Below, piece by piece: positions 1 through 64,000 of a DNA stretch of 64,000 nt. Below the pieces are notes generated by a model. It was not told where the DNA came from. It worked only from the letters and a program-made list of their open reading frames with translations, and ran no database searches. The translations under genes were made by a program, and so were the position numbers. Within the stretch, counting starts at the first letter, position 1; every line of letters starts with the position of its first letter. The DNA is from an uncultured Chitinophagaceae bacterium. Lineage in GTDB: Bacteria > Bacteroidota > Bacteroidia > Chitinophagales > Chitinophagaceae. The DNA lies in contig CALGAP010000019.1 in NCBI GenBank assembly GCA_937958995.1, forward strand, positions 2,370 through 66,369, written 5' to 3'.

Positions 1-2
1 CA

Positions 3-1067
3 GAAGCATTGCCTTATCATCCCAATGCGCTCACTTTCCTGGGCATGTTTGCAAATGGCGATACGATTGCCGAAACCTACTATTCCGTAGGCGGTGGTTT
101 TGTAAAAAAAGAAGGTGAAGATGTGCTTGCCAGCAGCGATATACAATTGCCTTTCCCTATCGACAAAGCCGATGATCTGTTGCACTGGTGCCGCAAGACA
201 GGTCTCAGCATCAGCGAGGTGGTAATGGAAAATGAAAATGCCTGGCGCCCCGAAGAAGAAACGCGACAGGGACTGTTGAACACCTGGAAGGTGATGAAGG
301 AATGCGTGTATCGTGGTTGTCATACCGAAGGTATATTACCCGGCGGGCTGCAGGTGAAGCGCCGCGCCGCAGATCTTAATAAGCGGCTCCTCGCCGGACG
401 CACTTACGGCAATTATGATGAATGGGTGCAAGCCATCCGGCAGGGAGGTAGCGATTTCAAATACACGCTGGACTGGGTAAGCTGTTTTGCGCTGGCGGTA
501 AATGAAGAAAATGCATCTTTCGGGAGGGTGGTAACGGCGCCTACCAACGGTGCGGCTGGTGTGATTCCCGCAGTATTGCATTACCTCGTGATATTTTGTG
601 ACGCATATAACGATCAGAAAATTGTGCAGTTCTTACTGACCGCCGCGGAATTGGGAAGCATTTTCAAAAAACAAGCCACCATATCTGCCGCTATGGGAGG
701 ATGCCAGGCAGAAATTGGCGTTTCTTCTGCTATGGCCGCTGCAGGTTTGACGGAAGCTATGGGCGGCTCGCAGCGGCAAACGCTAATGGCTGCTGAAATT
801 GCAATGGAGCATCACCTGGGCCTCACCTGCGATCCTATTGGCGGGTTGGTGCAGATTCCTTGTATTGAAAGAAATACTATGGGCGCCATTAAAGCAATCA
901 CGGCATCGCAACTGGCACTGCAAAGTACACCTGATTTTGCGCGCGTTTCGTTGGATGATGTTATTAAAACGATGTGGGATACCGCGCGTGATATGGATAA
1001 TAAGTACAAGGAAACTGCAGAAGGTGGTTTGGCGGTGAATATACCTTTGAGTTTGCCTGAATGTTGA
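3..1067 (+). CDS. sdaA: L-serine ammonia-lyase (iron-sulfur L-serine dehydratase); the C-terminal ~355 aa are present and the 5' end lies outside the window
   Basis: The reading frame is open to the window edge. The translation carries [38 protein letters not shown] and [16 protein letters not shown], which are typical of single-chain Fe-S serine dehydratases. Confidence 0.85.
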
Positions 1068-1070
1068 TAC

Positions 1071-1091
1071 CGTTTTCGAAAACGTTTTATT
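1071..1091 (+). terminator. Weak intrinsic terminator candidate between convergent sdaA and the radical SAM gene
   Basis: A perfect 14-nt palindrome, CGTTTTCGAAAACG (1071-1084), is followed by TTTTATT. The stem is AT-rich and short. Confidence 0.3.
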
Positions 1092-1092
1092 A

Positions 1093-2256
1093 CTAGTTCA
1101 GTGAGCTGGTAATAGACGGTTCTTCCACGTCTTCTCCATCATACACTTTCAACTCATTATACAGCGTATCTCTCTCCACCGCCACACGTCCTGCCTGGCG
1201 AATAAGATTAACCAGCTGCGAAGTACTCATCGCAGGATTTTGTTCTTCGGCGCCAGCCATGGAGTAGATTTTGGTAGAATCATCAATAGTGCCGTCTATA
1301 TCATTTACTCCAAACGAAAGTGCGAGCTGCGCATTTTGTCGGCCCAACATCGGCCAGTATGCTTTCAGGTGCGGGAAATTATCCATGTACAATCTTGCCA
1401 CGGCATACATGCGCATGTCTTCGATAATGTTCGACTCGGGCACATGACTCATGGCATTGTCTTTATTGCGGAATTTGAGTGGGATGAATGTGTTAAAGCC
1501 GCTAGTTTTATCCTGCAGTTGCCGCAGTTGTTCCATATGATCAATGCGGTGACTGAATTTTTCGATATGTCCGTACAGAATGGTTGCATTGCTATGCATA
1601 CCCAATTTATGCGCGGTTTCATGAATAGCGAGCCAGCCTTTTGCATCTACCTTATCAGCACAAATCTGTTCACGAATTTCCGGATCAAAAATTTCTGCGC
1701 CGCCGCCGGGCAGGGAATCGAGACCTGCTTCCTTCAAATATTTCAGTCCTTCTTCGATCGACTTTTTCGCCTTTCGAAACATATATTCGAGTTCCACAGG
1801 TGTGAAAGCTTTTATATGCAGGTCGGGGCGGTGTGCTTTTATTTTTCGTAAGAGGTCAGCGAAAAATTCGAGCGTTAATTTCGGATGCACGCCGCCAACT
1901 ATATGCACTTCAGTAACAGGTTTGCCATCATAGCTCTTCACAATATTCAGCATCTGGTCGGCGGTGAGTTCCCAACCTTCTTCGCGGTGAGCGTATAAGC
2001 GCGAGTAAGAACAGAAATTGCACGCGAACACGCAGATATTGGTAGGCTCGATATGGAAATTGCGGTTGAAATAAGTTTTGTGGCCATGCAATCTTTCCCG
2101 CACAAAATTGGCCAGCGCTCCCAAATAGGGAAGACTTGCTTTCTCAAATAAGATAACGCCTTCTTCGGGGGTAATTCTTTCTTTATCAACGATCTTTTTG
2201 CCAATTCTTTGTAGGTCACCATCCTTTTCTGCTGCTATCACTTGTTCAATATGCAT
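1093..2256 (-). CDS. Radical SAM enzyme of the MqnE/MqnC/CofH family (futalosine-pathway menaquinone biosynthesis type)
   Basis: 387-aa ORF with a CxxxCxxC cluster motif (NICVFACNFCSY). It has the N-terminal KERITPEEGVILFE...LANFVRERLHG...TYFNRN layout and a VHIVGGVHP block typical of this family. I cannot separate MqnE from MqnC by eye. Confidence 0.7.
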   Translation of the reverse strand: MHIEQVIAAEKDGDLQRIGKKIVDKERITPEEGVILFEKASLPYLGALANFVRERLHGHKTYFNRNFHIEPTNICVFACNFCSYSRLYAHREEGWELTADQMLNIVKSYDGKPVTEVHIVGGVHPKLTLEFFADLLRKIKAHRPDLHIKAFTPVELEYMFRKAKKSIEEGLKYLKEAGLDSLPGGGAEIFDPEIREQICADKVDAKGWLAIHETAHKLGMHSNATILYGHIEKFSHRIDHMEQLRQLQDKTSGFNTFIPLKFRNKDNAMSHVPESNIIEDMRMYAVARLYMDNFPHLKAYWPMLGRQNAQLALSFGVNDIDGTIDDSTKIYSMAGAEEQNPAMSTSQLVNLIRQAGRVAVERDTLYNELKVYDGEDVEEPSITSSLN

Positions 2257-2290
2257 GGTCTTGAGCTTTGTAGAGAGTACAAAGGTAAGA

Positions 2291-2369
2291 GGTTTCGGGT
2301 TTCGTGTTTCGGGTTGCTGCCGCGCTTAATAAGCGCTGCCCTGATTTAAGAACCCCCAACCCGAAACCC
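2291..2369. repeat. Intergenic palindromic repeat element, copy A
   Basis: GGTTTCGGGTTTCGTGTTTCGGGTTGCTGCCGCGCTTAATAAGCGCTGCCCTGATTTAAGAACCCCCAACCCGAAACCC. The termini TTTCGGGTT / AACCCGAAA are inverted repeats. The core GGGTTGCTGCCGCGCTT...AAGAACCC is shared with copies at 4077 and 18027. Confidence 0.8.
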
Positions 2370-2370
2370 T

Positions 2371-4017
2371 TCATCTCGCCAGCGCACCCGCAATGCAGCC
2401 GCACATCAGGCAGGCAATGGTGCCACCGATAAGCGCCTTTACGCCAAGTTCGGTGAGATTGCGGCGTTGGTTGGGAGCCAACTGACTGATACCACCGATT
2501 TGGATACCAATGGAAGCGAAGTTGGCAAACCCGCAAAGCGCATAGGTGGCAATCAGCAATGATTTGGGATCCTGGATAATGCCTTTTGATTTCATATCGC
2601 CCAGGGAGATGTAGGCGACAAATTCATTGAGAATCGTTTTTTCTCCCAATAGCTGTCCAATCGGCACCATATCGGCAGAATTCACCCCAATGAGCCAGGC
2701 AACGGGAGCGAATATATATCCCAATATGAACTGAAGACTGAGTTCGCTGTATTTTTCGCCGGTGCTGGCAGCAATGCTGGCATTGAGTTGCGTGATGTCG
2801 CCTATATAGCCCATCAGTGCGTTTACCACGTACATCACTGCGGTGAAAACAATCAACATGGCGCCGACATTCACGGCGAGCTTAAGACCATCGGTTGTTC
2901 CGAGTGATAAAGCATCGAGAAAATTATCGCCCAGTTTTTCTTTCGGAATGGCGAGGTCTTTAGAAATAAGATGATCGTCAGTTTGCGGAAAAAGTATTTT
3001 CGAACACACAATAGCTGCCGGCGCACTCATGATGCTCTGGCTCAGCATATGCAAAGCAAAATAACTCTGCTGATCGGGATCATTGCCACCCAGGAAACCG
3101 ACATAAGCTGCCAGCACGCTCCCAGCCGTATTAGCCATGCCGCCGACCATGATGAGCAAAATTTCAGAGCGCGTCATTTTATCCAGATAAGGACGAATCA
3201 TGAGCGGCGCTTCGGTTTGTCCGAGGAAGATATTGGCAGCGGTACTTAAACTTTCAGCACCGGAGATTTTCAACTTGTTCAGTAAATAAGCAAACACATA
3301 CACAATTACCTGCAGCACGCCGAGGTAGTAAAGAATGGACGAAAGGGCTGCGAAGAAAATAATGTTAGGCAATACCTGTATCGCGAATATATACGCCCAG
3401 CTCTTCGAATCGTCTGCCAATTCACCAAACAAGAACTCGGTGCCTTTATGGCTGATATTGATAAGATCGACAAAAACGCCTGATGCCGACTTTAGAATGA
3501 TCTTAAAAATTTCGGGACTGCAAACAGACGTGTACACCGAAATGGTAAGCAACGCACAGGAAAATAATATGGACCATTTCATCAGCTCGGGAAATTTCTT
3601 CCCGACCCTGAAGATTAGTGCCAGCACCAGTACTGAGCTGATGAAAATGGAAAGCCTCGACCAGTCACCGAATATTTGGGGAGCCAGTATTAAACCCACC
3701 ACAAAAATCAGCTGCCAAAGCAGCACCAGTCCCAGGTGAGTACCGTCATAACTAAGCGGAGTTTGATGGCTCTGAACGCGCCTGAATTTGTTTACGATGG
3801 TATAGAGAAGTATTATGCCAAAAAAGAGCCAGAACACGGGTTGTCCCATCACCGTGGTGTGCAGCACCCCCATCGCAAACATCACCTGGGCGAATACGCC
3901 CATACCCACCAACTTCCAGTTGATCGCCCGCCGGTTGTTACTCAACAAATAGCAAACGAAAATCAGAAAGAACATGCCGAGAATGCCTCGAAGAATGTTT
4001 TCAATGACCGGGGACAT
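2371..4017 (-). CDS. Concentrative nucleoside transporter (NupC/CNT family) with an extended N-terminal membrane region
   Basis: 548-aa polytopic membrane ORF with FLGQTEAPLMIRPYL and GFANFASIGIQIGG motifs characteristic of CNT/NupC transporters. Confidence 0.8.
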   Translation of the reverse strand: MSPVIENILRGILGMFFLIFVCYLLSNNRRAINWKLVGMGVFAQVMFAMGVLHTTVMGQPVFWLFFGIILLYTIVNKFRRVQSHQTPLSYDGTHLGLVLLWQLIFVVGLILAPQIFGDWSRLSIFISSVLVLALIFRVGKKFPELMKWSILFSCALLTISVYTSVCSPEIFKIILKSASGVFVDLINISHKGTEFLFGELADDSKSWAYIFAIQVLPNIIFFAALSSILYYLGVLQVIVYVFAYLLNKLKISGAESLSTAANIFLGQTEAPLMIRPYLDKMTRSEILLIMVGGMANTAGSVLAAYVGFLGGNDPDQQSYFALHMLSQSIMSAPAAIVCSKILFPQTDDHLISKDLAIPKEKLGDNFLDALSLGTTDGLKLAVNVGAMLIVFTAVMYVVNALMGYIGDITQLNASIAASTGEKYSELSLQFILGYIFAPVAWLIGVNSADMVPIGQLLGEKTILNEFVAYISLGDMKSKGIIQDPKSLLIATYALCGFANFASIGIQIGGISQLAPNQRRNLTELGVKALIGGTIACLMCGCIAGALAR

Positions 4018-4076
4018 AGCGTTAGTTTGGTGACGGCATAAATATAGAAGATAATAGTGAAAATTGAGGATACCCA

Positions 4077-4148
4077 GTTTCGGGTTGGGGCTTGGGGCTA
4101 CTGCCGCGCTTTGGGGCGACTGCCCGAACTTAAGAACCCGAAACCCGG
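4077..4148. repeat. Intergenic palindromic repeat element, copy B
   Basis: GTTTCGGGTTGGGGCTTGGGGCTACTGCCGCGCTTTGGGGCGACTGCCCGAACTTAAGAACCCGAAACCCGG. Same orientation and same core as copy A. Confidence 0.8.
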
Positions 4149-4149
4149 A

Positions 4150-4183
4150 AAAGCAAAAAGCCCCCTCCGAAAGAGGGGGCTTT
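4150..4183 (-). terminator. Rho-independent terminator of trxA
   Basis: On the minus strand, GCCCCCTC-TTTCG-GAGGGGGC is followed by TTTTTGCTTTT. It lies 25 nt downstream of the trxA stop codon. Confidence 0.8.
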
Positions 4184-4208
4184 CAAATGCAATGGGAGAA
4201 ATCTCCGA

Positions 4209-4526
4209 TTATAAATGCTGTTCGATCTTTTTTACAAAGTTCGCCTTGGGTTGGGCACCTACGAGCTTGTCAACCACCTTGCCGCCCTTGATGAAAAGGA
4301 TAGCGGGGATGGAGGTAATGCCGTAGTTGAACGACACCTGCGGGTTATGGTCCACGTTTACCTTGCCAATGTTTACGCGGCCATCATATTCTTTCGACAG
4401 TTCCTCAATTACGGGACCAATCGCACGGCAGGGACCACACCACTCTGCCCAGAAATCGACTACTGTAAGTTTATCGGAGGAAATTACTTTTTCCTGAAAA
4501 TTTGCATCCGTTAATTCTAAAGCCAT
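4209..4526 (-). CDS. trxA: Thioredoxin
   Basis: 105-aa ORF with the WCGPC active site and a typical thioredoxin fold sequence (DFWAEWCGPCR...GITSIPAILFIKGG). Confidence 0.95.
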   Translation of the reverse strand: MALELTDANFQEKVISSDKLTVVDFWAEWCGPCRAIGPVIEELSKEYDGRVNIGKVNVDHNPQVSFNYGITSIPAILFIKGGKVVDKLVGAQPKANFVKKIEQHL

Positions 4527-4646
4527 ATAAGATTTATTTAAAGATTTGAATGTTTATATTGATAAATCCGTGATCGCATCATACGCTAAACAATGATCCA
4601 AATTTACAGCCAAATATATTTAACTGCAAACCTGTCAAAATACTCG

Positions 4647-7600
4647 TCAGGCGGTCACCACTTGTACCTCCAGCTCAGGTGTGGACTGTAAATAGGCCGT
4701 CATTTCGTCATTCATCTCAAAACCGTTTTCCAGGGTGTAGAGGCTGACACGGTATTTGGACTTTGGCTCAACTATATTGAACTTCAGCCCCGATTTGCCA
4801 GGGTACTTTTTAACATTACTTTCAAAAAAGCGTACCATGTCTTCGCTCAGGTGACGCGCCTCGATGTCAACTATAACCTGTTTCGTGAGACTTTGTTTAA
4901 TGCTCTCTAACAAAATGACTTTCTCCACCTTAAACTCATACTCCTGCTTGTTGTAGCGCTGTTTGAAGTAGCCGGTAACGAACAGGTTTTTTCCCTTTTC
5001 GAGATAGTTGTTAAATTTTATATAGTCGTCGCTCCAAAGCGTAAACTCGCTTTTGCCGCTGTAATCTTCCATGATAAATGAGCCAAACTGGCGGCCCGTG
5101 CGCGTTACGCGGTGCTGGGCATCAGTCACCAGGCCCGCCAGCCTGAAAGTGCGCGCCGGGGCATTGCCTGCTGTTAAAGAATCCTTAATCTCGTTGTACT
5201 CGGCCAGCGAAGTGATACCATAGTGCTTTATCTCAAAACGGAAATGATCGAGCGGATGGCCACTGATAAACATTCCCGTCACCTCCTTTTCGTGCTCCAG
5301 CAATTCAGTGAGCGTCCAGGGTTCGCAGTTCGGAATCTTGGGCGGCTGTATATCCATCACCGCCGGCAGATCGCCAAACAAAGTGTTGGAAGCAGTCGTG
5401 TTCTGTGCCTGGTAAATATTGCCATACCGAATGATTTTTTCCAAACCATTGGCCGTTTCACCGGGCGGTGTAAAGAAGTATTGTGCGCGGTGCATTTCCC
5501 TGAAACAATCAAACGCACCTGCATACACCAGGCTTTCCAGTGTTTTCTTATTCACTGTGCGCTGGTTGATGCGTTTGATCATATCAAACACCGATTGATA
5601 AGGACCATTTTTCTCACGCTCTGCAATAATGCTTTCCACCGCCGCTTCGCCCACGCCCTTTAGCCCGCCTAAGCCGAAACGAATATCACCGGCTTTGTTT
5701 ACCGCAAAACCTTTTTTCGATTCGTTGATATCGGGACCCAGCACTTTCAACCCCATGCGCTTACATTCTTCCATGAAGAAAGTGATCTTATCGATGCTGC
5801 CGGCGTTGTTCAAAACGGCCGCCATGTATTCACTGGGATAATGTGCTTTAAGGTAGGCTGTCTGGTACGCCACATAGGCATAACAGGTAGAGTGCGATTT
5901 GTTGAACGCATACTGCGCAAACGCTTCCCAGTCGGTCCAGATCTTTTCAAGTTTATCTGGAGGCAGTCCTTTCCTGGTAGCGCCTTCGATAAACTGCGAT
6001 TTCATTTTGTCCAGCACCGACTTTTGCTTTTTACCCATGGCCTTGCGCAACACGTCGGCATCGCCTTTACTGAAACCGGCGAGTTTTTGCGCCAGCAACA
6101 TCACCTGTTCCTGGTATACGGTGATGCCATAGGTTTCGGCCAGGTACTCTTCCATTTCAGGAAGGTCGTAGGTGATGGCCTCGCGGCCATGTTTACGATC
6201 GATAAAGTTGGGGATATAGGCCAGTGGACCAGGACGGTACAACGCGTTCATGGCAATGAGGTCCGCAAACTGGTCGGGCTTGAGGTCGCGCAGGTATTTC
6301 TGCATACCGGGACTTTCAAACTGGAACGTACCGATGGTATCGCCGCGCTGGTATAATTCAAATGTTTTTTTATCGTCGAGCGGAATGGAATCGATGTCGA
6401 TATCCAAACCATGATTTTCCCTGATCAGCCGCAATGCATTCTTGATAATAGTGAGCGTCTTCAATCCCAGGAAGTCCATCTTGATTACGCCCGCGTCTTC
6501 AATAATGCTTCCTTCAATCTGCGTCACCCAGAGATTGGAGTCTTTGGCGGTGCAAACGGGAATCAGTTCGGTAAGATCTTTCGGCGCAATGATGATGCCC
6601 GCGGCATGTATGCCCGTGTTGCGCACCGAACCTTCGAGACGTTCGGCCTCGCGCAGCACTTGTCCTTCCAATCCCTCGCTCTTGTATAGCTCACGCAGTT
6701 TTTTGACGGTCTCCAGTTCATCGGCGCCCAGGTTTTCCTTTTCTTCCAAAGATTTTTCACCCGGCTTCGCATCTTTTGCATAAATAGGTGCCTGCAGTAA
6801 GCGACGGAGTTCAATACCCGGACGCTCAGGCACCAGCTTGGCCAGCGCATTACTTTCCGATAGCGGCAGGTCCAACACACGCGCCACGTCTTTAATACTC
6901 ATCTTGGCAGCCATGGTGCCATAAGTGATGATCTGTGCCACCTGCGCCTTGCCGTATTTGTCCACTACATAGTCAATCACCTTCTGGCGGCCTTCATCGT
7001 CAAAGTCGGTATCGATATCTGGCATCGACTTACGGTCGGGGTTGAGAAACCTCTCAAACAGCAGCTTGTACTTGATGGGATCTATATTGGTGATGCCGAT
7101 ACAGTAGGCCACCACGCTGCCCGCCGCCGATCCACGGCCCGGGCCCACAAACACGCCCAGGTCGCGGCCCGCCTTGATAAAATCACTCACGATCAGGAAG
7201 TAACCTGCAAAACCCATCGTCTTGATGGTATGCAGTTCGAAATTGAGCCGCTCTTCAATTTCGGGAGTGATATCAACATAGCGTCTTTTCGCACCTTCCC
7301 AGGTAAGATGCTTCAGGTATTCCCATTGATTGAGGTTGCTGTCTTCATGCACCTGGAACTCTTTAGGAATAGGAAAGGCAGGGAGTAAAATATCCTTCTT
7401 CAGGTTCAGCAATTCTACTTTGTCCACCACCATCTGCGTATTGTCGATAGCTTGTGGAATATCGCTGAACAATGTTTTCATTTCTTCCGCCGTCTTGAAA
7501 TAAAACTGGTCGTTGGGGAATTTGAAGCGGCGGTCTTTTACATGTACATCGTCGTTCACGAAATCATCATACCCCGGCGTGGCTTTCTTTTCGCCGGTAT

Positions 7601-8294
7601 TGATGCAAAGCAGAATGTCGTGCGCGTTGTAATCTTCGCGATCGGTATAGTGGCTATCGTTGGTAGCGATTACCGGCACATTATACTTCTTCGCAAACTT
7701 CAGCAGTATCTGATTGATCTTCTCCTGTTCTTTAATATTATGGCGCTGCAATTCTATGAAATAATCTTCGCCAAACAAATCGAGCCACCATTTGAACTCT
7801 TTTTCCGCTGTCTCTTCATCTTCGTGCAAAATAGTCTGCGGCACATAAGCGCCGATACAGCAGGTGGTAGCGATCAGTCCTTCGTGATATTTTACGATCA
7901 GTTCCTTATCTATGCGCGGGTATTTACTGTACATACCCTCGATATAACCCAGCGAAGTAAGTTTAATGAGGTTCTGGTAGCCCGTCTTATTTTTCGCCAG
8001 CAGCACCTGGTGATAGCGTTCGTCTTTTTGTTCTTTGGAAAAAATCTTGCGATGCCGGTCTTCCACCACATAAAACTCGCAGCCCACAATGGGTTTCACT
8101 TTCAGGGAACCATCATCATTCTTATGCTTATACGCTTCCGATACAAATTCAAAAGCTCCAAACATGTTCCCGTGGTCGGTGATGGCAATCGCCGGCATAT
8201 TTTCCCTGATTGCCTTCTTATACAACGACTGAATAGACGCGGCCCCGTCGAGCAGCGAAAACTGGGTATGAACGTGGAGGTGTGAGAATTGCAT
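4647..8294 (-). CDS. dnaE: DNA polymerase III alpha subunit
   Basis: 1215-aa ORF with an N-terminal PHP domain (HLHVHTQFSLLDGA) and polymerase core motifs (GPGRGSAAGS, DIDTDF). The length and the dnaE-trxA adjacency are typical of Bacteroidota. Confidence 0.97.
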   Translation of the reverse strand: MQFSHLHVHTQFSLLDGAASIQSLYKKAIRENMPAIAITDHGNMFGAFEFVSEAYKHKNDDGSLKVKPIVGCEFYVVEDRHRKIFSKEQKDERYHQVLLAKNKTGYQNLIKLTSLGYIEGMYSKYPRIDKELIVKYHEGLIATTCCIGAYVPQTILHEDEETAEKEFKWWLDLFGEDYFIELQRHNIKEQEKINQILLKFAKKYNVPVIATNDSHYTDREDYNAHDILLCINTGEKKATPGYDDFVNDDVHVKDRRFKFPNDQFYFKTAEEMKTLFSDIPQAIDNTQMVVDKVELLNLKKDILLPAFPIPKEFQVHEDSNLNQWEYLKHLTWEGAKRRYVDITPEIEERLNFELHTIKTMGFAGYFLIVSDFIKAGRDLGVFVGPGRGSAAGSVVAYCIGITNIDPIKYKLLFERFLNPDRKSMPDIDTDFDDEGRQKVIDYVVDKYGKAQVAQIITYGTMAAKMSIKDVARVLDLPLSESNALAKLVPERPGIELRRLLQAPIYAKDAKPGEKSLEEKENLGADELETVKKLRELYKSEGLEGQVLREAERLEGSVRNTGIHAAGIIIAPKDLTELIPVCTAKDSNLWVTQIEGSIIEDAGVIKMDFLGLKTLTIIKNALRLIRENHGLDIDIDSIPLDDKKTFELYQRGDTIGTFQFESPGMQKYLRDLKPDQFADLIAMNALYRPGPLAYIPNFIDRKHGREAITYDLPEMEEYLAETYGITVYQEQVMLLAQKLAGFSKGDADVLRKAMGKKQKSVLDKMKSQFIEGATRKGLPPDKLEKIWTDWEAFAQYAFNKSHSTCYAYVAYQTAYLKAHYPSEYMAAVLNNAGSIDKITFFMEECKRMGLKVLGPDINESKKGFAVNKAGDIRFGLGGLKGVGEAAVESIIAEREKNGPYQSVFDMIKRINQRTVNKKTLESLVYAGAFDCFREMHRAQYFFTPPGETANGLEKIIRYGNIYQAQNTTASNTLFGDLPAVMDIQPPKIPNCEPWTLTELLEHEKEVTGMFISGHPLDHFRFEIKHYGITSLAEYNEIKDSLTAGNAPARTFRLAGLVTDAQHRVTRTGRQFGSFIMEDYSGKSEFTLWSDDYIKFNNYLEKGKNLFVTGYFKQRYNKQEYEFKVEKVILLESIKQSLTKQVIVDIEARHLSEDMVRFFESNVKKYPGKSGLKFNIVEPKSKYRVSLYTLENGFEMNDEMTAYLQSTPELEVQVVTA

Positions 8295-8492
8295 GGCAGT
8301 TACTTGTTACGGATATTTCGGTGCCCGGTGCAGAGGGTTCTACACGCTGCACACGTTAACCGGAATGGCAAACTTCGAACATCTACAGCTTTGTCAAAAG
8401 CCAAACTGATCACAATATTTCCACAGCTGTTAAGTTGTCGATTTGTTCATGTTAACGAGCGCAAGGGTTGACCGTACTTAAGAATCTTTGCC

Positions 8493-8500
8493 TATCTTTG
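8493..8500 (+). promoter_or_regulatory. Candidate Bacteroidota -7 promoter box for the NlpC/P60 gene
   Basis: TATCTTTG matches TAnnTTTG. A TTG lies about 23 nt upstream (8467-8469). The box ends 25 nt before the GTG start at 8526. Confidence 0.35.
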
Positions 8501-8525
8501 CCGATTGTGAATTAAAAGCAGTTCC

Positions 8526-9230
8526 GTGAAATACCAGTTTTTGTTGCTTACCATATTGATCGGTGCAGTCAGCTGTACCAATAGCCGCCGCGGCCAGTCG
8601 AATGCCGCTACCGAACCCGCGCGTAAGCAACCCGCTGCTACTCAATCATCTCCAACCTTTATTGAAAATTTTTCTGTCAAGCCTGCCACGGGACAAAGTT
8701 CAGTTAAAACCACCAAATCATCAGCCAAATCTACTACCTCCGCTTATCCTGCGCTGGCCGACGAGAGCGTTTTGGAAAGCACTGTGAGTACAGCCGCCGT
8801 TAATGCCGCGCTGTTATTTAAATATTCCATTTTGCTTGACGTGCCGGTTGAAGATTTAACAGATTTCAGGCTGCTTGAGTTCGTAGAAAGCTGGTACGGT
8901 ACGAAGTATAAATATGGAGGTAATGACCGCAATGGGGTGGATTGTTCGGCCTTTTCGAAAGATTTTATCAGCGCTCTCTATAATGTTAATATCCCTCGCA
9001 CATCATCGGAACAATACAAGACTACCGAGCGCATCAACAAAAAAGACCTGCGCGAAGGCGACCTGGTTTTTTTCTACACGCGCGGCCGCCGAAATGGTGT
9101 TTCACACGTAGGCGTTTACCTGCGCAATGGTAAGTTTGTACACGCCTCTACTTCAAGCGGGGTGGTAATCAGCGATCTCGAAGAAGAATATTACAGGAAG
9201 AACTACGCTGGAGCGGGAAGGGTGAGATAG
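8526..9230 (+). CDS. NlpC/P60 (C40) family peptidoglycan hydrolase lipoprotein
   Basis: GTG start. Lipoprotein signal (LTILIGAVSC), a low-complexity S/T/A linker, and a C40 catalytic core GVDCSAF...SHVGVYL...FVHAS. Confidence 0.85.
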   Translation: MKYQFLLLTILIGAVSCTNSRRGQSNAATEPARKQPAATQSSPTFIENFSVKPATGQSSVKTTKSSAKSTTSAYPALADESVLESTVSTAAVNAALLFKYSILLDVPVEDLTDFRLLEFVESWYGTKYKYGGNDRNGVDCSAFSKDFISALYNVNIPRTSSEQYKTTERINKKDLREGDLVFFYTRGRRNGVSHVGVYLRNGKFVHASTSSGVVISDLEEEYYRKNYAGAGRVR

Positions 9231-9249
9231 TGATGAGTGCACGATCCTG

Positions 9250-10755
9250 CTAAGAATCTTTCCTGGTGAAGCGGTTGCGGATGGTTTGTAGTACGGGTTT
9301 GATGTCGGGTGAGAGATTCAATGCAAGCACTCCCGTTGCGTAAATTGCTACGAATACTGCACTGCGGATGAATATCCATAAGATTCCCTGGTAGTCACGA
9401 AACAGGAAATGACAAATGAAATATCCTGCAAGTCCCAGCAGCAGGGTATAAAGCGTGTTCATGCCAAAAGGCTGCATCCCGAATTTTTTGTACAGGAAAT
9501 AAAAGCGAATGCTGTTGTAAACGGTTATGGCAAATAGGTTGGAGGCTGCCGTACCTTCTATACCAAATTGCCTGGTGAGCATATAGTTCAGCGGGAGCGT
9601 GAGCGACAGTAATATCAAACCCGTAATGAATTCAAAACGCCAGTACACAGAAGTGGCAATGATCTGTGAATTGAGACCCGCGGCCAGATCTATCACGCGC
9701 ATAAGGCCGATAAATAAAAAAGCCGGTTTGGCCAGCAGGTAACCTTCCTTCAATTTAAAAGTGAGCACCCCGTCGGTGAAATTGATCCATATCAGCACAA
9801 ACATAGCCACCGCAAAAATCAGTTGATTGATTGATGCGCGACTGTATATGCGTTGAATGCGGTCGTAGTCTTTATCCTTCCAGCTGCGCGACAAGGGCCC
9901 TACAGATGCGGAGATCACTGCGCGCTGCGGCGCCTGTATAAGACTTGAAATGTTTTGCGCCAGCGTATATATGCCCGCGTATTTCAATCCATCGGCCATC
10001 ACGGCGGCGATTACCAGTGTATCAAAAACCTGCGCCACGCTAAATACCAGCAGCCCGCTCCACATAAAGGCCATGAGCGGAACTATTTTTTTGAAAAACT
10101 TTTTCGTAACGCGGCTTATGGAAAAATGAAAATGCAACCGGCCGGTAAAAAATAAGTAGCCACCCAAAATTGCAGCTATGATGATATAGGTGAATGCAAA
10201 GGCTTTTATGAACAGATCGAAATCTTTGATCACCCCCACAAATGTCAGTACGATTAGCAGGGTGGTAAGCAAACGAAAACCCACTTCGCGGAGGAAGTTG
10301 GATAACACCGCCTTGTTGAAATGCCAGGAAAAAGCTTCCAGCAGTGTAAAGATGGTAAGACCAAAACCCAAAGGAAATATCCAGTAAAAATATGTGACGA
10401 GGTCGGGCGCATTGGTGCCGTATTTGCGGATCACCAGGTCTTTAAAAATAAACCCGCCCGAAGTCACCAGCAGGAAACCACAAAGACTCACAACGAATGC
10501 AAAAGTGAACTGGTCATTCTTTTGGGGAGGAAGATTGTCCTGGTAGTAAGGAAAAAACTTGTTTACATACTGCACCGTGCCCAGGTTGGCCAAAGCATAC
10601 ATAATATTGGCGATAGCGAGGAAAGTGCCCTGCGCCAGCCCGTATTGCTCTTCGGTAAAAAAGCGCGCAAAGAGGTAGGTATTCACAAAGCCAAGCACAA
10701 ATCCGAAATACACAATCGCCGATGAAATAATGCTTTGCCGCCTGATGGTGCTCAT
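9250..10755 (-). CDS. Polysaccharide biosynthesis protein / oligosaccharide flippase (MOP/Wzx-like)
   Basis: 501-aa ORF with about 12-14 hydrophobic helices. The N-terminal SIISSAIVYFGFVLGFVN and the overall layout are typical of Wzx-type flippases. Confidence 0.65.
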   Translation of the reverse strand: MSTIRRQSIISSAIVYFGFVLGFVNTYLFARFFTEEQYGLAQGTFLAIANIMYALANLGTVQYVNKFFPYYQDNLPPQKNDQFTFAFVVSLCGFLLVTSGGFIFKDLVIRKYGTNAPDLVTYFYWIFPLGFGLTIFTLLEAFSWHFNKAVLSNFLREVGFRLLTTLLIVLTFVGVIKDFDLFIKAFAFTYIIIAAILGGYLFFTGRLHFHFSISRVTKKFFKKIVPLMAFMWSGLLVFSVAQVFDTLVIAAVMADGLKYAGIYTLAQNISSLIQAPQRAVISASVGPLSRSWKDKDYDRIQRIYSRASINQLIFAVAMFVLIWINFTDGVLTFKLKEGYLLAKPAFLFIGLMRVIDLAAGLNSQIIATSVYWRFEFITGLILLSLTLPLNYMLTRQFGIEGTAASNLFAITVYNSIRFYFLYKKFGMQPFGMNTLYTLLLGLAGYFICHFLFRDYQGILWIFIRSAVFVAIYATGVLALNLSPDIKPVLQTIRNRFTRKDS

Positions 10756-12389
10756 GAAGAAACTTTTTTGGTGCGGATATAAAAATTCCTGTCCACACTC
10801 AGTTCACTCACACCTGCGGGTGCGTCCATCGTCTGCCATTGCGCAGTAGGAGTGATCCATTTTACACCACCCAAATTTATTTTCAACGGCATGGCAAAAC
10901 CCGGCACCACATCGGTATAGCGGTATTGCAGTTTGCGCCCGCTGATCTTATACTCCAACGTAGGTATCATGGTGGTGCGAAGGTATTGATCGAAAACCTT
11001 CGAAAGATCTTTGCCTGCTTCTTTGCTGAAATAGGCTTCAATTGTTTTGGTGTCGACCGATTTGTGAAACAAATCTGCATTCAGTCCGCGCAGTATTTTC
11101 CTGAACAATGAATCATCGTTGATCACCTGGCGGATGGTATGCAGCAGGTTACCTCCTTTGTAATACATGTCGCCACTGCCCTTGCTTTGCACGCCATAGG
11201 CGCCGATGATGGGCCTGTCGTTGAGAATATTTCGCCGCGTGCCGATCACATAATCATTGCCCGCTTCCACACCAAACTTGCAGGTGGTGAATATGGTTTC
11301 AGAATAATTGGTAAATCCTTCATGTACCCACATGTCGGCAATATCGTTGGTGGTGATGTTATTGCCAAACCATTCGTGTCCACTTTCGTGAACCAGGATA
11401 AAATCCCATTTCAATCCCCATCCGCTGCCGGAGAGGTCCCTGCCGCGATAGCCGTTCTTGAATTCATTACCATAGGCCACCGCGCTCTGATGCTCCATGC
11501 CGAGATGCGGCGATTGCACCAGCTTGAATCCATCTTCATAAAAAGGATAGGGGCCAAACCAGTATTCAAAACAGGAAAGCATTTCGGCTGCCTGTTTAAA
11601 TTGCTCCTTGGCTTTTTCCAGTTCATAATCGAGCACCCAGTATTCGCAATCGAGTTTTCCCTTTTCGCCATTGAAGGTTTCATTCCAGGAAACATACTTT
11701 CCGATATAGGGTATGATGTTGTAATTGTTGATAGGATTTTTGACCGACCAGTGATAAGTGATAAATCCTTCGCGCGGCATGCGTCCGAGCAAACGGCCAT
11801 TTCCCACGGCTACCAGCGTGTCGGGTACGGTGATCAGTAAGCTCGCGCCACGATCGGGTTCGTCTGACTGGTGATCTTTACAGGGATACCAGACGCTGGC
11901 ACCCAAACCCTGGCAGGCCACACTCATCCAGGGGCGGCCTTGTTTATCTTTTGCCCATATCCATCCTCCATCCCATGGCGGATTCACAGCCTCGCGCGGT
12001 TTGCCTTTTGCTTTAATATTGATAGTATAGTCTTTTCCTGCCTGTGGTGCTTCCGAAAAACTGATGAAATAAACATTGCCTTCGCGGCGCAGGCCTAGCC
12101 TGAAATTATCACATTCCGCCCCGGTAATTTCCATCGGTTGCTGCAGGTCAATCTGCATAACTGTGGCGGGCTTCAGTACCTTAAATTGTATTTGGCTTTC
12201 TACTTCAATGGTCTTGCTGTTGTAATCGGGAGTAACATGAATGGTATAATACTGCACATCCCACCATTCGCGCTCCGGTGTAACTGAGCCGCGCAAGGTA
12301 TCCTGCCGGGTAAATTTTTGTGCGGATCCGGAATAACTCAGCACTGCCACAAAAACGAGGAACAGGGGCCTTTTCAAATGTTTAACCAT
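10752..12389 (-). CDS. M1 family zinc aminopeptidase (secreted)
   Basis: Signal peptide, HEXXH-18-E zinc site (VHESGHEWFGN...WVHEGF) and a GAMEN-like HLGMEH element. Its stop overlaps the start of the downstream flippase gene (ATGA). Confidence 0.85.
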   Translation of the reverse strand: MVKHLKRPLFLVFVAVLSYSGSAQKFTRQDTLRGSVTPEREWWDVQYYTIHVTPDYNSKTIEVESQIQFKVLKPATVMQIDLQQPMEITGAECDNFRLGLRREGNVYFISFSEAPQAGKDYTINIKAKGKPREAVNPPWDGGWIWAKDKQGRPWMSVACQGLGASVWYPCKDHQSDEPDRGASLLITVPDTLVAVGNGRLLGRMPREGFITYHWSVKNPINNYNIIPYIGKYVSWNETFNGEKGKLDCEYWVLDYELEKAKEQFKQAAEMLSCFEYWFGPYPFYEDGFKLVQSPHLGMEHQSAVAYGNEFKNGYRGRDLSGSGWGLKWDFILVHESGHEWFGNNITTNDIADMWVHEGFTNYSETIFTTCKFGVEAGNDYVIGTRRNILNDRPIIGAYGVQSKGSGDMYYKGGNLLHTIRQVINDDSLFRKILRGLNADLFHKSVDTKTIEAYFSKEAGKDLSKVFDQYLRTTMIPTLEYKISGRKLQYRYTDVVPGFAMPLKINLGGVKWITPTAQWQTMDAPAGVSELSVDRNFYIRTKKVSS

Positions 12390-12423
12390 GTTGTCTGTTT
12401 GATTCGCTAAATTTAGCCGGTTT

Positions 12424-14055
12424 ATGAGGCTTAAAGTTATCTATTTTGTTATTGTCGCCGCTATCATTCTCTCTGCCTGCGGGTCGGGACGCAATTCGGG
12501 TAAACAGGTTTTTCACTATAACGAGCAAACAGGTATTGCCTCGCTCGATCCGGCCCTTGCCAAAAACCAGTCCATTATGTGGCCCGTGCACCAGTTGTTC
12601 AACACGCTGGTGGAAATAGACAGCAACCTCAACCTCGTTCCTTCGCTGGCCACGCACTGGGAAGTATCTGACGACCGCCGCGTTTATACCTTTCATTTGC
12701 GCAGCGATGTTTTTTTTCACGACAATGAAGCCTTTCCCGGTGGCGTGGGCCGCCGCATGACCGCACACGATGTGGTGTATAGTTTCAAACGCATCATGGA
12801 TCCCGCCACCGCCAGCAGCGGCGCCTGGATATTCAACAACCGCATCGATAGCGCCGAAGGTTTCAAAGCCATTGACGATACCACTTTTCAACTCACGCTT
12901 ATAAGACCGTTTACGCCGATACTGGGGTTGCTTAGCATGCAGTATTGCTCCATAGTACCGCGCGAAGTAGTGGAATATTATGGTAAGGATTTTCGCAGTC
13001 ACCCCTGCGGTACAGGACCTTTTATGTTCCAGGCCTGGGAAGAAGGACTGGCATTGATATTAAAAAAGAACCCTCGTTATTTTGAAAAAGACGGTGCGGG
13101 TAACCGGCTTCCTTATCTGGATGCTATTAAAATTACTTTTTACGATAACAAGGCTACCGAGTTTATGCTCTTTCGCCAGGGCGAACTGGATTTCATCAAC
13201 GATATCGATCCTTCCTTCAAAGATGAAGTGCTCACCAAGAAGGGCGTGCTGCGTAAAGATTGGGAAGGGACAATCGTTTTACAAAAGCATCCTTATCTCA
13301 ATACAGAGTACCTGGGCATCCTGGTGGATTCAACAAACGATATCGTGAAAAAATCACCGCTTCGTTTTCGCCAGGTGCGGCAGGCTATTAATTATGGTTT
13401 CGACCGCGAAAAGATGGTCATGTACCTGCGCAATTCAATCGGCACGCCGGCCACAAGTGGATTCATACCAGCAGGACTGCCGAGCTTTGATGCAAATATT
13501 GTAAAGGGCTATCCTTATGACCCGGCTAAAGCGCGGCAACTGCTGGCCGAGGCGGGTTTTCCTGAAGGGAAAGGATTGGGTGAAATAAAACTGCTGACCG
13601 TTCCCATATACGCCGACCTGGCGAGTTTCATCGCCAAACAACTCGAAGATATCGGCATGAGAATACAGGTGGAAGTGGTGCAGAAAAGTTTTTTACTGGA
13701 ACAAACCGCCAAATCGCAGGCATTGTTTTTCCGCGCCAGTTGGATAGCAGATTATCCCGAAGCCGAAAATTACCTGGGCGTGTTTTATGGTAAGAATCCC
13801 GCGCCGCCCAACTATACCCGCTATAAGAATGCGCGCTTTGATGAATTATATGAAAAGGCGCTGGTCACTGAGAATGATTCCATGCGCTACGACCTCTACC
13901 GGCAGATGGATCAACTGGTCATCAACGATGCGCCGCTAGTACCGCTTTGGTACGATGAAGTGATACACCTGGTGAATCCACGCGTCAAGAATTTTACTCC
14001 TAATGGGCTCAATTTATTGGAGTTAAGAAGGGTATATATCGACAGGTCACGATAA
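12424..14055 (+). CDS. ABC transporter substrate-binding lipoprotein, family 5 (peptide/nickel type)
   Basis: Lipoprotein signal (IILSACG). It reads like the SBP_bac_5 family throughout (LDPALAKNQS..., YTFHLRSDVFFHD, PLVPLWY). No permease or ATPase gene is adjacent. Confidence 0.8.
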   Translation: MRLKVIYFVIVAAIILSACGSGRNSGKQVFHYNEQTGIASLDPALAKNQSIMWPVHQLFNTLVEIDSNLNLVPSLATHWEVSDDRRVYTFHLRSDVFFHDNEAFPGGVGRRMTAHDVVYSFKRIMDPATASSGAWIFNNRIDSAEGFKAIDDTTFQLTLIRPFTPILGLLSMQYCSIVPREVVEYYGKDFRSHPCGTGPFMFQAWEEGLALILKKNPRYFEKDGAGNRLPYLDAIKITFYDNKATEFMLFRQGELDFINDIDPSFKDEVLTKKGVLRKDWEGTIVLQKHPYLNTEYLGILVDSTNDIVKKSPLRFRQVRQAINYGFDREKMVMYLRNSIGTPATSGFIPAGLPSFDANIVKGYPYDPAKARQLLAEAGFPEGKGLGEIKLLTVPIYADLASFIAKQLEDIGMRIQVEVVQKSFLLEQTAKSQALFFRASWIADYPEAENYLGVFYGKNPAPPNYTRYKNARFDELYEKALVTENDSMRYDLYRQMDQLVINDAPLVPLWYDEVIHLVNPRVKNFTPNGLNLLELRRVYIDRSR

Positions 14056-14172
14056 CAAATACGCTAACTACTTCAGTGTCTGCACATTGTTCGGTTACCT
14101 TACGGTGAGATATTAGCTCAGAAAAATATTTGACAAAAATCTTTTATTGTAAATGATTGAATTTCTGACTAC

Positions 14173-14222
14173 TTCGGAAAATACGGAGCGTAACCTTACG
14201 ATGCCTGCTTGTATTTTCCGAA
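14173..14222. repeat. Perfect 12-bp inverted repeat (hairpin) in the AT-rich intergenic region
   Basis: TTCGGAAAATAC (14173-14184) and GTATTTTCCGAA (14211-14222) are separated by 26 nt. No adjacent U-tract on either strand. Confidence 0.6.
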
Positions 14223-14296
14223 AACTGAAATTAATTTTGAATTAAGGTTTTACCCTTAAGTATTATTAGAAGTTCATTTAATGGTAGAACTAAGAT

Positions 14297-14334
14297 TTAT
14301 CCTATAGAAAACCATTCGTTATCCTATAGAAAAC
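14297..14334 (+). promoter_or_regulatory. Two perfect 16-nt direct repeats, a candidate regulator binding site or leader element
   Basis: TTATCCTATAGAAAAC occurs at 14297-14312 and 14319-14334 (22-bp period). A related single copy, TTATCCTAAGAGAGAC, precedes the paralogous gene at 15702. Confidence 0.45.
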
Positions 14335-14364
14335 TGTTACGATTGATCCTAAACCCTTGGAACT

Positions 14365-15636
14365 ATGAGAACGAATGGTACCCTTAAAACACAAAAACTG
14401 TGGCTTATAGCTCTTGCTTTATTGCCCCTGTTTTTCTCTAATTTTTCTAACGCGCAGTCAACTTCAGGCGCAGATTTCGTATTCATTAATCACTCGCTGG
14501 TATCCGGCACCGCCCGTGCCAAAGGCGCTGTGTATCTTTTCCCTTCAGTGAGAAATGGTGTTGATTGCTACGTGACTATCGTGGACATCACTCCTAAAAC
14601 TACTATCCCGACATTTGATGATAATACTGCAGGAACTGGTTTCCGCGAAGCATTTCAGCCCAGGATACAGGTTGAAGGAAAGACGCGCGGCTATGCCGAG
14701 TTTATGTTCCGCTTTGTAAAAGCCGGCACCAACATCGATACCTTGATGAATGAAATTCCTGCTACTTCTATTGATGTGGACGGTAATCGTTCAGGATCTG
14801 ATAGCCTGCTGGAATTTGACGAATACTTTTTACCTTCCACATACCTGGTCGACTTCGATATGCTGGCTGGTGATCTTAGTTTTAACTTTTCGGCAGGTAG
14901 CATTATTGGTCGCAACAAGGCGGCCCAGGAGCATGTCGGCATCGATACCGTTGACCGCTCGGTGATGTTCTCGGTGGTATATCCCCACGCATCAACCTTT
15001 ACTGTACGTATTGGCGTGGACAATACCAAGAGCAACTCCGATAACCGCCAGCGTAGTGTTTATTTCAAACGATTTGTTTATCCCCACTCATTCCTGCCCG
15101 TGCGTGGTTTGCGTTCGTTCACTGCTGCATCGCAGAATAATGCGGTGAAACTGAACTGGACGATGAACCTGGGTCATGATATTGTTGCTGCAGATGTGGA
15201 AAAAAGCGTGAATGGTGCACACTTCACACGTGTGTCGTCGGTATCGATGGCCAGTGAGTTGCAGAGCAGCTATACCGACAACAATGTAAATGGCAATGTT
15301 TATTACCGTTTGAAAATGACCAATGCCACAGGTAAGGTAAGTTATAGTGAAGTGTTGCTGGTGAAGAGCAGCCAGGCGCACAGCGGTTTCAAAGTTTTTC
15401 CGAGTGTGATTGATGATTACACCACGGTTAACTTCAGCGCTGCTAATGCGGGCACCGCCACCTTGATGATTGCCGATAACAATGGAAGAATTGTTAAGCA
15501 ACAGGCAGTATCTGTGCAGCAGGGCGTCAATACGGCGATGGTAAATGGACTTGGCCAATTGCCCGCTGGTCAGTATGTGGCTGTGTTGCGCGGAGCCGGC
15601 TATAACTTTACGCAAAAGATTTTCATCACTAAATAA
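14365..15636 (+). CDS. Secreted protein with a T9SS type A C-terminal sorting domain (paralogue 1)
   Basis: Signal peptide (LFFSNFSNAQS), a ~240-aa N-terminal domain of unknown function, an Ig/FN3-like module, and a C-terminal ~80-aa Por/T9SS tail (FKVFPSVIDDYTTVNF...YVAVLRGAGYNFTQKIFITK). Confidence 0.8.
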   Translation: MRTNGTLKTQKLWLIALALLPLFFSNFSNAQSTSGADFVFINHSLVSGTARAKGAVYLFPSVRNGVDCYVTIVDITPKTTIPTFDDNTAGTGFREAFQPRIQVEGKTRGYAEFMFRFVKAGTNIDTLMNEIPATSIDVDGNRSGSDSLLEFDEYFLPSTYLVDFDMLAGDLSFNFSAGSIIGRNKAAQEHVGIDTVDRSVMFSVVYPHASTFTVRIGVDNTKSNSDNRQRSVYFKRFVYPHSFLPVRGLRSFTAASQNNAVKLNWTMNLGHDIVAADVEKSVNGAHFTRVSSVSMASELQSSYTDNNVNGNVYYRLKMTNATGKVSYSEVLLVKSSQAHSGFKVFPSVIDDYTTVNFSAANAGTATLMIADNNGRIVKQQAVSVQQGVNTAMVNGLGQLPAGQYVAVLRGAGYNFTQKIFITK

Positions 15637-15671
15637 AACGCATTTACCTTATTGATGGCTGTGACTACAGG

Positions 15672-15703
15672 CGTCAACTCCAAGATCCGTTGAACGACTT
15701 TTT
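15672..15703 (+). terminator. Weak terminator candidate after T9SS paralogue 1
   Basis: CGTCAAC...GTTGAACG forms an imperfect 7-bp stem and is followed by CTTTTT. Confidence 0.3.
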
Positions 15704-15757
15704 ATCCTAAGAGAGACCATTCGTAAACAAAGTTCGAAACCCTTTGAAATGTTTATT

Positions 15758-17014
15758 ATGAAAACGAATGGTACACGATTTATTGTTATTGCTGTTGTGT
15801 TTGAGTTGGTTTGCCTCTTAATCAGTTCTTCTGTTAAAGCACAGCCTGAATATGATTTCTCCAACGGCACATTGATAGCGGGTCAACAAAGAAAAGTAGG
15901 CGCCGTCTATCGTTTCACCCAGGTTCGTCCCAACGTTGATGCCCTGGTAACTATTACGGATCTCACCGGTGGTGTTACATTAAACGACATCGATGGCGGT
16001 TCGGGTTTTAAAAGAGCTTTTCAGCCTGTAATACAGGTGCCCGCCAAATCGATGGGGTATGCTGAATTCAGAATCAGCTTCGTGGTGGCCAATACTACTA
16101 CTCCTGCTGTTCAGGGAGAAGTGCCCATGACGCCGATCGATGTGGACGGACAAACCTATGCCAGTGGTAAGGTGTTTGAATTTGACCAGATCGAGAATGT
16201 TTCGGGCCTGGCCAATTATATAGACTTTAACCAGTTGGCTGGTGAGCTGAATCTTCAGCTGGGCCAGGATTGGCTGACTGGCAGAAATACGGCGTCCATT
16301 GACTATCCCGGTGTGGATACTATGGCAAAGCAGGCCATGTTTACCGTAGTGATAGCATCAGTACAGGCTGTTACCATTCGAGTAGGCGCCGACAACCAGA
16401 CCAGTCAAAGCCTTCAGCGCCTGCGCAGTGTTTATTTTAAGCGATTCACTTACCCGCACTCAGCGCTGCCTGCATCGAGTGTTGTGCGTTTTACAGGTGT
16501 TGAAAAACAAGATAAGGTAGAACTGAGCTGGCAACTTACTGCTGAAAATCAGCTCAGCAAAGTGATAGTAGAAAAAGGCAACTCTTCTTCGCAGTTCAAT
16601 GCGATCGGTGAAGTGACTATCGGTCATGGCAGAACGAATTACAACTTTACCGATATCTCCGGCATCAATTCAGCGGCCTATTACCGCCTGAAACTGGTTG
16701 CTGTGGATGGCAGCATTTCTTACAGTAATGTGTTGACCTTCCGCAATGGCGCATTGGCTCAGACCTTTAAAGTATATCCGAGCGTGGTTAACAGTTCGGT
16801 TACTGTAACGGTAAAAGGTAATCAGTCAGGCGCAGCTACCTTCCAACTGCTCGACTATGCCGGCCGTGTGGTGAAGCAGCAACGCATTGCGGTGCAGGAA
16901 GGTAACAATAATGTAGTATTTAACGACCTGGGCGATGTGATTCCCGGGAACTATATAGTAGCATTAAAAACAAACGATAACCAGACTTATACACAGAAAA
17001 TTATAAAACAGTAA
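15758..17014 (+). CDS. Secreted protein with a T9SS type A C-terminal sorting domain (paralogue 2)
   Basis: Same architecture as 14365-15636, with colinear similarity (GAVYRF/GAVYLF, GFKRAFQPVIQV/GFREAFQPRIQV, GYAEF, IDVDG, SVYFKRF.YPHS, FKVYPSV). I chose the start at 15758 (MKTNGT) by analogy to MRTNGT in paralogue 1. An alternative ATG lies at 15749. Confidence 0.8.
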   Translation: MKTNGTRFIVIAVVFELVCLLISSSVKAQPEYDFSNGTLIAGQQRKVGAVYRFTQVRPNVDALVTITDLTGGVTLNDIDGGSGFKRAFQPVIQVPAKSMGYAEFRISFVVANTTTPAVQGEVPMTPIDVDGQTYASGKVFEFDQIENVSGLANYIDFNQLAGELNLQLGQDWLTGRNTASIDYPGVDTMAKQAMFTVVIASVQAVTIRVGADNQTSQSLQRLRSVYFKRFTYPHSALPASSVVRFTGVEKQDKVELSWQLTAENQLSKVIVEKGNSSSQFNAIGEVTIGHGRTNYNFTDISGINSAAYYRLKLVAVDGSISYSNVLTFRNGALAQTFKVYPSVVNSSVTVTVKGNQSGAATFQLLDYAGRVVKQQRIAVQEGNNNVVFNDLGDVIPGNYIVALKTNDNQTYTQKIIKQ

Positions 17015-17078
17015 ATCGTAACGTCACAGATTACGCTTAAGGCAAACTAAGATACCATTTGTTTTTGCCGTACCCAGT

Positions 17079-17100
17079 AGCCCCGATGAAAGTCGGGGCT
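17079..17100 (+). terminator. Hairpin terminator candidate after T9SS paralogue 2
   Basis: AGCCCCGA-TGAAAG-TCGGGGCT forms an 8-bp GC-rich stem. The downstream T-tract is poor (TCACTTGTAT). Confidence 0.45.
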
Positions 17101-17171
17101 TCACTTGTATCCGGATGTATTAGACGTTTGTGAATACAAGATTGATCGCGGATTAGCAGGGGTTGCGCAGA

Positions 17172-17218
17172 TTGCGCGGATAAACTATATGAATTTACAT
17201 CTCTCTTATCCGCGCAAC
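17172..17218 (-). terminator. 12-bp perfect inverted repeat downstream of msrA (possible terminator)
   Basis: TTGCGCGGATAA (17172-17183) and TTATCCGCGCAA (17207-17218) with a 23-nt loop. It lies 32 nt past the msrA stop. No clear U-tract. Confidence 0.3.
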
Positions 17219-17249
17219 CTGCGAAATTCCAAATAACCCGTGATTAAGC

Positions 17250-17915
17250 TCAGTGCTTCAGCTTTTCCTTAAACACCTTCCTGAACTTTTCCAGCTTGGG
17301 GCGGATCACATAATAGCAATATGGCTGCGACCCGTTCTGGTTGTAATAATCCTGGTGATAATTTTCGGCCTCGTAGAAAGTCTTGTAAGGAGAAATTTCA
17401 GTGACGATCGGGTTGTCCCAGGCGCCGCTTTTGTCGAGTTCGGCTTTATATTTTTCAGCTTTTGTCTTTTGCTCTTCGTTGTGATAGAAAATTACACTGC
17501 GGTATTGGGGGCCCACATCATTGCCCTGCCGGTTGGGCGTGGTGGGATCGTGTGTCTGCCAGAAAACTTCCAGTAACTCGTCGTAACTGATCTTTTGGGG
17601 ATCGTATACCACCTGTACACACTCTGCATGTCCGGTAGTGCCCGTTGTGACTTCCTTATAGGTTGGATTAACTACATGGCCGCCGCTATACCCCGAAGTT
17701 ACTTTCAGTACTCCGTCCAGTTCCTGGAAAATGGCTTCTGTACACCAGAAACAGCCGGTGCCAAAGGTGGCGGTATCCACCTGGCGGGAGTCATCGCCCG
17801 CAACGGCGGCGGTGGTTTTTAAACTGGTACTCATATTTTTCTCTGCATTTTGTGTTTGTGCGCATGAAAGCAAGGTAGCAAGCGTGACAATCGTACCTGT
17901 AAAGATGAAATTCAT
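17250..17915 (-). CDS. msrA: Peptide-methionine (S)-S-oxide reductase, exported/lipoprotein form
   Basis: GCFWCTE active-site motif and a conserved MsrA core. The N-terminus MNFIFTGTIVTLATLLSCAQ looks like a lipoprotein signal. The ORF could also start at 17945. Confidence 0.9.
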   Translation of the reverse strand: MNFIFTGTIVTLATLLSCAQTQNAEKNMSTSLKTTAAVAGDDSRQVDTATFGTGCFWCTEAIFQELDGVLKVTSGYSGGHVVNPTYKEVTTGTTGHAECVQVVYDPQKISYDELLEVFWQTHDPTTPNRQGNDVGPQYRSVIFYHNEEQKTKAEKYKAELDKSGAWDNPIVTEISPYKTFYEAENYHQDYYNQNGSQPYCYYVIRPKLEKFRKVFKEKLKH

Positions 17916-18026
17916 ACAACAACATTTAAGAGACCTGCCAATCATTCAATCATTATCAATAACAAAACTATTCGGGTTTTGATGGGGGCGAGATGCTAAA
18001 GAAAGACAAAAGTACGAAATGGTGGC

Positions 18027-18135
18027 GGGTTTCGGGTGCAGGGTTGCTACCGCGCTTTGTAATCGCTGTTCGAATTGAAGAACCCAAAACACGGAAACTC
18101 AAAACCAGCGAAGCAACCTGAAACCCAAAACCGGG
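18027..18135. repeat. Intergenic palindromic repeat element, copy C (longer variant)
   Basis: GGGTTTCGGGTGCAGGGTTGCTACCGCGCTTTGTAATCGCTGTTCGAATTGAAGAACCC...AACCTGAAACCCAAAACCGGG. Same orientation and core as copies A and B, with an extra ~35 nt in the right arm. Confidence 0.75.
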
Positions 18136-18143
18136 TATCTTTG
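18136..18143 (+). promoter_or_regulatory. Candidate -7 promoter box immediately upstream of mutS2
   Basis: TATCTTTG matches TAnnTTTG and ends 6 nt before the ATG at 18150. This would give a leaderless or near-leaderless mRNA. Confidence 0.35.
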
Positions 18144-18149
18144 CGCCTT

Positions 18150-20261
18150 ATGAAATTTTTTCCACCCTCGGCTTTAGTACAGCTGGAGTTTGATAAGATC
18201 AAGGCCTTGCTGGAGGAGCATTGTAACACATTATACGCCAAAGAGAAGGCGAGGGAATTACGCATACATACACGAAAAGAATATATAGAGCTGGAACTGC
18301 AGCAGAGCAATGAATACAAACTGCTGATTCAGCATGGTATGTATTTTCCCAACGACTATGTGCTCAACCTGCATAAGGAATTGCAATTGTTGGGTACAGA
18401 CGGCGCATTGTTGTCGGGCGAACAGTTTGTGCAAATCCGCAAACTGGCCGAAAGCATACAACAGGTTTTCCGTTGGTTCAATGCCGAGCGCAAACTGGCC
18501 TATCCCGCGCTGGCACAGGTAATTCAGTATACCAGGTACGAAAAGATCATCCTCGAAGAAATAGATGCTATACTGGATGAGTCGGGTAATGTGAAGGATA
18601 ACGCATCGGATGATTTATCGCGCATACGGCAAAGCCTGTACCGCCGCCGCAACGAACTGCGTAAGCTCTTTGACCGCATTTTGCAAAAATTATCAAAGTC
18701 GGGTTACACCGCCGATATAGAAGAATCATTCATGAATGGCCGCCGCGTGGTGGCCGTTTTTGCCGAACAAAAAAGACAGGTAAAAGGTATTCTGCACGGC
18801 GAAAGCGATACGCGCAAGACGGCATTCATTGAACCGGAAGAAACCATCGAGCTCAACAACGAGATTTTTGGCCTGGAAAATGACGAGCGCCGCGAAGTGT
18901 ATCGCATACTGCGCGAGCTTACCAGGAAACTCTCCGTGTATGCGCCCTTGCTGAAGACCTGGCACGATATACTGGGAGAATATGATTTCATTCGCGGTAA
19001 GGCAAAACTCGCGATTGACTACCAGGGTAACTATCCTTTGCTGAGCGATAAGGCATACCTGCATTTGGTGCAGGCCTACCATCCCTTGCTATACCTGTAT
19101 AACCAGAAATCGCAAAAGCCAACCATACCCGTTGACCTGAAGCTGGATGAAAAGCAACGCATACTGGTGATATCGGGTCCCAATGCGGGCGGTAAGACGG
19201 TGACTTTGAAGACAGTCGGCCTGCTTCAGCTAATGCTGCAAAGCGGCTTGCTGGTGCCTGCGCATCCAACGTCGCAGTTTGGCATTTTCAAGCAGATCAT
19301 GATCCATATCGGCGATACGCAAAGCCTGGAGTTTGACCTGAGTACTTACAGCGCGCACCTGCAGCATATGAAGTATTTCATTGAGCATGCGAATGGCAAG
19401 ACGCTCTTCTTCATAGACGAACTGGGTAGTGGCAGCGATCCCAATCTTGGCGGCGCCTTTGCAGAAGTGATCATGGAAGAGCTGAACCGCAAGCATGCTT
19501 TCGGCATCGTGACCACGCATTATTTGAACCTGAAGATCATGGCCAACAAAACGCCGGGCATCATCAACGGTGCTATGGCCTTCGACGAGCGCAACCTGAT
19601 GCCGCAGTATAAGCTCATGATCGACAAGCCGGGAAGCAGTTATACTTTTTCGATTGCCGAAAGGATTGGTCTTGATCCCAAACTGATCAGCCGCGCGCGC
19701 TCGCTGGTGGATGAAGGACATTTTCGCCTGGATAAACTACTGAACCGTACTGAGCAGGACTTGCGGGAAATTGAAAAGAAAGAAAAGGAGCTGAACAAGC
19801 TGATCAAAGAAAACGAGAAGCTGAAAAAGGAAATGGAAACGGTGATGAACCGCGAAAAGCACCGCCAGCAGGTAGAGTTGCTGAAACATCAAAACCGCAT
19901 ATCTGAGGAGCGCATCACCTACCTGAAAAATATGGAGCGCAAGTTGAAGCAAATTGTGATTGACTGGCGCAAGGCGGAAAACCAGGAGAATAAAAAAGAG
20001 CTGATCAAACAAATGCACGCGCTATTGTTTACGCAACAGCAACAGCAGCGCGTGGAAAAAGCGAAAAAGAACATTGATGCGAAATATGAAACTATCGACA
20101 CCGCGGTGGAAGTAGGCAGCAAAGTGCTGATGAAGAAGAATCACCAGGTGGGCGAGGTCAAAGAAATAAGAGGCAAGAAGGCGGTGGTGCAGGTGGGATT
20201 GATGCCGATTACGGTGATGATGGAAGACCTGGTGGTGGTGGCCCCCAAAGTAGAAAATTGA
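18150..20261 (+). CDS. mutS2: MutS2-family ATPase (endonuclease MutS2 homologue) lacking the C-terminal Smr domain
   Basis: MutS domain V with Walker A GPNAGGKT and Walker B FIDELGSGSDP, a long K/E-rich coiled coil, and a C-terminal KOW-like segment (GSKVLMKKNHQVGEVKEIRGKKAVVQVG). I chose the start at MKFFPPSALVQLEFDKI because the 25 upstream codons of the longer ORF (18075) lie inside repeat copy C. Confidence 0.85.
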   Translation: MKFFPPSALVQLEFDKIKALLEEHCNTLYAKEKARELRIHTRKEYIELELQQSNEYKLLIQHGMYFPNDYVLNLHKELQLLGTDGALLSGEQFVQIRKLAESIQQVFRWFNAERKLAYPALAQVIQYTRYEKIILEEIDAILDESGNVKDNASDDLSRIRQSLYRRRNELRKLFDRILQKLSKSGYTADIEESFMNGRRVVAVFAEQKRQVKGILHGESDTRKTAFIEPEETIELNNEIFGLENDERREVYRILRELTRKLSVYAPLLKTWHDILGEYDFIRGKAKLAIDYQGNYPLLSDKAYLHLVQAYHPLLYLYNQKSQKPTIPVDLKLDEKQRILVISGPNAGGKTVTLKTVGLLQLMLQSGLLVPAHPTSQFGIFKQIMIHIGDTQSLEFDLSTYSAHLQHMKYFIEHANGKTLFFIDELGSGSDPNLGGAFAEVIMEELNRKHAFGIVTTHYLNLKIMANKTPGIINGAMAFDERNLMPQYKLMIDKPGSSYTFSIAERIGLDPKLISRARSLVDEGHFRLDKLLNRTEQDLREIEKKEKELNKLIKENEKLKKEMETVMNREKHRQQVELLKHQNRISEERITYLKNMERKLKQIVIDWRKAENQENKKELIKQMHALLFTQQQQQRVEKAKKNIDAKYETIDTAVEVGSKVLMKKNHQVGEVKEIRGKKAVVQVGLMPITVMMEDLVVVAPKVEN

Positions 20262-20275
20262 GTATGGCTCATACG

Positions 20276-21019
20276 TTACAGGATTATTTCGGAAGTGCTG
20301 CGGTTGACCGTATCATATATCAATATCCCTTCACGGGTATCATCGAGTTGCGCCACCAATTGACCTTTATTATCCCAGGCGGCTGACTGACCCGCGCCTG
20401 TGAAATTGTCGGAAGGTCCCAGACTATTGCTGAGCAGCACAGTCATGTTATATTTCACGGCCATTGCTGGAAAGATCTTTACTGATCGCTCAACTCCATT
20501 GGCTGATTTGGCTACGCTGGCCACATATATGCCCGCGCCGCGCTGGTGCGCATTTTCCCAGTGCTCGGGCAAGGATGTTTCATAACAAATGCCCGGCGCA
20601 ATGCATTGGTTGTTATCCGCGTGGATGAGCACCTGCTTATTACCATTTATAAAATAAGGCAATTCATCACTGTGCAGGAATTGTTTGGCATATACCTGTC
20701 GCAGCATGCCCGGCTGAAAGATGAACATACCTATCTGAGTTCCGCCTTCTGCTTTCAGCGGACCGCCCGCAGCAATAATGATATTGTTGTGATCGCTTCT
20801 TTGCTGAAATACACCGAGTCGCTGATCATTCAAATCCATAGCCAGCTCACCAGCCAGCGTGGGTTCGTAGCTGGTGAGCGATAGCTCTGGAAAAAATATG
20901 GCATCGGCGCGCTGATCAATAGCCTGGTCAACAAATTGCAGATGCCTCACAATATTGGCTTCGATGTTTCCTGTTACCGGTTTTATTTGTGCAATGGCTA
21001 TGCGCATGCTTTTTCTCAA
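20276..21019 (-). CDS. Carbon-nitrogen hydrolase (nitrilase superfamily amidohydrolase)
   Basis: The Glu-Lys-Cys triad context is present: FFPELSL, YAKQFL, PGICYETSLPEH. Confidence 0.8.
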   Translation of the reverse strand: MRKSMRIAIAQIKPVTGNIEANIVRHLQFVDQAIDQRADAIFFPELSLTSYEPTLAGELAMDLNDQRLGVFQQRSDHNNIIIAAGGPLKAEGGTQIGMFIFQPGMLRQVYAKQFLHSDELPYFINGNKQVLIHADNNQCIAPGICYETSLPEHWENAHQRGAGIYVASVAKSANGVERSVKIFPAMAVKYNMTVLLSNSLGPSDNFTGAGQSAAWDNKGQLVAQLDDTREGILIYDTVNRSTSEIIL

Positions 21020-21024
21020 AAATA

Positions 21025-22602
21025 TTAATGCACTGCATTCTTTATTTCGTACTTAGCAGGCTCGCCGGGTTTGGGTAAAGCGTCTTTGATGAATTTGCGC
21101 AGGTCGTCATTGGCTTTTGCCAGGTCTTCTTTCCTCAAATACATCATGTGGCCGCTGCGGTAACCTTCCCAGGAGAAACGGTCTTTCAATTTACCACTTG
21201 GGTCGATATTCCACATATCATACTTGGCATTGAAATAATCGCAGGCGCCATCATAATAACCGCTTTGAATAAATACTTTGAGGTAAGGATTGGCGGCCAT
21301 GGCCTGGCGCAGGTTTTCACCGGTGCGGTCATTGCTCCTGTCCCAGGGATTCACGGGGCCAAACATATAATATTTCAGGTCGGTCTTATACTTCAACTCT
21401 TCTCGCAGGTACATATTGATGGGTGGGGTAAATGCGTGCAACCAGGTGGTAAGCTCTGAATTGAAATCGGGCGACTCGCCACCTTCGCGGCGGTCAATGC
21501 CAAGATAGCGGGAATCAAGTCTTCCTACGGTATAACCTTCTTCGCGCAGCAATTCTTTCCAGAACAACTGCGGAGATACGACCAGATTGTTTTGTAAAAT
21601 AATTTTCTCCGGCAATCCAGAATAGCGCGCTATCTTCTGCGCAATGGCTTTCTTCTTCGACTCTTCGAGAAAACCTCCGCGGGCGAGCGCTGGTATTAAT
21701 TCATTTAAAGTAAACTCTTCCACTTCGGGTAATACGGCCAGCAGGTCTTTGCCCTGCAGCGCCGGTTCCAGTTGTTTATGATACCAGGCAGTGGCTGCAT
21801 AGTACGGCAGTTTCATAGCGGCGGCCACCGGTCCGCTTCTGTCAATGCCCAGGTCGGTAGGCGAAACAAGGATCACGCCATTGAGATACATCCAATGTGC
21901 ATTTTGCAACTCAAGTGCAAGACCGGAAACCCTTGTGGTGCCATAACTTTCGCCAATCAGGAATTTCGGGCTGGCCCAACGGTTAGCGCGGCTCACGAAA
22001 GTGTTTATCCAGTCGGCGAGATATTTTATATCTGCATTGGTGCCGAAAAATTTCGAACGCTCCACCTTTTTATCAATAATCCTTGAAAAGCCTGTATTTA
22101 CAGGATCTATATACAACAGGTCGGCCACTTCAAGAATAGAGTGGGGGTTGTCTTTGAAACCATAAGGCTGAATGGGATAACCTTCGTCATCTATCTTGAG
22201 CAATTTGGGCCCGGTATAAGCAATATGCATCCATACCGAAGCTGTGCCCGGCCCGCCATTAAACGAAATCACCAAAGGGCGCGGTGCTTTGTCTTTTACG
22301 TCTGTCCGTTCGTAGTAAATATAAAATACGGCGGCAATCACTTTTCCATCATCATCCCACACAGGCTGTGTGCCGGTAGTAACACGGTAAGGAACCTTTT
22401 GTCCTTTGATGGTAACCTCGTGTTCCGTCACCACCTGGTGATCAGGATTCAGGGTGCGGCTGGGAGATGCCGGAGTTTCTTTTTCAGCAGCTGTTCTTTC
22501 TTCGCGGGCCGCTGCTGCGGCTGCAGGATTTTGCCGGGGAGCCTGCGCATTCACTATAGCAATAGCGATGCAGGCAGAAAGGGTAAGAAACCATTTTCTC
22601 AT
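21025..22602 (-). CDS. S10 family serine carboxypeptidase (secreted)
   Basis: Signal peptide, FNGGPGTASVWMH and IGESYGTTRV (GESYxG-type nucleophile elbow); 525 aa. Confidence 0.75.
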   Translation of the reverse strand: MRKWFLTLSACIAIAIVNAQAPRQNPAAAAAAREERTAAEKETPASPSRTLNPDHQVVTEHEVTIKGQKVPYRVTTGTQPVWDDDGKVIAAVFYIYYERTDVKDKAPRPLVISFNGGPGTASVWMHIAYTGPKLLKIDDEGYPIQPYGFKDNPHSILEVADLLYIDPVNTGFSRIIDKKVERSKFFGTNADIKYLADWINTFVSRANRWASPKFLIGESYGTTRVSGLALELQNAHWMYLNGVILVSPTDLGIDRSGPVAAAMKLPYYAATAWYHKQLEPALQGKDLLAVLPEVEEFTLNELIPALARGGFLEESKKKAIAQKIARYSGLPEKIILQNNLVVSPQLFWKELLREEGYTVGRLDSRYLGIDRREGGESPDFNSELTTWLHAFTPPINMYLREELKYKTDLKYYMFGPVNPWDRSNDRTGENLRQAMAANPYLKVFIQSGYYDGACDYFNAKYDMWNIDPSGKLKDRFSWEGYRSGHMMYLRKEDLAKANDDLRKFIKDALPKPGEPAKYEIKNAVH

Positions 22603-22878
22603 GACGCAGTTTTTTTTTGAAGTTACGAGGAAAAACGATTGGGGCTTTCTCTCCTCTCCATTGCACTAATGCCGGGCTTTTTACCATCTTCCCGACAAAA
22701 AAGTATTAATATGTAAAATTCTTTTCATTAGGGCGATTTAGCACAGTTACAAGAGAGTTCAGGTAGAGCAAACGATTGCGGTCACACGCTATATAATCGA
22801 AAAAGCATCAAACTTGGCAAAAAAAGTATTAAGTGTAGGTTTTGCAATCGGTTTAAATTTGGTGAAACTAATTGCTAT

Positions 22879-25800
22879 ATGGGAAAAAAGCGAATCCTTC
22901 GGGCACTCGCATTTCTGTGCGCGTACTCCCTCGCCGTGGCCACGGCATTTGCCCAGGAGAGAACAATCACCGGATCCATTTCTGATGAAGCCGGACAGCC
23001 GCTGAGCGGCGCTACCATCGCTGCCAAAGGACAGCCCAACATTAATACGGTAAGCCGGCAAGACGGCAGCTTTGAACTTCGCGTGCCGGAGTCGGTAAAG
23101 ACCCTCGTGATCTCGCACGTAGGCATGCGTGTCCGCAATGTTGATATTGTCGGCAGATCGCAGGTGATCGTCACCCTGGAGATGTCTGAAAACAACATGG
23201 ACGAAGTGGTGGTGGTAGGTTATGGTACCTCCAAAAGAGGTGACCTTACTTCATCGCAGACAACGGTAACTGCCAAGCAAATCGAAAAGACTATCAACAC
23301 CACGCTGGAGCAGGCGTTGCAAGGCCGCGCGGCGGGTGTATATATAACGCAGAACTCGGGTCAGCCGGGTGGCGGCATTTCAGTGAATATTCGCGGTATC
23401 AGTTCGCTGTCGCGCACCCAGCCCCTGTACGTGATTGACGGTGTGCAGATGCAGGCTGGTGAAGACGTATCATTTGGCAACCAGAGTACTTCCAACCCCC
23501 TGGCATCACTGAACCCCTCCGACATTGAAGACGTACAGATTTTGCAGGGTCCTTCAGCAACCGCCATCTATGGTTCGCGCGCTACCAACGGCGTTATCCT
23601 TATCACCACCAAAAGAGGTAAAGCCGGTGGTGTGAGGATCAACTATGGTTACAACTACAACCTGCAGACACCGCCCGATAGACTGGAAGTAATGAACCTG
23701 CGCCAGTATGCGCAGTTTGTGAAAGAGTATCACCAGCTGGCAGGCGGCATCACACCCGAAGAGTTTCTGGATCCCACGTTGTTGGGCGAAGGCACCGACT
23801 GGCAGAAAGAACTTTTCAACAATGCTGCGATGAACAAACACCAGCTCAGCTTCAGCGGCGGAAATAATAATACCACTTACTACGCCTCCGGCGAACTGCT
23901 CGACCAGGAAGGTGTGGCTTTGGGCTCGGGCTTTAAACGTTATGGCCTGCGCCTTAATATGGACAACAAACCCCGCGAGTGGGCAACCCTGGGCCTTAAC
24001 CTCAACGCCACGCAAACCGACGAGGTGCTCACCACGACCAACTATGGCAATGCAGAAAGCCCGCTGATCGCGAATGCGCTGCGCCTTACCCCGCAGATTC
24101 CCGTTACCAATTTCGACGGCTCATGGGGTGGCAGCGACCCGGTAAACGGTGCCAACCAGTACGCACCGGTTAACCCGATAGCACTCGCCAACTTAGTAAC
24201 TAACACCAACAGACGCAGGCAGGTGCAGGGTGGTCTTAATTTTTCAGTAAGACCCCTGGCCGGACTCACACTGCGCACGAGTGTATATGGCAGTTTTGGC
24301 GATGGATTGACTACTTACTACAATCCCACATACAGAATTTCCCAATGGCACTATAACCTTAATGCCACACTGACCAACGGTACATACCAAAGCTGGTACT
24401 GGAACTGGCTGCAACAGGTGGAGTACCAACGCAAGATTGGCAAGCACAGTTTCACCCTCATGGCCAGCCACGAAGCGCAGGAATCATCATACAAAGCTAT
24501 TGTGGTGGGCAGAGGTGGTTTCCTTACCAACGATGTGTTTGACGTAGACGCAGGCGACCCCAACACAGCCACCAACAGTGGAGGCACCTATCCGTGGGGT
24601 ATTGAATCATACCTCGGCAGGCTGACCTACAACTACGACAACCGCTATTTGCTGACGGCCACTTACCGCCGCGACGGTTCGCCATTCTTTGGTGAAAACA
24701 ACAGATGGGGTTCCTTCCCTTCGTTGTCTGTTGCCTGGCGCACCAGCCAGGAAAAATGGTGGAATCCTGAAGTCGTGAACGAATTGAAATTCCGTTTTGA
24801 AATTGGTCTTACCGGTAACCCCGGTACCGACGCCGGTATTTACTCCCGTATGGCAACCGGCGCCACACCATGGGGCACCGGCTTCCTGCCGCAGGAGTTG
24901 AAAAACGCCGATCTGCAATGGGAAGAAACCAATACCAAAAACTATGGTATCAATATCGGCTTACTCAACAATCGCTTCACCATAGAAGCCGATTACTACG
25001 ATCGTGATATCAGCAATCTGATCCTCCGCGCCTCCGTTCCCTTCTATATGGGTGCCGGCGGCGTGCCGGGTTCTGTTACCCCGCCATGGGTAAACTTCGG
25101 TACCATGAACACCAAAGGCTGGAACATCACCATCGCCAGCACTATCATGAATACCGGGGACTTCCGATGGGAGACCAACCTGAACCTTTCTCACTTCAAG
25201 ACAAAAGTGATCAGGCTCACCGCCGACCGCAAATTCCTGGCCCGCACGTCGTGGTGGATGAACAACTGGACACAATGGGCGCACGTCGGTATGGAGCCCT
25301 GGTTGTTCCGAGGCTATATTGCGGAAGGTTTGTTCCAGTCTGTTGAAGATGCTGAAAATAGCCCGAGACCTGTTGACAACAATGGCGCACCGCGCCCTGT
25401 TGACCCCAACAACGGCATTTGGGTAGGTGATGTGAAGTATAAGGACGTAGATGGCAACGGCATAATAGATGTAAACGACGAAACATTTATCGGTAACCCC
25501 TGGCCCGATCTGACCGGTGGTCTTACCAATACTTTCTCTTATAAAGGTTTTGATCTGAGCGTGCTGTTCACCGCTTCGTGGGGCAACGATATATACAACT
25601 ATATCCGCGCTGTTAACCTGAACCCGAACAACGTGAACCTGAGCCGCAACTTCCTGGTAGAAGCTTCCGACTATGCACGCGTGGTAGATGATGGTACAGG
25701 AAAAGTGATTATTCAGAATGCCGGCACCAATGTGGCACGCATTGCGAATAACCAGATAGCCAGCGACAACAACTATGGCAAAAACAGCAGCCGCTTTGTG

Positions 25801-26079
25801 GAAGATGGTTCTTATATAAGGCTGAAAAATATTTCGCTCAGCTATGCAGTGCCCCAGCGTTGGCTGCAACGAACCAAAGTGATCAGGGATATGCGCATTA
25901 CCGTAGGTGCGCAAAACGTGATTACCTGGACCAGGTACACGGGTTATGATCCTGAAGTAGGAGCCTATGTAGGAACCGGCGCCAGCGGCGGCGGACAAGG
26001 CAACCAGGCTATCGGCATCGACTTTGGCCGCTATCCTTTGACGCGTATGTATTCTGCATCTATCTCTGTAAACTTTTAA
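22879..26079 (+). CDS. SusC/RagA family TonB-linked outer membrane protein (PUL 1)
   Basis: 1066 aa with a signal peptide, a CarboxypepD_reg domain (ITGSISDEAGQPLSGATIAAKG), a TonB-box/plug (DEVVVVGYGT...), and a C-terminal barrel ending in F. Confidence 0.95.
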   Translation: MGKKRILRALAFLCAYSLAVATAFAQERTITGSISDEAGQPLSGATIAAKGQPNINTVSRQDGSFELRVPESVKTLVISHVGMRVRNVDIVGRSQVIVTLEMSENNMDEVVVVGYGTSKRGDLTSSQTTVTAKQIEKTINTTLEQALQGRAAGVYITQNSGQPGGGISVNIRGISSLSRTQPLYVIDGVQMQAGEDVSFGNQSTSNPLASLNPSDIEDVQILQGPSATAIYGSRATNGVILITTKRGKAGGVRINYGYNYNLQTPPDRLEVMNLRQYAQFVKEYHQLAGGITPEEFLDPTLLGEGTDWQKELFNNAAMNKHQLSFSGGNNNTTYYASGELLDQEGVALGSGFKRYGLRLNMDNKPREWATLGLNLNATQTDEVLTTTNYGNAESPLIANALRLTPQIPVTNFDGSWGGSDPVNGANQYAPVNPIALANLVTNTNRRRQVQGGLNFSVRPLAGLTLRTSVYGSFGDGLTTYYNPTYRISQWHYNLNATLTNGTYQSWYWNWLQQVEYQRKIGKHSFTLMASHEAQESSYKAIVVGRGGFLTNDVFDVDAGDPNTATNSGGTYPWGIESYLGRLTYNYDNRYLLTATYRRDGSPFFGENNRWGSFPSLSVAWRTSQEKWWNPEVVNELKFRFEIGLTGNPGTDAGIYSRMATGATPWGTGFLPQELKNADLQWEETNTKNYGINIGLLNNRFTIEADYYDRDISNLILRASVPFYMGAGGVPGSVTPPWVNFGTMNTKGWNITIASTIMNTGDFRWETNLNLSHFKTKVIRLTADRKFLARTSWWMNNWTQWAHVGMEPWLFRGYIAEGLFQSVEDAENSPRPVDNNGAPRPVDPNNGIWVGDVKYKDVDGNGIIDVNDETFIGNPWPDLTGGLTNTFSYKGFDLSVLFTASWGNDIYNYIRAVNLNPNNVNLSRNFLVEASDYARVVDDGTGKVIIQNAGTNVARIANNQIASDNNYGKNSSRFVEDGSYIRLKNISLSYAVPQRWLQRTKVIRDMRITVGAQNVITWTRYTGYDPEVGAYVGTGASGGGQGNQAIGIDFGRYPLTRMYSASISVNF

Positions 26080-26090
26080 TAACTCAGTAT

Positions 26091-27773
26091 ATGAACCTTC
26101 TTAATAGATACCGCTACATAGCAATAGTTGCGCTATTGATCACGGTGTTTGCTTCGTGTAAAAAGGACTTCCTGAACAAACCACCGGAAAGCTCTATTGT
26201 GGATGTGAACTTTTATAAAACCGACGAGCAGGTATTGGCGGGCACTTCATTATTGTACAGCCGCGTGTGGTTTGAATACAATGATAAGGCCCAGTACAAC
26301 CTGGGCGATTTCCGCGGCGGCACTGCCTATTCGGCCTGGGGCGACCGGGGTAATGTGATGTTTAATACTACTGGCGACAACAACGAAAATGGTACCGCCT
26401 GGCGTTCATTCTTCACCGTGGTAGCACAGGCTAACCTGGCTATTTACAATATTGAAAAATATGCCGGTGAAAATGTTTCGCCCGCCATAAAGAAAATGGC
26501 TATTGCCGAAGCCCGCTTCATGCGCGCGCTGGCATATCGCTTCCTGGTGAGCAACTGGGGGCCTGTGCCCATCGTGGAAAACAACGTGGAACAGTTGTTC
26601 GATACCACCATCCGCCGGGCCACCGTTCCGAGTGTATGGCGATACATCACCCGCGAAATGCGCGCCGCTGCAGAAGACCTGCCAGCCACTCCTTACCAGG
26701 CAGGCCGACTGACGCGCTGGTCTGCCGAGGGTATGCTGGCAAGATTCTACCTGACCCGCGCCGGCGTGGAATCATCAGGTGGTCAAAGAAAACAGGAATT
26801 TCTCGACAGCGCCAAATACTATGCTGAACGCGTCATCCAAAACAGCGGCAAGAAGCTGTTGACAAACTATGAAGATCTTTTCCGCTATCCGTACGACAAC
26901 AATGCGGAATCGCTGTTTGAATTACAATGGGAGTATGTGCCGGATGTATGGGGTATTGCTAACAGCATGCCTGAATACCTTGCCTACAACCCCGACATTT
27001 CGTTTGGCGGATGGGGCGGCGATAAAGGCGCTACCTGGTGGATGATGAGCCAGTACGAAGGCTTCAACCTGCAGCCCGACGGTACGCTGAAGGGAAGAAC
27101 CCTCGATCTGCGTTTACGCGCCACCTTTATGTTGCCCGGTTTTTATTATCCTGAAATTACCAAGGTGTCTGATGGACAAAAACTTATTTACCCGTTCAAC
27201 GGCGATGACTATAACTTCCTGGCTATCAAAAAATATGTAATTGGTTCTCCCATTGACCTGGCGGGTATAGCTGCGCAGCAGCGTTATCCCAACAACACCT
27301 ACATGTTGCGCCTCGCGGAAATGTACCTGATTTATGTGGAAGCCGTGATGGGTAATGCGCTGCAGACAACCGATGCCAAAGCCATCGAATACTTCAACCT
27401 GGTGCGCACCCGCGCTGGTCTGCCACCTTACGAAGTGGATGGCCCCAACGGCAGCGGCCCGCTCACCTGGGATAAGCTGTTCAGCGAGCGCATTAAGGAA
27501 TTTGCACTGGAAGGTATGGCCTGGTACGACCTGGTAAGCCTGCACTATTATGATCCGCAAAAGGCGTATGAAATCATCAACTCGCAAGACAGGGGATTGT
27601 TCCTGACCGAGCCCGACCAGATGCCGAATCCTACTCAGTGGACGCTGACCAAGATTTCATGGTTTGCCGAGCGACAGGTAAATGCCAACAGCGGCAACTT
27701 TCAGTTGCCCATTCCGAATGCTGAACTCAGCCAGGCGCCCAACCTGCAACTGGATCCTGTTGAATTCCCATAA
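26091..27773 (+). CDS. SusD/RagB family nutrient-binding outer membrane lipoprotein (PUL 1)
   Basis: Lipoprotein signal (VFASCKKDFLN) and SusD-like TPR scaffold motifs (EARFMRALAYRFL, RLAEMYLIYVEA). It lies immediately downstream of SusC. Confidence 0.93.
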   Translation: MNLLNRYRYIAIVALLITVFASCKKDFLNKPPESSIVDVNFYKTDEQVLAGTSLLYSRVWFEYNDKAQYNLGDFRGGTAYSAWGDRGNVMFNTTGDNNENGTAWRSFFTVVAQANLAIYNIEKYAGENVSPAIKKMAIAEARFMRALAYRFLVSNWGPVPIVENNVEQLFDTTIRRATVPSVWRYITREMRAAAEDLPATPYQAGRLTRWSAEGMLARFYLTRAGVESSGGQRKQEFLDSAKYYAERVIQNSGKKLLTNYEDLFRYPYDNNAESLFELQWEYVPDVWGIANSMPEYLAYNPDISFGGWGGDKGATWWMMSQYEGFNLQPDGTLKGRTLDLRLRATFMLPGFYYPEITKVSDGQKLIYPFNGDDYNFLAIKKYVIGSPIDLAGIAAQQRYPNNTYMLRLAEMYLIYVEAVMGNALQTTDAKAIEYFNLVRTRAGLPPYEVDGPNGSGPLTWDKLFSERIKEFALEGMAWYDLVSLHYYDPQKAYEIINSQDRGLFLTEPDQMPNPTQWTLTKISWFAERQVNANSGNFQLPIPNAELSQAPNLQLDPVEFP

Positions 27774-27796
27774 ATCTACGTTAATCATTAAACGAA

Positions 27797-28951
27797 ATGA
27801 AAGTGAATATGAAACCGATATATAAACTATTTTTCACCCTGCTGATCACCTGCTCGGTACTCAGTATGCTGCCGGCCTGTGAAAAAGACAGCGATGGCGG
27901 CACGCCCGTCATAGACTACGTAAGGATTACACGTCCTGAGTCGTCTGACTCGCTGCTGGTAGGCGCTAGCCAGGGCCAGCTGATCGCCATTGTCGGTAAA
28001 AACCTCGGACAGGCCGTAGCCATCTGGTTCAACGACCGTCCTTCGCGACTCACTCCCACCTATATTACCAACACCACCATATTGGTGCGTGTGCCTTCAG
28101 AAATTCCGCTTGATATTACCAATAAGGTGAAGATCTTGTTTAATAATGGTTACGAGTTGCTCTACGATTTTGAAGTGCAGATCAGTAAGCCACGCATCGA
28201 TGGCATGGAGGTGGAATATGTGAAAGAAGGTGATATAGCCGTGATAAGAGGCAATTTCTTCTATGAGCCACTTACTGTAACGTTTGCGGGTGATGTGGAA
28301 GGCGAGATCGTTGAAGTAACCGACAATGAAATACAGGTGCGCGTGCCGCCAGGCGCCGAGCCCGGCCAGATCACCGTAAGAACCAATTTTGGTGAAGAGA
28401 AATCAAATTTCTGGTTCAGGGATAATCGCAATATGCTTATTCATAACGATCCCTGGAGCGGGTGGTGGGGACAAAGCAACGTGGTGGATGCTTCTGACCC
28501 GCTCGCTATCAACGGCAATTACACCCGCATCACAGCTACTATTGGTTCATGGGGCTGGACAGAATGGATCGGCGGACACGAAGATGCGCTTTCTACCGCT
28601 CACAATCTTCCCGATGATGCCGTGCTGAACCCGCAGAAATACGTGATGAAGTTTGAGATCAATACGCTGAAGCCTTACAATGGCAACCGTATCAAGTTTA
28701 TGATCGGTCAGGTGAATAGTCCCGACCCTAACTGGGATAACGAACCCTATTTCTGGGAGCCGCCATTCGATACCAAGGGCAAATGGCAGACTGTGACTAT
28801 TCCATTCAATGAAGTGGTGGCAAAATACGTCACCAACTGGGGCGTGCGCCCACAGGGTTATGGCGTGAAAGTTTGGTTCCATGGTCCCGGTTCGCTGGAT
28901 GCCGACATTGCGTTCGACAACCTGCGCGTAGTGCCCGCAACACTTCAATAA
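27797..28951 (+). CDS. Surface glycan-binding-type lipoprotein: two IPT/TIG modules plus a C-terminal beta-sandwich (CBM-like) domain
   Basis: Lipoprotein signal (LSMLPACEKD) and two IPT/TIG-like repeats (LIAIVGKNLG...ILVRVPSE; IAVIRGNFF...IQVRVPPGAEPGQITV). It occupies the PUL position typical of SGBPs. Confidence 0.65.
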   Translation: MKVNMKPIYKLFFTLLITCSVLSMLPACEKDSDGGTPVIDYVRITRPESSDSLLVGASQGQLIAIVGKNLGQAVAIWFNDRPSRLTPTYITNTTILVRVPSEIPLDITNKVKILFNNGYELLYDFEVQISKPRIDGMEVEYVKEGDIAVIRGNFFYEPLTVTFAGDVEGEIVEVTDNEIQVRVPPGAEPGQITVRTNFGEEKSNFWFRDNRNMLIHNDPWSGWWGQSNVVDASDPLAINGNYTRITATIGSWGWTEWIGGHEDALSTAHNLPDDAVLNPQKYVMKFEINTLKPYNGNRIKFMIGQVNSPDPNWDNEPYFWEPPFDTKGKWQTVTIPFNEVVAKYVTNWGVRPQGYGVKVWFHGPGSLDADIAFDNLRVVPATLQ

Positions 28952-28981
28952 TATCTGCTTGATGAGATAAAACAATAAAAA

Positions 28982-30805
28982 ATGATTAAGTTATTTCCTA
29001 AACCATTGCTTGCCGTATTAACGGTGTTTTTTGTGGTGGTGATGGGTTCGTGTAAGAAAGATTCAGATGATAACACAACAGACGTTACTCAACTGTTAAG
29101 TTTCGGGCCTACCGGCGCCAACCACGGCGACACAATAAAATTTATCGGAACTGGTCTCGATAAAGTTACCGCCATTCAATTCACAGGCAACAATGCTATA
29201 GTGGAGCAAAGCGGTTTTGTTTCCCAGTCACCCACGCTCATCCTTACACGAGTGCCGGCATCGGCAGAGAAGGGTAAGGTAATGTTGAAAACCCCGCAAG
29301 GCGATATTGTTTCCAAAACCGAATTCAATATCGGCGTGACACCGGTAATTGCTTCCATTACCGAAGAAGCAAGACCCGGCGCTAATTTGACGCTCACCGG
29401 TGAATTCATGAACTGGGTTACCAGCGTCACCTTTGCGAGAGACAAAGTAGTGACAGAATTCGTGAGTGTATCACTGAATGAGCTGGTGGTAAAGGTTCCT
29501 GAAGATGCCGAGACTGGTCCGCTGGTAATCACCTACAGCGGCACCGACTCCGGTTATTTTGAAACTGTTGAAATATTCAAGGTGACATTGCCACAGGGCA
29601 CCGGCATTTCTCCCGACTTGTTATACCATGGTGAAAACGTAACCATCACCGGCACTGATCTGGACCTGGTGCGTAAAGTGTATTTCACCAATGTATCTGA
29701 GCCGGTAACTGAGTTTGAAAGCCAGGGTGCGACTGAGCTTGTTGTGAAAGTACCGACCACTGCATTAAAAGGCGTAATAAAACTGGAAGCAGCTTCCGGT
29801 GTACAGACTACTGTTGACGGCGAACTGGATATTAAGTTGCCGCAAGCCACAGGTATTGCTCCGGCCAATGTTAAGCACCTCGAAAATATCACCATTACCG
29901 GTACTGACCTGGACCTGGTGAGCAAGATCTGGTTTACGAATGCAACTGAAGCAGTGACCACTTTCGTAAGCCAGTCAGCTACGCAGATCGTGGTGCAGGT
30001 GCCCGGGGCGGCCAAGAATGGTCCCATCACCCTGGAAATGGAGTCGGGTATTAAGACCACTTCCACAGCCGAAGTGACTTTGTTGCTGCCGCAGATCACT
30101 TCATTCAGTCCCAATCCTGTTGATCCGGAATCAAACCTCACCATATCTGGTACTAATCTCGACCTGGTATCTGCCGTTGTGATCGAGAATGTGCCGGCCA
30201 TTGATAAAGCCAATTTTGTAAGTCATACCGCCAACCAGATTGTGGTGACTGTGCCCACCGGCGCGGCCAACGGTTTGATAACACTGAAGGTGCTGAACTC
30301 GACGGTGACCGTTTTGTCGACCGACATACTGCAGATCACCGGCGCGGCGCCGCCACCTGCTATTTCATTACACTTCTGGGATGATGGTCTCGCAGCCGGC
30401 TGGAACGGATGGAGCGGTGGAGGCTGGGGTGGTACCAAGGAGATCGACAACAGTTCGCCTGTGCGCGTTGGTACCAAATCGGTAAAGATCACTTACGATG
30501 CCAGCCAGTGGGGCTCGCCCCTGCAACTGGGTGGTGCCAATATTTCTTTGGCAGGTTATAGTTCATTTAAAATATCCATTTACAGTACGGCCGGTACCGC
30601 AGGCAACAAGATCCTGATCGTGTTTAATAAGAACGAAGCCGGTGGCGGACAGGTGGAACTGACTTTGGGACCTGAAGGTGAATGGACAGATTTCTCTATA
30701 CCCTTGTCGCAGTTTGGCAGTGTAACAACCCTCAACGAACTCTGGATAAAAGAAAACCAGGGTAAGTCGTACACGATATATGTGGATGAAATAGGACTGA
30801 ATTAA
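28982..30805 (+). CDS. Surface lipoprotein with five IPT/TIG repeats and a C-terminal CBM-like domain
   Basis: Lipoprotein signal (VVVMGSCKKD). Five ~85-aa repeats have the pattern ...NxTITGTDLDLVxxxxFTN...xxVVxVPxxAxxGxIxL. The C-terminal ~150 aa are rich in W/G. Confidence 0.65.
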   Translation: MIKLFPKPLLAVLTVFFVVVMGSCKKDSDDNTTDVTQLLSFGPTGANHGDTIKFIGTGLDKVTAIQFTGNNAIVEQSGFVSQSPTLILTRVPASAEKGKVMLKTPQGDIVSKTEFNIGVTPVIASITEEARPGANLTLTGEFMNWVTSVTFARDKVVTEFVSVSLNELVVKVPEDAETGPLVITYSGTDSGYFETVEIFKVTLPQGTGISPDLLYHGENVTITGTDLDLVRKVYFTNVSEPVTEFESQGATELVVKVPTTALKGVIKLEAASGVQTTVDGELDIKLPQATGIAPANVKHLENITITGTDLDLVSKIWFTNATEAVTTFVSQSATQIVVQVPGAAKNGPITLEMESGIKTTSTAEVTLLLPQITSFSPNPVDPESNLTISGTNLDLVSAVVIENVPAIDKANFVSHTANQIVVTVPTGAANGLITLKVLNSTVTVLSTDILQITGAAPPPAISLHFWDDGLAAGWNGWSGGGWGGTKEIDNSSPVRVGTKSVKITYDASQWGSPLQLGGANISLAGYSSFKISIYSTAGTAGNKILIVFNKNEAGGGQVELTLGPEGEWTDFSIPLSQFGSVTTLNELWIKENQGKSYTIYVDEIGLN

Positions 30806-30811
30806 GACTAA

Positions 30812-32017
30812 ATGCAAACTGAATTTTATAACTGGCTGGCTTTTCTTGAAGCTGAGCACAAGCGGCTTTTGAAACGGCCAAACGAGAAGGCGGGAAAAGG
30901 GAACGGTATTGTTGACCGGTATGTGTACCCGGTGCTCAGCGCCGCGCACACGCCATTGTTCTGGCGCTATGATCTCAACAATGTCACCAATCCGCACCTT
31001 ATGGAGCGCTTCGGCATTAATGCCGTGATGAATGCGGGCGCCATTAAGTGGAACAACAAATACATTGTGGTGCCCCGCGTGGAAGCGGCCGACCGGAAGT
31101 CGTTCTTCGCAGTTGCCGAAAGTGCCAATGGTATCGACAATTTCAGGTTTTGGGATTATCCCATCGTGATGCCTGAAACTAATGTGCCAGATACCAACAT
31201 TTATGATATGCGGTTGGTGCAACATGAAGACGGATGGATATATGGATTGTTTTGCACCGAGCGCCGCGATCCCAATGCTTCGCCCAGCGATCAGAGCGCG
31301 GCTATTGCTCAATGTGGTATTGCACGCACGAAAGACCTGGTGGAGTGGGAGCGGTTGCCCGATTTAAAAACGCCCTCGCCGCAGCAGCGCAACGTGGTGT
31401 TGCACCCTGAATTCGTGGATGGACGCTATGCTTTTTACACGCGGCCACAGTCCGGTTTTATTGAAGCGGGAGAGGGAGGAGGAATCGGTTTTGGACTAAG
31501 TGACCGTATCGAGGGCGCTGTGATCAATTCTGAAAAAGTGATTGATCCGCGATCTTATCATACGGTGTTTGAGCTGAAGAATGGTCTTGGCCCTGCACCC
31601 ATCAAAACCAAATACGGATGGCTGCACCTGGCACACGGTGTAAGAAATACGGCGGCCGGCATGCGCTACGTGTTGTATATGTTCATGACCGCGCTCGATG
31701 ATATCACAAAGGTGATTTACAAACCTGGTGGCTATTTCCTGGCGCCGGAAGGCGAGGAGCGCGTGGGTGATGTGTCGAATGTATTGTTCAGCAACGGTTG
31801 GATCGCCGATGACGATGGTACCGTGTTTATCTACTATGCCTCGTCTGATACACGACTGCATGTGGCCACCTCCACCATCGATAAGTTGCTCGATTATGTA
31901 ATGAATACGCCGCCCGATGGGGTAAACTCAGCCGGGACCGTGCGCAACCTGGTACAGCTGATAGATAAAAACCAGCAGGACATGTTGATGAAGGTGCCTT
32001 TGCGTACGGGCAAGTAA
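30812..32017 (+). CDS. GH130 family beta-mannoside phosphorylase (4-O-beta-D-mannosyl-D-glucose / mannooligosaccharide phosphorylase-like), cytoplasmic
   Basis: 401 aa with no signal peptide. The N-terminal segment (RLLKRPNE...[26 protein letters not shown]...[32 protein letters not shown]) and the later five-bladed propeller blocks resemble Bacteroides MGP-type GH130 enzymes as I remember them. Confidence 0.75.
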
Positions 32018-32027
32018 AATTTTGAGA

Positions 32028-32123
32028 TGAAAAGGGGCCTTATTATAGTTTGCGCCGTGTTCGCCGTTGGTATCGGCGCCTGTAAAAAACCTGAGCTGCG
32101 TTGCTTTTGTGAGAAATTGTGAA
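32028..32123 (+). CDS. Candidate small ORF (31 codons) encoding a lipoprotein-signal peptide and a 13-residue Cys-rich mature peptide
   Basis: ATG at 32028 and TGA at 32121-32123. Translation MKRGLIIVCAVFAVGIGACKKPELRCFCEKL has a positively charged n-region, a hydrophobic core, a G-A-C lipobox-like site, then CKKPELRCFCEKL. It is below the 60-aa cutoff of the ORF track, so I found it by reading the sequence. Confidence 0.3.
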
Positions 32124-32184
32124 TAATGGATGTTAGAATCCTGTAAAATAATTTCTCCTACTTTTACTCTCCAAATTATCCCGG

Positions 32185-33390
32185 ATGAACTACCCCGAGA
32201 TTTCGAGGAAAGTACAGGAATACGTACACTCAGCATTTGATTCGAAAAAAGACAAGGCACTGCTTTACCACAATTTTACCCACACACAAAACGTGGTGAA
32301 GGCGGCCACCCGCATCGGCAGGCATTACCAGCTTAATGAAAGAGACCTGTTTATCGTGACCACCGCCGCGTGGTTTCATGATATAGGATACCTGGAAGAT
32401 TATAACCACCACGAACTCATGGGCGCCGATATAGCCGCCTCATTCCTGCGTAAACAGGGAGTGCCGGAAGAAATTACCCTCGCCGTCACCAATTGCATTC
32501 TGGCCACGCGGATGCCGCAGAGCGCCAAGACCCTGCTGGAAGAGATCGTTTGCGATGCCGATATGTTTCAACTGGGCTCGGATGAGTTTGCGGAAAATAA
32601 TAAGCTGCTGAGAAAGGAACTGGAGCTGAAAAAAGGCACTACCATCAATAAGGAAGAGTGGAGGAGAAATACCATCCGCTTCCTGGAATCACATACCTAC
32701 TATACCGATTATTGCCGCTCGCTGCTGGAGCCGAAGAAGAAGGAAATAGTGGAAAAATTGAAAAGCAAAACCAAAGACAAACCCGGCATGCCCCTGCCGC
32801 CGCAGGCGGCGCAGAGCCTTACGCAACCCGACAACAACAACAAAAAGAAAAAGGGTGACCGGCCTGAACGGGGTATCGAGACCATGTTTCGTATTACCTC
32901 CACCAACAACCAGCGACTGAGCGATATGGCCGACAATAAGGCCCAGATCATGATTACTGTAAATTCGATCATACTCTCGGCCATCATCAGCCTGCTGTTG
33001 CGTAAACTCGACGAAAACGCGTTCCTGCGCTGGCCTACCTTTATGATGCTGGCCACCAGCCTCCTCACTATCATTTTTTCCATACTGGCTACCAGGCCGC
33101 ATCTGCCGGAAGGTACCTTTACGCAACAGGATATCGACGAGCGAAAGGTAAACCTGCTGTTCTTCGGCAATTTCTTCCGCATGAATCTCGAAGATTATAC
33201 CTCAGGCATGCTGCAGGTGATGGAAGACCGCAATTTTCTTTACCGTACCCTCATTCGCGACGTCTACTCGCAGGGCGTGGTGCTGGGCAGAAAATATAAA
33301 TTGCTTCGTATTTCTTATAATATCTTCATGTATGGACTCGTGGCCTCGGTATTGGCCTTTGTCGCGGCCACTATTGTGGAAGGAAAATAA
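32185..33390 (+). CDS. HD-domain phosphohydrolase fused to a Pycsar-effector-type (PycTM / former DUF5706) transmembrane domain
   Basis: N-terminal HD domain (NFTHTQNV...AAWFHDIGY...CDADMFQLG). A basic low-complexity linker (NNNKKKKGDRPERG). The C-terminal ~175 aa have the RLSDMADNKAQIMITVNSIIL signature and three predicted TM helices. Confidence 0.7.
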   Translation: MNYPEISRKVQEYVHSAFDSKKDKALLYHNFTHTQNVVKAATRIGRHYQLNERDLFIVTTAAWFHDIGYLEDYNHHELMGADIAASFLRKQGVPEEITLAVTNCILATRMPQSAKTLLEEIVCDADMFQLGSDEFAENNKLLRKELELKKGTTINKEEWRRNTIRFLESHTYYTDYCRSLLEPKKKEIVEKLKSKTKDKPGMPLPPQAAQSLTQPDNNNKKKKGDRPERGIETMFRITSTNNQRLSDMADNKAQIMITVNSIILSAIISLLLRKLDENAFLRWPTFMMLATSLLTIIFSILATRPHLPEGTFTQQDIDERKVNLLFFGNFFRMNLEDYTSGMLQVMEDRNFLYRTLIRDVYSQGVVLGRKYKLLRISYNIFMYGLVASVLAFVAATIVEGK

Positions 33391-33398
33391 AGTTGTTT

Positions 33399-34208
33399 AT
33401 GCATTGGTATCATTGGATTTTTTCACTTTTGCTCATGACTGCTTGTTATAGTAACGAAGAACAGAAAAGTCCGGCGGGGTATGACCTTAGCAAACCCGAG
33501 AAATTCACTGTGCCAGATGCCTTGCTGGAGATTTCCGGCATTGCGTATCACAACGATCTGTTATATGCCGTACAGGATGAAGAAGGTAAACTTTTCAACC
33601 TGCGGCCTGGCGACAAAAAAGCCGCTTCTTCAAAGTTTGGTAAGAAGGGAGATTATGAAGATATCTCCATCGCCCGCGGGCAGGTGTTCATCCTGCGCAG
33701 CGATGGCACCTTGTATAGTTTTCCGCTAGACGATGCCCGGCAAAATGAGATCACCAGCACCCGCGAGTGGAAAGACCTGGTGCCAAAAGGAGAGTACGAA
33801 GGTCTGTATGCCGATGAATCCACCGGGCTGATCTACGTGCTGTGCAAAGAATGCAAACAAGACAAAAAATCGTCTTCCGTCAGCATTTTCGTCTTGAAAT
33901 TGCAGTCCGATGGCAACATCACCCCTTCGCATACCGCGGCCCTGAACGTGCAGAAAAATTTCAAACCATCGGCGCTGGCTATCCATCCGTTAACGAAGGA
34001 ATGGTATATTCTTTCCTCCGTCAATAAATTGCTGGTGATTGCCGATAGCCAGTGGAAAGTAAAAGAAACCTATAAACTCAACCCCGCCATATTCCGGCAG
34101 CCGGAAGGCATTACCTTCGACTCGCAAAACAACCTGTACATCTCCAATGAGGGAGACGAGTTGTCGAACGGTAATGTGCTGAAGTTTATTTACAACAAGA
34201 CTAACTGA
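33399..34208 (+). CDS. SdiA-regulated / YjiK-like beta-propeller lipoprotein
   Basis: Lipoprotein signal (LLLMTACYSN). Family-like blocks are LEISGIAYHNDLLYAVQDEEGKLF, PSALAIHPLTKEWYILSS and RQPEGITFDSQNNLYISNEGD. It starts 8 nt after the upstream stop codon. Confidence 0.55.
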   Translation: MHWYHWIFSLLLMTACYSNEEQKSPAGYDLSKPEKFTVPDALLEISGIAYHNDLLYAVQDEEGKLFNLRPGDKKAASSKFGKKGDYEDISIARGQVFILRSDGTLYSFPLDDARQNEITSTREWKDLVPKGEYEGLYADESTGLIYVLCKECKQDKKSSSVSIFVLKLQSDGNITPSHTAALNVQKNFKPSALAIHPLTKEWYILSSVNKLLVIADSQWKVKETYKLNPAIFRQPEGITFDSQNNLYISNEGDELSNGNVLKFIYNKTN

Positions 34209-34219
34209 GAATTCTGCCT

Positions 34220-36688
34220 ATGCCAAAACGCGCGGCCGCTGTTGCTTTTCTTGCTTTCTTCATAACCCACTATGCCGGGGCGCAGGATAGCATCTCCATA
34301 CGCATTCGACCGGAGTACGACAGCGTGGGCAAATGGAGACGTATGTTATTTGGAGAAAATTACCGGAAAGAATATGCTGCCGAAGTCACCGTGCCCATCA
34401 TCCGCATTTCAGAAATATACGGCGGGCTCACGCCCGTGAGAGCCGGTGGCGGCAACCAGACCATATCGCTTCGACTGAAAGACAAAAACGGCCAACAATG
34501 GGTGCTGCGCAATCTCTTGAAAAATCCCGATGCGCTGATACCAACCACCCTGCGACAAACATTCGTGCGCGACGTGCTCGACGATTTTTTCAGCGCGCAG
34601 CATCCCTTCGCGCCACTGATCGTGCCGGTGCTGGCGGATGCGGCTAAGGTTCCGCATGCCAATCCCATCATCGGACTGGTGGCGCCTGATACGGCATTGG
34701 GAGAGTTCGTGCACCTGTTTGCCAACCGGGTGGCCCTGCTCGAAGAACGCGAACCGCTGGGCAACTCAGACAATTCCATAGAGATGATGGACGAGCTGCG
34801 CGATGATAATGACAACAGCTATAACGCCCAGACCTTTTTGCGCGCGCGACTGCTGGATCTGCTTCTTGGCGACTGGGATCGTCACCCCGACCAATGGCGT
34901 TGGGTAGACACTAAGAAAGGGAAAGGAAAGTTTTACGAGCCCGTGCCCCGCGATCGCGACCAGGCCTTATTCACGCGACAAGGATTTTTCCCCTGGCTGG
35001 CTTCACGCCCGGCATTCTTACCCACACTCGAAGGTTTTGATGACAAAATAAAACGCGTAAAATATTCACTCATCAAAACCAATTTCGTGAATGGCTATAT
35101 GGCCAGTCAGTTTACATTAGATGAATGGATGCAGATCACGAATGAATTTGTGCAGTCCATTACGGACTCTGTGATAGACGCGGCTTTCAGTAAATTACCC
35201 CCGGAGATATATGCCATTCGCGGGAAAGAGCTTTCTGACAAAATGAAAGCAAGAAGAGACCGCATACCCGCTGCCATGAAACGTTTCTATCGTTTTATCA
35301 ACAAAAAAGTGGATGTGCTGGGCACGCACAAACATGAGTACTTTGAAATTACCGATACCGCAGATAATAAACTGAAAATTACTGCCCGAAAAAAAAACAG
35401 CAACGGGCGGGTTTTATTTTCCAATGTCTATGATCCTTCTGTAACGAAAGAGGTGAGGATATACCTGCGGCAGGGAAATGATACCGTGGTGGTCAACAAC
35501 GCCTCTGCGCGCACGAAGCTGCGCATTGTAGGCGGCGTTGGAGAAAAATCATACAGCGTTGTCCGAAGCAGAAAGCCGGTACGCTTTTATGAAAAAGACA
35601 CTTCTTACGTGCCGGTAAATCTTTACAATATCACCATACCCTTATTCACGGCGGGTTATAACCTGGATGATGGTATCATTTTCGGCGCGGGATTTAAACA
35701 TACGCATCATGGGTTTCGGAAGCTGCCATATGCCAGCACGCAACAGTTGATGGCCGCACGTGCTTTTTCCACCAGCGCTTTCCGCATCACCTATCGAGGT
35801 GAGTGGTTGAAGCTGATCGGCAACACCGACTTCCTGCTAAATGCGATAGCACGCGCGCCCGACAATACGCAAAACTTCTTTGGAAGGGGAAATGCGACGG
35901 TGTTCAACAAGACCGGCGATTTCAGGAGATTTTATCGTACGCGATTTGCGATCTACCAGCTCGACCCGGCCTTCCGCTGGCGCTGGGACAGCAGTCGTGT
36001 GGCCTTCAGCGTTGGACCATCCCTGCAGTTTTACCGCTACGATGCCGACGAGAACCCCGGCCGCCTCATCAGTTTTCCTTCTCTCATAGGCTCATACGAC
36101 AGTGCTACGGTTGAAAAAAACAGGGAGCACCTGGGAATTGTGATGAAATTTTGGGTCGATCGCCGAAATAATAAAATATTCCCCAGCAGTGGATCGTCAT
36201 TCAGGATACGCTTGCAGGGATATGCGGGTATGAACCGCTATTCGAAGAGTTTTGTACAGGTAATGCCGGAAGCAAGTTTTTACCTGCCCATGAACAAACG
36301 TGGCACTATTGTGGTGGCCGAAAGGCTGGGCGGCGGCATATCGCTGGGTAAGACAGCCTTTTACCAGTCGCTGTTCGTCGGGGGACATGATAACCTGTTA
36401 GGATACCGCCAGTATCGTTTTGCAGGACAACATTCCCTGTACAACAACTTCGAACTCAGGTTGAAGCTGGCCGATTTTGCCAGTTATATCCTGCCCGGAC
36501 AATTGGGCATGACCAGCTTTTTTGACCTGGGCAGGGTTTGGGAAGAAAATGATAATTCCGGTGAATGGCATGCTGGCGTCGGTGGAGGATTTTACTTTGC
36601 ACCTGCACATATGGTAGTTTTGCAATTGGTTGCCGGCTATTCGAAAGAAGGGTGGTTGCCATATTTTACCATGGGCTTCAGGTTTTAG
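34220..36688 (+). CDS. Outer membrane protein: exported N-terminal domain of unknown function (kinase-like signature) fused to a C-terminal Omp85/bacterial surface antigen beta-barrel
   Basis: Signal peptide (AFFITHYAGAQD). The C-terminal ~330 aa have Omp85-type features (FVGGHDNLLGYR, GVGGGFYF, terminal FRF). The N-terminal part contains AGGGNQTISLRLKD and LLGDWDRHPDQW...PRDRDQA. Confidence 0.65.
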   Translation: MPKRAAAVAFLAFFITHYAGAQDSISIRIRPEYDSVGKWRRMLFGENYRKEYAAEVTVPIIRISEIYGGLTPVRAGGGNQTISLRLKDKNGQQWVLRNLLKNPDALIPTTLRQTFVRDVLDDFFSAQHPFAPLIVPVLADAAKVPHANPIIGLVAPDTALGEFVHLFANRVALLEEREPLGNSDNSIEMMDELRDDNDNSYNAQTFLRARLLDLLLGDWDRHPDQWRWVDTKKGKGKFYEPVPRDRDQALFTRQGFFPWLASRPAFLPTLEGFDDKIKRVKYSLIKTNFVNGYMASQFTLDEWMQITNEFVQSITDSVIDAAFSKLPPEIYAIRGKELSDKMKARRDRIPAAMKRFYRFINKKVDVLGTHKHEYFEITDTADNKLKITARKKNSNGRVLFSNVYDPSVTKEVRIYLRQGNDTVVVNNASARTKLRIVGGVGEKSYSVVRSRKPVRFYEKDTSYVPVNLYNITIPLFTAGYNLDDGIIFGAGFKHTHHGFRKLPYASTQQLMAARAFSTSAFRITYRGEWLKLIGNTDFLLNAIARAPDNTQNFFGRGNATVFNKTGDFRRFYRTRFAIYQLDPAFRWRWDSSRVAFSVGPSLQFYRYDADENPGRLISFPSLIGSYDSATVEKNREHLGIVMKFWVDRRNNKIFPSSGSSFRIRLQGYAGMNRYSKSFVQVMPEASFYLPMNKRGTIVVAERLGGGISLGKTAFYQSLFVGGHDNLLGYRQYRFAGQHSLYNNFELRLKLADFASYILPGQLGMTSFFDLGRVWEENDNSGEWHAGVGGGFYFAPAHMVVLQLVAGYSKEGWLPYFTMGFRF

Positions 36689-36725
36689 CAAACATTGAGT
36701 CCATGCAATTGTTAAAGACATAGCT

Positions 36726-39146
36726 ATGCAACTCAAAATACTGAATCTCGCCAGGGAGTTTCACACTGCTGAAATGTCGAGCAAGACGAAGACGCCTGTC
36801 ACAGTGCTTTCGTTCAAGCCTTTTTTGGATTATATCAGGGCGAGAATAGAAAATACTGATGCCATCAAAAAGGAAATGTACCAGATGATCCTCGAGAAGT
36901 TTGCGAAGTATCCCGAACTGGAAGGAGAGGTGAAGCTGGAAGATACTCCCAAATACCGCGAAATTCTCGACCTCGTTCACATTGCGTTGACTACCGTGGT
37001 GGAAGAAGAAGAGAAACTGCTCTGGGGCATTTCCATTCCTGTAACGCCATATATTTTCTATGGTTCCGATGCCTTATATGAATTTTTGCTGGAGGCGGGC
37101 ACGCAGGAACTGAACCAGGCCATTTTCGCCGATCCTGAGACTTTTCACCGGCAGAAATGCGCGATGCTCTATTCTTTCCTGCTGAATAAGTTTTACAACT
37201 ATAACTACACCCACAAGCGCGAGATCATACGCCCGGTATATGACCCGCATTGCCGTTTTATAAAATACTACCGCATCAATGTGGATATACGCTTTGTGGA
37301 GGTGGCTTCCACCATGCCGCTGCCGGAGCTGAACCTCGAATCGCTGGAGCTTCACCTCGATGAAGACGCAGGACTGGATACACTGGAAAAATTGCTGCCC
37401 TTCGACCTGTTCAGGTTCTCGGGTTTTTCGATAGTCACCATCACCGATGTTACCTCCGATTATTCACTGGAGAAGATCAAGGATGTGCTGGTGAACACGC
37501 ACGACAAGAATTACGAGGAAAATTACCGCACCGTGGTAGAATCGCTCAAGGCCATGGCGGGCAGCCAAGACCTGGAGTTTGGCATCCTGCCGCTGTTCAA
37601 AGTAAATAATCGCCTGATAGAAGATGTGGACGCTTATAACCACAGCATCATTTTTTCGCTGGGCAGGCAGCAGGGTGTGGCCGAGAATAGTTTTGTGCAG
37701 CTGATTGAGAAATTTGTCTCCAACCCGCACCTCATATTTTTCCGCGACCTGGATATGGCCGGTCCTTCGCATGTGCAGGTAGGTAAACTGCTGTATATGG
37801 CAGGTGTGAAAAGCTATGCGCTGATGCCCGTTTATTATAACAAAAAACTGGTAGGCTCTTTTGAAATCTATACCAAACAAAAAGGACTTCTGGATGAAAG
37901 AATTTTTACTCGCATAGAACCCGCTATTCCTCTTATTGCGCAACTGATGCAAAACAGCATCGACGATTTCCAGAGAGCTATCAACCGCACTATCCGCGAT
38001 AAGTTCACTTCGCTGCAACCTTCAGTGCAATGGAAATTCAACGAGGCCGCCTGGAAATATCTCTACCGCAGCAAGAAAGGAGAAAAGCCGGGAGATATTC
38101 AAAAGATAGAGTTCAGGCAGGTATACCCGCTGTATGGCGCGGTGGATATGCGCAACTCAACCATTGAGCGAAACAAAGCGCTGATCAACGACCTGAGTTA
38201 CCAGTTCAATCATCTGCAGGAAGTGCTGAATGCGCTGAAGGAAAAAAGCGGCTTTGGTCTTACCGATGAATTTATCTTCAAATGCAATAAATGGTTGAAA
38301 GTCCTTCGTGGCGTAGTGACTCCCAACGATGAGATCAGGCTCAACCAGTTCCTCAACGAAGAAGCGCATCCTTTCCTGGAGCATTTCAGGGAGACGCATC
38401 CCGCGCTGTCGCCCATCATTAACGAATATTTCCGGAATATTGAGCCGGCCGAAGGCCGCGCCTGGCAAAACCGCCGCGACCTGGAAGAATCGATGCAACT
38501 GATCAATAACGCCATCAACAATTACCTCGACAACATGAACGTGGAGCTGCAGCGTGCTTATCCCTGCTATTTCGAGCGCTTCAGAACCGATGGTGTGGAA
38601 TATGATATTTATATTGGTCAGTCCATCGCTCCCGACAAACCTTTCGACCAGGTATATGTAAAGAACCTGCGTCTCTGGCAACTCAACTCTATGGCGGCTA
38701 TCGCGAAGCTTTCCGCCTCGTTGCTTCCGCAAATGAAAGTGCCGCTGTACACCACACAGCTGATCTTTATATATTCAAATACTATCGATATCAGTTTCCG
38801 ACGCGACGAGCGCCGCTTTGATGTGGAGGGCGGATACAATATCCGCTATCATATCATCAAGAAGCGCATTGATAAAGTCAACATCAAAAACTCGCGCGAG
38901 CGCCTTACCCAACCGGGCAAGATAGCGCTCATCTACTTCAACCAGAAAGAAGCTGATGAATATATCTCGTACATCCATCACCTGCAGGAGAAGAATATTT
39001 TAAACGACGACCTCGAATTTCTCGAGCTTGAAGAACTGCAAGGCATCAGCGGGCTGAAGGCTTTGCGTGTGGGCGTGAATGTGAAAGAGGAAGCAGAGCA
39101 GGAAGATGAGGAAGTGGGTAAGCCGCTGGTGAAGCAGGAAGAGTGA
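36726..39146 (+). CDS. Large cytoplasmic protein with a central GAF-like domain and an acidic C-terminal tail; function unknown
   Basis: 806-aa ORF with an alternative start at 36774 (MSSKTKT). There is a GAF-like stretch, VKSYALMPVYYNKKLVGSFEIYTKQKG. No TM or signal peptide. The C-terminus is EEAEQEDEEVGKPLVKQEE. Confidence 0.45.
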   Translation: MQLKILNLAREFHTAEMSSKTKTPVTVLSFKPFLDYIRARIENTDAIKKEMYQMILEKFAKYPELEGEVKLEDTPKYREILDLVHIALTTVVEEEEKLLWGISIPVTPYIFYGSDALYEFLLEAGTQELNQAIFADPETFHRQKCAMLYSFLLNKFYNYNYTHKREIIRPVYDPHCRFIKYYRINVDIRFVEVASTMPLPELNLESLELHLDEDAGLDTLEKLLPFDLFRFSGFSIVTITDVTSDYSLEKIKDVLVNTHDKNYEENYRTVVESLKAMAGSQDLEFGILPLFKVNNRLIEDVDAYNHSIIFSLGRQQGVAENSFVQLIEKFVSNPHLIFFRDLDMAGPSHVQVGKLLYMAGVKSYALMPVYYNKKLVGSFEIYTKQKGLLDERIFTRIEPAIPLIAQLMQNSIDDFQRAINRTIRDKFTSLQPSVQWKFNEAAWKYLYRSKKGEKPGDIQKIEFRQVYPLYGAVDMRNSTIERNKALINDLSYQFNHLQEVLNALKEKSGFGLTDEFIFKCNKWLKVLRGVVTPNDEIRLNQFLNEEAHPFLEHFRETHPALSPIINEYFRNIEPAEGRAWQNRRDLEESMQLINNAINNYLDNMNVELQRAYPCYFERFRTDGVEYDIYIGQSIAPDKPFDQVYVKNLRLWQLNSMAAIAKLSASLLPQMKVPLYTTQLIFIYSNTIDISFRRDERRFDVEGGYNIRYHIIKKRIDKVNIKNSRERLTQPGKIALIYFNQKEADEYISYIHHLQEKNILNDDLEFLELEELQGISGLKALRVGVNVKEEAEQEDEEVGKPLVKQEE

Positions 39147-39199
39147 AGGGGTTCGGGTTTCGGGTATTCAGGGAGCAGTACTCATTTTTGAAACGATCA

Positions 39200-39688
39200 T
39201 TACTGCTTTGCAGGAGGCAAATCGGTATTCCATATTTCACGGTACAGCTTCCATTTGCCATCTTCCTTTTTCCATAATGCAATAAATTTTCCCTTATCGA
39301 GGCTGCCGCCTTTGCCGTCGGGGAAATTATAAGTGCCGTCTTCCACTACCAGATCGGCATTGCCGTAAATATCGTTGGGTGGTAACTCCATGATGAGGTT
39401 ACTGTTTTCACCGGTATAAAAGAAAGCAACAATTGAGTCGATACCAATCACGGGTGGTACATTGGGACAATACACAGCCGCATCTTTACAATAGCGTTCT
39501 TCATAAAATGTCCGGTCTTTGGTGGTAAAACGCTTCGCATACGACTTATTCATCTCTTCAATATGAGCCTTGACAGAATCTAAGTTGAAATTACTTTCAT
39601 CTGTGGTCGAAGATGCTACCTGTGAGCTGGGATTGGGGTTGCAGGCCGCTATGCAGGCGGCGAGCAGGATGAACAGTTTTGTTCTCAT
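39200..39688 (-). CDS. DUF4440 / SnoaL-like (NTF2 fold) lipoprotein
   Basis: I chose the start at MRTKLFILLAACIAACNPN (lipoprotein signal). The C-terminal GKFIALWKKEDGKWKLYREIWNTD is typical of DUF4440/NTF2-like proteins. The longer ORF reaches 39763. Confidence 0.6.
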   Translation of the reverse strand: MRTKLFILLAACIAACNPNPSSQVASSTTDESNFNLDSVKAHIEEMNKSYAKRFTTKDRTFYEERYCKDAAVYCPNVPPVIGIDSIVAFFYTGENSNLIMELPPNDIYGNADLVVEDGTYNFPDGKGGSLDKGKFIALWKKEDGKWKLYREIWNTDLPPAKQ

Positions 39689-39741
39689 GACAGCTGGTTT
39701 TGGTGATATCTGTAATTTACGATATAAAATAAACAAGCTGG

Positions 39742-40212
39742 TTACAAATTTTTCCAACTCCAATACCCCAGTTCATGTGTCTGCCATGCTGCGCCCGTGG
39801 AGGCTGTGATGCGTATATAGAAACTTCCGTTAAGTCCCAATGTGGCGGCAAGGTCAACGGCGTACTCCAGCACTTTTTGCTGATCGAGGAACACTTCTAT
39901 CTTCTTGCTTTTGTAGCGAATGCGCGCGTGATGAATTTTGCCATCATCAAAATCGCTGGTGACGTAGTAATTCGCTTTCCGGTATTGATAGCCTGCGTTA
40001 TTGGGTTCCATGCCATTGGTATGAATGGCCACATGATCGCCGGTTTCGCCGCCAATGGCTTCTGAGTAAACTGGAAAATTGTTGAGTGTTTGGCATTGCT
40101 GCCGGAAATTTTTCACCCACAAATTTTCAGCGTTCGCATACAAAATGCATGCGTTTACATACAAATCGGTCGGGTGCGTCTCGGAAGCTGGTAAATTGGC
40201 CAGATTAAACAC
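39742..40212 (-). CDS. L-type (legume-like) lectin domain protein without a signal peptide
   Basis: 156 aa. HVAIHTNG, GKIHHARIRYKSKKIEVFLD and FYIRITASTGAAWQTHELGYWSW are colinear with the conserved legume/bacterial L-type lectin strands. The N-terminal part is shorter than in canonical lectins. Confidence 0.45.
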   Translation of the reverse strand: MFNLANLPASETHPTDLYVNACILYANAENLWVKNFRQQCQTLNNFPVYSEAIGGETGDHVAIHTNGMEPNNAGYQYRKANYYVTSDFDDGKIHHARIRYKSKKIEVFLDQQKVLEYAVDLAATLGLNGSFYIRITASTGAAWQTHELGYWSWKNL

Positions 40213-40217
40213 CTTCT

Positions 40218-41951
40218 TTGATGAAAATGAAATATTTCCAGTTCCTTTCCTTGCTGCTGGTACTTCAAACCGGCCTGGCGCAAAATGTGGCCATCAATAA
40301 TACCGGCGCAGAGCCCGATTCCAACGCCATTCTTGACATCAGCTCGGATACGAAAGGGCTGCTGATTCCCAGGATGACAACTGCTGCGCGGGAAGCCATA
40401 CCCAACACGGTAGGATTGATGGTGTATGATACAGATACCAAATCGTTCTGGTACAATGACGGTAGTGCGTGGGTAGACCTGGCGGTGGGAAAGGGCTGGG
40501 CGCTGGGAGGAAATGCGGGCACTGATCCTGCCGTTCATTTCATCGGCACTACCGATTTAAGGCCGCTCATTTTTAAAGTCAATAATGATCAGTCAGGCAT
40601 AATCGATCCTGCCAGAGAAAATGTGGCGTTTGGATATGTCTCGTTAATGCTTAATTCTACGGGATCCGACAATACCGCGATTGGATACTGGGCCATGGCA
40701 TCAAACACAGATGGCGTTTCTAATACAGCGATTGGCAATACAGCCCTGGCTTGGAATACTTCAGGCATCGAGAATACTGCTGTTGGCGCTTATGCCTTGC
40801 GCTCCAATTCGACGGGTCAAAGAAATACAGGCTTGGGGTATGGCTCTCTTTTCGAAAACACTACGGGCTCAGGGAATACCGCTTTGGGGCATCTATCTTT
40901 AACATCTAATACCACAGGTTCCAATAATACCGCGGTGGGGTGGAGTGCGCTTGGTGAAAATACGATAGCTGCGCTGAATACAGCCGTTGGTTGGGAATCG
41001 ATGCGATTTAGTGCCGAAGGTGGATCCAATACGGCCCTGGGCGCACAATCTTTATTAAGAAATGCAGGAACTAATAATGTAGGGATTGGTTATTCCACAT
41101 TAAGTTCGAATACAAGTGGCAGTTACAACACGGCAGTAGGGACAGAAGCATTATATTTTAACACAACCGGCCAGGACAATGCAGCCGTGGGCTATAGGTC
41201 GATGCTTTATAATACTACGGGTTTGTATAATGCCGGATTTGGCAATTATGCTTTTGTAAATAATGTTTCAGGTAACGGCAATGCGGGTGTGGGATATCAC
41301 GCAGCAAGTCTGAACACCACGGGTTCTGATAACGTGGCTGTTGGCATCTATGCGCTGCGTGGAAACGAAACGGGCGATGGAAATATCGCAATAGGGGCCT
41401 ATGCCGATGTCGCTTCAGGTGATCTTTATAATGCAATTGCAATCGGAAGCGACGCGGTGGTTGATCAATCCAACAAGATACGTCTTGGTAACGGCGCCAT
41501 CACTGTCATAGAAGCACAGGTGCCTCTTACCACTCCCTCCGACGGTCGTTTTAAATTCAATGTGCAGGAAGATGTGAAGGGGCTGGACTTCATCTTGAAA
41601 CTTCGTCCGGTCACCTACCAGTTCAACGTGCAGCAATTTGATGAGGGATTCAGCAGGTTGACTGCGAAGAAGGACGCTGGCATAAACGAGCTTCCCCAAA
41701 CCAGATTAAACTATAATGCCGCCCTGCAACAGCGCCGCATTGGCTTCATAGCGCAGGAGGTGGAGGAGGCCGCCGCGAGTGCCGGGTTCAATTTCAGCGG
41801 TCTTACCAGGCCCCAATCACCTGAGCAGCACTACAGTCTCAGCTATGAAAGTTTTGTGGTGCCACTGGTAAAAGCCGTTCAGGAACAGCAGGAAATTATA
41901 GAAGAATTGAAAAGAGAGATAAAGGAATTGAGGGAAATGATTAAGAAATAG
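40218..41951 (+). CDS. Tail-fibre-like secreted protein: about 20 NTAxG-type beta-helix repeats plus a C-terminal S74 intramolecular chaperone (endosialidase chaperone) domain
   Basis: Signal peptide (LLLVLQTGLAQN). A repeated 14-aa unit (..NTAIG..AL..NTTG..). C-terminal SDGRFKFNVQ...LRPVTYQF...RIGFIAQEVEE...SLSYESFVVPLVKAVQEQQ, plus a terminal coiled coil. Confidence 0.75.
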   Translation: MMKMKYFQFLSLLLVLQTGLAQNVAINNTGAEPDSNAILDISSDTKGLLIPRMTTAAREAIPNTVGLMVYDTDTKSFWYNDGSAWVDLAVGKGWALGGNAGTDPAVHFIGTTDLRPLIFKVNNDQSGIIDPARENVAFGYVSLMLNSTGSDNTAIGYWAMASNTDGVSNTAIGNTALAWNTSGIENTAVGAYALRSNSTGQRNTGLGYGSLFENTTGSGNTALGHLSLTSNTTGSNNTAVGWSALGENTIAALNTAVGWESMRFSAEGGSNTALGAQSLLRNAGTNNVGIGYSTLSSNTSGSYNTAVGTEALYFNTTGQDNAAVGYRSMLYNTTGLYNAGFGNYAFVNNVSGNGNAGVGYHAASLNTTGSDNVAVGIYALRGNETGDGNIAIGAYADVASGDLYNAIAIGSDAVVDQSNKIRLGNGAITVIEAQVPLTTPSDGRFKFNVQEDVKGLDFILKLRPVTYQFNVQQFDEGFSRLTAKKDAGINELPQTRLNYNAALQQRRIGFIAQEVEEAAASAGFNFSGLTRPQSPEQHYSLSYESFVVPLVKAVQEQQEIIEELKREIKELREMIKK

Positions 41952-41956
41952 GGTGT

Positions 41957-42046
41957 TGGCGGAGAGAGAGGGATTCGAACCCTCGGTACGGTTGCCCGCA
42001 CAACGGTTTTCGAGACCGCCCCATTCAGCCACTCTGGCATCTCTCC
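41957..42046 (-). tRNA. tRNA-Ser (anticodon CGA), class II with a long variable arm and encoded CCA
   Basis: The reverse complement reads GGAGAGA-TG-CCAGAGTGGCTGAATGG-GGCGGT-CTCGAAA-ACCGTT-GTGCGGGCAACCGTACC-GAGGG-TTCGAAT-CCCTC-TCTCTCC-G-CCA. The acceptor and T stems pair perfectly, and the anticodon loop is CU-CGA-AA. Confidence 0.92.
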
Positions 42047-42054
42047 GGGGGCCG

Positions 42055-42062
42055 CAAAGGTA
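42055..42062 (-). promoter_or_regulatory. Candidate -7 promoter box for tRNA-Ser
   Basis: The minus strand reads TACCTTTG (TAnnTTTG) and ends 8 nt before the mature tRNA 5' end. Confidence 0.45.
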
Positions 42063-42141
42063 AAACTTTATTGGTAACGGTTGCTTGTTTTTCACGTGCG
42101 ATTTTCGTAATTTACTAGCATCGCTCACCAAAACACGCCGT

Positions 42142-42579
42142 ATGAATAAAAAAGTCGCGGATATCCTCCTTCGCAAAGGAAGCAATATCACCACTGTTAA
42201 GCCTGGATCCACGGTGCTTCAGGCCCTCGAGATCATGGCCCAGCAGAATATTGGCTCGGTAGTCGTGATGGACAACGGGAAATACCTGGGTATTATGACA
42301 GAAAGGGATTACAGCCGTAAAGTGGTACTCAAAGGAAAATCTTCTACCGACACCCCCGTGGAGGAAATTATGACCAGCGACCTGCCGCCGGTAAGTCCCA
42401 ACGACAGCATTGACCACTGTATGCAACTGATGAGTGATAAACATATCCGCTATCTGCCTGTGTTTGAAGGCGATCATATGATCGGCATTTTGTCTATCAA
42501 CGACGTGGTGACCGAAACCATCCTCTCGCAGGAGGAAACCATTTCGCAGCTAAAAGATTATTTGCATTCAAGCTTATAA
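42142..42579 (+). CDS. CBS domain pair protein
   Basis: 145 aa from MNKKVADIL. There are two CBS motifs (IGSVVVMDNGKYLGIMTERD; IRYLPVFEGDHMIGILSINDV). The upstream part of the longer ORF (42085) is unlikely to be coding. Confidence 0.8.
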   Translation: MNKKVADILLRKGSNITTVKPGSTVLQALEIMAQQNIGSVVVMDNGKYLGIMTERDYSRKVVLKGKSSTDTPVEEIMTSDLPPVSPNDSIDHCMQLMSDKHIRYLPVFEGDHMIGILSINDVVTETILSQEETISQLKDYLHSSL

Positions 42580-42584
42580 ACAGC

Positions 42585-42605
42585 AAGGAGGCCCTGGGCC
42601 TCCTT
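42585..42605. terminator. Hairpin between convergent CBS and DUF1801 genes (bidirectional terminator candidate)
   Basis: AAGGAGGCC-CTG-GGCCTCCTT forms a 9-bp GC-rich stem, flanked by A-rich sequence on the plus strand. Confidence 0.5.
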
Positions 42606-42664
42606 TAAAAATATTCAATCCTCAATTAGTTGTTGTCTGCTGATTGTCGTTTATTTATTCCCCA

Positions 42665-43042
42665 CTATTTCCCTTTCCCTTTTGCCTTCTCCTCATTTTC
42701 CTTCATCCTCACCTTCACCATTTTCTTCACAAAGGCCAGCGGCAGTTTTTTATCCAGCGGAAACTGCACCGTTCCCTTCGAAGTACGATAGCCCATCTTC
42801 TCAGCCTCAGCCCTTATAGACGCGGGCAGGGGATAAAAACCAATATGCGATTTGAAGGCCGCAAAATATACCACTGGTCCGTTTTGCTTATAGGCCGGTA
42901 TATTGTAGCTGATGCATTCTTCGGCCTTCGGTGCAACGGCTTTAATAGTGCTCCGCAACTCCTGCAACATAGCCTGCACAGGTTTCGGAAATTCGCGGAT
43001 ATATTGATCCACGGTTTCATATTTTACTTTGGTGGCTTGCAT
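42665..43042 (-). CDS. DUF1801 (YdhG-like) domain protein
   Basis: I chose the start at MQATKVKYETVDQYIREFP. ISYNIPAYKQNGPVVYFAAFKSHIGFYP is typical of DUF1801. The longer ORF (to 43150) would overlap the upstream gene. Confidence 0.65.
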   Translation of the reverse strand: MQATKVKYETVDQYIREFPKPVQAMLQELRSTIKAVAPKAEECISYNIPAYKQNGPVVYFAAFKSHIGFYPLPASIRAEAEKMGYRTSKGTVQFPLDKKLPLAFVKKMVKVRMKENEEKAKGKGK

Positions 43043-43046
43043 AGTG

Positions 43047-43478
43047 TTATTTTGACTCCACGTATTTTTTGTAATTATCAAGAATTGCCTGCCAGCCTGC
43101 GCGCTGGAACTCGACGGGATTTTCATTCTCAGGATCGAAACGCTGCACAATCTTGGTATTGTTGCCTTCAGGAATAAAATCTACCACCACTTTTCTGCCA
43201 TCGCTCATGGTGTATTGAATATGTTTGTGTGGCACTACTTCGTCGTATACTGATTCTATTACAAAACCCGCGCTGCCATCCCTTGCTTCCATGCGGCATT
43301 TATATATGCCTCCTTTGCGCAAATCGTTTTGTGCCCAGGGCGTATGCCAGGTTGCCAGGTCGGCTGAACACCATTGCGTGATATCTTCGGGCGTGTTCCA
43401 TATTTTCCAGGCTTTCTCTGGAGTGGCATTTACAGTGGTTTCTATGGTTACCGGCGTAAGTGTCTTTGATGCTTCCAT
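43047..43478 (-). CDS. SRPBCC / Aha1-like (activator of Hsp90 ATPase homologue 1-like) domain protein
   Basis: 143 aa. TIETTVNATPEKAWKIWNTPEDITQW and the C-terminal QRAGWQAILDNYKKYVE are typical of the AHSA1/SRPBCC family. Confidence 0.65.
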   Translation of the reverse strand: MEASKTLTPVTIETTVNATPEKAWKIWNTPEDITQWCSADLATWHTPWAQNDLRKGGIYKCRMEARDGSAGFVIESVYDEVVPHKHIQYTMSDGRKVVVDFIPEGNNTKIVQRFDPENENPVEFQRAGWQAILDNYKKYVESK

Positions 43479-43585
43479 GACTCAGTTTTTTAGCAAATGA
43501 TTAATTCGTATTGACAATGTAAAAGTAGCCGGAGTTATTTACCCCGGCACTGTGCGATTGCGACTAATTGAAGGGCAAGTTGCGA

Positions 43586-45211
43586 CTATGGCCTGCCTGC
43601 GACAAAAAGACCACCCTGGTTCCAGGCAGGACGCGCTGTAGTCTGAGCCACGGAATAACTGATCAGGAAATTGAGCTGCACATATGTTTTGGCTGCTGTA
43701 AAGTTGAAAATGCCATCTATGCCATCAGCGGGACGATGGTAATATTTGGCGCGCCATTGCCGCACAAAGGGCACCAGGCTCTCGCCCGTACTCGTTTTGT
43801 TGCCATATTTGATATGCAGCGCGGGTATTCCATTTAACACAAAACTGAACTGATCACTTCGCACAAAACGATTCTCATTCGGCTCGGGATCTTCTTCCAC
43901 TTCAAGACCCAGTTGCGAGGCTGCAAATTGTACATTATTCATCAGGCTGGAATGTTCCGCTCCCAGCGGCACCACAGAAAGCAAGGGAGCGATCAGGGTG
44001 GGCATATCGGTATTTACATTAGCAACAATCGATGATTGTGGAACCGTAGGATTGCTGGCAAAATAAGAAGAACCCAGCAGTCCCATTTCTTCCGCCGTCA
44101 CCATCACAATCAATATCGATCGTTTGGGTTTTACACCGGGCGATTTATAAATGCGGGCAATTTCAAGCAGCGATGCCACGCCCGAAGCATTATCGTGCGC
44201 ACCGTTGTAAATGCTGTCGCCATCTACCGGTCTTCCAACACCCACATGATCGAGATGCGCGGTATGCACCACGTATTCATTTTTCAGTTCCTTATCACTG
44301 CCGGGAATCAGGCCGATCACATTATAGCTTTCAATATCGGTGTGCGAAGTCTTATATCCCGCATGCAGCGTGAAATTGGTTTCGAAAGAAGAGGGCTTTT
44401 TATTCCTGATATCGTTCAGTACCTGCGACAATTTTTTTCCGCTATTGGAAAAAATGCGGTTCAGCAAATTCCGCGTGCCGGTCATCACAATATTGAGGTC
44501 GCCCCTGAAGCCGGAGTATGCTGCAGTTTTATCAGTATTCGTCGCCACATTGGTGTGCACCACCAGGTTGGGATTATATCTGCCCGATGAGGCGGTATTT
44601 ACTACAATAACGCCGAGGGCTCCCTTCGAAAATGCAGTTTTATATTTATTTCCAACATTCGACAAAATCGCGGTAGTAGTATTAGAAAAACCCTGTGGCG
44701 CGCCGCTCATGACCACCACAATTTTACCTTTTACTTCTATGCCTTCATAATCTGAATAAATGTTTGGTGCATCGATACCATAACCTGCGAACGCCACTTT
44801 ACCTTCCGCCGAAGTATTTTCTTTCAGTGGATGCGGCGTCGGGATAAAATCGCGGGAGAAAAGCAACGAGTCTACATTACCGTCTTTATCCTTCAGGCAG
44901 GCAAAGGCAGAACTGTTGTCGACGATTGATTTTCTTATCAGCAGTTTCTGCGTATAGCTGCCCGCTTCGCCACCGGGCGCCACGCCCATTTTCTTAAACT
45001 GGTCTACCACGTAATCCACAGCCATCTGGTAGCCTTCGGTACCCGGCAACCGGCCTTTCAGTTTATCATCGGCCAGGTAAGCAATATGCGACCGGATGGT
45101 ATTGGTATCGATCCGGTTCATAGCATTGCGAACATCTTTTGTGATGGTTACCTGCTGCGCTTGTGCATGACAGCAGGCAAAAACGATGAGGGGTAAGATT
45201 AGCTTTTTCAT
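43586..45211 (-). CDS. M28 family metallopeptidase with an inserted PA (protease-associated) domain, secreted
   Basis: Signal peptide (IVFACCHAQAQQ). Zinc ligand blocks are TAHLDHVG, GAHDNASGVASLLE and TAEEMGLLGS. It starts 16 nt after the CHAT gene stop. Confidence 0.85.
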   Translation of the reverse strand: MKKLILPLIVFACCHAQAQQVTITKDVRNAMNRIDTNTIRSHIAYLADDKLKGRLPGTEGYQMAVDYVVDQFKKMGVAPGGEAGSYTQKLLIRKSIVDNSSAFACLKDKDGNVDSLLFSRDFIPTPHPLKENTSAEGKVAFAGYGIDAPNIYSDYEGIEVKGKIVVVMSGAPQGFSNTTTAILSNVGNKYKTAFSKGALGVIVVNTASSGRYNPNLVVHTNVATNTDKTAAYSGFRGDLNIVMTGTRNLLNRIFSNSGKKLSQVLNDIRNKKPSSFETNFTLHAGYKTSHTDIESYNVIGLIPGSDKELKNEYVVHTAHLDHVGVGRPVDGDSIYNGAHDNASGVASLLEIARIYKSPGVKPKRSILIVMVTAEEMGLLGSSYFASNPTVPQSSIVANVNTDMPTLIAPLLSVVPLGAEHSSLMNNVQFAASQLGLEVEEDPEPNENRFVRSDQFSFVLNGIPALHIKYGNKTSTGESLVPFVRQWRAKYYHRPADGIDGIFNFTAAKTYVQLNFLISYSVAQTTARPAWNQGGLFVAGRP

Positions 45212-45227
45212 GGAGAGAAAGTTACTA

Positions 45228-48200
45228 CTATTTAGTAGTTTGTCGCAACAAAAACCGCAATGCCAACCCGCCCACCAGCATTATTCCAAATCCCATACCT
45301 GCCATCACCCACAGGTTATTTTTCGTGGTCACCACCGCCTGGCTGTCGCCCACCAGCGTCATGCCTGCCCAGAAATAAGGATGCGCAAGATTGGAAGGCG
45401 CTTTGCGCAGGTATTCGATTTTAGCTTTTTGCAGCGCCGCGCCTTTGGTCATTCCCCGGGAGAGGTATTTGTAAAAAAGTGTGACCACTTCTGCGCTGGT
45501 TTTTTCATCCACTTTCCATAATGTCATCACCACAGAGGGACAACCCGCGTACATGAAGCTATGCGCCAGTGAAATCACGCCCTCGCCCTCGCGCCATTGA
45601 CCCGTACCTGTTTCGCAGGCATTCAGTACGGCCAGGTTGGCGTTCAGGTTCATGCCATAGATTTCATAGGCGTGCAGGTAGCCGTCGTCATTCGACGTGC
45701 TGTCTTCCGCAGTGGGCTTGGCTAAGAAAAACCTGGAAAGAATGGGAGAGACGTTGTTGATCTCGGCATGCGTGCCCAGGTGTAAAATTCGGTAGTCACT
45801 TGCGCGTTGTTTAAAACTGCTTTCGAGCGCATCGTGCTCGCTAAGCAAATCTGTTTTGATAAAACGGCTGATCTGTTTTGCCGCTTTAAAGGTAAATGGC
45901 TGACGAATCAGCATCAGGTATTGATTATCGGCCAGCATATCGTCAGCAACGCGTTTGCGGTAGGCCGCTTTCATTTCATCGGAGAATACAGGCGTAATGA
46001 GCAGCGCCTTTTCCGTTTGCTGCCGCTGCGCGTAGTTATAGTGCAACGCGCTGGTGGCGGAAAGCAGGGTGGAGATTTCATATTGCTTTACCAGGTAAGG
46101 CATGGACTCAAAGCCATTGATCTTGCCCGAACTGATCAGTACTTCAAAATTCAGGTAGTGCAATTCGTCGTCGGGTACGATGAACAATTTATTACCGAGC
46201 AAAACTTTTTTTGCGGGGGCTACCAGCTGGGAGTAAAGACGGTAAGCCGGCCGTGCAAAATCCTCGGGTGAGAGGTTATATAATTCTCTTATTAAAGCAA
46301 CATCGTGCAGCACATTGCGCGGCATGCGATGTACGCGGAAATGCTTTTTATTGATGATAAAAAGAAACACTGCATCATTCGTCACAGTGTAATGCAGCAT
46401 GGTCTCGCCGTTTTTCAACAGCTCATTCCTGATCTCGTCAATCGTTGCAGCTTTCATCCTATACTTCAGGCTCGCCGCGGCAGAATTTGATTTCAGCAAT
46501 TTTTCCTGGAAACGGTAATACGATTCCATGGCGGCGCTGAGCAGTGTGAGCAGCGAATCATTCTTGCCGCCTTCGTCCAGGTATTGTGTGTTCAGCTGAC
46601 TGATACGTTTGCGCCAATGCAGGTCTTCCCGGGTGGCAGCATCCTGCACATTGGCCGCGGCATCGATCAGCACGTTGTTTGAGGCCAATCTCAACAGCAG
46701 GCTCTTGCTTGTTTCACTGAACGCAAATGCTTTCTCCAGCCATTGCGGGTTTTTGTCCTGCACGTGCATTTGCCAGCAGGCTTCTACAGCGGCATCGTAA
46801 ATGTACTTGTGTTTGGAAGCAAGCTGAATAAGCGAAGCCTGCGTTCTGATAGCAGGTAAGATTTTTTCCAGGTAACTGCTGTAGTTCCCGGCCAGTTGCT
46901 GAATACGCCGAAGATGCGAGCTGTTATTATTTTTCCTGAAAAGTGCCGATTCTATATTGGCCCGGTTCTGAATGTATTGTATGATGAAGTGATTGTAGGG
47001 CAATTGATCCATCCAATTTCCTTCGGGCAATTGCTTTAGCTGCAGCAGTTCAAGAAACACGCTGTCTGAATAACACATGGCCATTTCGGGCTCCCCCTTA
47101 TCGAGCCAGGCTACGCTGATCTTATTCAACTGCCCGGCAATGACGATATGGCCAGGTTGATAAATCTTGCGGTATTGGCGCAGGCTCTGCTGAATCAATG
47201 CAAATCCTTCATCAAAGCGGTTCAGTTTGGTATACGCTTCGCCCAGGGTGGTGCGCGTGGCTTCTGCCGTCAACACGCTGCTTTTTTGATTGGGTAAAGT
47301 GCGTTGATAATATTTTGCCGCCTCGGCATATTGCTGACGATCAAAGAGCAGATCGCCATAGAGGGTTTCTACATAGGCGAGGTTCAGTTTGTCGTTGGGC
47401 TCTTTTTGCAATTGTATGCGCAGCGCGCGTTGGAAGAGACTGTCTGCCGCTTCAAAATCCTTTATCATTCGCTTCAGGTTGGCCAGATGCGCGAGCGGAC
47501 GCACCAGTCCAACACCATCAGGACCATAATTCATAGTGTGCAGCCGCAAGGCTTTTTCATAGTATTCATTGGCCAGTTGCCATTCCCCAATAGCTTCGTA
47601 CAATTTTCCCATATTATTGAATCCTATGGATAGCAGGTGCGGGTTGCCGTTTTTCCTGAAAGCATCCTGCGTGATGGCAACCATTTGCTGGCGATGATGC
47701 AGCGCCTCATCGGTGCGGTACATGGTTTCATAAAGGGTGCCGAGATCATTATGCGCCAGCGCGCGACTGGTATGCAGGGGAGGAAGATGTTTGTTGACCA
47801 GGCGTTGCATTTCCAGCGCATATTTTTCTGCTTCGTCTAATTTGCCCGCGTCGTGGGCCAGGTACATCAAGGTCTGAAACACACTGGTCAGCATCTGCTC
47901 GTCTTTTCCGTACATGGCTTCGATCATGCTGCGCGATTTTTCTCCAAAAACAATTCCTTCATCAAGCTCCTGCAGGTTCAGGTGCATCCAGGCAATATTG
48001 TTATACAATTTTGCATAAGTATCATTGGGCGGTGCGTTGGAGGGAATGCGTTTGAGCGCGTCGTTGAAATATTTTTTTCCTTCAAGAGCAGCGGAATTGT
48101 TAACCAGTATTTGTCCTTTCTTATTCAAAGCTGCTACAGCAGCAATGCTTTCAAAAGGAAGTTGCGGCAAATAGAAGAGTGCGCTGTCAATAGTGGCAAG

Positions 48201-48437
48201 TCCCCGGCTGACACTCACTTCATACCAGGCCATGTGCGCCTTTTGCGTATAGGCAACCACCAGGCTATCTGTCTGGCCGGTAATTCGGAAATAATCGATC
48301 GCCTGCTGCATATAAATCCAGGCGCTGTCTTTCTTTTGTGCATCGTAGGCTTCGACGGCTTTTTTATAGCTGCCGGCTTGCGCCATCACGATGTGAACGG
48401 AAAGTATGAAAAGCAAAAAGAAAAAAACACGCTGCAT
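45228..48437 (-). CDS. Exported TPR-repeat CHAT (caspase-like) protease with a C-terminal transmembrane anchor
   Basis: I chose the start at MQRVFFFLLFILSVHIVMAQA (signal peptide). About 700 aa of TPR-like repeats follow. The CHAT domain has His in ILHLGTHAE (codon 45768-45770) and Cys in VLNACETG (codon 45615-45617). A C-terminal TM helix is WVMAGMGFGIMLVGGLALRFLL. Confidence 0.8.
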   Translation of the reverse strand: MQRVFFFLLFILSVHIVMAQAGSYKKAVEAYDAQKKDSAWIYMQQAIDYFRITGQTDSLVVAYTQKAHMAWYEVSVSRGLATIDSALFYLPQLPFESIAAVAALNKKGQILVNNSAALEGKKYFNDALKRIPSNAPPNDTYAKLYNNIAWMHLNLQELDEGIVFGEKSRSMIEAMYGKDEQMLTSVFQTLMYLAHDAGKLDEAEKYALEMQRLVNKHLPPLHTSRALAHNDLGTLYETMYRTDEALHHRQQMVAITQDAFRKNGNPHLLSIGFNNMGKLYEAIGEWQLANEYYEKALRLHTMNYGPDGVGLVRPLAHLANLKRMIKDFEAADSLFQRALRIQLQKEPNDKLNLAYVETLYGDLLFDRQQYAEAAKYYQRTLPNQKSSVLTAEATRTTLGEAYTKLNRFDEGFALIQQSLRQYRKIYQPGHIVIAGQLNKISVAWLDKGEPEMAMCYSDSVFLELLQLKQLPEGNWMDQLPYNHFIIQYIQNRANIESALFRKNNNSSHLRRIQQLAGNYSSYLEKILPAIRTQASLIQLASKHKYIYDAAVEACWQMHVQDKNPQWLEKAFAFSETSKSLLLRLASNNVLIDAAANVQDAATREDLHWRKRISQLNTQYLDEGGKNDSLLTLLSAAMESYYRFQEKLLKSNSAAASLKYRMKAATIDEIRNELLKNGETMLHYTVTNDAVFLFIINKKHFRVHRMPRNVLHDVALIRELYNLSPEDFARPAYRLYSQLVAPAKKVLLGNKLFIVPDDELHYLNFEVLISSGKINGFESMPYLVKQYEISTLLSATSALHYNYAQRQQTEKALLITPVFSDEMKAAYRKRVADDMLADNQYLMLIRQPFTFKAAKQISRFIKTDLLSEHDALESSFKQRASDYRILHLGTHAEINNVSPILSRFFLAKPTAEDSTSNDDGYLHAYEIYGMNLNANLAVLNACETGTGQWREGEGVISLAHSFMYAGCPSVVMTLWKVDEKTSAEVVTLFYKYLSRGMTKGAALQKAKIEYLRKAPSNLAHPYFWAGMTLVGDSQAVVTTKNNLWVMAGMGFGIMLVGGLALRFLLRQTTK

Positions 48438-48447
48438 GAACTTCGGT

Positions 48448-49176
48448 TTAGGGTGTTTGCTCCATGGCTGGTTCTGACAATAATTTGCTGGCCTGCTCAT
48501 TGCCGGGAATGGTTTTTAACCAGCGGGCGGCATTGGCTTTGTCGCCGAGTTTGATATACACGAGCGACAAATACCAGGCGGCGCGCTCGCGCAGGGCGCT
48601 GTTCTCATTTTCTGCTACAGGCTGCAGGCGGCTTGCGGCTTCATTGTATTCTGAAATATGAATATGCGCCATCCCCATATAGTATTGAAGCGTGTCGCTG
48701 AGTCCTTTTTCGCGGCCGAGCGAATCCCATTTGGCAATGGCATCGTTAAACTGACCTTCCTTATAGCTCACCATGCCGTCGTAAAATGTGTAGGCATCGG
48801 TACTGCTCATTACCACGGGCAAACCAGGATCGGGTTGATAGTAGCGTGCATACAGATCTTTTTCCCCCGATTGTTGAATAATGAACCACACCGCGCTGCC
48901 GGCAATCAGTATGATGGCTGCGGCCACGGCTAATTTTCTCCAGTTAATCATCGGGCGCACCACGGCTTTCTCTGCGAAAGGTTGGGTGGAGAGATAAGCG
49001 CCCACTTCTGCAGTGGCCATTAGTTTGCGTTGCAACTCCACTTCGATGCGCAATGATTCATCAGCGTTCATTTCCTGCTCAAAAGCCTGTTGCGCGGCTG
49101 CGTCCATATGTCCCAGCAGGTAAGCTTCGATGCGCCCGAAGGTAGCCTGGTCTATTTCTTTTCTATATTCCGCCAT
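48448..49176 (-). CDS. Putative anti-sigma factor: short cytoplasmic N-terminus, one TM helix, extracytoplasmic TPR domain
   Basis: It overlaps the ECF sigma gene stop by 14 nt. The N-terminus IEAYLLGHMDAAAQQAFEQEM is typical of Bacteroidota anti-sigma N-termini. The TM helix is LAVAAAIILIAGSAVWFII. C-terminal TPR-like helices are present. Confidence 0.6.
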   Translation of the reverse strand: MAEYRKEIDQATFGRIEAYLLGHMDAAAQQAFEQEMNADESLRIEVELQRKLMATAEVGAYLSTQPFAEKAVVRPMINWRKLAVAAAIILIAGSAVWFIIQQSGEKDLYARYYQPDPGLPVVMSSTDAYTFYDGMVSYKEGQFNDAIAKWDSLGREKGLSDTLQYYMGMAHIHISEYNEAASRLQPVAENENSALRERAAWYLSLVYIKLGDKANAARWLKTIPGNEQASKLLSEPAMEQTP

Positions 49177-49717
49177 GCGCTTTGTTTTCGAGATACAATT
49201 TTCTCAGCCGCTGCATGCACCGGTATTTGATGGTCTTGATACTTTCTTCAGTATCGCCGGTGATCTCCGCGATTTTCGACATCGGTTCTTTTTTATAATA
49301 AAACAGTCCCAATACTTTCTTGCATTTTTCTCCCAGTTCGTTAAAACATTTCCGCAACAGCTTCCCTTCATCATTTGATTTTTCTGCTGCGAAATCTTCA
49401 TCCTGCGCAGGTTCTATGCCGGTGAAATCATCGCGGTAACTCGTCCTGGCGCGATGCGCCGAGTTGAGCTGGTTGATCCACTTATTCTGGCAGATTCTTC
49501 GGAAATATGCATTAAACTGGTCCATGTTGCCGGCAAAACGACCTTCGCGCAGATTGATCCATGCTGCATACAGGCTTTCCTGGAAAATATCTTCTGCATC
49601 GGAAGCATTCCCTGAATTCTGTCTTATATACTGAAGCAACCACGGAAAATTGGTCGTAAAAAGATGTTTAAACGCTTCTTCAGGATGGGTGATGGGCCAG
49701 TCAGTTAAAACTTGCAA
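49163..49717 (-). CDS. ECF-type RNA polymerase sigma-70 family factor
   Basis: Region 2 (DAEDIFQESLYAAWINL) and a region 4 HTH (EPMSKIAEITGDTEESIKTIKYRCMQRLRKL). The apparent start codon is TTG, and there is no in-frame ATG before region 2. Confidence 0.85.
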   Translation of the reverse strand: MQVLTDWPITHPEEAFKHLFTTNFPWLLQYIRQNSGNASDAEDIFQESLYAAWINLREGRFAGNMDQFNAYFRRICQNKWINQLNSAHRARTSYRDDFTGIEPAQDEDFAAEKSNDEGKLLRKCFNELGEKCKKVLGLFYYKKEPMSKIAEITGDTEESIKTIKYRCMQRLRKLYLENKAHGGI

Positions 49718-49795
49718 CGATTTAGGTACTTTATTTTGGAAGATAGTGAAAATACCAAATTATCGTGACCTGGATCGTTGCAAGTTTGATGGTGA

Positions 49796-50449
49796 CTACT
49801 TCTTTCCTGCAAATCTTTGACGAAAGGCAAATGTTCCTGCGCCGCCCATCATCAGCACGATGCCTGCAATCACAGGAATACTGAATTTCGTTGGTTCCGC
49901 GTTCATTTCATAAGTGATCACTGCGTTGCCGAATGTATCGGTATCCTGTTTTACATTGCCGGCGCCTTCGGGCAGAAAAATTTTCTGCAACTGCTGAATG
50001 AGCATGCCGCCGGAGAGCAGGTTGCCGGTAAGCAGGAAGCAATTGTCAGACACTTTGGTTACGTTCGGGTCTTTCATATCCATTTTCACTTCCCATTTGC
50101 CATTGCCTTTGTATTGCGCCATGCCGCGGGCCTTAACGGTGGTGCGTGAAGTGCGGTTGTTTTCGTCGAGATCAGTTTTTACTTCTTCCAGTATAAGCGA
50201 TGCCATTTGCCTTTCCATATCTCTCTTGAAAATGGTGGGGTTGCTGGCTACCGAGCTGGCCTTGAACGACTGCCATTGCAATGCTGTCATTTTCATGCGT
50301 AGCTCCATGGTGGCATCTCCGAGCCGGTCAATATGTATGTCAATTTCCTGGTTAAGACCTGTAGGGTCTTGTGCTTGCTGGCATAAGGCAGTAGTGGTAT
50401 TGATGATGATGCAGCCAAAAACGAGTATGCTGACAAAAATCTTTTTCAT
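49796..50449 (-). CDS. Hypothetical exported protein with a C-terminal TM anchor
   Basis: 217 aa with a signal peptide (ILVFGCIIINTTTALCQQ), a soluble domain with no motif I recognise, and a C-terminal helix (IPVIAGIVLMMGGAGTFAF) followed by RQRFAGKK. Confidence 0.5.
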   Translation of the reverse strand: MKKIFVSILVFGCIIINTTTALCQQAQDPTGLNQEIDIHIDRLGDATMELRMKMTALQWQSFKASSVASNPTIFKRDMERQMASLILEEVKTDLDENNRTSRTTVKARGMAQYKGNGKWEVKMDMKDPNVTKVSDNCFLLTGNLLSGGMLIQQLQKIFLPEGAGNVKQDTDTFGNAVITYEMNAEPTKFSIPVIAGIVLMMGGAGTFAFRQRFAGKK

Positions 50450-50473
50450 AATACTTATAGTTGATGAGGTGAA

Positions 50474-52153
50474 TTACCTCAGTGAGGTTAATATTTGTTG
50501 AGCAATCTGCTGGTTGTTGTTGGTAGAAACGATCAGTCCTTCCACGCGGCCGTTGCGTGCGCGCAGCGCGCCAATCCAGGGAAACTGTTGTCCGTTGGCA
50601 GCCGAGAAGCCGCTCAGCACGGTGAAACCGTTCATGGTGCCCGTTTGCTGGTAACCGATCTGGATATTGCTGGCGTAAAGCATCATCCGCAAATCTTCCA
50701 TTGCCTGCTCTACGGAATAGGAATCGGGAAAGTCGTACACTTCTGCCGTGGCGGCGTCATTGGGACAACGAATTACTGCAGCCAGCATGGGTACATTGGG
50801 ATAAGGCCTGCGTACCACCTGGGAACCGCGCGGATAGACAAACTTGATGTTGCCGTTGTAGGTCACGTAGTTGGCGTTGCCTCCGCCGCCTCCGCCACCA
50901 GGATTATTGCCACCGCCGCCACCGCCGGTGTTGCCGCTGCCCATGTTGGAGTTGGGTGCATTCGCAAAATCATTATTCTGCGCTCCGCCTTCCCATTTGG
51001 CAACGATTTCATCAATTTTTTGCTGGGTGAAATTATCTTCCTTCAGTTCCATAGGTTGCACACCGTTTTTCAGTTCCTGCGACACGTCCACGATATAGTA
51101 CCTGTCGTCGCCCATCTGTGCGCGCTGGAAGAACTCGTTCAGTTCTTTCATACCCATCTGAAGAGCCTCATCTGCCGATTTGGATCCGCCGATGCCTGCG
51201 CCCCCGATGGCGGTAGCTTCAATGGCGTAATATTGTCCGTTGAGGCGGAAGCCAGGATACGCATGTCCCGGAATGTAGAAGATCACCGGGTCCATACCGG
51301 CATTGCGCATCACGCTGGCATACAGGAAGCTGAGTTCGATACACAGGCCGGTGTTATTACGAAGCACCTCGCGCGGCAGCCGCACGCGTTGCACCAGCGT
51401 TTGAATATCACCGGTACTCGAGGGAACGGCTTGCGTGCTGCTGTACACCATGCCCGAACGTAAGGTAGCTTCGTAAATAGCTTTCAGGAACCGCACACCT
51501 TCTTCGGCAGTGCGGGTAACGCCGGCTGTCTCACCTTTCAGTATCTTTTCCTGTATTTTGCCGGTATAGTAGCGTACCACCGGGTCTTCGGCCGTAATAA
51601 AGCAAACCGACAGCGGGTTGTTTTGCATAATGTCTGCGTAGCTCACGATTTCCGATGCCGGCATATCTGTGTATGCAAAATCGCCTATCGCCATCATGGT
51701 GAAGGTAAACGTCTCCTTGATCTCTTTACGGTTTCCGGCCGGTCCCCAGGAGATCCTCAGTTCAGCCTTCTCTTTAGATTGGCTGTTTTTCTCCGTGATC
51801 TTCTGGTCGAAGGCGGGATAGCCCATGGCCACAATCTTTTGTCCGGGCAGCACGTTGGGTGAGGTGATGGCCTCCTGCCACTCATCGATATATTTCGGGA
51901 TACGGTATTCCACTTTCAGGTTTTCCGCCATTTTATCGCCATCATTTTCGATAATGGCCTTAAACAGATTGTACCTGCCTCCGAGTACTTCGGGATTAGC
52001 ATACACTTTGTAAGCCGCAGGCATAATGTAGGTCGCCGGTTTTATCTTCACTTTAAGGTCGGGCGAGCCGCTGAAAAACCAGCCATAAGAGAACAGTAGC
52101 GCTCCGGCGACAAACAGCAAAATCGGCCCGAGCGGATTTTTAATGAATCGCAT
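50474..52153 (-). CDS. Membrane-anchored transglutaminase-like (papain-fold) protein with a poly-Gly linker and a C-terminal domain of unknown function
   Basis: N-terminal TM helix (ILLFVAGALLFSYGWFF). The transglutaminase-core triad context is GLCIELSFLYASVMRNAG (Cys codon 51341-51343), IPGHAYPGF (His codon 51263-51265) and YYAIEAT. A Gly-rich linker is GSGNTGGGGGGNNPGGGGGGGN. Confidence 0.6.
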   Translation of the reverse strand: MRFIKNPLGPILLFVAGALLFSYGWFFSGSPDLKVKIKPATYIMPAAYKVYANPEVLGGRYNLFKAIIENDGDKMAENLKVEYRIPKYIDEWQEAITSPNVLPGQKIVAMGYPAFDQKITEKNSQSKEKAELRISWGPAGNRKEIKETFTFTMMAIGDFAYTDMPASEIVSYADIMQNNPLSVCFITAEDPVVRYYTGKIQEKILKGETAGVTRTAEEGVRFLKAIYEATLRSGMVYSSTQAVPSSTGDIQTLVQRVRLPREVLRNNTGLCIELSFLYASVMRNAGMDPVIFYIPGHAYPGFRLNGQYYAIEATAIGGAGIGGSKSADEALQMGMKELNEFFQRAQMGDDRYYIVDVSQELKNGVQPMELKEDNFTQQKIDEIVAKWEGGAQNNDFANAPNSNMGSGNTGGGGGGNNPGGGGGGGNANYVTYNGNIKFVYPRGSQVVRRPYPNVPMLAAVIRCPNDAATAEVYDFPDSYSVEQAMEDLRMMLYASNIQIGYQQTGTMNGFTVLSGFSAANGQQFPWIGALRARNGRVEGLIVSTNNNQQIAQQILTSLR

Positions 52154-52424
52154 CTTGAGTGTTTTAGTTGGGGGTGAATAGGGTTGTTTAGAAGTATATC
52201 AGGTAAGGTGGGAGAAGGTGAACAGGGGGGAACAGGACGAAACCACCACTGTGCATATCTCCATCTACAACGAATCGCGCGAAAGAATGGAAATTGATCA
52301 ATAGCGATGACCCACAGGTGAGAGAAAAAGCAATGCGGGGCACGATGACGCAGAAGAAAATCGTGCTGGAGGAATTGAAATAAGCGGGAAAATTCTTTTG
52401 GAAGCCCGCGTTCAGCGACCCCGT

Positions 52425-53534
52425 TTACAGGATGCCATGTTTCGTGAGAATATCCAATATTGCAGGCTTTAGTACTTGCAGCATTCTGTCGAAACCAATA
52501 TCATTGGGGTGCGTCCCATCCGTAGTACCTTCATGATCATCTCCCAGCAGTTGGTCTGCTGGTATGAAGTAGATATTCTTCACGCCTTTTTGCTGAAGCA
52601 GCTCAAATTCCTTTCGCGCGTTTTCATTTTGCTGGCGAACCCGTTCTCCCACTTTTTGATCGAAGTAACCATGTTCCCTGATCACACTTTGCACCAGGAT
52701 GATGGGCGCGGAAGGATGCTTCGCCCTGATGGCATTAACCAGGTAAGCGGTTCTCTGCTTTATTTCTTCCGGTGAGGGATTGGGAATGCAGTCGAGAACG
52801 AAAGCGTCAGCATCCACAGAAGCCACGAGGTCGGCAGCGGCCTTTTCCATTTTGGCACTTCCGCTGAGTCCCATGTTGATGAAGTTCAAACCAGTTGCTC
52901 TCGACAAACGAGCGGGGTAGGCCATTCCGGGCCTGCTGGCTGAAGATCCCTGCACAATACTCGATCCATAAATCAATATCCTTTTGCGGAAAGGCTCAGC
53001 GCCGGCCCTGATGGTGCTGCCGTCATCGATACCGATCTCAACATCACTAACCTTGTCGTATAGGGGCAGGTACAAAAGACATTCCTTTTCGCTGCTGTCC
53101 ATATTTTTGACGATGACGGCTTCTGAGCAGCGTGCTTCAGGTCTTCCCGCCCCGGCAAACTGCCATTTGCCATCGTTCTTGATATAGAGGTCGAGGCCTT
53201 TGTTGGCTATCGAGGTCATGTTGGTGTAGGGCGCTGCATCGGTCACACACCATTTTGCCGAAATGGTACTACTGTTGGTTACAAATGAGATGGCCATACC
53301 CGCGGAATGGGTCAGCAGTCTTTTTACGCTGCGAGGTAATGCCGGATATTCGGCGCTGTCTACCCTGTTAAATTCAGTTGTATGGGGAAATATTTTACCT
53401 GTGATTGTTAACGAAGAGGTTTTCGTATAAACTGGTGTTTTTACTTGTGCGGAAAGTTTTGCCATAAAAACTATTTGCAGTACAAAGATGCCTGCTATTC
53501 GTACCGACATGATCCGGAATCTGTTTGTCATCAT
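52425..53534 (-). CDS. SGNH/GDSL-type esterase with an N-terminal GxDLY beta-sandwich domain, secreted
   Basis: Signal peptide. KGLDLYIKNDGKW (GxDLY) is present. SGNH block I is LIYGSSIVQGSSAS and block V is DGTHPND. Confidence 0.75.
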   Translation of the reverse strand: MMTNRFRIMSVRIAGIFVLQIVFMAKLSAQVKTPVYTKTSSLTITGKIFPHTTEFNRVDSAEYPALPRSVKRLLTHSAGMAISFVTNSSTISAKWCVTDAAPYTNMTSIANKGLDLYIKNDGKWQFAGAGRPEARCSEAVIVKNMDSSEKECLLYLPLYDKVSDVEIGIDDGSTIRAGAEPFRKRILIYGSSIVQGSSASRPGMAYPARLSRATGLNFINMGLSGSAKMEKAAADLVASVDADAFVLDCIPNPSPEEIKQRTAYLVNAIRAKHPSAPIILVQSVIREHGYFDQKVGERVRQQNENARKEFELLQQKGVKNIYFIPADQLLGDDHEGTTDGTHPNDIGFDRMLQVLKPAILDILTKHGIL

Positions 53535-53547
53535 GCAATGAAATTTG

Positions 53548-55212
53548 TTATTTTTCTAAAATTTCGCTGATAGGCTCGCCAATGGAGCCACTTGGCAGCT
53601 GAATGTGTAAAAGGAAGCTAACCGTTGGCGCAATGTCGGAAATAGAAATTTGCCGTGTGGTGCTTCCGTGCTTTATACCCCAACCCATCCAAACCAGCGG
53701 TATATGCGAATCGTATGAACTCCAATGCCCATGGTCAACCCCGGTTTTTGATTTGGAAGGAAAATATCCCGTCTTTGATACCAGGAAGATCACGCCGCTT
53801 CTTTCGCGGTGGTACCCGTTTCTGAGCCTTTCGAGTAGTGCGGTGGGAAGGTTGGCGTTGGCCAGGTCATTCAGGTCTACTGCCCATGCAAATTCATCCT
53901 TTTGCTGGAAAAAATCCACGCAGTCCTTCCGGATGGCATTTTCGTCCAGTTGGGCATTCCTGATCAATGTATAGTCCAGGTGCACTTCATTATTTACCAG
54001 GCTTCGAATGATCTTACTTTGTCCGTATTTTTTTTCGAGAAAAGCATTGACTTCTTCCAGGAGCGAGGAGCTGTTGAGCCATCCGCCGGGGAGCCGGTGA
54101 TCGTTGAGCAATCCCGGGTTGTGCGGCGCGCCGTGATCGGCCGTAAGAAAAACGGTGTAACTGCCTTTTCCCAGCCGCTTGTCGAGAAAATCAAAAAAAT
54201 CTGCCAGGTCTTTGTCAAGACGCAGGTAAGTGTCTTCCACTTCAATGGAATTAATCCCAAACTGGTGTCCCACATAATCGGTTGATGAAAGGCTGATAGC
54301 CAGAAAATCGGGCACTGTGTTGTTGCCCAGGTTTTCGTTTTCCACAGCCCTTTTTGCCATGTCCAGGGTAAGTGTGTTACCAAAGGGTGTCGACAGAATG
54401 ATACTCCTGCCGATTGTTTTGGCCAGTTCGCCTAACCTTACCGGGAAACCAGCCTCTTTAGTTCCTTTATAAGGAGTTTCGTAGGTATTGAGGTCAGGGG
54501 TGCTTTGCAGATAGGTGTCGATTGGATACAGTGTGTTCCAGTCTTCCCGCAGGTATTTGTCAACCAGCTTTTCTTCGTTCAGTTTCTTCACCCATTCTGG
54601 CAATTCTTTCATATACCAGGAGCTGCTGATCCAGTTGCCGGTAGTACCCTCCATCCAGTAAGCGGCATCGGCGGCATGACCGGCCGGTAAAATGGCGCCG
54701 CGGTCTTTGATAGAAATACCGATGTTTTTCGACCGGAAATTGGTCGCCAGCTTTAGCTCGTCGGTTACGGTGGTGGTCAACAGGTTTTTGGGCGACATCT
54801 TTCCTGCATCTGAATGGCTGCCCACCGCCTGCACGGTGCTGTCGCCCACGCAATACATCGGGGCCCCGGTTTTTTGTTCGATAAAGTCATTACCGGCAAT
54901 GCCATGAATAGCCGGTACCGTGCCGGTGTATACCGAGGCGTGGCCAATGGCGGTTTTGGTGGGCAGGTAGTTGATGATGGTGTTTTCGCAGGTAAATCCC
55001 TCGCTCAGCATTCTGCGAAACCCGCCGGTGCCGTAGCGGTCGTAGTAGCGGTACAGGTAATCCCATCTCATCTGATCAACTACAATACCCACCACCAGTT
55101 TTGGACGAGGCAGTGAGGACTGGTTGTTCCCCTGGGTAAAAGCGGCGGTTGCGGCGATCGAGGAGATAAGCAGCAGGATTAACCGGGCAAAAGTGTTCAA
55201 TCCCATATTCAT
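53548..55212 (-). CDS. pafA: PafA-type alkaline phosphatase (nucleotide pyrophosphatase/phosphodiesterase superfamily), secreted
   Basis: Signal peptide. VVDQMRWDYLYRYYDRY, the Thr nucleophile context YLPTKTAIGHASVYTG, and LTADHGAPHNPG with VDHGHWSSYDSHIP metal-ligand blocks are present. The size (554 aa) is typical of Bacteroidota PafA. Confidence 0.8.
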   Translation of the reverse strand: MNMGLNTFARLILLLISSIAATAAFTQGNNQSSLPRPKLVVGIVVDQMRWDYLYRYYDRYGTGGFRRMLSEGFTCENTIINYLPTKTAIGHASVYTGTVPAIHGIAGNDFIEQKTGAPMYCVGDSTVQAVGSHSDAGKMSPKNLLTTTVTDELKLATNFRSKNIGISIKDRGAILPAGHAADAAYWMEGTTGNWISSSWYMKELPEWVKKLNEEKLVDKYLREDWNTLYPIDTYLQSTPDLNTYETPYKGTKEAGFPVRLGELAKTIGRSIILSTPFGNTLTLDMAKRAVENENLGNNTVPDFLAISLSSTDYVGHQFGINSIEVEDTYLRLDKDLADFFDFLDKRLGKGSYTVFLTADHGAPHNPGLLNDHRLPGGWLNSSSLLEEVNAFLEKKYGQSKIIRSLVNNEVHLDYTLIRNAQLDENAIRKDCVDFFQQKDEFAWAVDLNDLANANLPTALLERLRNGYHRERSGVIFLVSKTGYFPSKSKTGVDHGHWSSYDSHIPLVWMGWGIKHGSTTRQISISDIAPTVSFLLHIQLPSGSIGEPISEILEK

Positions 55213-55251
55213 GACTTGGTTTTTGAAGAGGGCACTAAACTGTTGAACTTC

Positions 55252-56148
55252 TTAACGCAGGTTTTTACTTTTCAAATAATGGATCAGGTATTCGGGGCGG
55301 TCCGTTTGAATGATCCGTGCGTTTAGAGTATGAATCAGGTAGCCATAACCGTTATCCGGATTGTCCAGCGACGCATCGTCGTCGTGCCCACCGGCCAGGG
55401 TGTCCCAAAGTGTGTTGTACCAGATGAGGCTTTTGCCTTTCAGCATATTTACAACCTGCCTGGGCAAAGGATTGCTGTCAGAAGCATATACCAGTTCAAA
55501 GGCTACTGGCTTCAGTTCTTTCAGAAAATCTTCTATTTTCTGCAGGGCGTTTGGCTGGTCAAGGTTTACAATTGGCATGTAAATAATCTTGTCGAGGTAT
55601 TTGCCAAACTCCTGCTTTACCCGCGCCGCGGGTTGGGATCCTTTCATGATCACGTGATCGGTGGTGCCGGTTTTTTCCAGCAAGGCATATACTTCGTCAA
55701 ATAATTCATAGGCCTTATCAAGGTTCAGCATCACTTTTCCTTTAGCCGCCAGCAAGGCTTCTTCCAGCGTAGGCACCTGGTGCCTGGTCCGGATGGCAGC
55801 GCCGTTTTTCAGCTTCAGTGTTTTGATGGAGTCGAGTGTCCAGTCAGACACCCTGCCTTTTCCCGTCGTGGTTCTGTCCAGTGTCCTGTCGTGCATTAAA
55901 ACCAGGTGACCATCTTTGGTCCTGGCTACGTCTACTTCAATAATGTCAACTCCCAGTTTGATGGCATTTTCAATTGCCAGGATCGAGTTTTCCGGCGCAT
56001 AGCGCCAATCTCCGCGGTGGGCTACCACCATCACCTGGCTGGTGTTTTTGTCGAAAAGCTTTTTTCGTATCCCTGCAATCCTGTCCTGTGCAAAAAGGCC
56101 TGTGGCAAAGAGAAAGAGAAAAATTTTTAGCAAGCAAATCTTTTTCAT
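55252..56148 (-). CDS. Glycerophosphodiester phosphodiesterase family protein (GDPD), secreted, paralogue A
   Basis: Signal peptide, VVAHRGDWRYAPENS, IEVDVARTKDGHLVLMHD; 298 aa. Confidence 0.85.
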   Translation of the reverse strand: MKKICLLKIFLFLFATGLFAQDRIAGIRKKLFDKNTSQVMVVAHRGDWRYAPENSILAIENAIKLGVDIIEVDVARTKDGHLVLMHDRTLDRTTTGKGRVSDWTLDSIKTLKLKNGAAIRTRHQVPTLEEALLAAKGKVMLNLDKAYELFDEVYALLEKTGTTDHVIMKGSQPAARVKQEFGKYLDKIIYMPIVNLDQPNALQKIEDFLKELKPVAFELVYASDSNPLPRQVVNMLKGKSLIWYNTLWDTLAGGHDDDASLDNPDNGYGYLIHTLNARIIQTDRPEYLIHYLKSKNLR

Positions 56149-56161
56149 AGTCTTTGTTTAA

Positions 56162-57058
56162 CTATCGCCTGTTGTTTTTTTCCAGATAATCCAGCAGCAG
56201 AAAGGGACGGTCTGTCATGATAGCGTCCGCCCCTTTTTTCAATAGCCAGCCATAGCTGTTTTCGAGGTCGGTAGTGGCCAGCTCATCGTCATGGCCATCG
56301 TTAAATTTCTGGCCGACCAGGGAATTAAACCAAACCCTGATTCCTTTTTTCTTTATCTCCGGAATCCTGTCCAGAATCGGATCTTTGTCGTTGCTAAAAG
56401 CGATGCCTATGACAGCTGCGTTGGTGTTTTCGAGATAATCGTTCAGTTGTTCATTTGATTTGTCGGTACCTGCCGTCACCACTGGAATGTAATTGATCTT
56501 GTTGATGTCTTCGCCAAAAAGTTCTTTCATCCTGGCAGATGGCATAGTACTCCGGAAAATAAGCTGGTTCAGGCAGTCCACCTTGCGGGCGATGGCCAGC
56601 ACTTTTTCCCTAACGGGTTGCCATTTGTCTATGTGAAGCAGCACCTTGCCTTTGCAAAGCCGCAGCACTTCTTCCAGCGTAGGCACCTGTTGTCTTGTTT
56701 GCGTGTTGATGCCGGTCTTCAGGCGCAATGCTTTGATTTCTGCGAGGGTCAGGTCGCTGACTTTTCCTCTGCCGTTGGTGGTGCGGTTGACTGTTGCATC
56801 GTGCATGATCACGATCTCGCCGTCTTTGGTTTCCTGCACATCGATCTCAATACCATCAAAACCTGCATCGATGCAATTTTGGAAGGCCTGCAATGAATTT
56901 TCCGGTGCATTTCTCCATTCGCCGCGATGCGCAATAATCATCACATAATTACTGGTGTCGGTTAGCCTCGAAAGGGGAAAGCGGGCGCCGTTGTTTCCCT
57001 GCGCAAAGGAAACAACGGGCCAGCATACCACGAGGCATATAAACAACAATTTCCTCAT
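56162..57058 (-). CDS. Glycerophosphodiester phosphodiesterase family protein (GDPD), secreted, paralogue B
   Basis: Signal peptide, IIAHRGEWRNAPENS, IEIDVQETKDGEIVIMHD; 298 aa. It is colinear with paralogue A. Confidence 0.85.
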   Translation of the reverse strand: MRKLLFICLVVCWPVVSFAQGNNGARFPLSRLTDTSNYVMIIAHRGEWRNAPENSLQAFQNCIDAGFDGIEIDVQETKDGEIVIMHDATVNRTTNGRGKVSDLTLAEIKALRLKTGINTQTRQQVPTLEEVLRLCKGKVLLHIDKWQPVREKVLAIARKVDCLNQLIFRSTMPSARMKELFGEDINKINYIPVVTAGTDKSNEQLNDYLENTNAAVIGIAFSNDKDPILDRIPEIKKKGIRVWFNSLVGQKFNDGHDDELATTDLENSYGWLLKKGADAIMTDRPFLLLDYLEKNNRR

Positions 57059-57078
57059 TAATATGAATTGAGTAAATT

Positions 57079-58788
57079 TTACCAGTTAGGGTTTTGCGTT
57101 AGCTTGCCACCGGTTAACACAATCTCGCTGGTGGGTATGGGCCATAAATAATCCCTGTCTTCGTTCCAGGTTATGTTGATGGTGGGGTAAGCAACGATAT
57201 AACCCGAGTTGCCATTTGAAAGTATGATATCCTTTCCGATTTCCTTGCTAACGCCGCCGCTGATAGTCTCTGGCGTGCCTGTCCAGAGCACCAGGTCATC
57301 ATTACCGTCATTGTCCATATCATACCTTCCGGGACCGGGGAAATAACAGCCGTGAAATGGCAGGGTTAACTGGGTGCCTTCTTTCCAGCGCAGGATATCC
57401 CATTGGCGGAAGCCCTCCAGTGCGAGTTCTATTGTGCGTTCGCGACGGATTTCCAGAATCGCCCCGGTGAATTCGCTTTGGGTAACCCTGGGATAATATT
57501 GCAGCAGCAGCGGATCACGATCGGCATTGGCATCAGCCAGTATAAGGTTGGGCATACCAGCGCGAGCCCTGATCTTGTTGATGGATTTATCCAGGTCTGC
57601 CTGTGTTAGAGTGCCCAGTTCGGCTTTGGCTTCTGCATAATTCAGGTACACCTCTGCCGTACGGAAGAGTGGCCAGTCGGATATGGCCTTGGCGGCTCCA
57701 TCATAAGCAGATTCCGCCACAAACTTGATCGGCTGGTAGCCGGTTACCGCATTCAGTGAATTGCGGGTAGGAGTGGTGGCGCCTTTCTGAATATAACCAG
57801 GGCACAACACGGTTTGGCGCAACCTGGGATCGCGGTTTTCCACCTCCTCGGTATAGGTCATAGTTTCCCAACCCGGCTGGTCGGAAATGCGGCTGCCATC
57901 GGCCATCAGGTAATGGTTCATAAAGCGTTTGGTGAAACCTTGCTTGCCATTGCTGATATTGAAGGGAACGCCGTGGGTAATGTTGGGCCCGGCGCTGTAA
58001 ATCCTCGCCAAAATCACTTCGGTGGTATTGGCATTATCGCTGTTGAACAGGTTGCGGTATGGTTCTGAGCCGGAAGTGTACAGGGAATAACCGCTGTTGG
58101 CAATAAACTCTTCGCCTGCCGAAACCACGTGCTGGAGATATTTCTCTGCATTGGGCAGGCCGTGATATTTCCGGAAGGTACCTTCGTATAAGGCTACCCG
58201 TGTTTTCAGCGCCAGTGCTGTCCATTTGGTGACGGTTGCTATATTTTTCGCTGTGGGCAAAAGGGCAATAGCTCTGTCCAGGTCGCTGATTACCGAATCC
58301 ATCACCAGGCCGCGATCGTCGCGCTCTTTAAAAAGCAGGTCGTCGTCTGTTGAATTCAACACCTGGTTATACCAGGGCACGTCGCCATAGCGGCGCACTT
58401 TTACAAAGTAGAAATAGGCCCGGAAAAAATAGGCCACGCCATCGTAGCGGTTACGAACCGCCACATCGGGGCAGTTGCCCGAATTCTGCAGGTAATAATT
58501 GATCCTGCGCAGCATACTCCAGCTCCAGCCGCCTTCACCGGCCGGGTCGCGCTGACCCAGCATCAGCTCACCGAGCGTGTTGTCAACATTATCGTCGGCA
58601 TTCTGGCCGGCCAGCGCGTCAGCACCGTCCAACTGCGAATAAAACTGGTTTGTCCACAGCCGCAGATCGGCTTCGTTCAGAAAAAATGTTGTCGGACTGA
58701 GTTTGTCTTCCGGCGTCAATGTAAGCAGCTTCTTGCAGCTGGTCAGGGACAATATCAAAGCCGGTATTATGATGATAAATTTTTTCAT
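57079..58788 (-). CDS. SusD/RagB family outer membrane lipoprotein (organophosphate PUL-like locus)
   Basis: Lipoprotein signal (ILSLTSCKKLL) and SusD-type blocks (FFRAYFYFVKVRRYG, RTAEVYLNYAEA). It lies directly downstream of the SusC-type gene. Confidence 0.9.
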   Translation of the reverse strand: MKKFIIIIPALILSLTSCKKLLTLTPEDKLSPTTFFLNEADLRLWTNQFYSQLDGADALAGQNADDNVDNTLGELMLGQRDPAGEGGWSWSMLRRINYYLQNSGNCPDVAVRNRYDGVAYFFRAYFYFVKVRRYGDVPWYNQVLNSTDDDLLFKERDDRGLVMDSVISDLDRAIALLPTAKNIATVTKWTALALKTRVALYEGTFRKYHGLPNAEKYLQHVVSAGEEFIANSGYSLYTSGSEPYRNLFNSDNANTTEVILARIYSAGPNITHGVPFNISNGKQGFTKRFMNHYLMADGSRISDQPGWETMTYTEEVENRDPRLRQTVLCPGYIQKGATTPTRNSLNAVTGYQPIKFVAESAYDGAAKAISDWPLFRTAEVYLNYAEAKAELGTLTQADLDKSINKIRARAGMPNLILADANADRDPLLLQYYPRVTQSEFTGAILEIRRERTIELALEGFRQWDILRWKEGTQLTLPFHGCYFPGPGRYDMDNDGNDDLVLWTGTPETISGGVSKEIGKDIILSNGNSGYIVAYPTINITWNEDRDYLWPIPTSEIVLTGGKLTQNPNW

Positions 58789-58806
58789 AACAAATATGAA
58801 GCTTGG

Positions 58807-61800
58807 TTAGAATTGAATATCGATACCCACAATATAAATCTTCGAATAGGTATAACCGACACCACTTCCGGAGTTGTATGTGGCGGTGGTGTTGGTGAGT
58901 TCGGGGTCGACAGTCTTAGTATATTTTTTCAATTTTGACCAGTAGAAGAGGTTTTCTCCTGATGCATAAATCCTTACCTGGTCAAACAATCGTTTTCCGA
59001 AGGGCAGCGTGTAGCCGATGCTCAGGTTCTTCAGGCGCAGGTAAGAAACGTCCTGCAGGTAACGGTCGGTGGGCACATACAGTGCGCCGGCACTATACGA
59101 TGCATAACCACGGGCCCTGGGGAAGTATCCATTCGGGTTTTCTTCGCTCCACACATTTTGCATGAAATCCCTGTGAATAAATGAAAGGGACGGAAAGGAA
59201 TAGGGTCCCCAGAAATCATAGGCCAGCGAGTGCGGGAACCAGTGTTGCTTTCCGACACCCTGGAAGAAAACAGAAACATCAATACCATTCCAACTGGCAC
59301 CCAAACGTATGGAATAGGAATAACGGGGAAGGCTGTTTCCGATGATTTGCATGTCGCCCGGATTACTTACTGTTCCGGCACCTTCGTTGATAATACCGTT
59401 GTGATCAAGGTCGATGAACTCTACGTCGCCAGCCCGCAGGTAATTGTCTTTTTTACTGCTGTATACGCGGTTGTTGACTGCTTTATCATTAATAGCAGCC
59501 TGGTATGCCGCCGCATCTGCATCAGTGGCAAAAAGACCTTTTACCCTGTAGCCCCAGATTTCACCCAGCCTCATTCCTTCATAATAGTCAGAGATCAGTT
59601 TATCCGGGTTGTTGTATTTGGTTATGACAGTTTGATAATCGCCCAGGGTAAAACCGATATTGTAGTTAAACGGCTTGTTCCGCAATCTGAAGTTGTCGTT
59701 CCAGCCCACATAAAGCTCCCAGCCTTTTGTGCGAAGGTCGGCGGCATTGGCAGTAGGCGTGGCGGCGCCATACACCGAAGGCAGGGTAAGTGATGGCGTC
59801 AGCATGTCCTTTGTTTCGCGGATGTATGCATCGGCTGTTATTGTCAGGCGGTTTTTCATCAGGGCCAGGTCCAGACCTGCGTTGTAGGTGGTTACCGTTT
59901 CCCACGTAAGATCCGGCGTGATGGGGTTGGACACCGAGGCGTAATAAGCGGTGGTGTTTCCGTCGAAGGTATAAGACATGGTATTGCTGGACGAGATCTG
60001 GTCGATGTAAGAATAATAACTCACCTGCTGGTTGCCGAGGCTACCCATAGACAGGCGCAGTTTACTGTTGTTGATTACGCCACTCAATGGCTGCCAGAAA
60101 TTTTCTTCGCTCATGCGCCATCCCAGTGATGCGGCGGGGAAAAAGCCCCAGCGTTGTTCCGGAGCAAAACGGGAGGTGCCGTCGAATCGGCCGCTGGCCT
60201 CAAACATGTATTTACCCTTGTAATCGTAGTTGACCCGGCCGAAATAGCCCAGCGTACGAAATGCGCCAATGGTTTGCGAAATAACCGCTTCACCATTGGC
60301 AATACTGAATGAACTCAGGCTGTTGCTAAGCAGGTCTTTTTTCTCTACACTGAGATTAGTCTGGCGATAATCTTCATATTGTCCGCCGGCCAGGAAAGTA
60401 AAATTGTGTCCACCGCCCCACCTTTTCTTGTAAGTGGCATACACGTTCAGGTTGTGATTGTTTACATTGAAATGGCTTTCCTGGTAATAGTTGTAAATGG
60501 TACCAGAAGTAAAGGTGAGAACAGTACCGGCAGTTCTTGAATATTCAAATGGCATACCTCTGTAGGTGTACAGCCGGTTGCGTGTTTTATAGGCGTAAGA
60601 GGTAGTCAGTTCCAGGTCTTTGGTCAGACTTAAGTCGAATTGGTTCGATATAATCATGTACTTGTTACTTCTTTTATTCCTGGCTTCATTGGCTGTGAGG
60701 TAACCTCCGTGCCCGGCGCCAATGGGAGAATTGGCGTTTAGCTGGTTGGGATATTGCATAATGGTACCGTCTGGATTGCGGGGAACAAAAGATGCCAGGA
60801 TATTGCTTTGCAAGGCATGGATCGTTTGCTGTTCGTTTTCGTATCCGGCATAGACATAATTACTCGGGTTGAAGTTGACCGTACCGGTATACTTGAGCCA
60901 TGGTTTGATTTTCGCATCCACTTTTGCCCGGAACGAGTAGTTCTTATAGTTGTCGTGGTATATTTTGAAAATACCATCCTGTGACCACAGGCGTCCGCTG
61001 ATGTAATAATTTACGTTATTGTTACCACCGGTCACGGAAAGATTTTGTTCCATCTGGGGTCTTGATGTGCGGTAGAAGAAGTTGTACCAGTCGAAGTTTC
61101 CGTAATAATAATACCGGTTATCGCTTTTGACGATCGTCCAGGGACGGTCGGGATGTTCGGTAAGATCATTGCGGCGATCGAGCAGCATCTGCAGATCGTC
61201 GCCGGTGTATAACGCCATAGGGGTTCCCTGGTAGATATCGTAAAACATATTCACGATATTGACATGGTCGTATCCGATGCGGATAAAATCGGTGGAAGTT
61301 GTGTTCTTCGAAACCCCAAACCGGCTGGTATAAGTGATCTTGGCTTTTCCGTCGAGGTTCTTTCCTTTCTTGGTAGTGATAATGATTACGCCGGAAGATG
61401 CTTTAGCACCATAGATGGCTGATGCAGACGCATCCTTCAGCACGGTTACCGATTCGATATCGTTTGGATTGATCTGGTTCAGGTTCACTTCAATTCCATC
61501 GGCCATAATCAGGGGCGTACCTCCGTTTACAGAAGCCACACCGCGGATATCAATTTTATAATCGGAATCCAGTGTCCCGGAATTGTAGGTAAGGTTCACC
61601 GAAGGATCAGCGCCTTTCAGTGCGCCCGCCGCAGTGGAAACAACGCGGTTTTTGATATCTTTTTCGGTGATGATGCCAACAGCGCTGGTCAGGTGCGCTC
61701 TTTTTTGCACGCCGTAACCGATCACTACCGCCTCATCCATATTGGAGAAGGAAAGAGCCAGTGATATCTTCAGTTCGTTATCGTCACCCACCACCAGCTC

Positions 61801-62310
61801 TTTGGTCTGGTAACCAATGAAAGATATTTCCAGGGTTTGGCCCTTCTCTGCATCGATGGTAAATGTGCCTGACTGATCGGTAATCACGGCCTTGTTGGTG
61901 CCTTTGATCTTTACCGAAGCGCCGGCCAGGGGGTTGCCATTTTCGTCTCTTACCTCGCCCCTGATTTCCTTGTCGGGAGTTTCGTCGATTGTTTCAATCC
62001 CGGCAGGAGCTGGTTTTTCGCTTCGGATCAACACATTTTTGTCGAGTATCTTGAAAGAGAAAGGCAATTCTTTCAAACATTCACTAAGGGCTGTTTCCAA
62101 AGACGCGTTCTTTAAGCGAATGCTGATGGTTTTTGTTCTCAGCATTTCGCTGTCGTAAACAAAGACATAGCCGGTCTGTTTTTCAATTTGCAGAAAAACT
62201 TTCTCGATCGGTGTGTTTTGTTTGTTCAGGCTTACCTTCTGGGCATGGATTTTCGCGGTGACCTGCATCCATGCAAAGATTACGAAGAACATTGTCAGCT
62301 TGATTCTCAT
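58807..62310 (-). CDS. SusC/RagA-type TonB-dependent transducer with an N-terminal STN signalling domain
   Basis: I chose the start at MRIKLTMFFVIFAWMQVTAKIHAQ. The STN-like domain is IEKVFLQIEKQTGYVFVYDSE...FKILDKNVLI. CarboxypepD_reg is IRGEVRDENGNPLAGASVKIKG. The plug is DEAVVIGYGVQ, and the barrel ends in IQF. The longer ORF extends to 62445. Confidence 0.92.
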   Translation of the reverse strand: MRIKLTMFFVIFAWMQVTAKIHAQKVSLNKQNTPIEKVFLQIEKQTGYVFVYDSEMLRTKTISIRLKNASLETALSECLKELPFSFKILDKNVLIRSEKPAPAGIETIDETPDKEIRGEVRDENGNPLAGASVKIKGTNKAVITDQSGTFTIDAEKGQTLEISFIGYQTKELVVGDDNELKISLALSFSNMDEAVVIGYGVQKRAHLTSAVGIITEKDIKNRVVSTAAGALKGADPSVNLTYNSGTLDSDYKIDIRGVASVNGGTPLIMADGIEVNLNQINPNDIESVTVLKDASASAIYGAKASSGVIIITTKKGKNLDGKAKITYTSRFGVSKNTTSTDFIRIGYDHVNIVNMFYDIYQGTPMALYTGDDLQMLLDRRNDLTEHPDRPWTIVKSDNRYYYYGNFDWYNFFYRTSRPQMEQNLSVTGGNNNVNYYISGRLWSQDGIFKIYHDNYKNYSFRAKVDAKIKPWLKYTGTVNFNPSNYVYAGYENEQQTIHALQSNILASFVPRNPDGTIMQYPNQLNANSPIGAGHGGYLTANEARNKRSNKYMIISNQFDLSLTKDLELTTSYAYKTRNRLYTYRGMPFEYSRTAGTVLTFTSGTIYNYYQESHFNVNNHNLNVYATYKKRWGGGHNFTFLAGGQYEDYRQTNLSVEKKDLLSNSLSSFSIANGEAVISQTIGAFRTLGYFGRVNYDYKGKYMFEASGRFDGTSRFAPEQRWGFFPAASLGWRMSEENFWQPLSGVINNSKLRLSMGSLGNQQVSYYSYIDQISSSNTMSYTFDGNTTAYYASVSNPITPDLTWETVTTYNAGLDLALMKNRLTITADAYIRETKDMLTPSLTLPSVYGAATPTANAADLRTKGWELYVGWNDNFRLRNKPFNYNIGFTLGDYQTVITKYNNPDKLISDYYEGMRLGEIWGYRVKGLFATDADAAAYQAAINDKAVNNRVYSSKKDNYLRAGDVEFIDLDHNGIINEGAGTVSNPGDMQIIGNSLPRYSYSIRLGASWNGIDVSVFFQGVGKQHWFPHSLAYDFWGPYSFPSLSFIHRDFMQNVWSEENPNGYFPRARGYASYSAGALYVPTDRYLQDVSYLRLKNLSIGYTLPFGKRLFDQVRIYASGENLFYWSKLKKYTKTVDPELTNTTATYNSGSGVGYTYSKIYIVGIDIQF

Positions 62311-62426
62311 AAGCTGTTGCCATTTTAATTTGTAAAAAATGGATGTCTTTGCAGGAGGTTCCTGGTTTTGCCGGAACAATCGTCCGGCAATGGCAGACAA
62401 TCTTAATTTCATTAGTTTTGCGAGGT

Positions 62427-62522
62427 TTGAGTTAACAATGAGCAATCATCAGAATTCGGGTATTCCCGGAACGAAACTCAGATCACAGCGTCTCCCGATG
62501 GCAGTCGGGAAGACGCTTTTTT
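62427..62522 (+). ncRNA. Candidate ~95-nt cis-antisense small RNA opposite the leader of the SusC-transducer gene
   Basis: On the plus strand, TAGTTTTG (62413-62420) matches TAnnTTTG. About 65 nt downstream is a strong stem-loop with a T-tract (62487-62522). All flanking genes are on the minus strand. The 5' end is a guess. Confidence 0.3.
62487..62522 (+). terminator. Plus-strand intrinsic terminator in the FecR / SusC-transducer intergenic region
   Basis: AGCGTCTCCCGA-TGGCAG-TCGGGAAGACGCT forms a 12-bp stem with one bulged T and is followed by TTTTT. In the minus-strand orientation no U-tract follows the stem. Confidence 0.6.
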
Positions 62523-62597
62523 AATCTTCGCCTCCGGTCTGGTTGTATCGTATAAATTGTTTCATATGGCATTTTTTTGGGGTTAAGAAAGCTGTTT

Positions 62598-63746
62598 TTA
62601 TTTCTGGATGATGATCTTTTTGGAACCGTTGTTTTCTTCGATGTGGTACTTCAGGCCAAAATATTCCAGCAACTCCAGGACCTTCGATGCGTTCGAGTTC
62701 CGGTACACTTTTCCCCAGAGCCTGATGTCTGGTATAGCGCCTTCAAACTCCACGGTCACGTTATACCATCGCGAAATCTGCCGCATCACGCTGGGAATGT
62801 CAGAGCCGGAGAAATAGAACAAGTTGTTTTTCCACGCCACTGCATTTTCTGTATCTGCCATCGCTACGCTAAAGTTGTTCCTCGAGACTGTAGACTGTTC
62901 TCCCGGTTTTAAAGTCATGCTTTTGTGCGTGCCATGGTGCATCACTTTCACAGAGCCTTCCAGTAAAGTCGTTTTTACCGCGGGTTCATCAGCATAACAA
63001 TTGATGTTGAAGTGAGTGCCCAGGACTTCTACGGTTTGATCCGCAGCCTGCACTTTAAAAGGCATATCTTTATTGCTGGCAACTTCGAAATAGCCTTCTC
63101 CTGTTAGTTCTACTATTCTTTCCTTACCAGTGAAAGCAGTCGGATATTTCAGCGACGATGCGGCATTGAGCCAAACCACTGTGCCATCAGGAAGCGTTAC
63201 CTGGTATTGTCCACCTCGCGGCGTAGTGATGGTATTGTAGGATGGAAGTGCTTTTGTTGGTGCATTTGTCGGCTGACTCACATATACCAAAGCGCCGTCG
63301 CCTGTTTTAATTACTTTAATACCATTTTGATTGGCTATTTCACCACCGGTTTCATTATCCAGTAAAATTGTCGAACCATCGGCCAGCGTCAGCACCGCTT
63401 TGTTTTCTCCTGGTGCCAGGTCATTTTTTTCCGTGGAAACCGGTGTTTGCGCGGTAGGTTGTGGTGCAGATGAAGGAGTAAGGTAGAAAAAAGCGCCAAC
63501 GGCTACGCCGATAATGACAGCGGCGGCCGCAATGCGCAACAGGATAGGGCGGAGGCGGCGCCGTGGTGCGGGTCGCGGCAAAGAAGCAAAAACTGCCTGC
63601 AGGTCTTCTTCTATTTCCTCTGCAGACAGGTCAGGAGCCTTCGCCTCCCATTGCTGATACCAGGCGTCGATAATTTTCCGTTCTTCTTCGGAACAGGTTC
63701 CCTGCAGGTATTGTTCCAGGATGTGTTTAATGTCGGTCTTGTTCAT
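62598..63746 (-). CDS. FecR family anti-sigma factor / transmembrane sensor (FecR + DUF4974 architecture)
   Basis: N-terminus KHILEQYLQGTCSEEERKIIDAWYQ, one TM helix (AAAAVIIGVAVGAFFYL), a FecR domain (VLTLADGSTILLD...VTLPDGTVVWLNAASSLKYP), and a C-terminal domain pairing with the STN transducer. Confidence 0.9.
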   Translation of the reverse strand: MNKTDIKHILEQYLQGTCSEEERKIIDAWYQQWEAKAPDLSAEEIEEDLQAVFASLPRPAPRRRLRPILLRIAAAAVIIGVAVGAFFYLTPSSAPQPTAQTPVSTEKNDLAPGENKAVLTLADGSTILLDNETGGEIANQNGIKVIKTGDGALVYVSQPTNAPTKALPSYNTITTPRGGQYQVTLPDGTVVWLNAASSLKYPTAFTGKERIVELTGEGYFEVASNKDMPFKVQAADQTVEVLGTHFNINCYADEPAVKTTLLEGSVKVMHHGTHKSMTLKPGEQSTVSRNNFSVAMADTENAVAWKNNLFYFSGSDIPSVMRQISRWYNVTVEFEGAIPDIRLWGKVYRNSNASKVLELLEYFGLKYHIEENNGSKKIIIQK

Positions 63747-63827
63747 GTAGCGGGCAGGGCTTTTACGTGTCCCTTAATAGTATAGACCCTCCACAGCTAT
63801 CCAGGGCGTAGATAAAATCAAAAAAAA

Positions 63828-64000
63828 TTACAGGAAAGTGGAAAAGAAGGATTGAAAGGAGCTCAGTTTCACGCGCAGTATCTTCAGCGCATTGTTTACC
63901 TGCTTTTTAACCGTGGATTCTGAGATATCGAATTGATCGGCAATTTCTTTGTGGCTTAAGTTGGACTGCCGGCTCAGCCGAAACACAGCCTGCATTTTGT
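63828..64000 (-). CDS. ECF sigma factor, C-terminal region 4 only (the gene continues beyond the window)
   Basis: The minus-strand translation is ...KMQAVFRLSRQSNLSHKEIADQFDISESTVKKQVNNALKILRVKLSSFQSFFSTFL-stop (TAA at 63828-63830). This is a typical sigma-70 region 4 HTH. It is not in the ORF track because it is truncated. Confidence 0.8.
   Translation of the reverse strand, partial: KMQAVFRLSRQSNLSHKEIADQFDISESTVKKQVNNALKILRVKLSSFQSFFSTFL

Follow-up and report, generated by a model that had tools for sequence, protein, structure and literature searches.

Four genes lie tightly packed at positions 43586-49717 of the window, the whole 64-kb stretch of DNA that was analysed. Open reading frame analysis places all four on the minus strand, as are all features described here, in the order sigma factor, anti-sigma factor, TPR-CHAT protein, and M28 peptidase. 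There is a 14-nt overlap between sigma and anti-sigma, and gaps of 10 nt and 16 nt separate anti-sigma from CHAT and CHAT from M28, respectively. An independent gene caller reproduced the four gene lengths on contigs of the same species. On rechecking, a first-pass annotation of this DNA proved correct in every listed gene, coordinate, overlap, gap, His/Cys codon, signal peptide, and transmembrane (TM) helix.

The last gene encodes a 541-aa M28 (PA-domain) peptidase (43586..45211; PF04389, E=7e-42, plus a PA domain). It is probably co-transcribed with the CHAT gene here. A terminator-like hairpin 3' of it (43528..43548), with an 8-bp stem, 6 GC pairs, and a T-rich tail, matches the consensus only and may mark where the transcription unit ends in this genome.

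Sigma and anti-sigma factors

The first gene (49163..49717) encodes a stress-type ECF (group IV) sigma factor of 184 aa. It begins at a TTG codon, a position consistent with the alignment of orthologues. In profile searches, the protein scored 74.4 bits against TIGR02937 (cutoff 42.9). At 184 aa, it carries the sigma2 and sigma4 regions only (Sigma70_r2 and r4; PF04542 and PF04545), which places it in the ECF superfamily; every NCBIfam model for an ECF subgroup stayed below its cutoff on this protein. The element CTATCTTCC (49738..49746; family consensus GTATCTTyC) lies 28 nt upstream of the sigma start and is a candidate -10/-7 promoter box. TATCTT recurs 26-33 nt 5' of the aligned sigma start in 27 loci of Chitinophagales, Sphingobacteriales, and Cytophagales, and a related element, CGTATTATCGTG, lies upstream of sigma in 23 Flavobacteriales loci.

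The second gene (48448..49176) encodes a 242-aa protein that we identify as a single-pass, non-zinc anti-sigma factor from its NF052375 family matches, its AF2 model (pLDDT 85), and its overlap with the sigma gene. The NF052375 "anti-sigma factor" match is N-terminal, is present in 30 of 31 family members, and falls below the curated cutoff (best E=3e-9). The protein contains no Cys and therefore lacks the H-x3-C-x2-C zinc motif (ZAS). Residues 1-62 (48991..49176) form a three-helix, anti-sigma-domain-like region, predicted to be cytoplasmic, with matches to NF052375 and PRK13920; its helices (10-20, 26-38, and 40-62) are modelled at pLDDT 95-98, and it displays the conserved pattern FExIEAYLL...FE..M..D..L..EV. 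A TM helix follows at residues about 82-101 (48874..48933; Kyte-Doolittle maximum 2.63, AF2 helix 81-112). An N-terminal helical domain, a TM helix after it, and a gene adjoining sigma are the features of class I (ASDI) factors. From sequence and model, we infer an ASDI-type factor that holds sigma at the inner membrane.

The most conserved part of the anti-sigma factor is its periplasmic side. Alignment of orthologues and the AF2 model define an invariant juxtamembrane motif, DPGLPVVMS, at residues 116-124 (48805..48831). In its general form, D-x-G-L-P-V-x-M, the D, G, L, and M are present in 72/72 orthologues, the P in 71/72, and the V in 70/72. The median distance from the TM helix to the start of the motif is 17 residues (range 14-22 residues from the membrane). 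Six-frame translation of the window yields it a single time, and the segment that contains it, residues 113-128, is non-helical in the AF2 model. The motif is a candidate protease recognition or cleavage site. Beyond it lies a three-repeat TPR module (residues 129-239; 48460..48792) with weak TPR HMM matches and an AF2 pLDDT of 94-98. Foldseek matched this module to the YbgF TPR, SycD/PcrH, and RPAP3 TPR2 (TM-score 0.75-0.8, target-normalised); as modelled, the ectodomain resembles peptide-binding TPRs. Hydropathy, the AF2 model, and the absence of Cys thus bear out the earlier description of a protein with one TM helix, an extracytoplasmic TPR domain, and no zinc finger.

The TPR-CHAT protein and the conserved cassette

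The third gene (45228..48437) encodes a predicted exported, C-terminally anchored TPR-CHAT protease of 1069 aa (PF12770, E=4.6e-54; same call on independent contigs). The protein starts with MQRVF at 48437; a longer open reading frame begins at 48500, and the start at 48437 is supported because orthologues begin at the signal peptide. This predicted signal peptide is an N-terminal hydrophobic stretch in the hydropathy profile and spans residues 1-21 (48375..48437), ending in ...VMAQA before a G. Forty full-length orthologues share 40-100% identity, and almost all full-length orthologues have an equivalent hydrophobic segment with A/Q-type end sites.

Residues 22-660 (46458..48374) form a TPR-like alpha-solenoid, predicted to be periplasmic. 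AF2 models it as helical repeats at a pLDDT of mostly 80-97, in agreement with the earlier estimate of about 700 aa of TPR-like repeats. The Pfam TPR models that match (TPR_12 and TPR_10) cover only about residues 217-430, and PDB matches are to kinesin-light-chain-type TPRs. The solenoid is presumed to be a sensor or substrate-binding region.

The CHAT caspase-like domain occupies residues 729-1031 (45345..46253). It matches PF12770 over the full profile (positions 2-289 of 289) at 184 bits versus a cutoff of 24, so that HMM searches support both domains, with PF12770 for CHAT and TPR_12 for the repeats. The catalytic residues are His890 (CAT, 45768-45770) and Cys941 (TGC, 45615-45617). Both were invariant in 22/22 and then in 117/117 complete orthologues, including both copies of tandem duplications; the intact dyad reported earlier is a conserved feature of the family. 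AF2 models the catalytic core (residues 806-979) at a pLDDT below 50. Foldseek returned separase among its matches, at low TM-scores that come mostly from the helical region.

By hydropathy, a C-terminal TM anchor lies at residues about 1042-1062 (45252..45314), followed by the basic tail RFLLRQTTK. The CHAT domain is joined to the TM helix by a linker whose median length in 75 orthologues is 13 residues (range 8-18); the tail past the helix has a median length of 8 residues, of which 4 are K/R. The TM helix and the K/R-rich tail are retained across orthologues, and the signal peptide is retained in almost all full-length ones. Hydropathy and the positive-inside rule predict that the TPR-CHAT body and the anti-sigma TPR domain are on the same, periplasmic side of the membrane, as the first-pass annotation had supposed.

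Gene neighbourhoods reveal a conserved unit of three genes, namely sigma, anti-sigma, and TPR-CHAT, across Bacteroidota. The first-pass annotation had described four packed genes; the tight spacing stands, but only three of the genes belong to the conserved unit. Sigma and anti-sigma adjoin and precede the CHAT orthologue in strict order in 70/70 genome loci with enough upstream sequence. These loci come from Chitinophagaceae, Parapedobacter, Algoriphagus, Flavobacteriales, Saprospiraceae, and a Bacteroidales MAG; the CHAT orthologues in the genome loci, from several Bacteroidota orders, are 28-79% identical. The reverse test, from the anti-sigma gene in metagenomes, places a TPR-CHAT gene directly downstream in 61/66 testable loci and sigma upstream in all of about 72. 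Thus, the three genes are hard-wired in both directions and at deep divergence, and the proposed synteny extends well outside this genome. Four distant anti-sigma homologues (26-29% identity) keep D-x-G-L-P-V-x-M and have no adjacent CHAT gene, and some Flavobacteriales loci carry a tandem pair of CHAT genes. Genes flanking the cassette differ among lineages; sigma and anti-sigma are the only conserved neighbours, and none of the conserved neighbours is a protease gene besides CHAT. No CRISPR array or tandem repeats were found in the 64-kb window and PADLOC matched no defence system, in line with the earlier view of a module without a CRISPR component.

Comparison with known systems

Canonical regulated intramembrane proteolysis (RIP) of anti-sigma factors is represented by RseA/DegS/RseP, RsiW/PrsW, RsiV, and FecR-type factors with Prc/CtpA. 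The site-1 proteases known so far belong to the serine proteases, metalloproteases, or signal peptidases, and their genes usually lie elsewhere. The cassette resembles these systems in its single-pass anti-sigma factor with a predicted N-terminal cytoplasmic sigma-binding domain, and site-2 cleavage would become possible once the periplasmic domain had been removed. In contrast to canonical RIP, the cassette itself carries the gene for its candidate site-1 protease, a caspase-like protein of clan CD.

The closest characterised system is DdvA-DdvS of Myxococcus xanthus, an ECF sigma/anti-sigma pair in which the anti-sigma factor, DdvA, bears a periplasmic TPR-CHAT region (PMC11506125). Removal of this region exposes DdvA to RseP, and CHAT-mediated site-1 autoproteolysis of the juxtamembrane linker has been put forward, as a proposal only (PMC11506125). 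Both systems couple an ECF sigma/anti-sigma pair to a periplasm-facing TPR-CHAT (a predicted location in the cassette) with a conserved His-Cys dyad. Both also have a single-pass anti-sigma factor and a flexible juxtamembrane linker as the proposed site-1 site ahead of RseP. The differences are considerable. DdvA is one chain of 991 aa, whereas the cassette encodes a separate anti-sigma factor (242 aa) and TPR-CHAT protein (1069 aa), the latter with its own signal peptide and C-terminal anchor. No anti-sigma/TPR-CHAT fusion was found: there are two genes in all loci, and the top 150 anti-sigma representatives measure 194-258 aa. DdvA has a CHCC zinc site; the cassette anti-sigma factor, devoid of Cys, has none. 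The DdvA CHAT domain lacks three helices, whereas that of the cassette spans the full Pfam profile; in a search of the PDB with the CHAT-domain profile, the sole chain matched was DdvA 8rot_B, with an insignificant E=0.33 across a 90-residue stretch that surrounds the catalytic Cys. Finally, the hosts are Bacteroidota for the cassette and Myxococcota for DdvA, the cassette has no adjacent CBASS or CRISPR island, and DdvA-like proteins are narrowly distributed whereas the cassette family is large (at least 625 clusters at 50% identity, E<=1e-30).

A second relative is the type III-E craspase, composed of Cas7-11/gRAMP, the TPR-CHAT protein Csx29, Csx30, Csx31, and RpoE, in which Csx29 cleaves Csx30 and thereby controls an ECF sigma factor (PMC10028731). 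The likeness lies in a TPR-CHAT protease upstream of an ECF-type sigma factor that cleaves a sigma-inhibiting partner, as is proposed for the cassette. The inhibitor is Csx30 in craspase and a membrane anti-sigma factor in the cassette. Craspase is cytoplasmic, RNA-guided, and CRISPR-associated; the cassette protease is predicted to be periplasmic and has neither an array nor a PADLOC match. A third relative is ECF54 of Actinobacteria, whose gene context includes CHAT, carboxypeptidase, and subtilase proteins and for which proteolytic regulation has been proposed (PMC8999054). There too, a conserved ECF sigma gene stands beside a gene for a CHAT-domain protein; however, ECF54 is actinobacterial and described without an anti-sigma factor, whereas the cassette always includes a dedicated one. 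The first-pass annotation knew of no characterised module of this kind. That statement was incomplete, since the related DdvA-DdvS (PMC11506125) and CHAT proteins near ECF54 genes (PMC8999054) have been described.

Proposed mechanism and its significance

We propose, at a little under even confidence, that the three genes form an envelope-signalling cassette in which the CHAT protein serves as both sensor and site-1 protease of the anti-sigma factor, releasing sigma. The single-pass, non-zinc anti-sigma factor would hold the ECF sigma factor at the inner membrane through its cytoplasmic N-terminal three-helix domain and expose the extended D-P-G-L-P-V-x-M-S motif, followed by the three-repeat, peptide-binding-type TPR module, to the periplasm. 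The signal peptide would direct export of the TPR-CHAT protein, and the C-terminal helix would anchor it in the same membrane; because of this tether, the catalytic domain would lie next to the membrane surface. A periplasmic signal, probably proteinaceous, would be sensed by the roughly 640-residue TPR solenoid and would activate the His890/Cys941 dyad. The CHAT domain would then cut the anti-sigma factor in or near the invariant juxtamembrane motif (site-1 cleavage), and the shortened protein would become a substrate of a site-2 (RseP-type) intramembrane protease and of cytoplasmic proteases. Breakdown of the anti-sigma factor would set sigma free. In these terms, the cassette would divide between two polypeptides what DdvA combines in one anti-sigma/TPR-CHAT chain.

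It is unlikely, though far from negligible, that the TPR-CHAT protein is instead the regulated output of sigma. The anti-sigma factor would then sense through its own TPR module and be processed by generic proteases, and sigma would drive the operon to yield more envelope protease against other periplasmic or invading proteins. Effector genes often lie 3' of sigma/anti-sigma in ECF operons, and equally strict synteny is expected of a regulator and its sole target. Further, the cassette itself may be the entire regulon because flanking genes vary between lineages, and the motif persists in the four distant homologues that lack an adjacent CHAT gene. What a regulated output leaves unexplained, however, is an invariant extended juxtamembrane motif as the top-conserved feature of the anti-sigma factor and a CHAT tether within about 13 residues of the same membrane face. 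Moreover, CHAT acts upstream of sigma in both precedents, DdvA and Csx29-Csx30.

The TPR interaction modules on both proteins, on the same side of the membrane, would also suit an RseB-like co-sensor or partner. Such a protein would bind the anti-sigma ectodomain without cutting it, shielding it from a different site-1 protease or relaying a conformational signal, and its protease activity would be aimed at itself or at the signal protein. The tandem CHAT genes of some Flavobacteriales fit oligomeric assemblies, and the resting state of DdvA is a dimer (PMC11506125). Yet the full CHAT profile match and the invariant dyad favour real catalysis and the cassette has no other conserved protease gene, so we regard this role as improbable.

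The first-pass annotation suggested that all four genes form an operon and that the M28 aminopeptidase trims the products of CHAT cleavage. This is very hard to credit: the 16-nt CHAT/M28 gap without a terminator, the terminator-like hairpin after M28 alone, and the signal-peptide-like N-terminus of M28 agree with it, but none of 157 related loci (77 genome and 80 metagenome) has an adjoining M28 homologue, an oxidoreductase-like gene follows CHAT in the closest relative, a Terrimonas locus (79% identity), and M28 lies 3' of CHAT only on contigs of the same species, so we reject it as a cassette component and consider it a species-specific neighbour.

The site-1 protease role, already suggested in the first-pass annotation, is plausible, and the invariant juxtamembrane motif and the membrane-proximal geometry lend it circumstantial support. 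A bolder claim, tentative and rather doubtful, is that a dedicated, membrane-tethered periplasmic caspase-like TPR-CHAT protein senses the signal, cuts the ECF anti-sigma factor at D-P-G-L-P-V-x-M, and would thus represent a new mechanistic class among site-1 proteases, a natural split DdvA in a large, uncharacterised Bacteroidota family.

No other phylum encodes as many ECF sigma factors as Bacteroidota, which have about 22 per genome, and a class I anti-sigma factor is recognised for only about 6% of these (PMC7826278, PMC7406223). The sigma/anti-sigma/TPR-CHAT cassette is widespread and unstudied. It defines an abundant family of predicted anti-sigma factors, now mis-annotated in the sources as "hypothetical", "TPR protein", or "YbgF family", and pairs this family with a candidate signal-sensing periplasmic protease of caspase/separase type. 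The hypothesis is directly testable because substrate and enzyme are separate polypeptides and the candidate cleavage motif is sharply defined. If it is true, the two separable proteins would allow CHAT-driven regulated intramembrane proteolysis, so far a proposal, to be tested in trans. CHAT would be a new enzyme class in regulated anti-sigma proteolysis, and the association of TPR-CHAT proteins with ECF sigma factors, known from craspase and DdvA in anti-phage defence, would become a widespread, CRISPR-independent signalling design.

A conserved cassette of three genes

Four minus-strand genes are tightly packed in the window: an ECF sigma factor (49163-49717; 184 aa; r2 and r4, with TIGR02937 above cutoff), an anti-sigma factor (48448-49176; 242 aa), a TPR-CHAT protease (45228-48437; 1069 aa, starting MQRVF), and an M28 peptidase (43586-45211; 541 aa; M28 and PA domains). 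The first two genes share 14 nt; gaps of 10 nt and 16 nt follow down to the M28 gene. The first-pass annotation had described the same layout, and the same coordinates are recovered here; independent gene calls on same-species metagenome contigs yield products of the same four lengths. Its domain reading also stands. Pfam and NCBIfam models place a complete CHAT domain (E=4.6e-54), a caspase-like His/Cys protease domain, after TPR_12 repeats, and the catalytic codons read directly as CAT (His890) and TGC (Cys941). Hydropathy agrees too: the CHAT N-terminus resembles a signal peptide, and a single helix lies at the C-terminus. The anti-sigma protein has one transmembrane (TM) helix and, with zero cysteines, no zinc finger.

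We surveyed related loci from both ends of the cassette; loci are numbered with an L prefix, 77 from genomes and 80 from metagenomes. The forward survey scanned one genome per species for CHAT orthologues and gave 77 loci at 28-79% identity, from Chitinophagaceae, Parapedobacter, Algoriphagus, Flavobacteriales/Cryomorphaceae, Saprospiraceae, and one Bacteroidales MAG. Sigma, anti-sigma, and CHAT genes follow one another in this order, on the same strand and abutting, in all 70 loci with sufficient upstream sequence; the other 7 lie on truncated contigs. The reverse survey took the anti-sigma alignment to metagenome contigs, and a profile served to find the CHAT N-terminus, which is poorly conserved. 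A sigma gene lies upstream in every testable locus, seeming exceptions being over-extended ORF calls, and a TPR-CHAT gene lies directly downstream in 61 of 66. Four of the 5 exceptions form a distant branch at 26-29% identity; the fifth has too little flank. The linkage first proposed for the window extends across these loci, and the association of the three genes is obligate.

Variants of the arrangement occur. The distant sigma/anti-sigma branch (L149, L150, L154, and L155; e.g., L155, 5350-6717) keeps the anti-sigma motif D-P-G-L-P-V-x-M and has no downstream TPR-CHAT gene; in L155, opposite-strand genes occupy the downstream space, including one whose 808-aa product is of unknown type. This branch may have lost its protease or may encode it at another site. 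Some Flavobacteriales carry tandem TPR-CHAT pairs after one sigma/anti-sigma pair (L042, 3927-10460; L052, 911-7889; L068, 3610-10289; L097, 6420-12658). Both copies keep the His/Cys dyad in the first three; the second copy of L097 runs past the locus end and is left out of this count. Such tandem copies may point to hetero-oligomeric proteases. Some genomes, from Parapedobacter and a single Flavobacteriales MAG, have an extra CHAT gene or another sigma/anti-sigma pair within a few kb (L025, 14681-15980; L024, 27-827; L059, 1332-2677), so a genome can sometimes hold paralogues of the cassette. For several MAGs, the record title (Citrobacter, Limnohabitans) is at odds with clearly Bacteroidota-type locus content (L013, L026, L033, and several 'uncultured Chryseobacterium' records); these bins are probably mislabelled.

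Neighbouring genes and the upstream element

The first-pass annotation had made the M28 peptidase a fourth member that trims the products. Synteny speaks against this: no M28 homologue stands beside the cassette in 157 loci, and M28 follows CHAT on same-species contigs only. A 79%-identical Terrimonas MAG has an oxidoreductase-like gene in its place, 20 nt past the CHAT gene, and no downstream gene is generally conserved across the loci examined. The conserved module therefore consists of three genes, and M28 is, judged by gene order, a lineage-specific neighbour. It may be co-transcribed in the window, since no terminator precedes it and a hairpin follows it.

Other neighbours are similarly local. 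Just upstream of the sigma gene and co-directional with it lie two genes. The product of one (49796-50449, minus strand; 217 aa) has a signal peptide and, at its C-terminus, a TM helix; that of the other (50474-52153, minus strand; 559 aa) has a TM helix at its N-terminus and a Gly/Asn-rich tract. Neither has a Pfam domain; the second matches the anti-phage protein ProA weakly and over part of its length (E=8e-14, residues 215-308). Both occur beside the cassette in the closest relatives only (L001, L013, L032, and L079); on this distribution we reject them as module parts and treat them as lineage-specific neighbours. A PorV-family gene (PF19572) follows CHAT in 11 Chitinophagaceae loci (e.g., L002, 11291-17690), and in a largely overlapping set, again of 11 loci, CHAT is also followed by the gene for a T9SS cargo of ~1740 aa, which has a sorting domain of the T9SS at its C-terminus; this neighbourhood is lineage-specific. 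Elsewhere in the window, a plus-strand gene (40218-41951) encodes a tail-fibre-like protein of 577 aa, which contains NTA(I/V)G-type repeats and carries at its C-terminus a Peptidase_S74 'chaperone of endosialidase' domain; a tRNA gene adjoins it (41960-42046, minus strand).

The sigma gene is preceded by a short element, GTATCTTyC, at 49738-49746 on the minus strand, ~28 nt upstream. Among Chitinophagales, Sphingobacteriales, and Cytophagales, 27 loci (within L002-L077) have the element again, ~26-33 nt ahead of the sigma start. At the equivalent place, 23 Flavobacteriales loci carry CGTATTATCGTG, with a conserved ATGGAC 16 nt further upstream. No -35 element is shared across the locus groups. 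This sigma factor may recognise the upstream element as its promoter, or the element could be a -7 box of the Bacteroidota housekeeping type; as a 9-mer, it is too degenerate for delimiting a regulon within the window.

Two predicted membrane proteins and a juxtamembrane motif

Full-length CHAT orthologues number 40, at 40-100% identity. His890 and Cys941 are invariant in 22/22 aligned orthologues and in all 117 complete cassette-linked proteins, the tandem copies of L042, L052, and L068 included, a conservation on which the first-pass annotation had made its reading depend. Almost all full-length orthologues have a hydrophobic, signal-like start and end in a hydrophobic helix with a short K/R-rich tail; the helix begins a median of 13 residues after the CHAT domain (range 8-18). 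Because of the signal-like start, the C-terminal helix, and the K/R tail read under the positive-inside rule, we infer a type I membrane protein with a periplasmic body and its catalytic domain at the membrane surface. The same features predict, as had been proposed, that the CHAT body and the anti-sigma TPR domain share the periplasmic side. In an AF2 model, residues 22-660 form a confident alpha-solenoid and the catalytic core is poorly modelled, so TPR proteins make up most of the Foldseek matches; separase appears at low TM-score. A PDB sequence search with the single CHAT sequence gave zero matches; a CHAT-domain profile retrieved only DdvA (8rot_B), insignificantly (E=0.33).

Source annotations call members of the anti-sigma family hypothetical, TPR, or 'YbgF family', and none calls them anti-sigma factors. 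NF052375 'anti-sigma factor' matches the N-terminal part of 30 of 31 members, below its curated cutoff; PRK13920 matches 10 of the 31. The AF2 model (pLDDT 85) has three N-terminal helices, a disordered linker, the TM helix, a non-helical segment (113-128), and a three-repeat TPR module that superposes on YbgF, SycD/PcrH, and Hsp90-peptide-binding TPR domains. Conservation peaks in the periplasmic juxtamembrane segment, LYxxYFxPDPGLPVxMSSTDxYxFYDGMVSYKEG, and not at the sigma-binding end. Within it, D-x-G-L-P-V-x-M begins 14-22 residues past the TM helix, and its D, G, L, and M are invariant in 72/72 anti-sigma sequences. The motif occurs once in the window's six-frame translation and once per anti-sigma gene in the loci. 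At 50% identity, the family comprises 625 representatives (E<=1e-30). In an HMM search, the lengths of the best 150 stay within 194-258 aa, which leaves no anti-sigma/CHAT fusion among them, and the 120 best word-indexed matches likewise hold no Rosetta-stone fusion.

Proposed role of the protease and relation to known systems

Site-2 cleavage of an anti-sigma factor is normally licensed by the loss of its folded periplasmic part. The TPR-CHAT protein would be both the sensor and the site-1 protease, the enzyme making the first, periplasmic cut. We tentatively favour this model because the association is obligate, the catalytic dyad is intact and invariant, the export and anchor signals are conserved, and the predicted periplasmic side of the anti-sigma protein carries an invariant extended motif; the CHAT catalytic domain and this motif would both be held close to one face of the membrane, at comparable distances; the motif, conserved and unstructured, looks like a protease recognition or docking site; and a periplasmic cut would supply the site-2 licence. 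The site-1 role proposed in the first-pass annotation is thus plausible, now with a concrete candidate site. Its main rival, which we consider rather unlikely, makes the protease an output of the sigma factor and not its regulator. Synteny cannot separate these two models. Flanking genes differ among lineages, so the target genes would be the cassette itself or dispersed elsewhere. That TPR-CHAT is instead a non-cleaving co-sensor or shield seems improbable.

Among characterised systems, DdvS-DdvA of Myxococcus xanthus comes closest. Its transmembrane anti-sigma factor, DdvA, has as periplasmic domain a TPR-CHAT in which the His-Cys dyad is conserved; without this domain DdvA becomes exposed to RseP. 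A signal was proposed to induce autoproteolysis of the juxtamembrane linker by CHAT, which the authors could not demonstrate for lack of a known signal (PMC11506125). DdvA-like proteins were found solely in Myxococcota and one Comamonas (PMC11506125). The cassette differs in host phylum and in using two polypeptides where DdvA is one; its TPR-CHAT anchor is C-terminal, whereas that of DdvA is N-terminal. Also unlike in DdvA, the anti-sigma domain of the cassette is non-zinc, its CHAT domain matches the profile in full, and no defence island lies alongside. A defence assignment for the window was rejected: PADLOC gives a generic TPR match only, and the 64 kb hold no CRISPR array, in keeping with the CRISPR-independence first suggested. 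Type III-E Csx29-Csx30-RpoE follows similar logic, with CHAT acting ahead of an ECF sigma factor, though that system works in the cytoplasm under CRISPR guidance (PMC10028731). CHAT proteins are also encoded near ECF54, which is said to be without an anti-sigma factor (PMC8999054). The earlier statement that no such module had been characterised overlooked DdvA. In the literature searched, we found no description of the Bacteroidota cassette, an earlier neighbourhood-level mention in the ECF Hub resource being possible. In Bacteroidota, this cassette is both widespread and uncharacterised.
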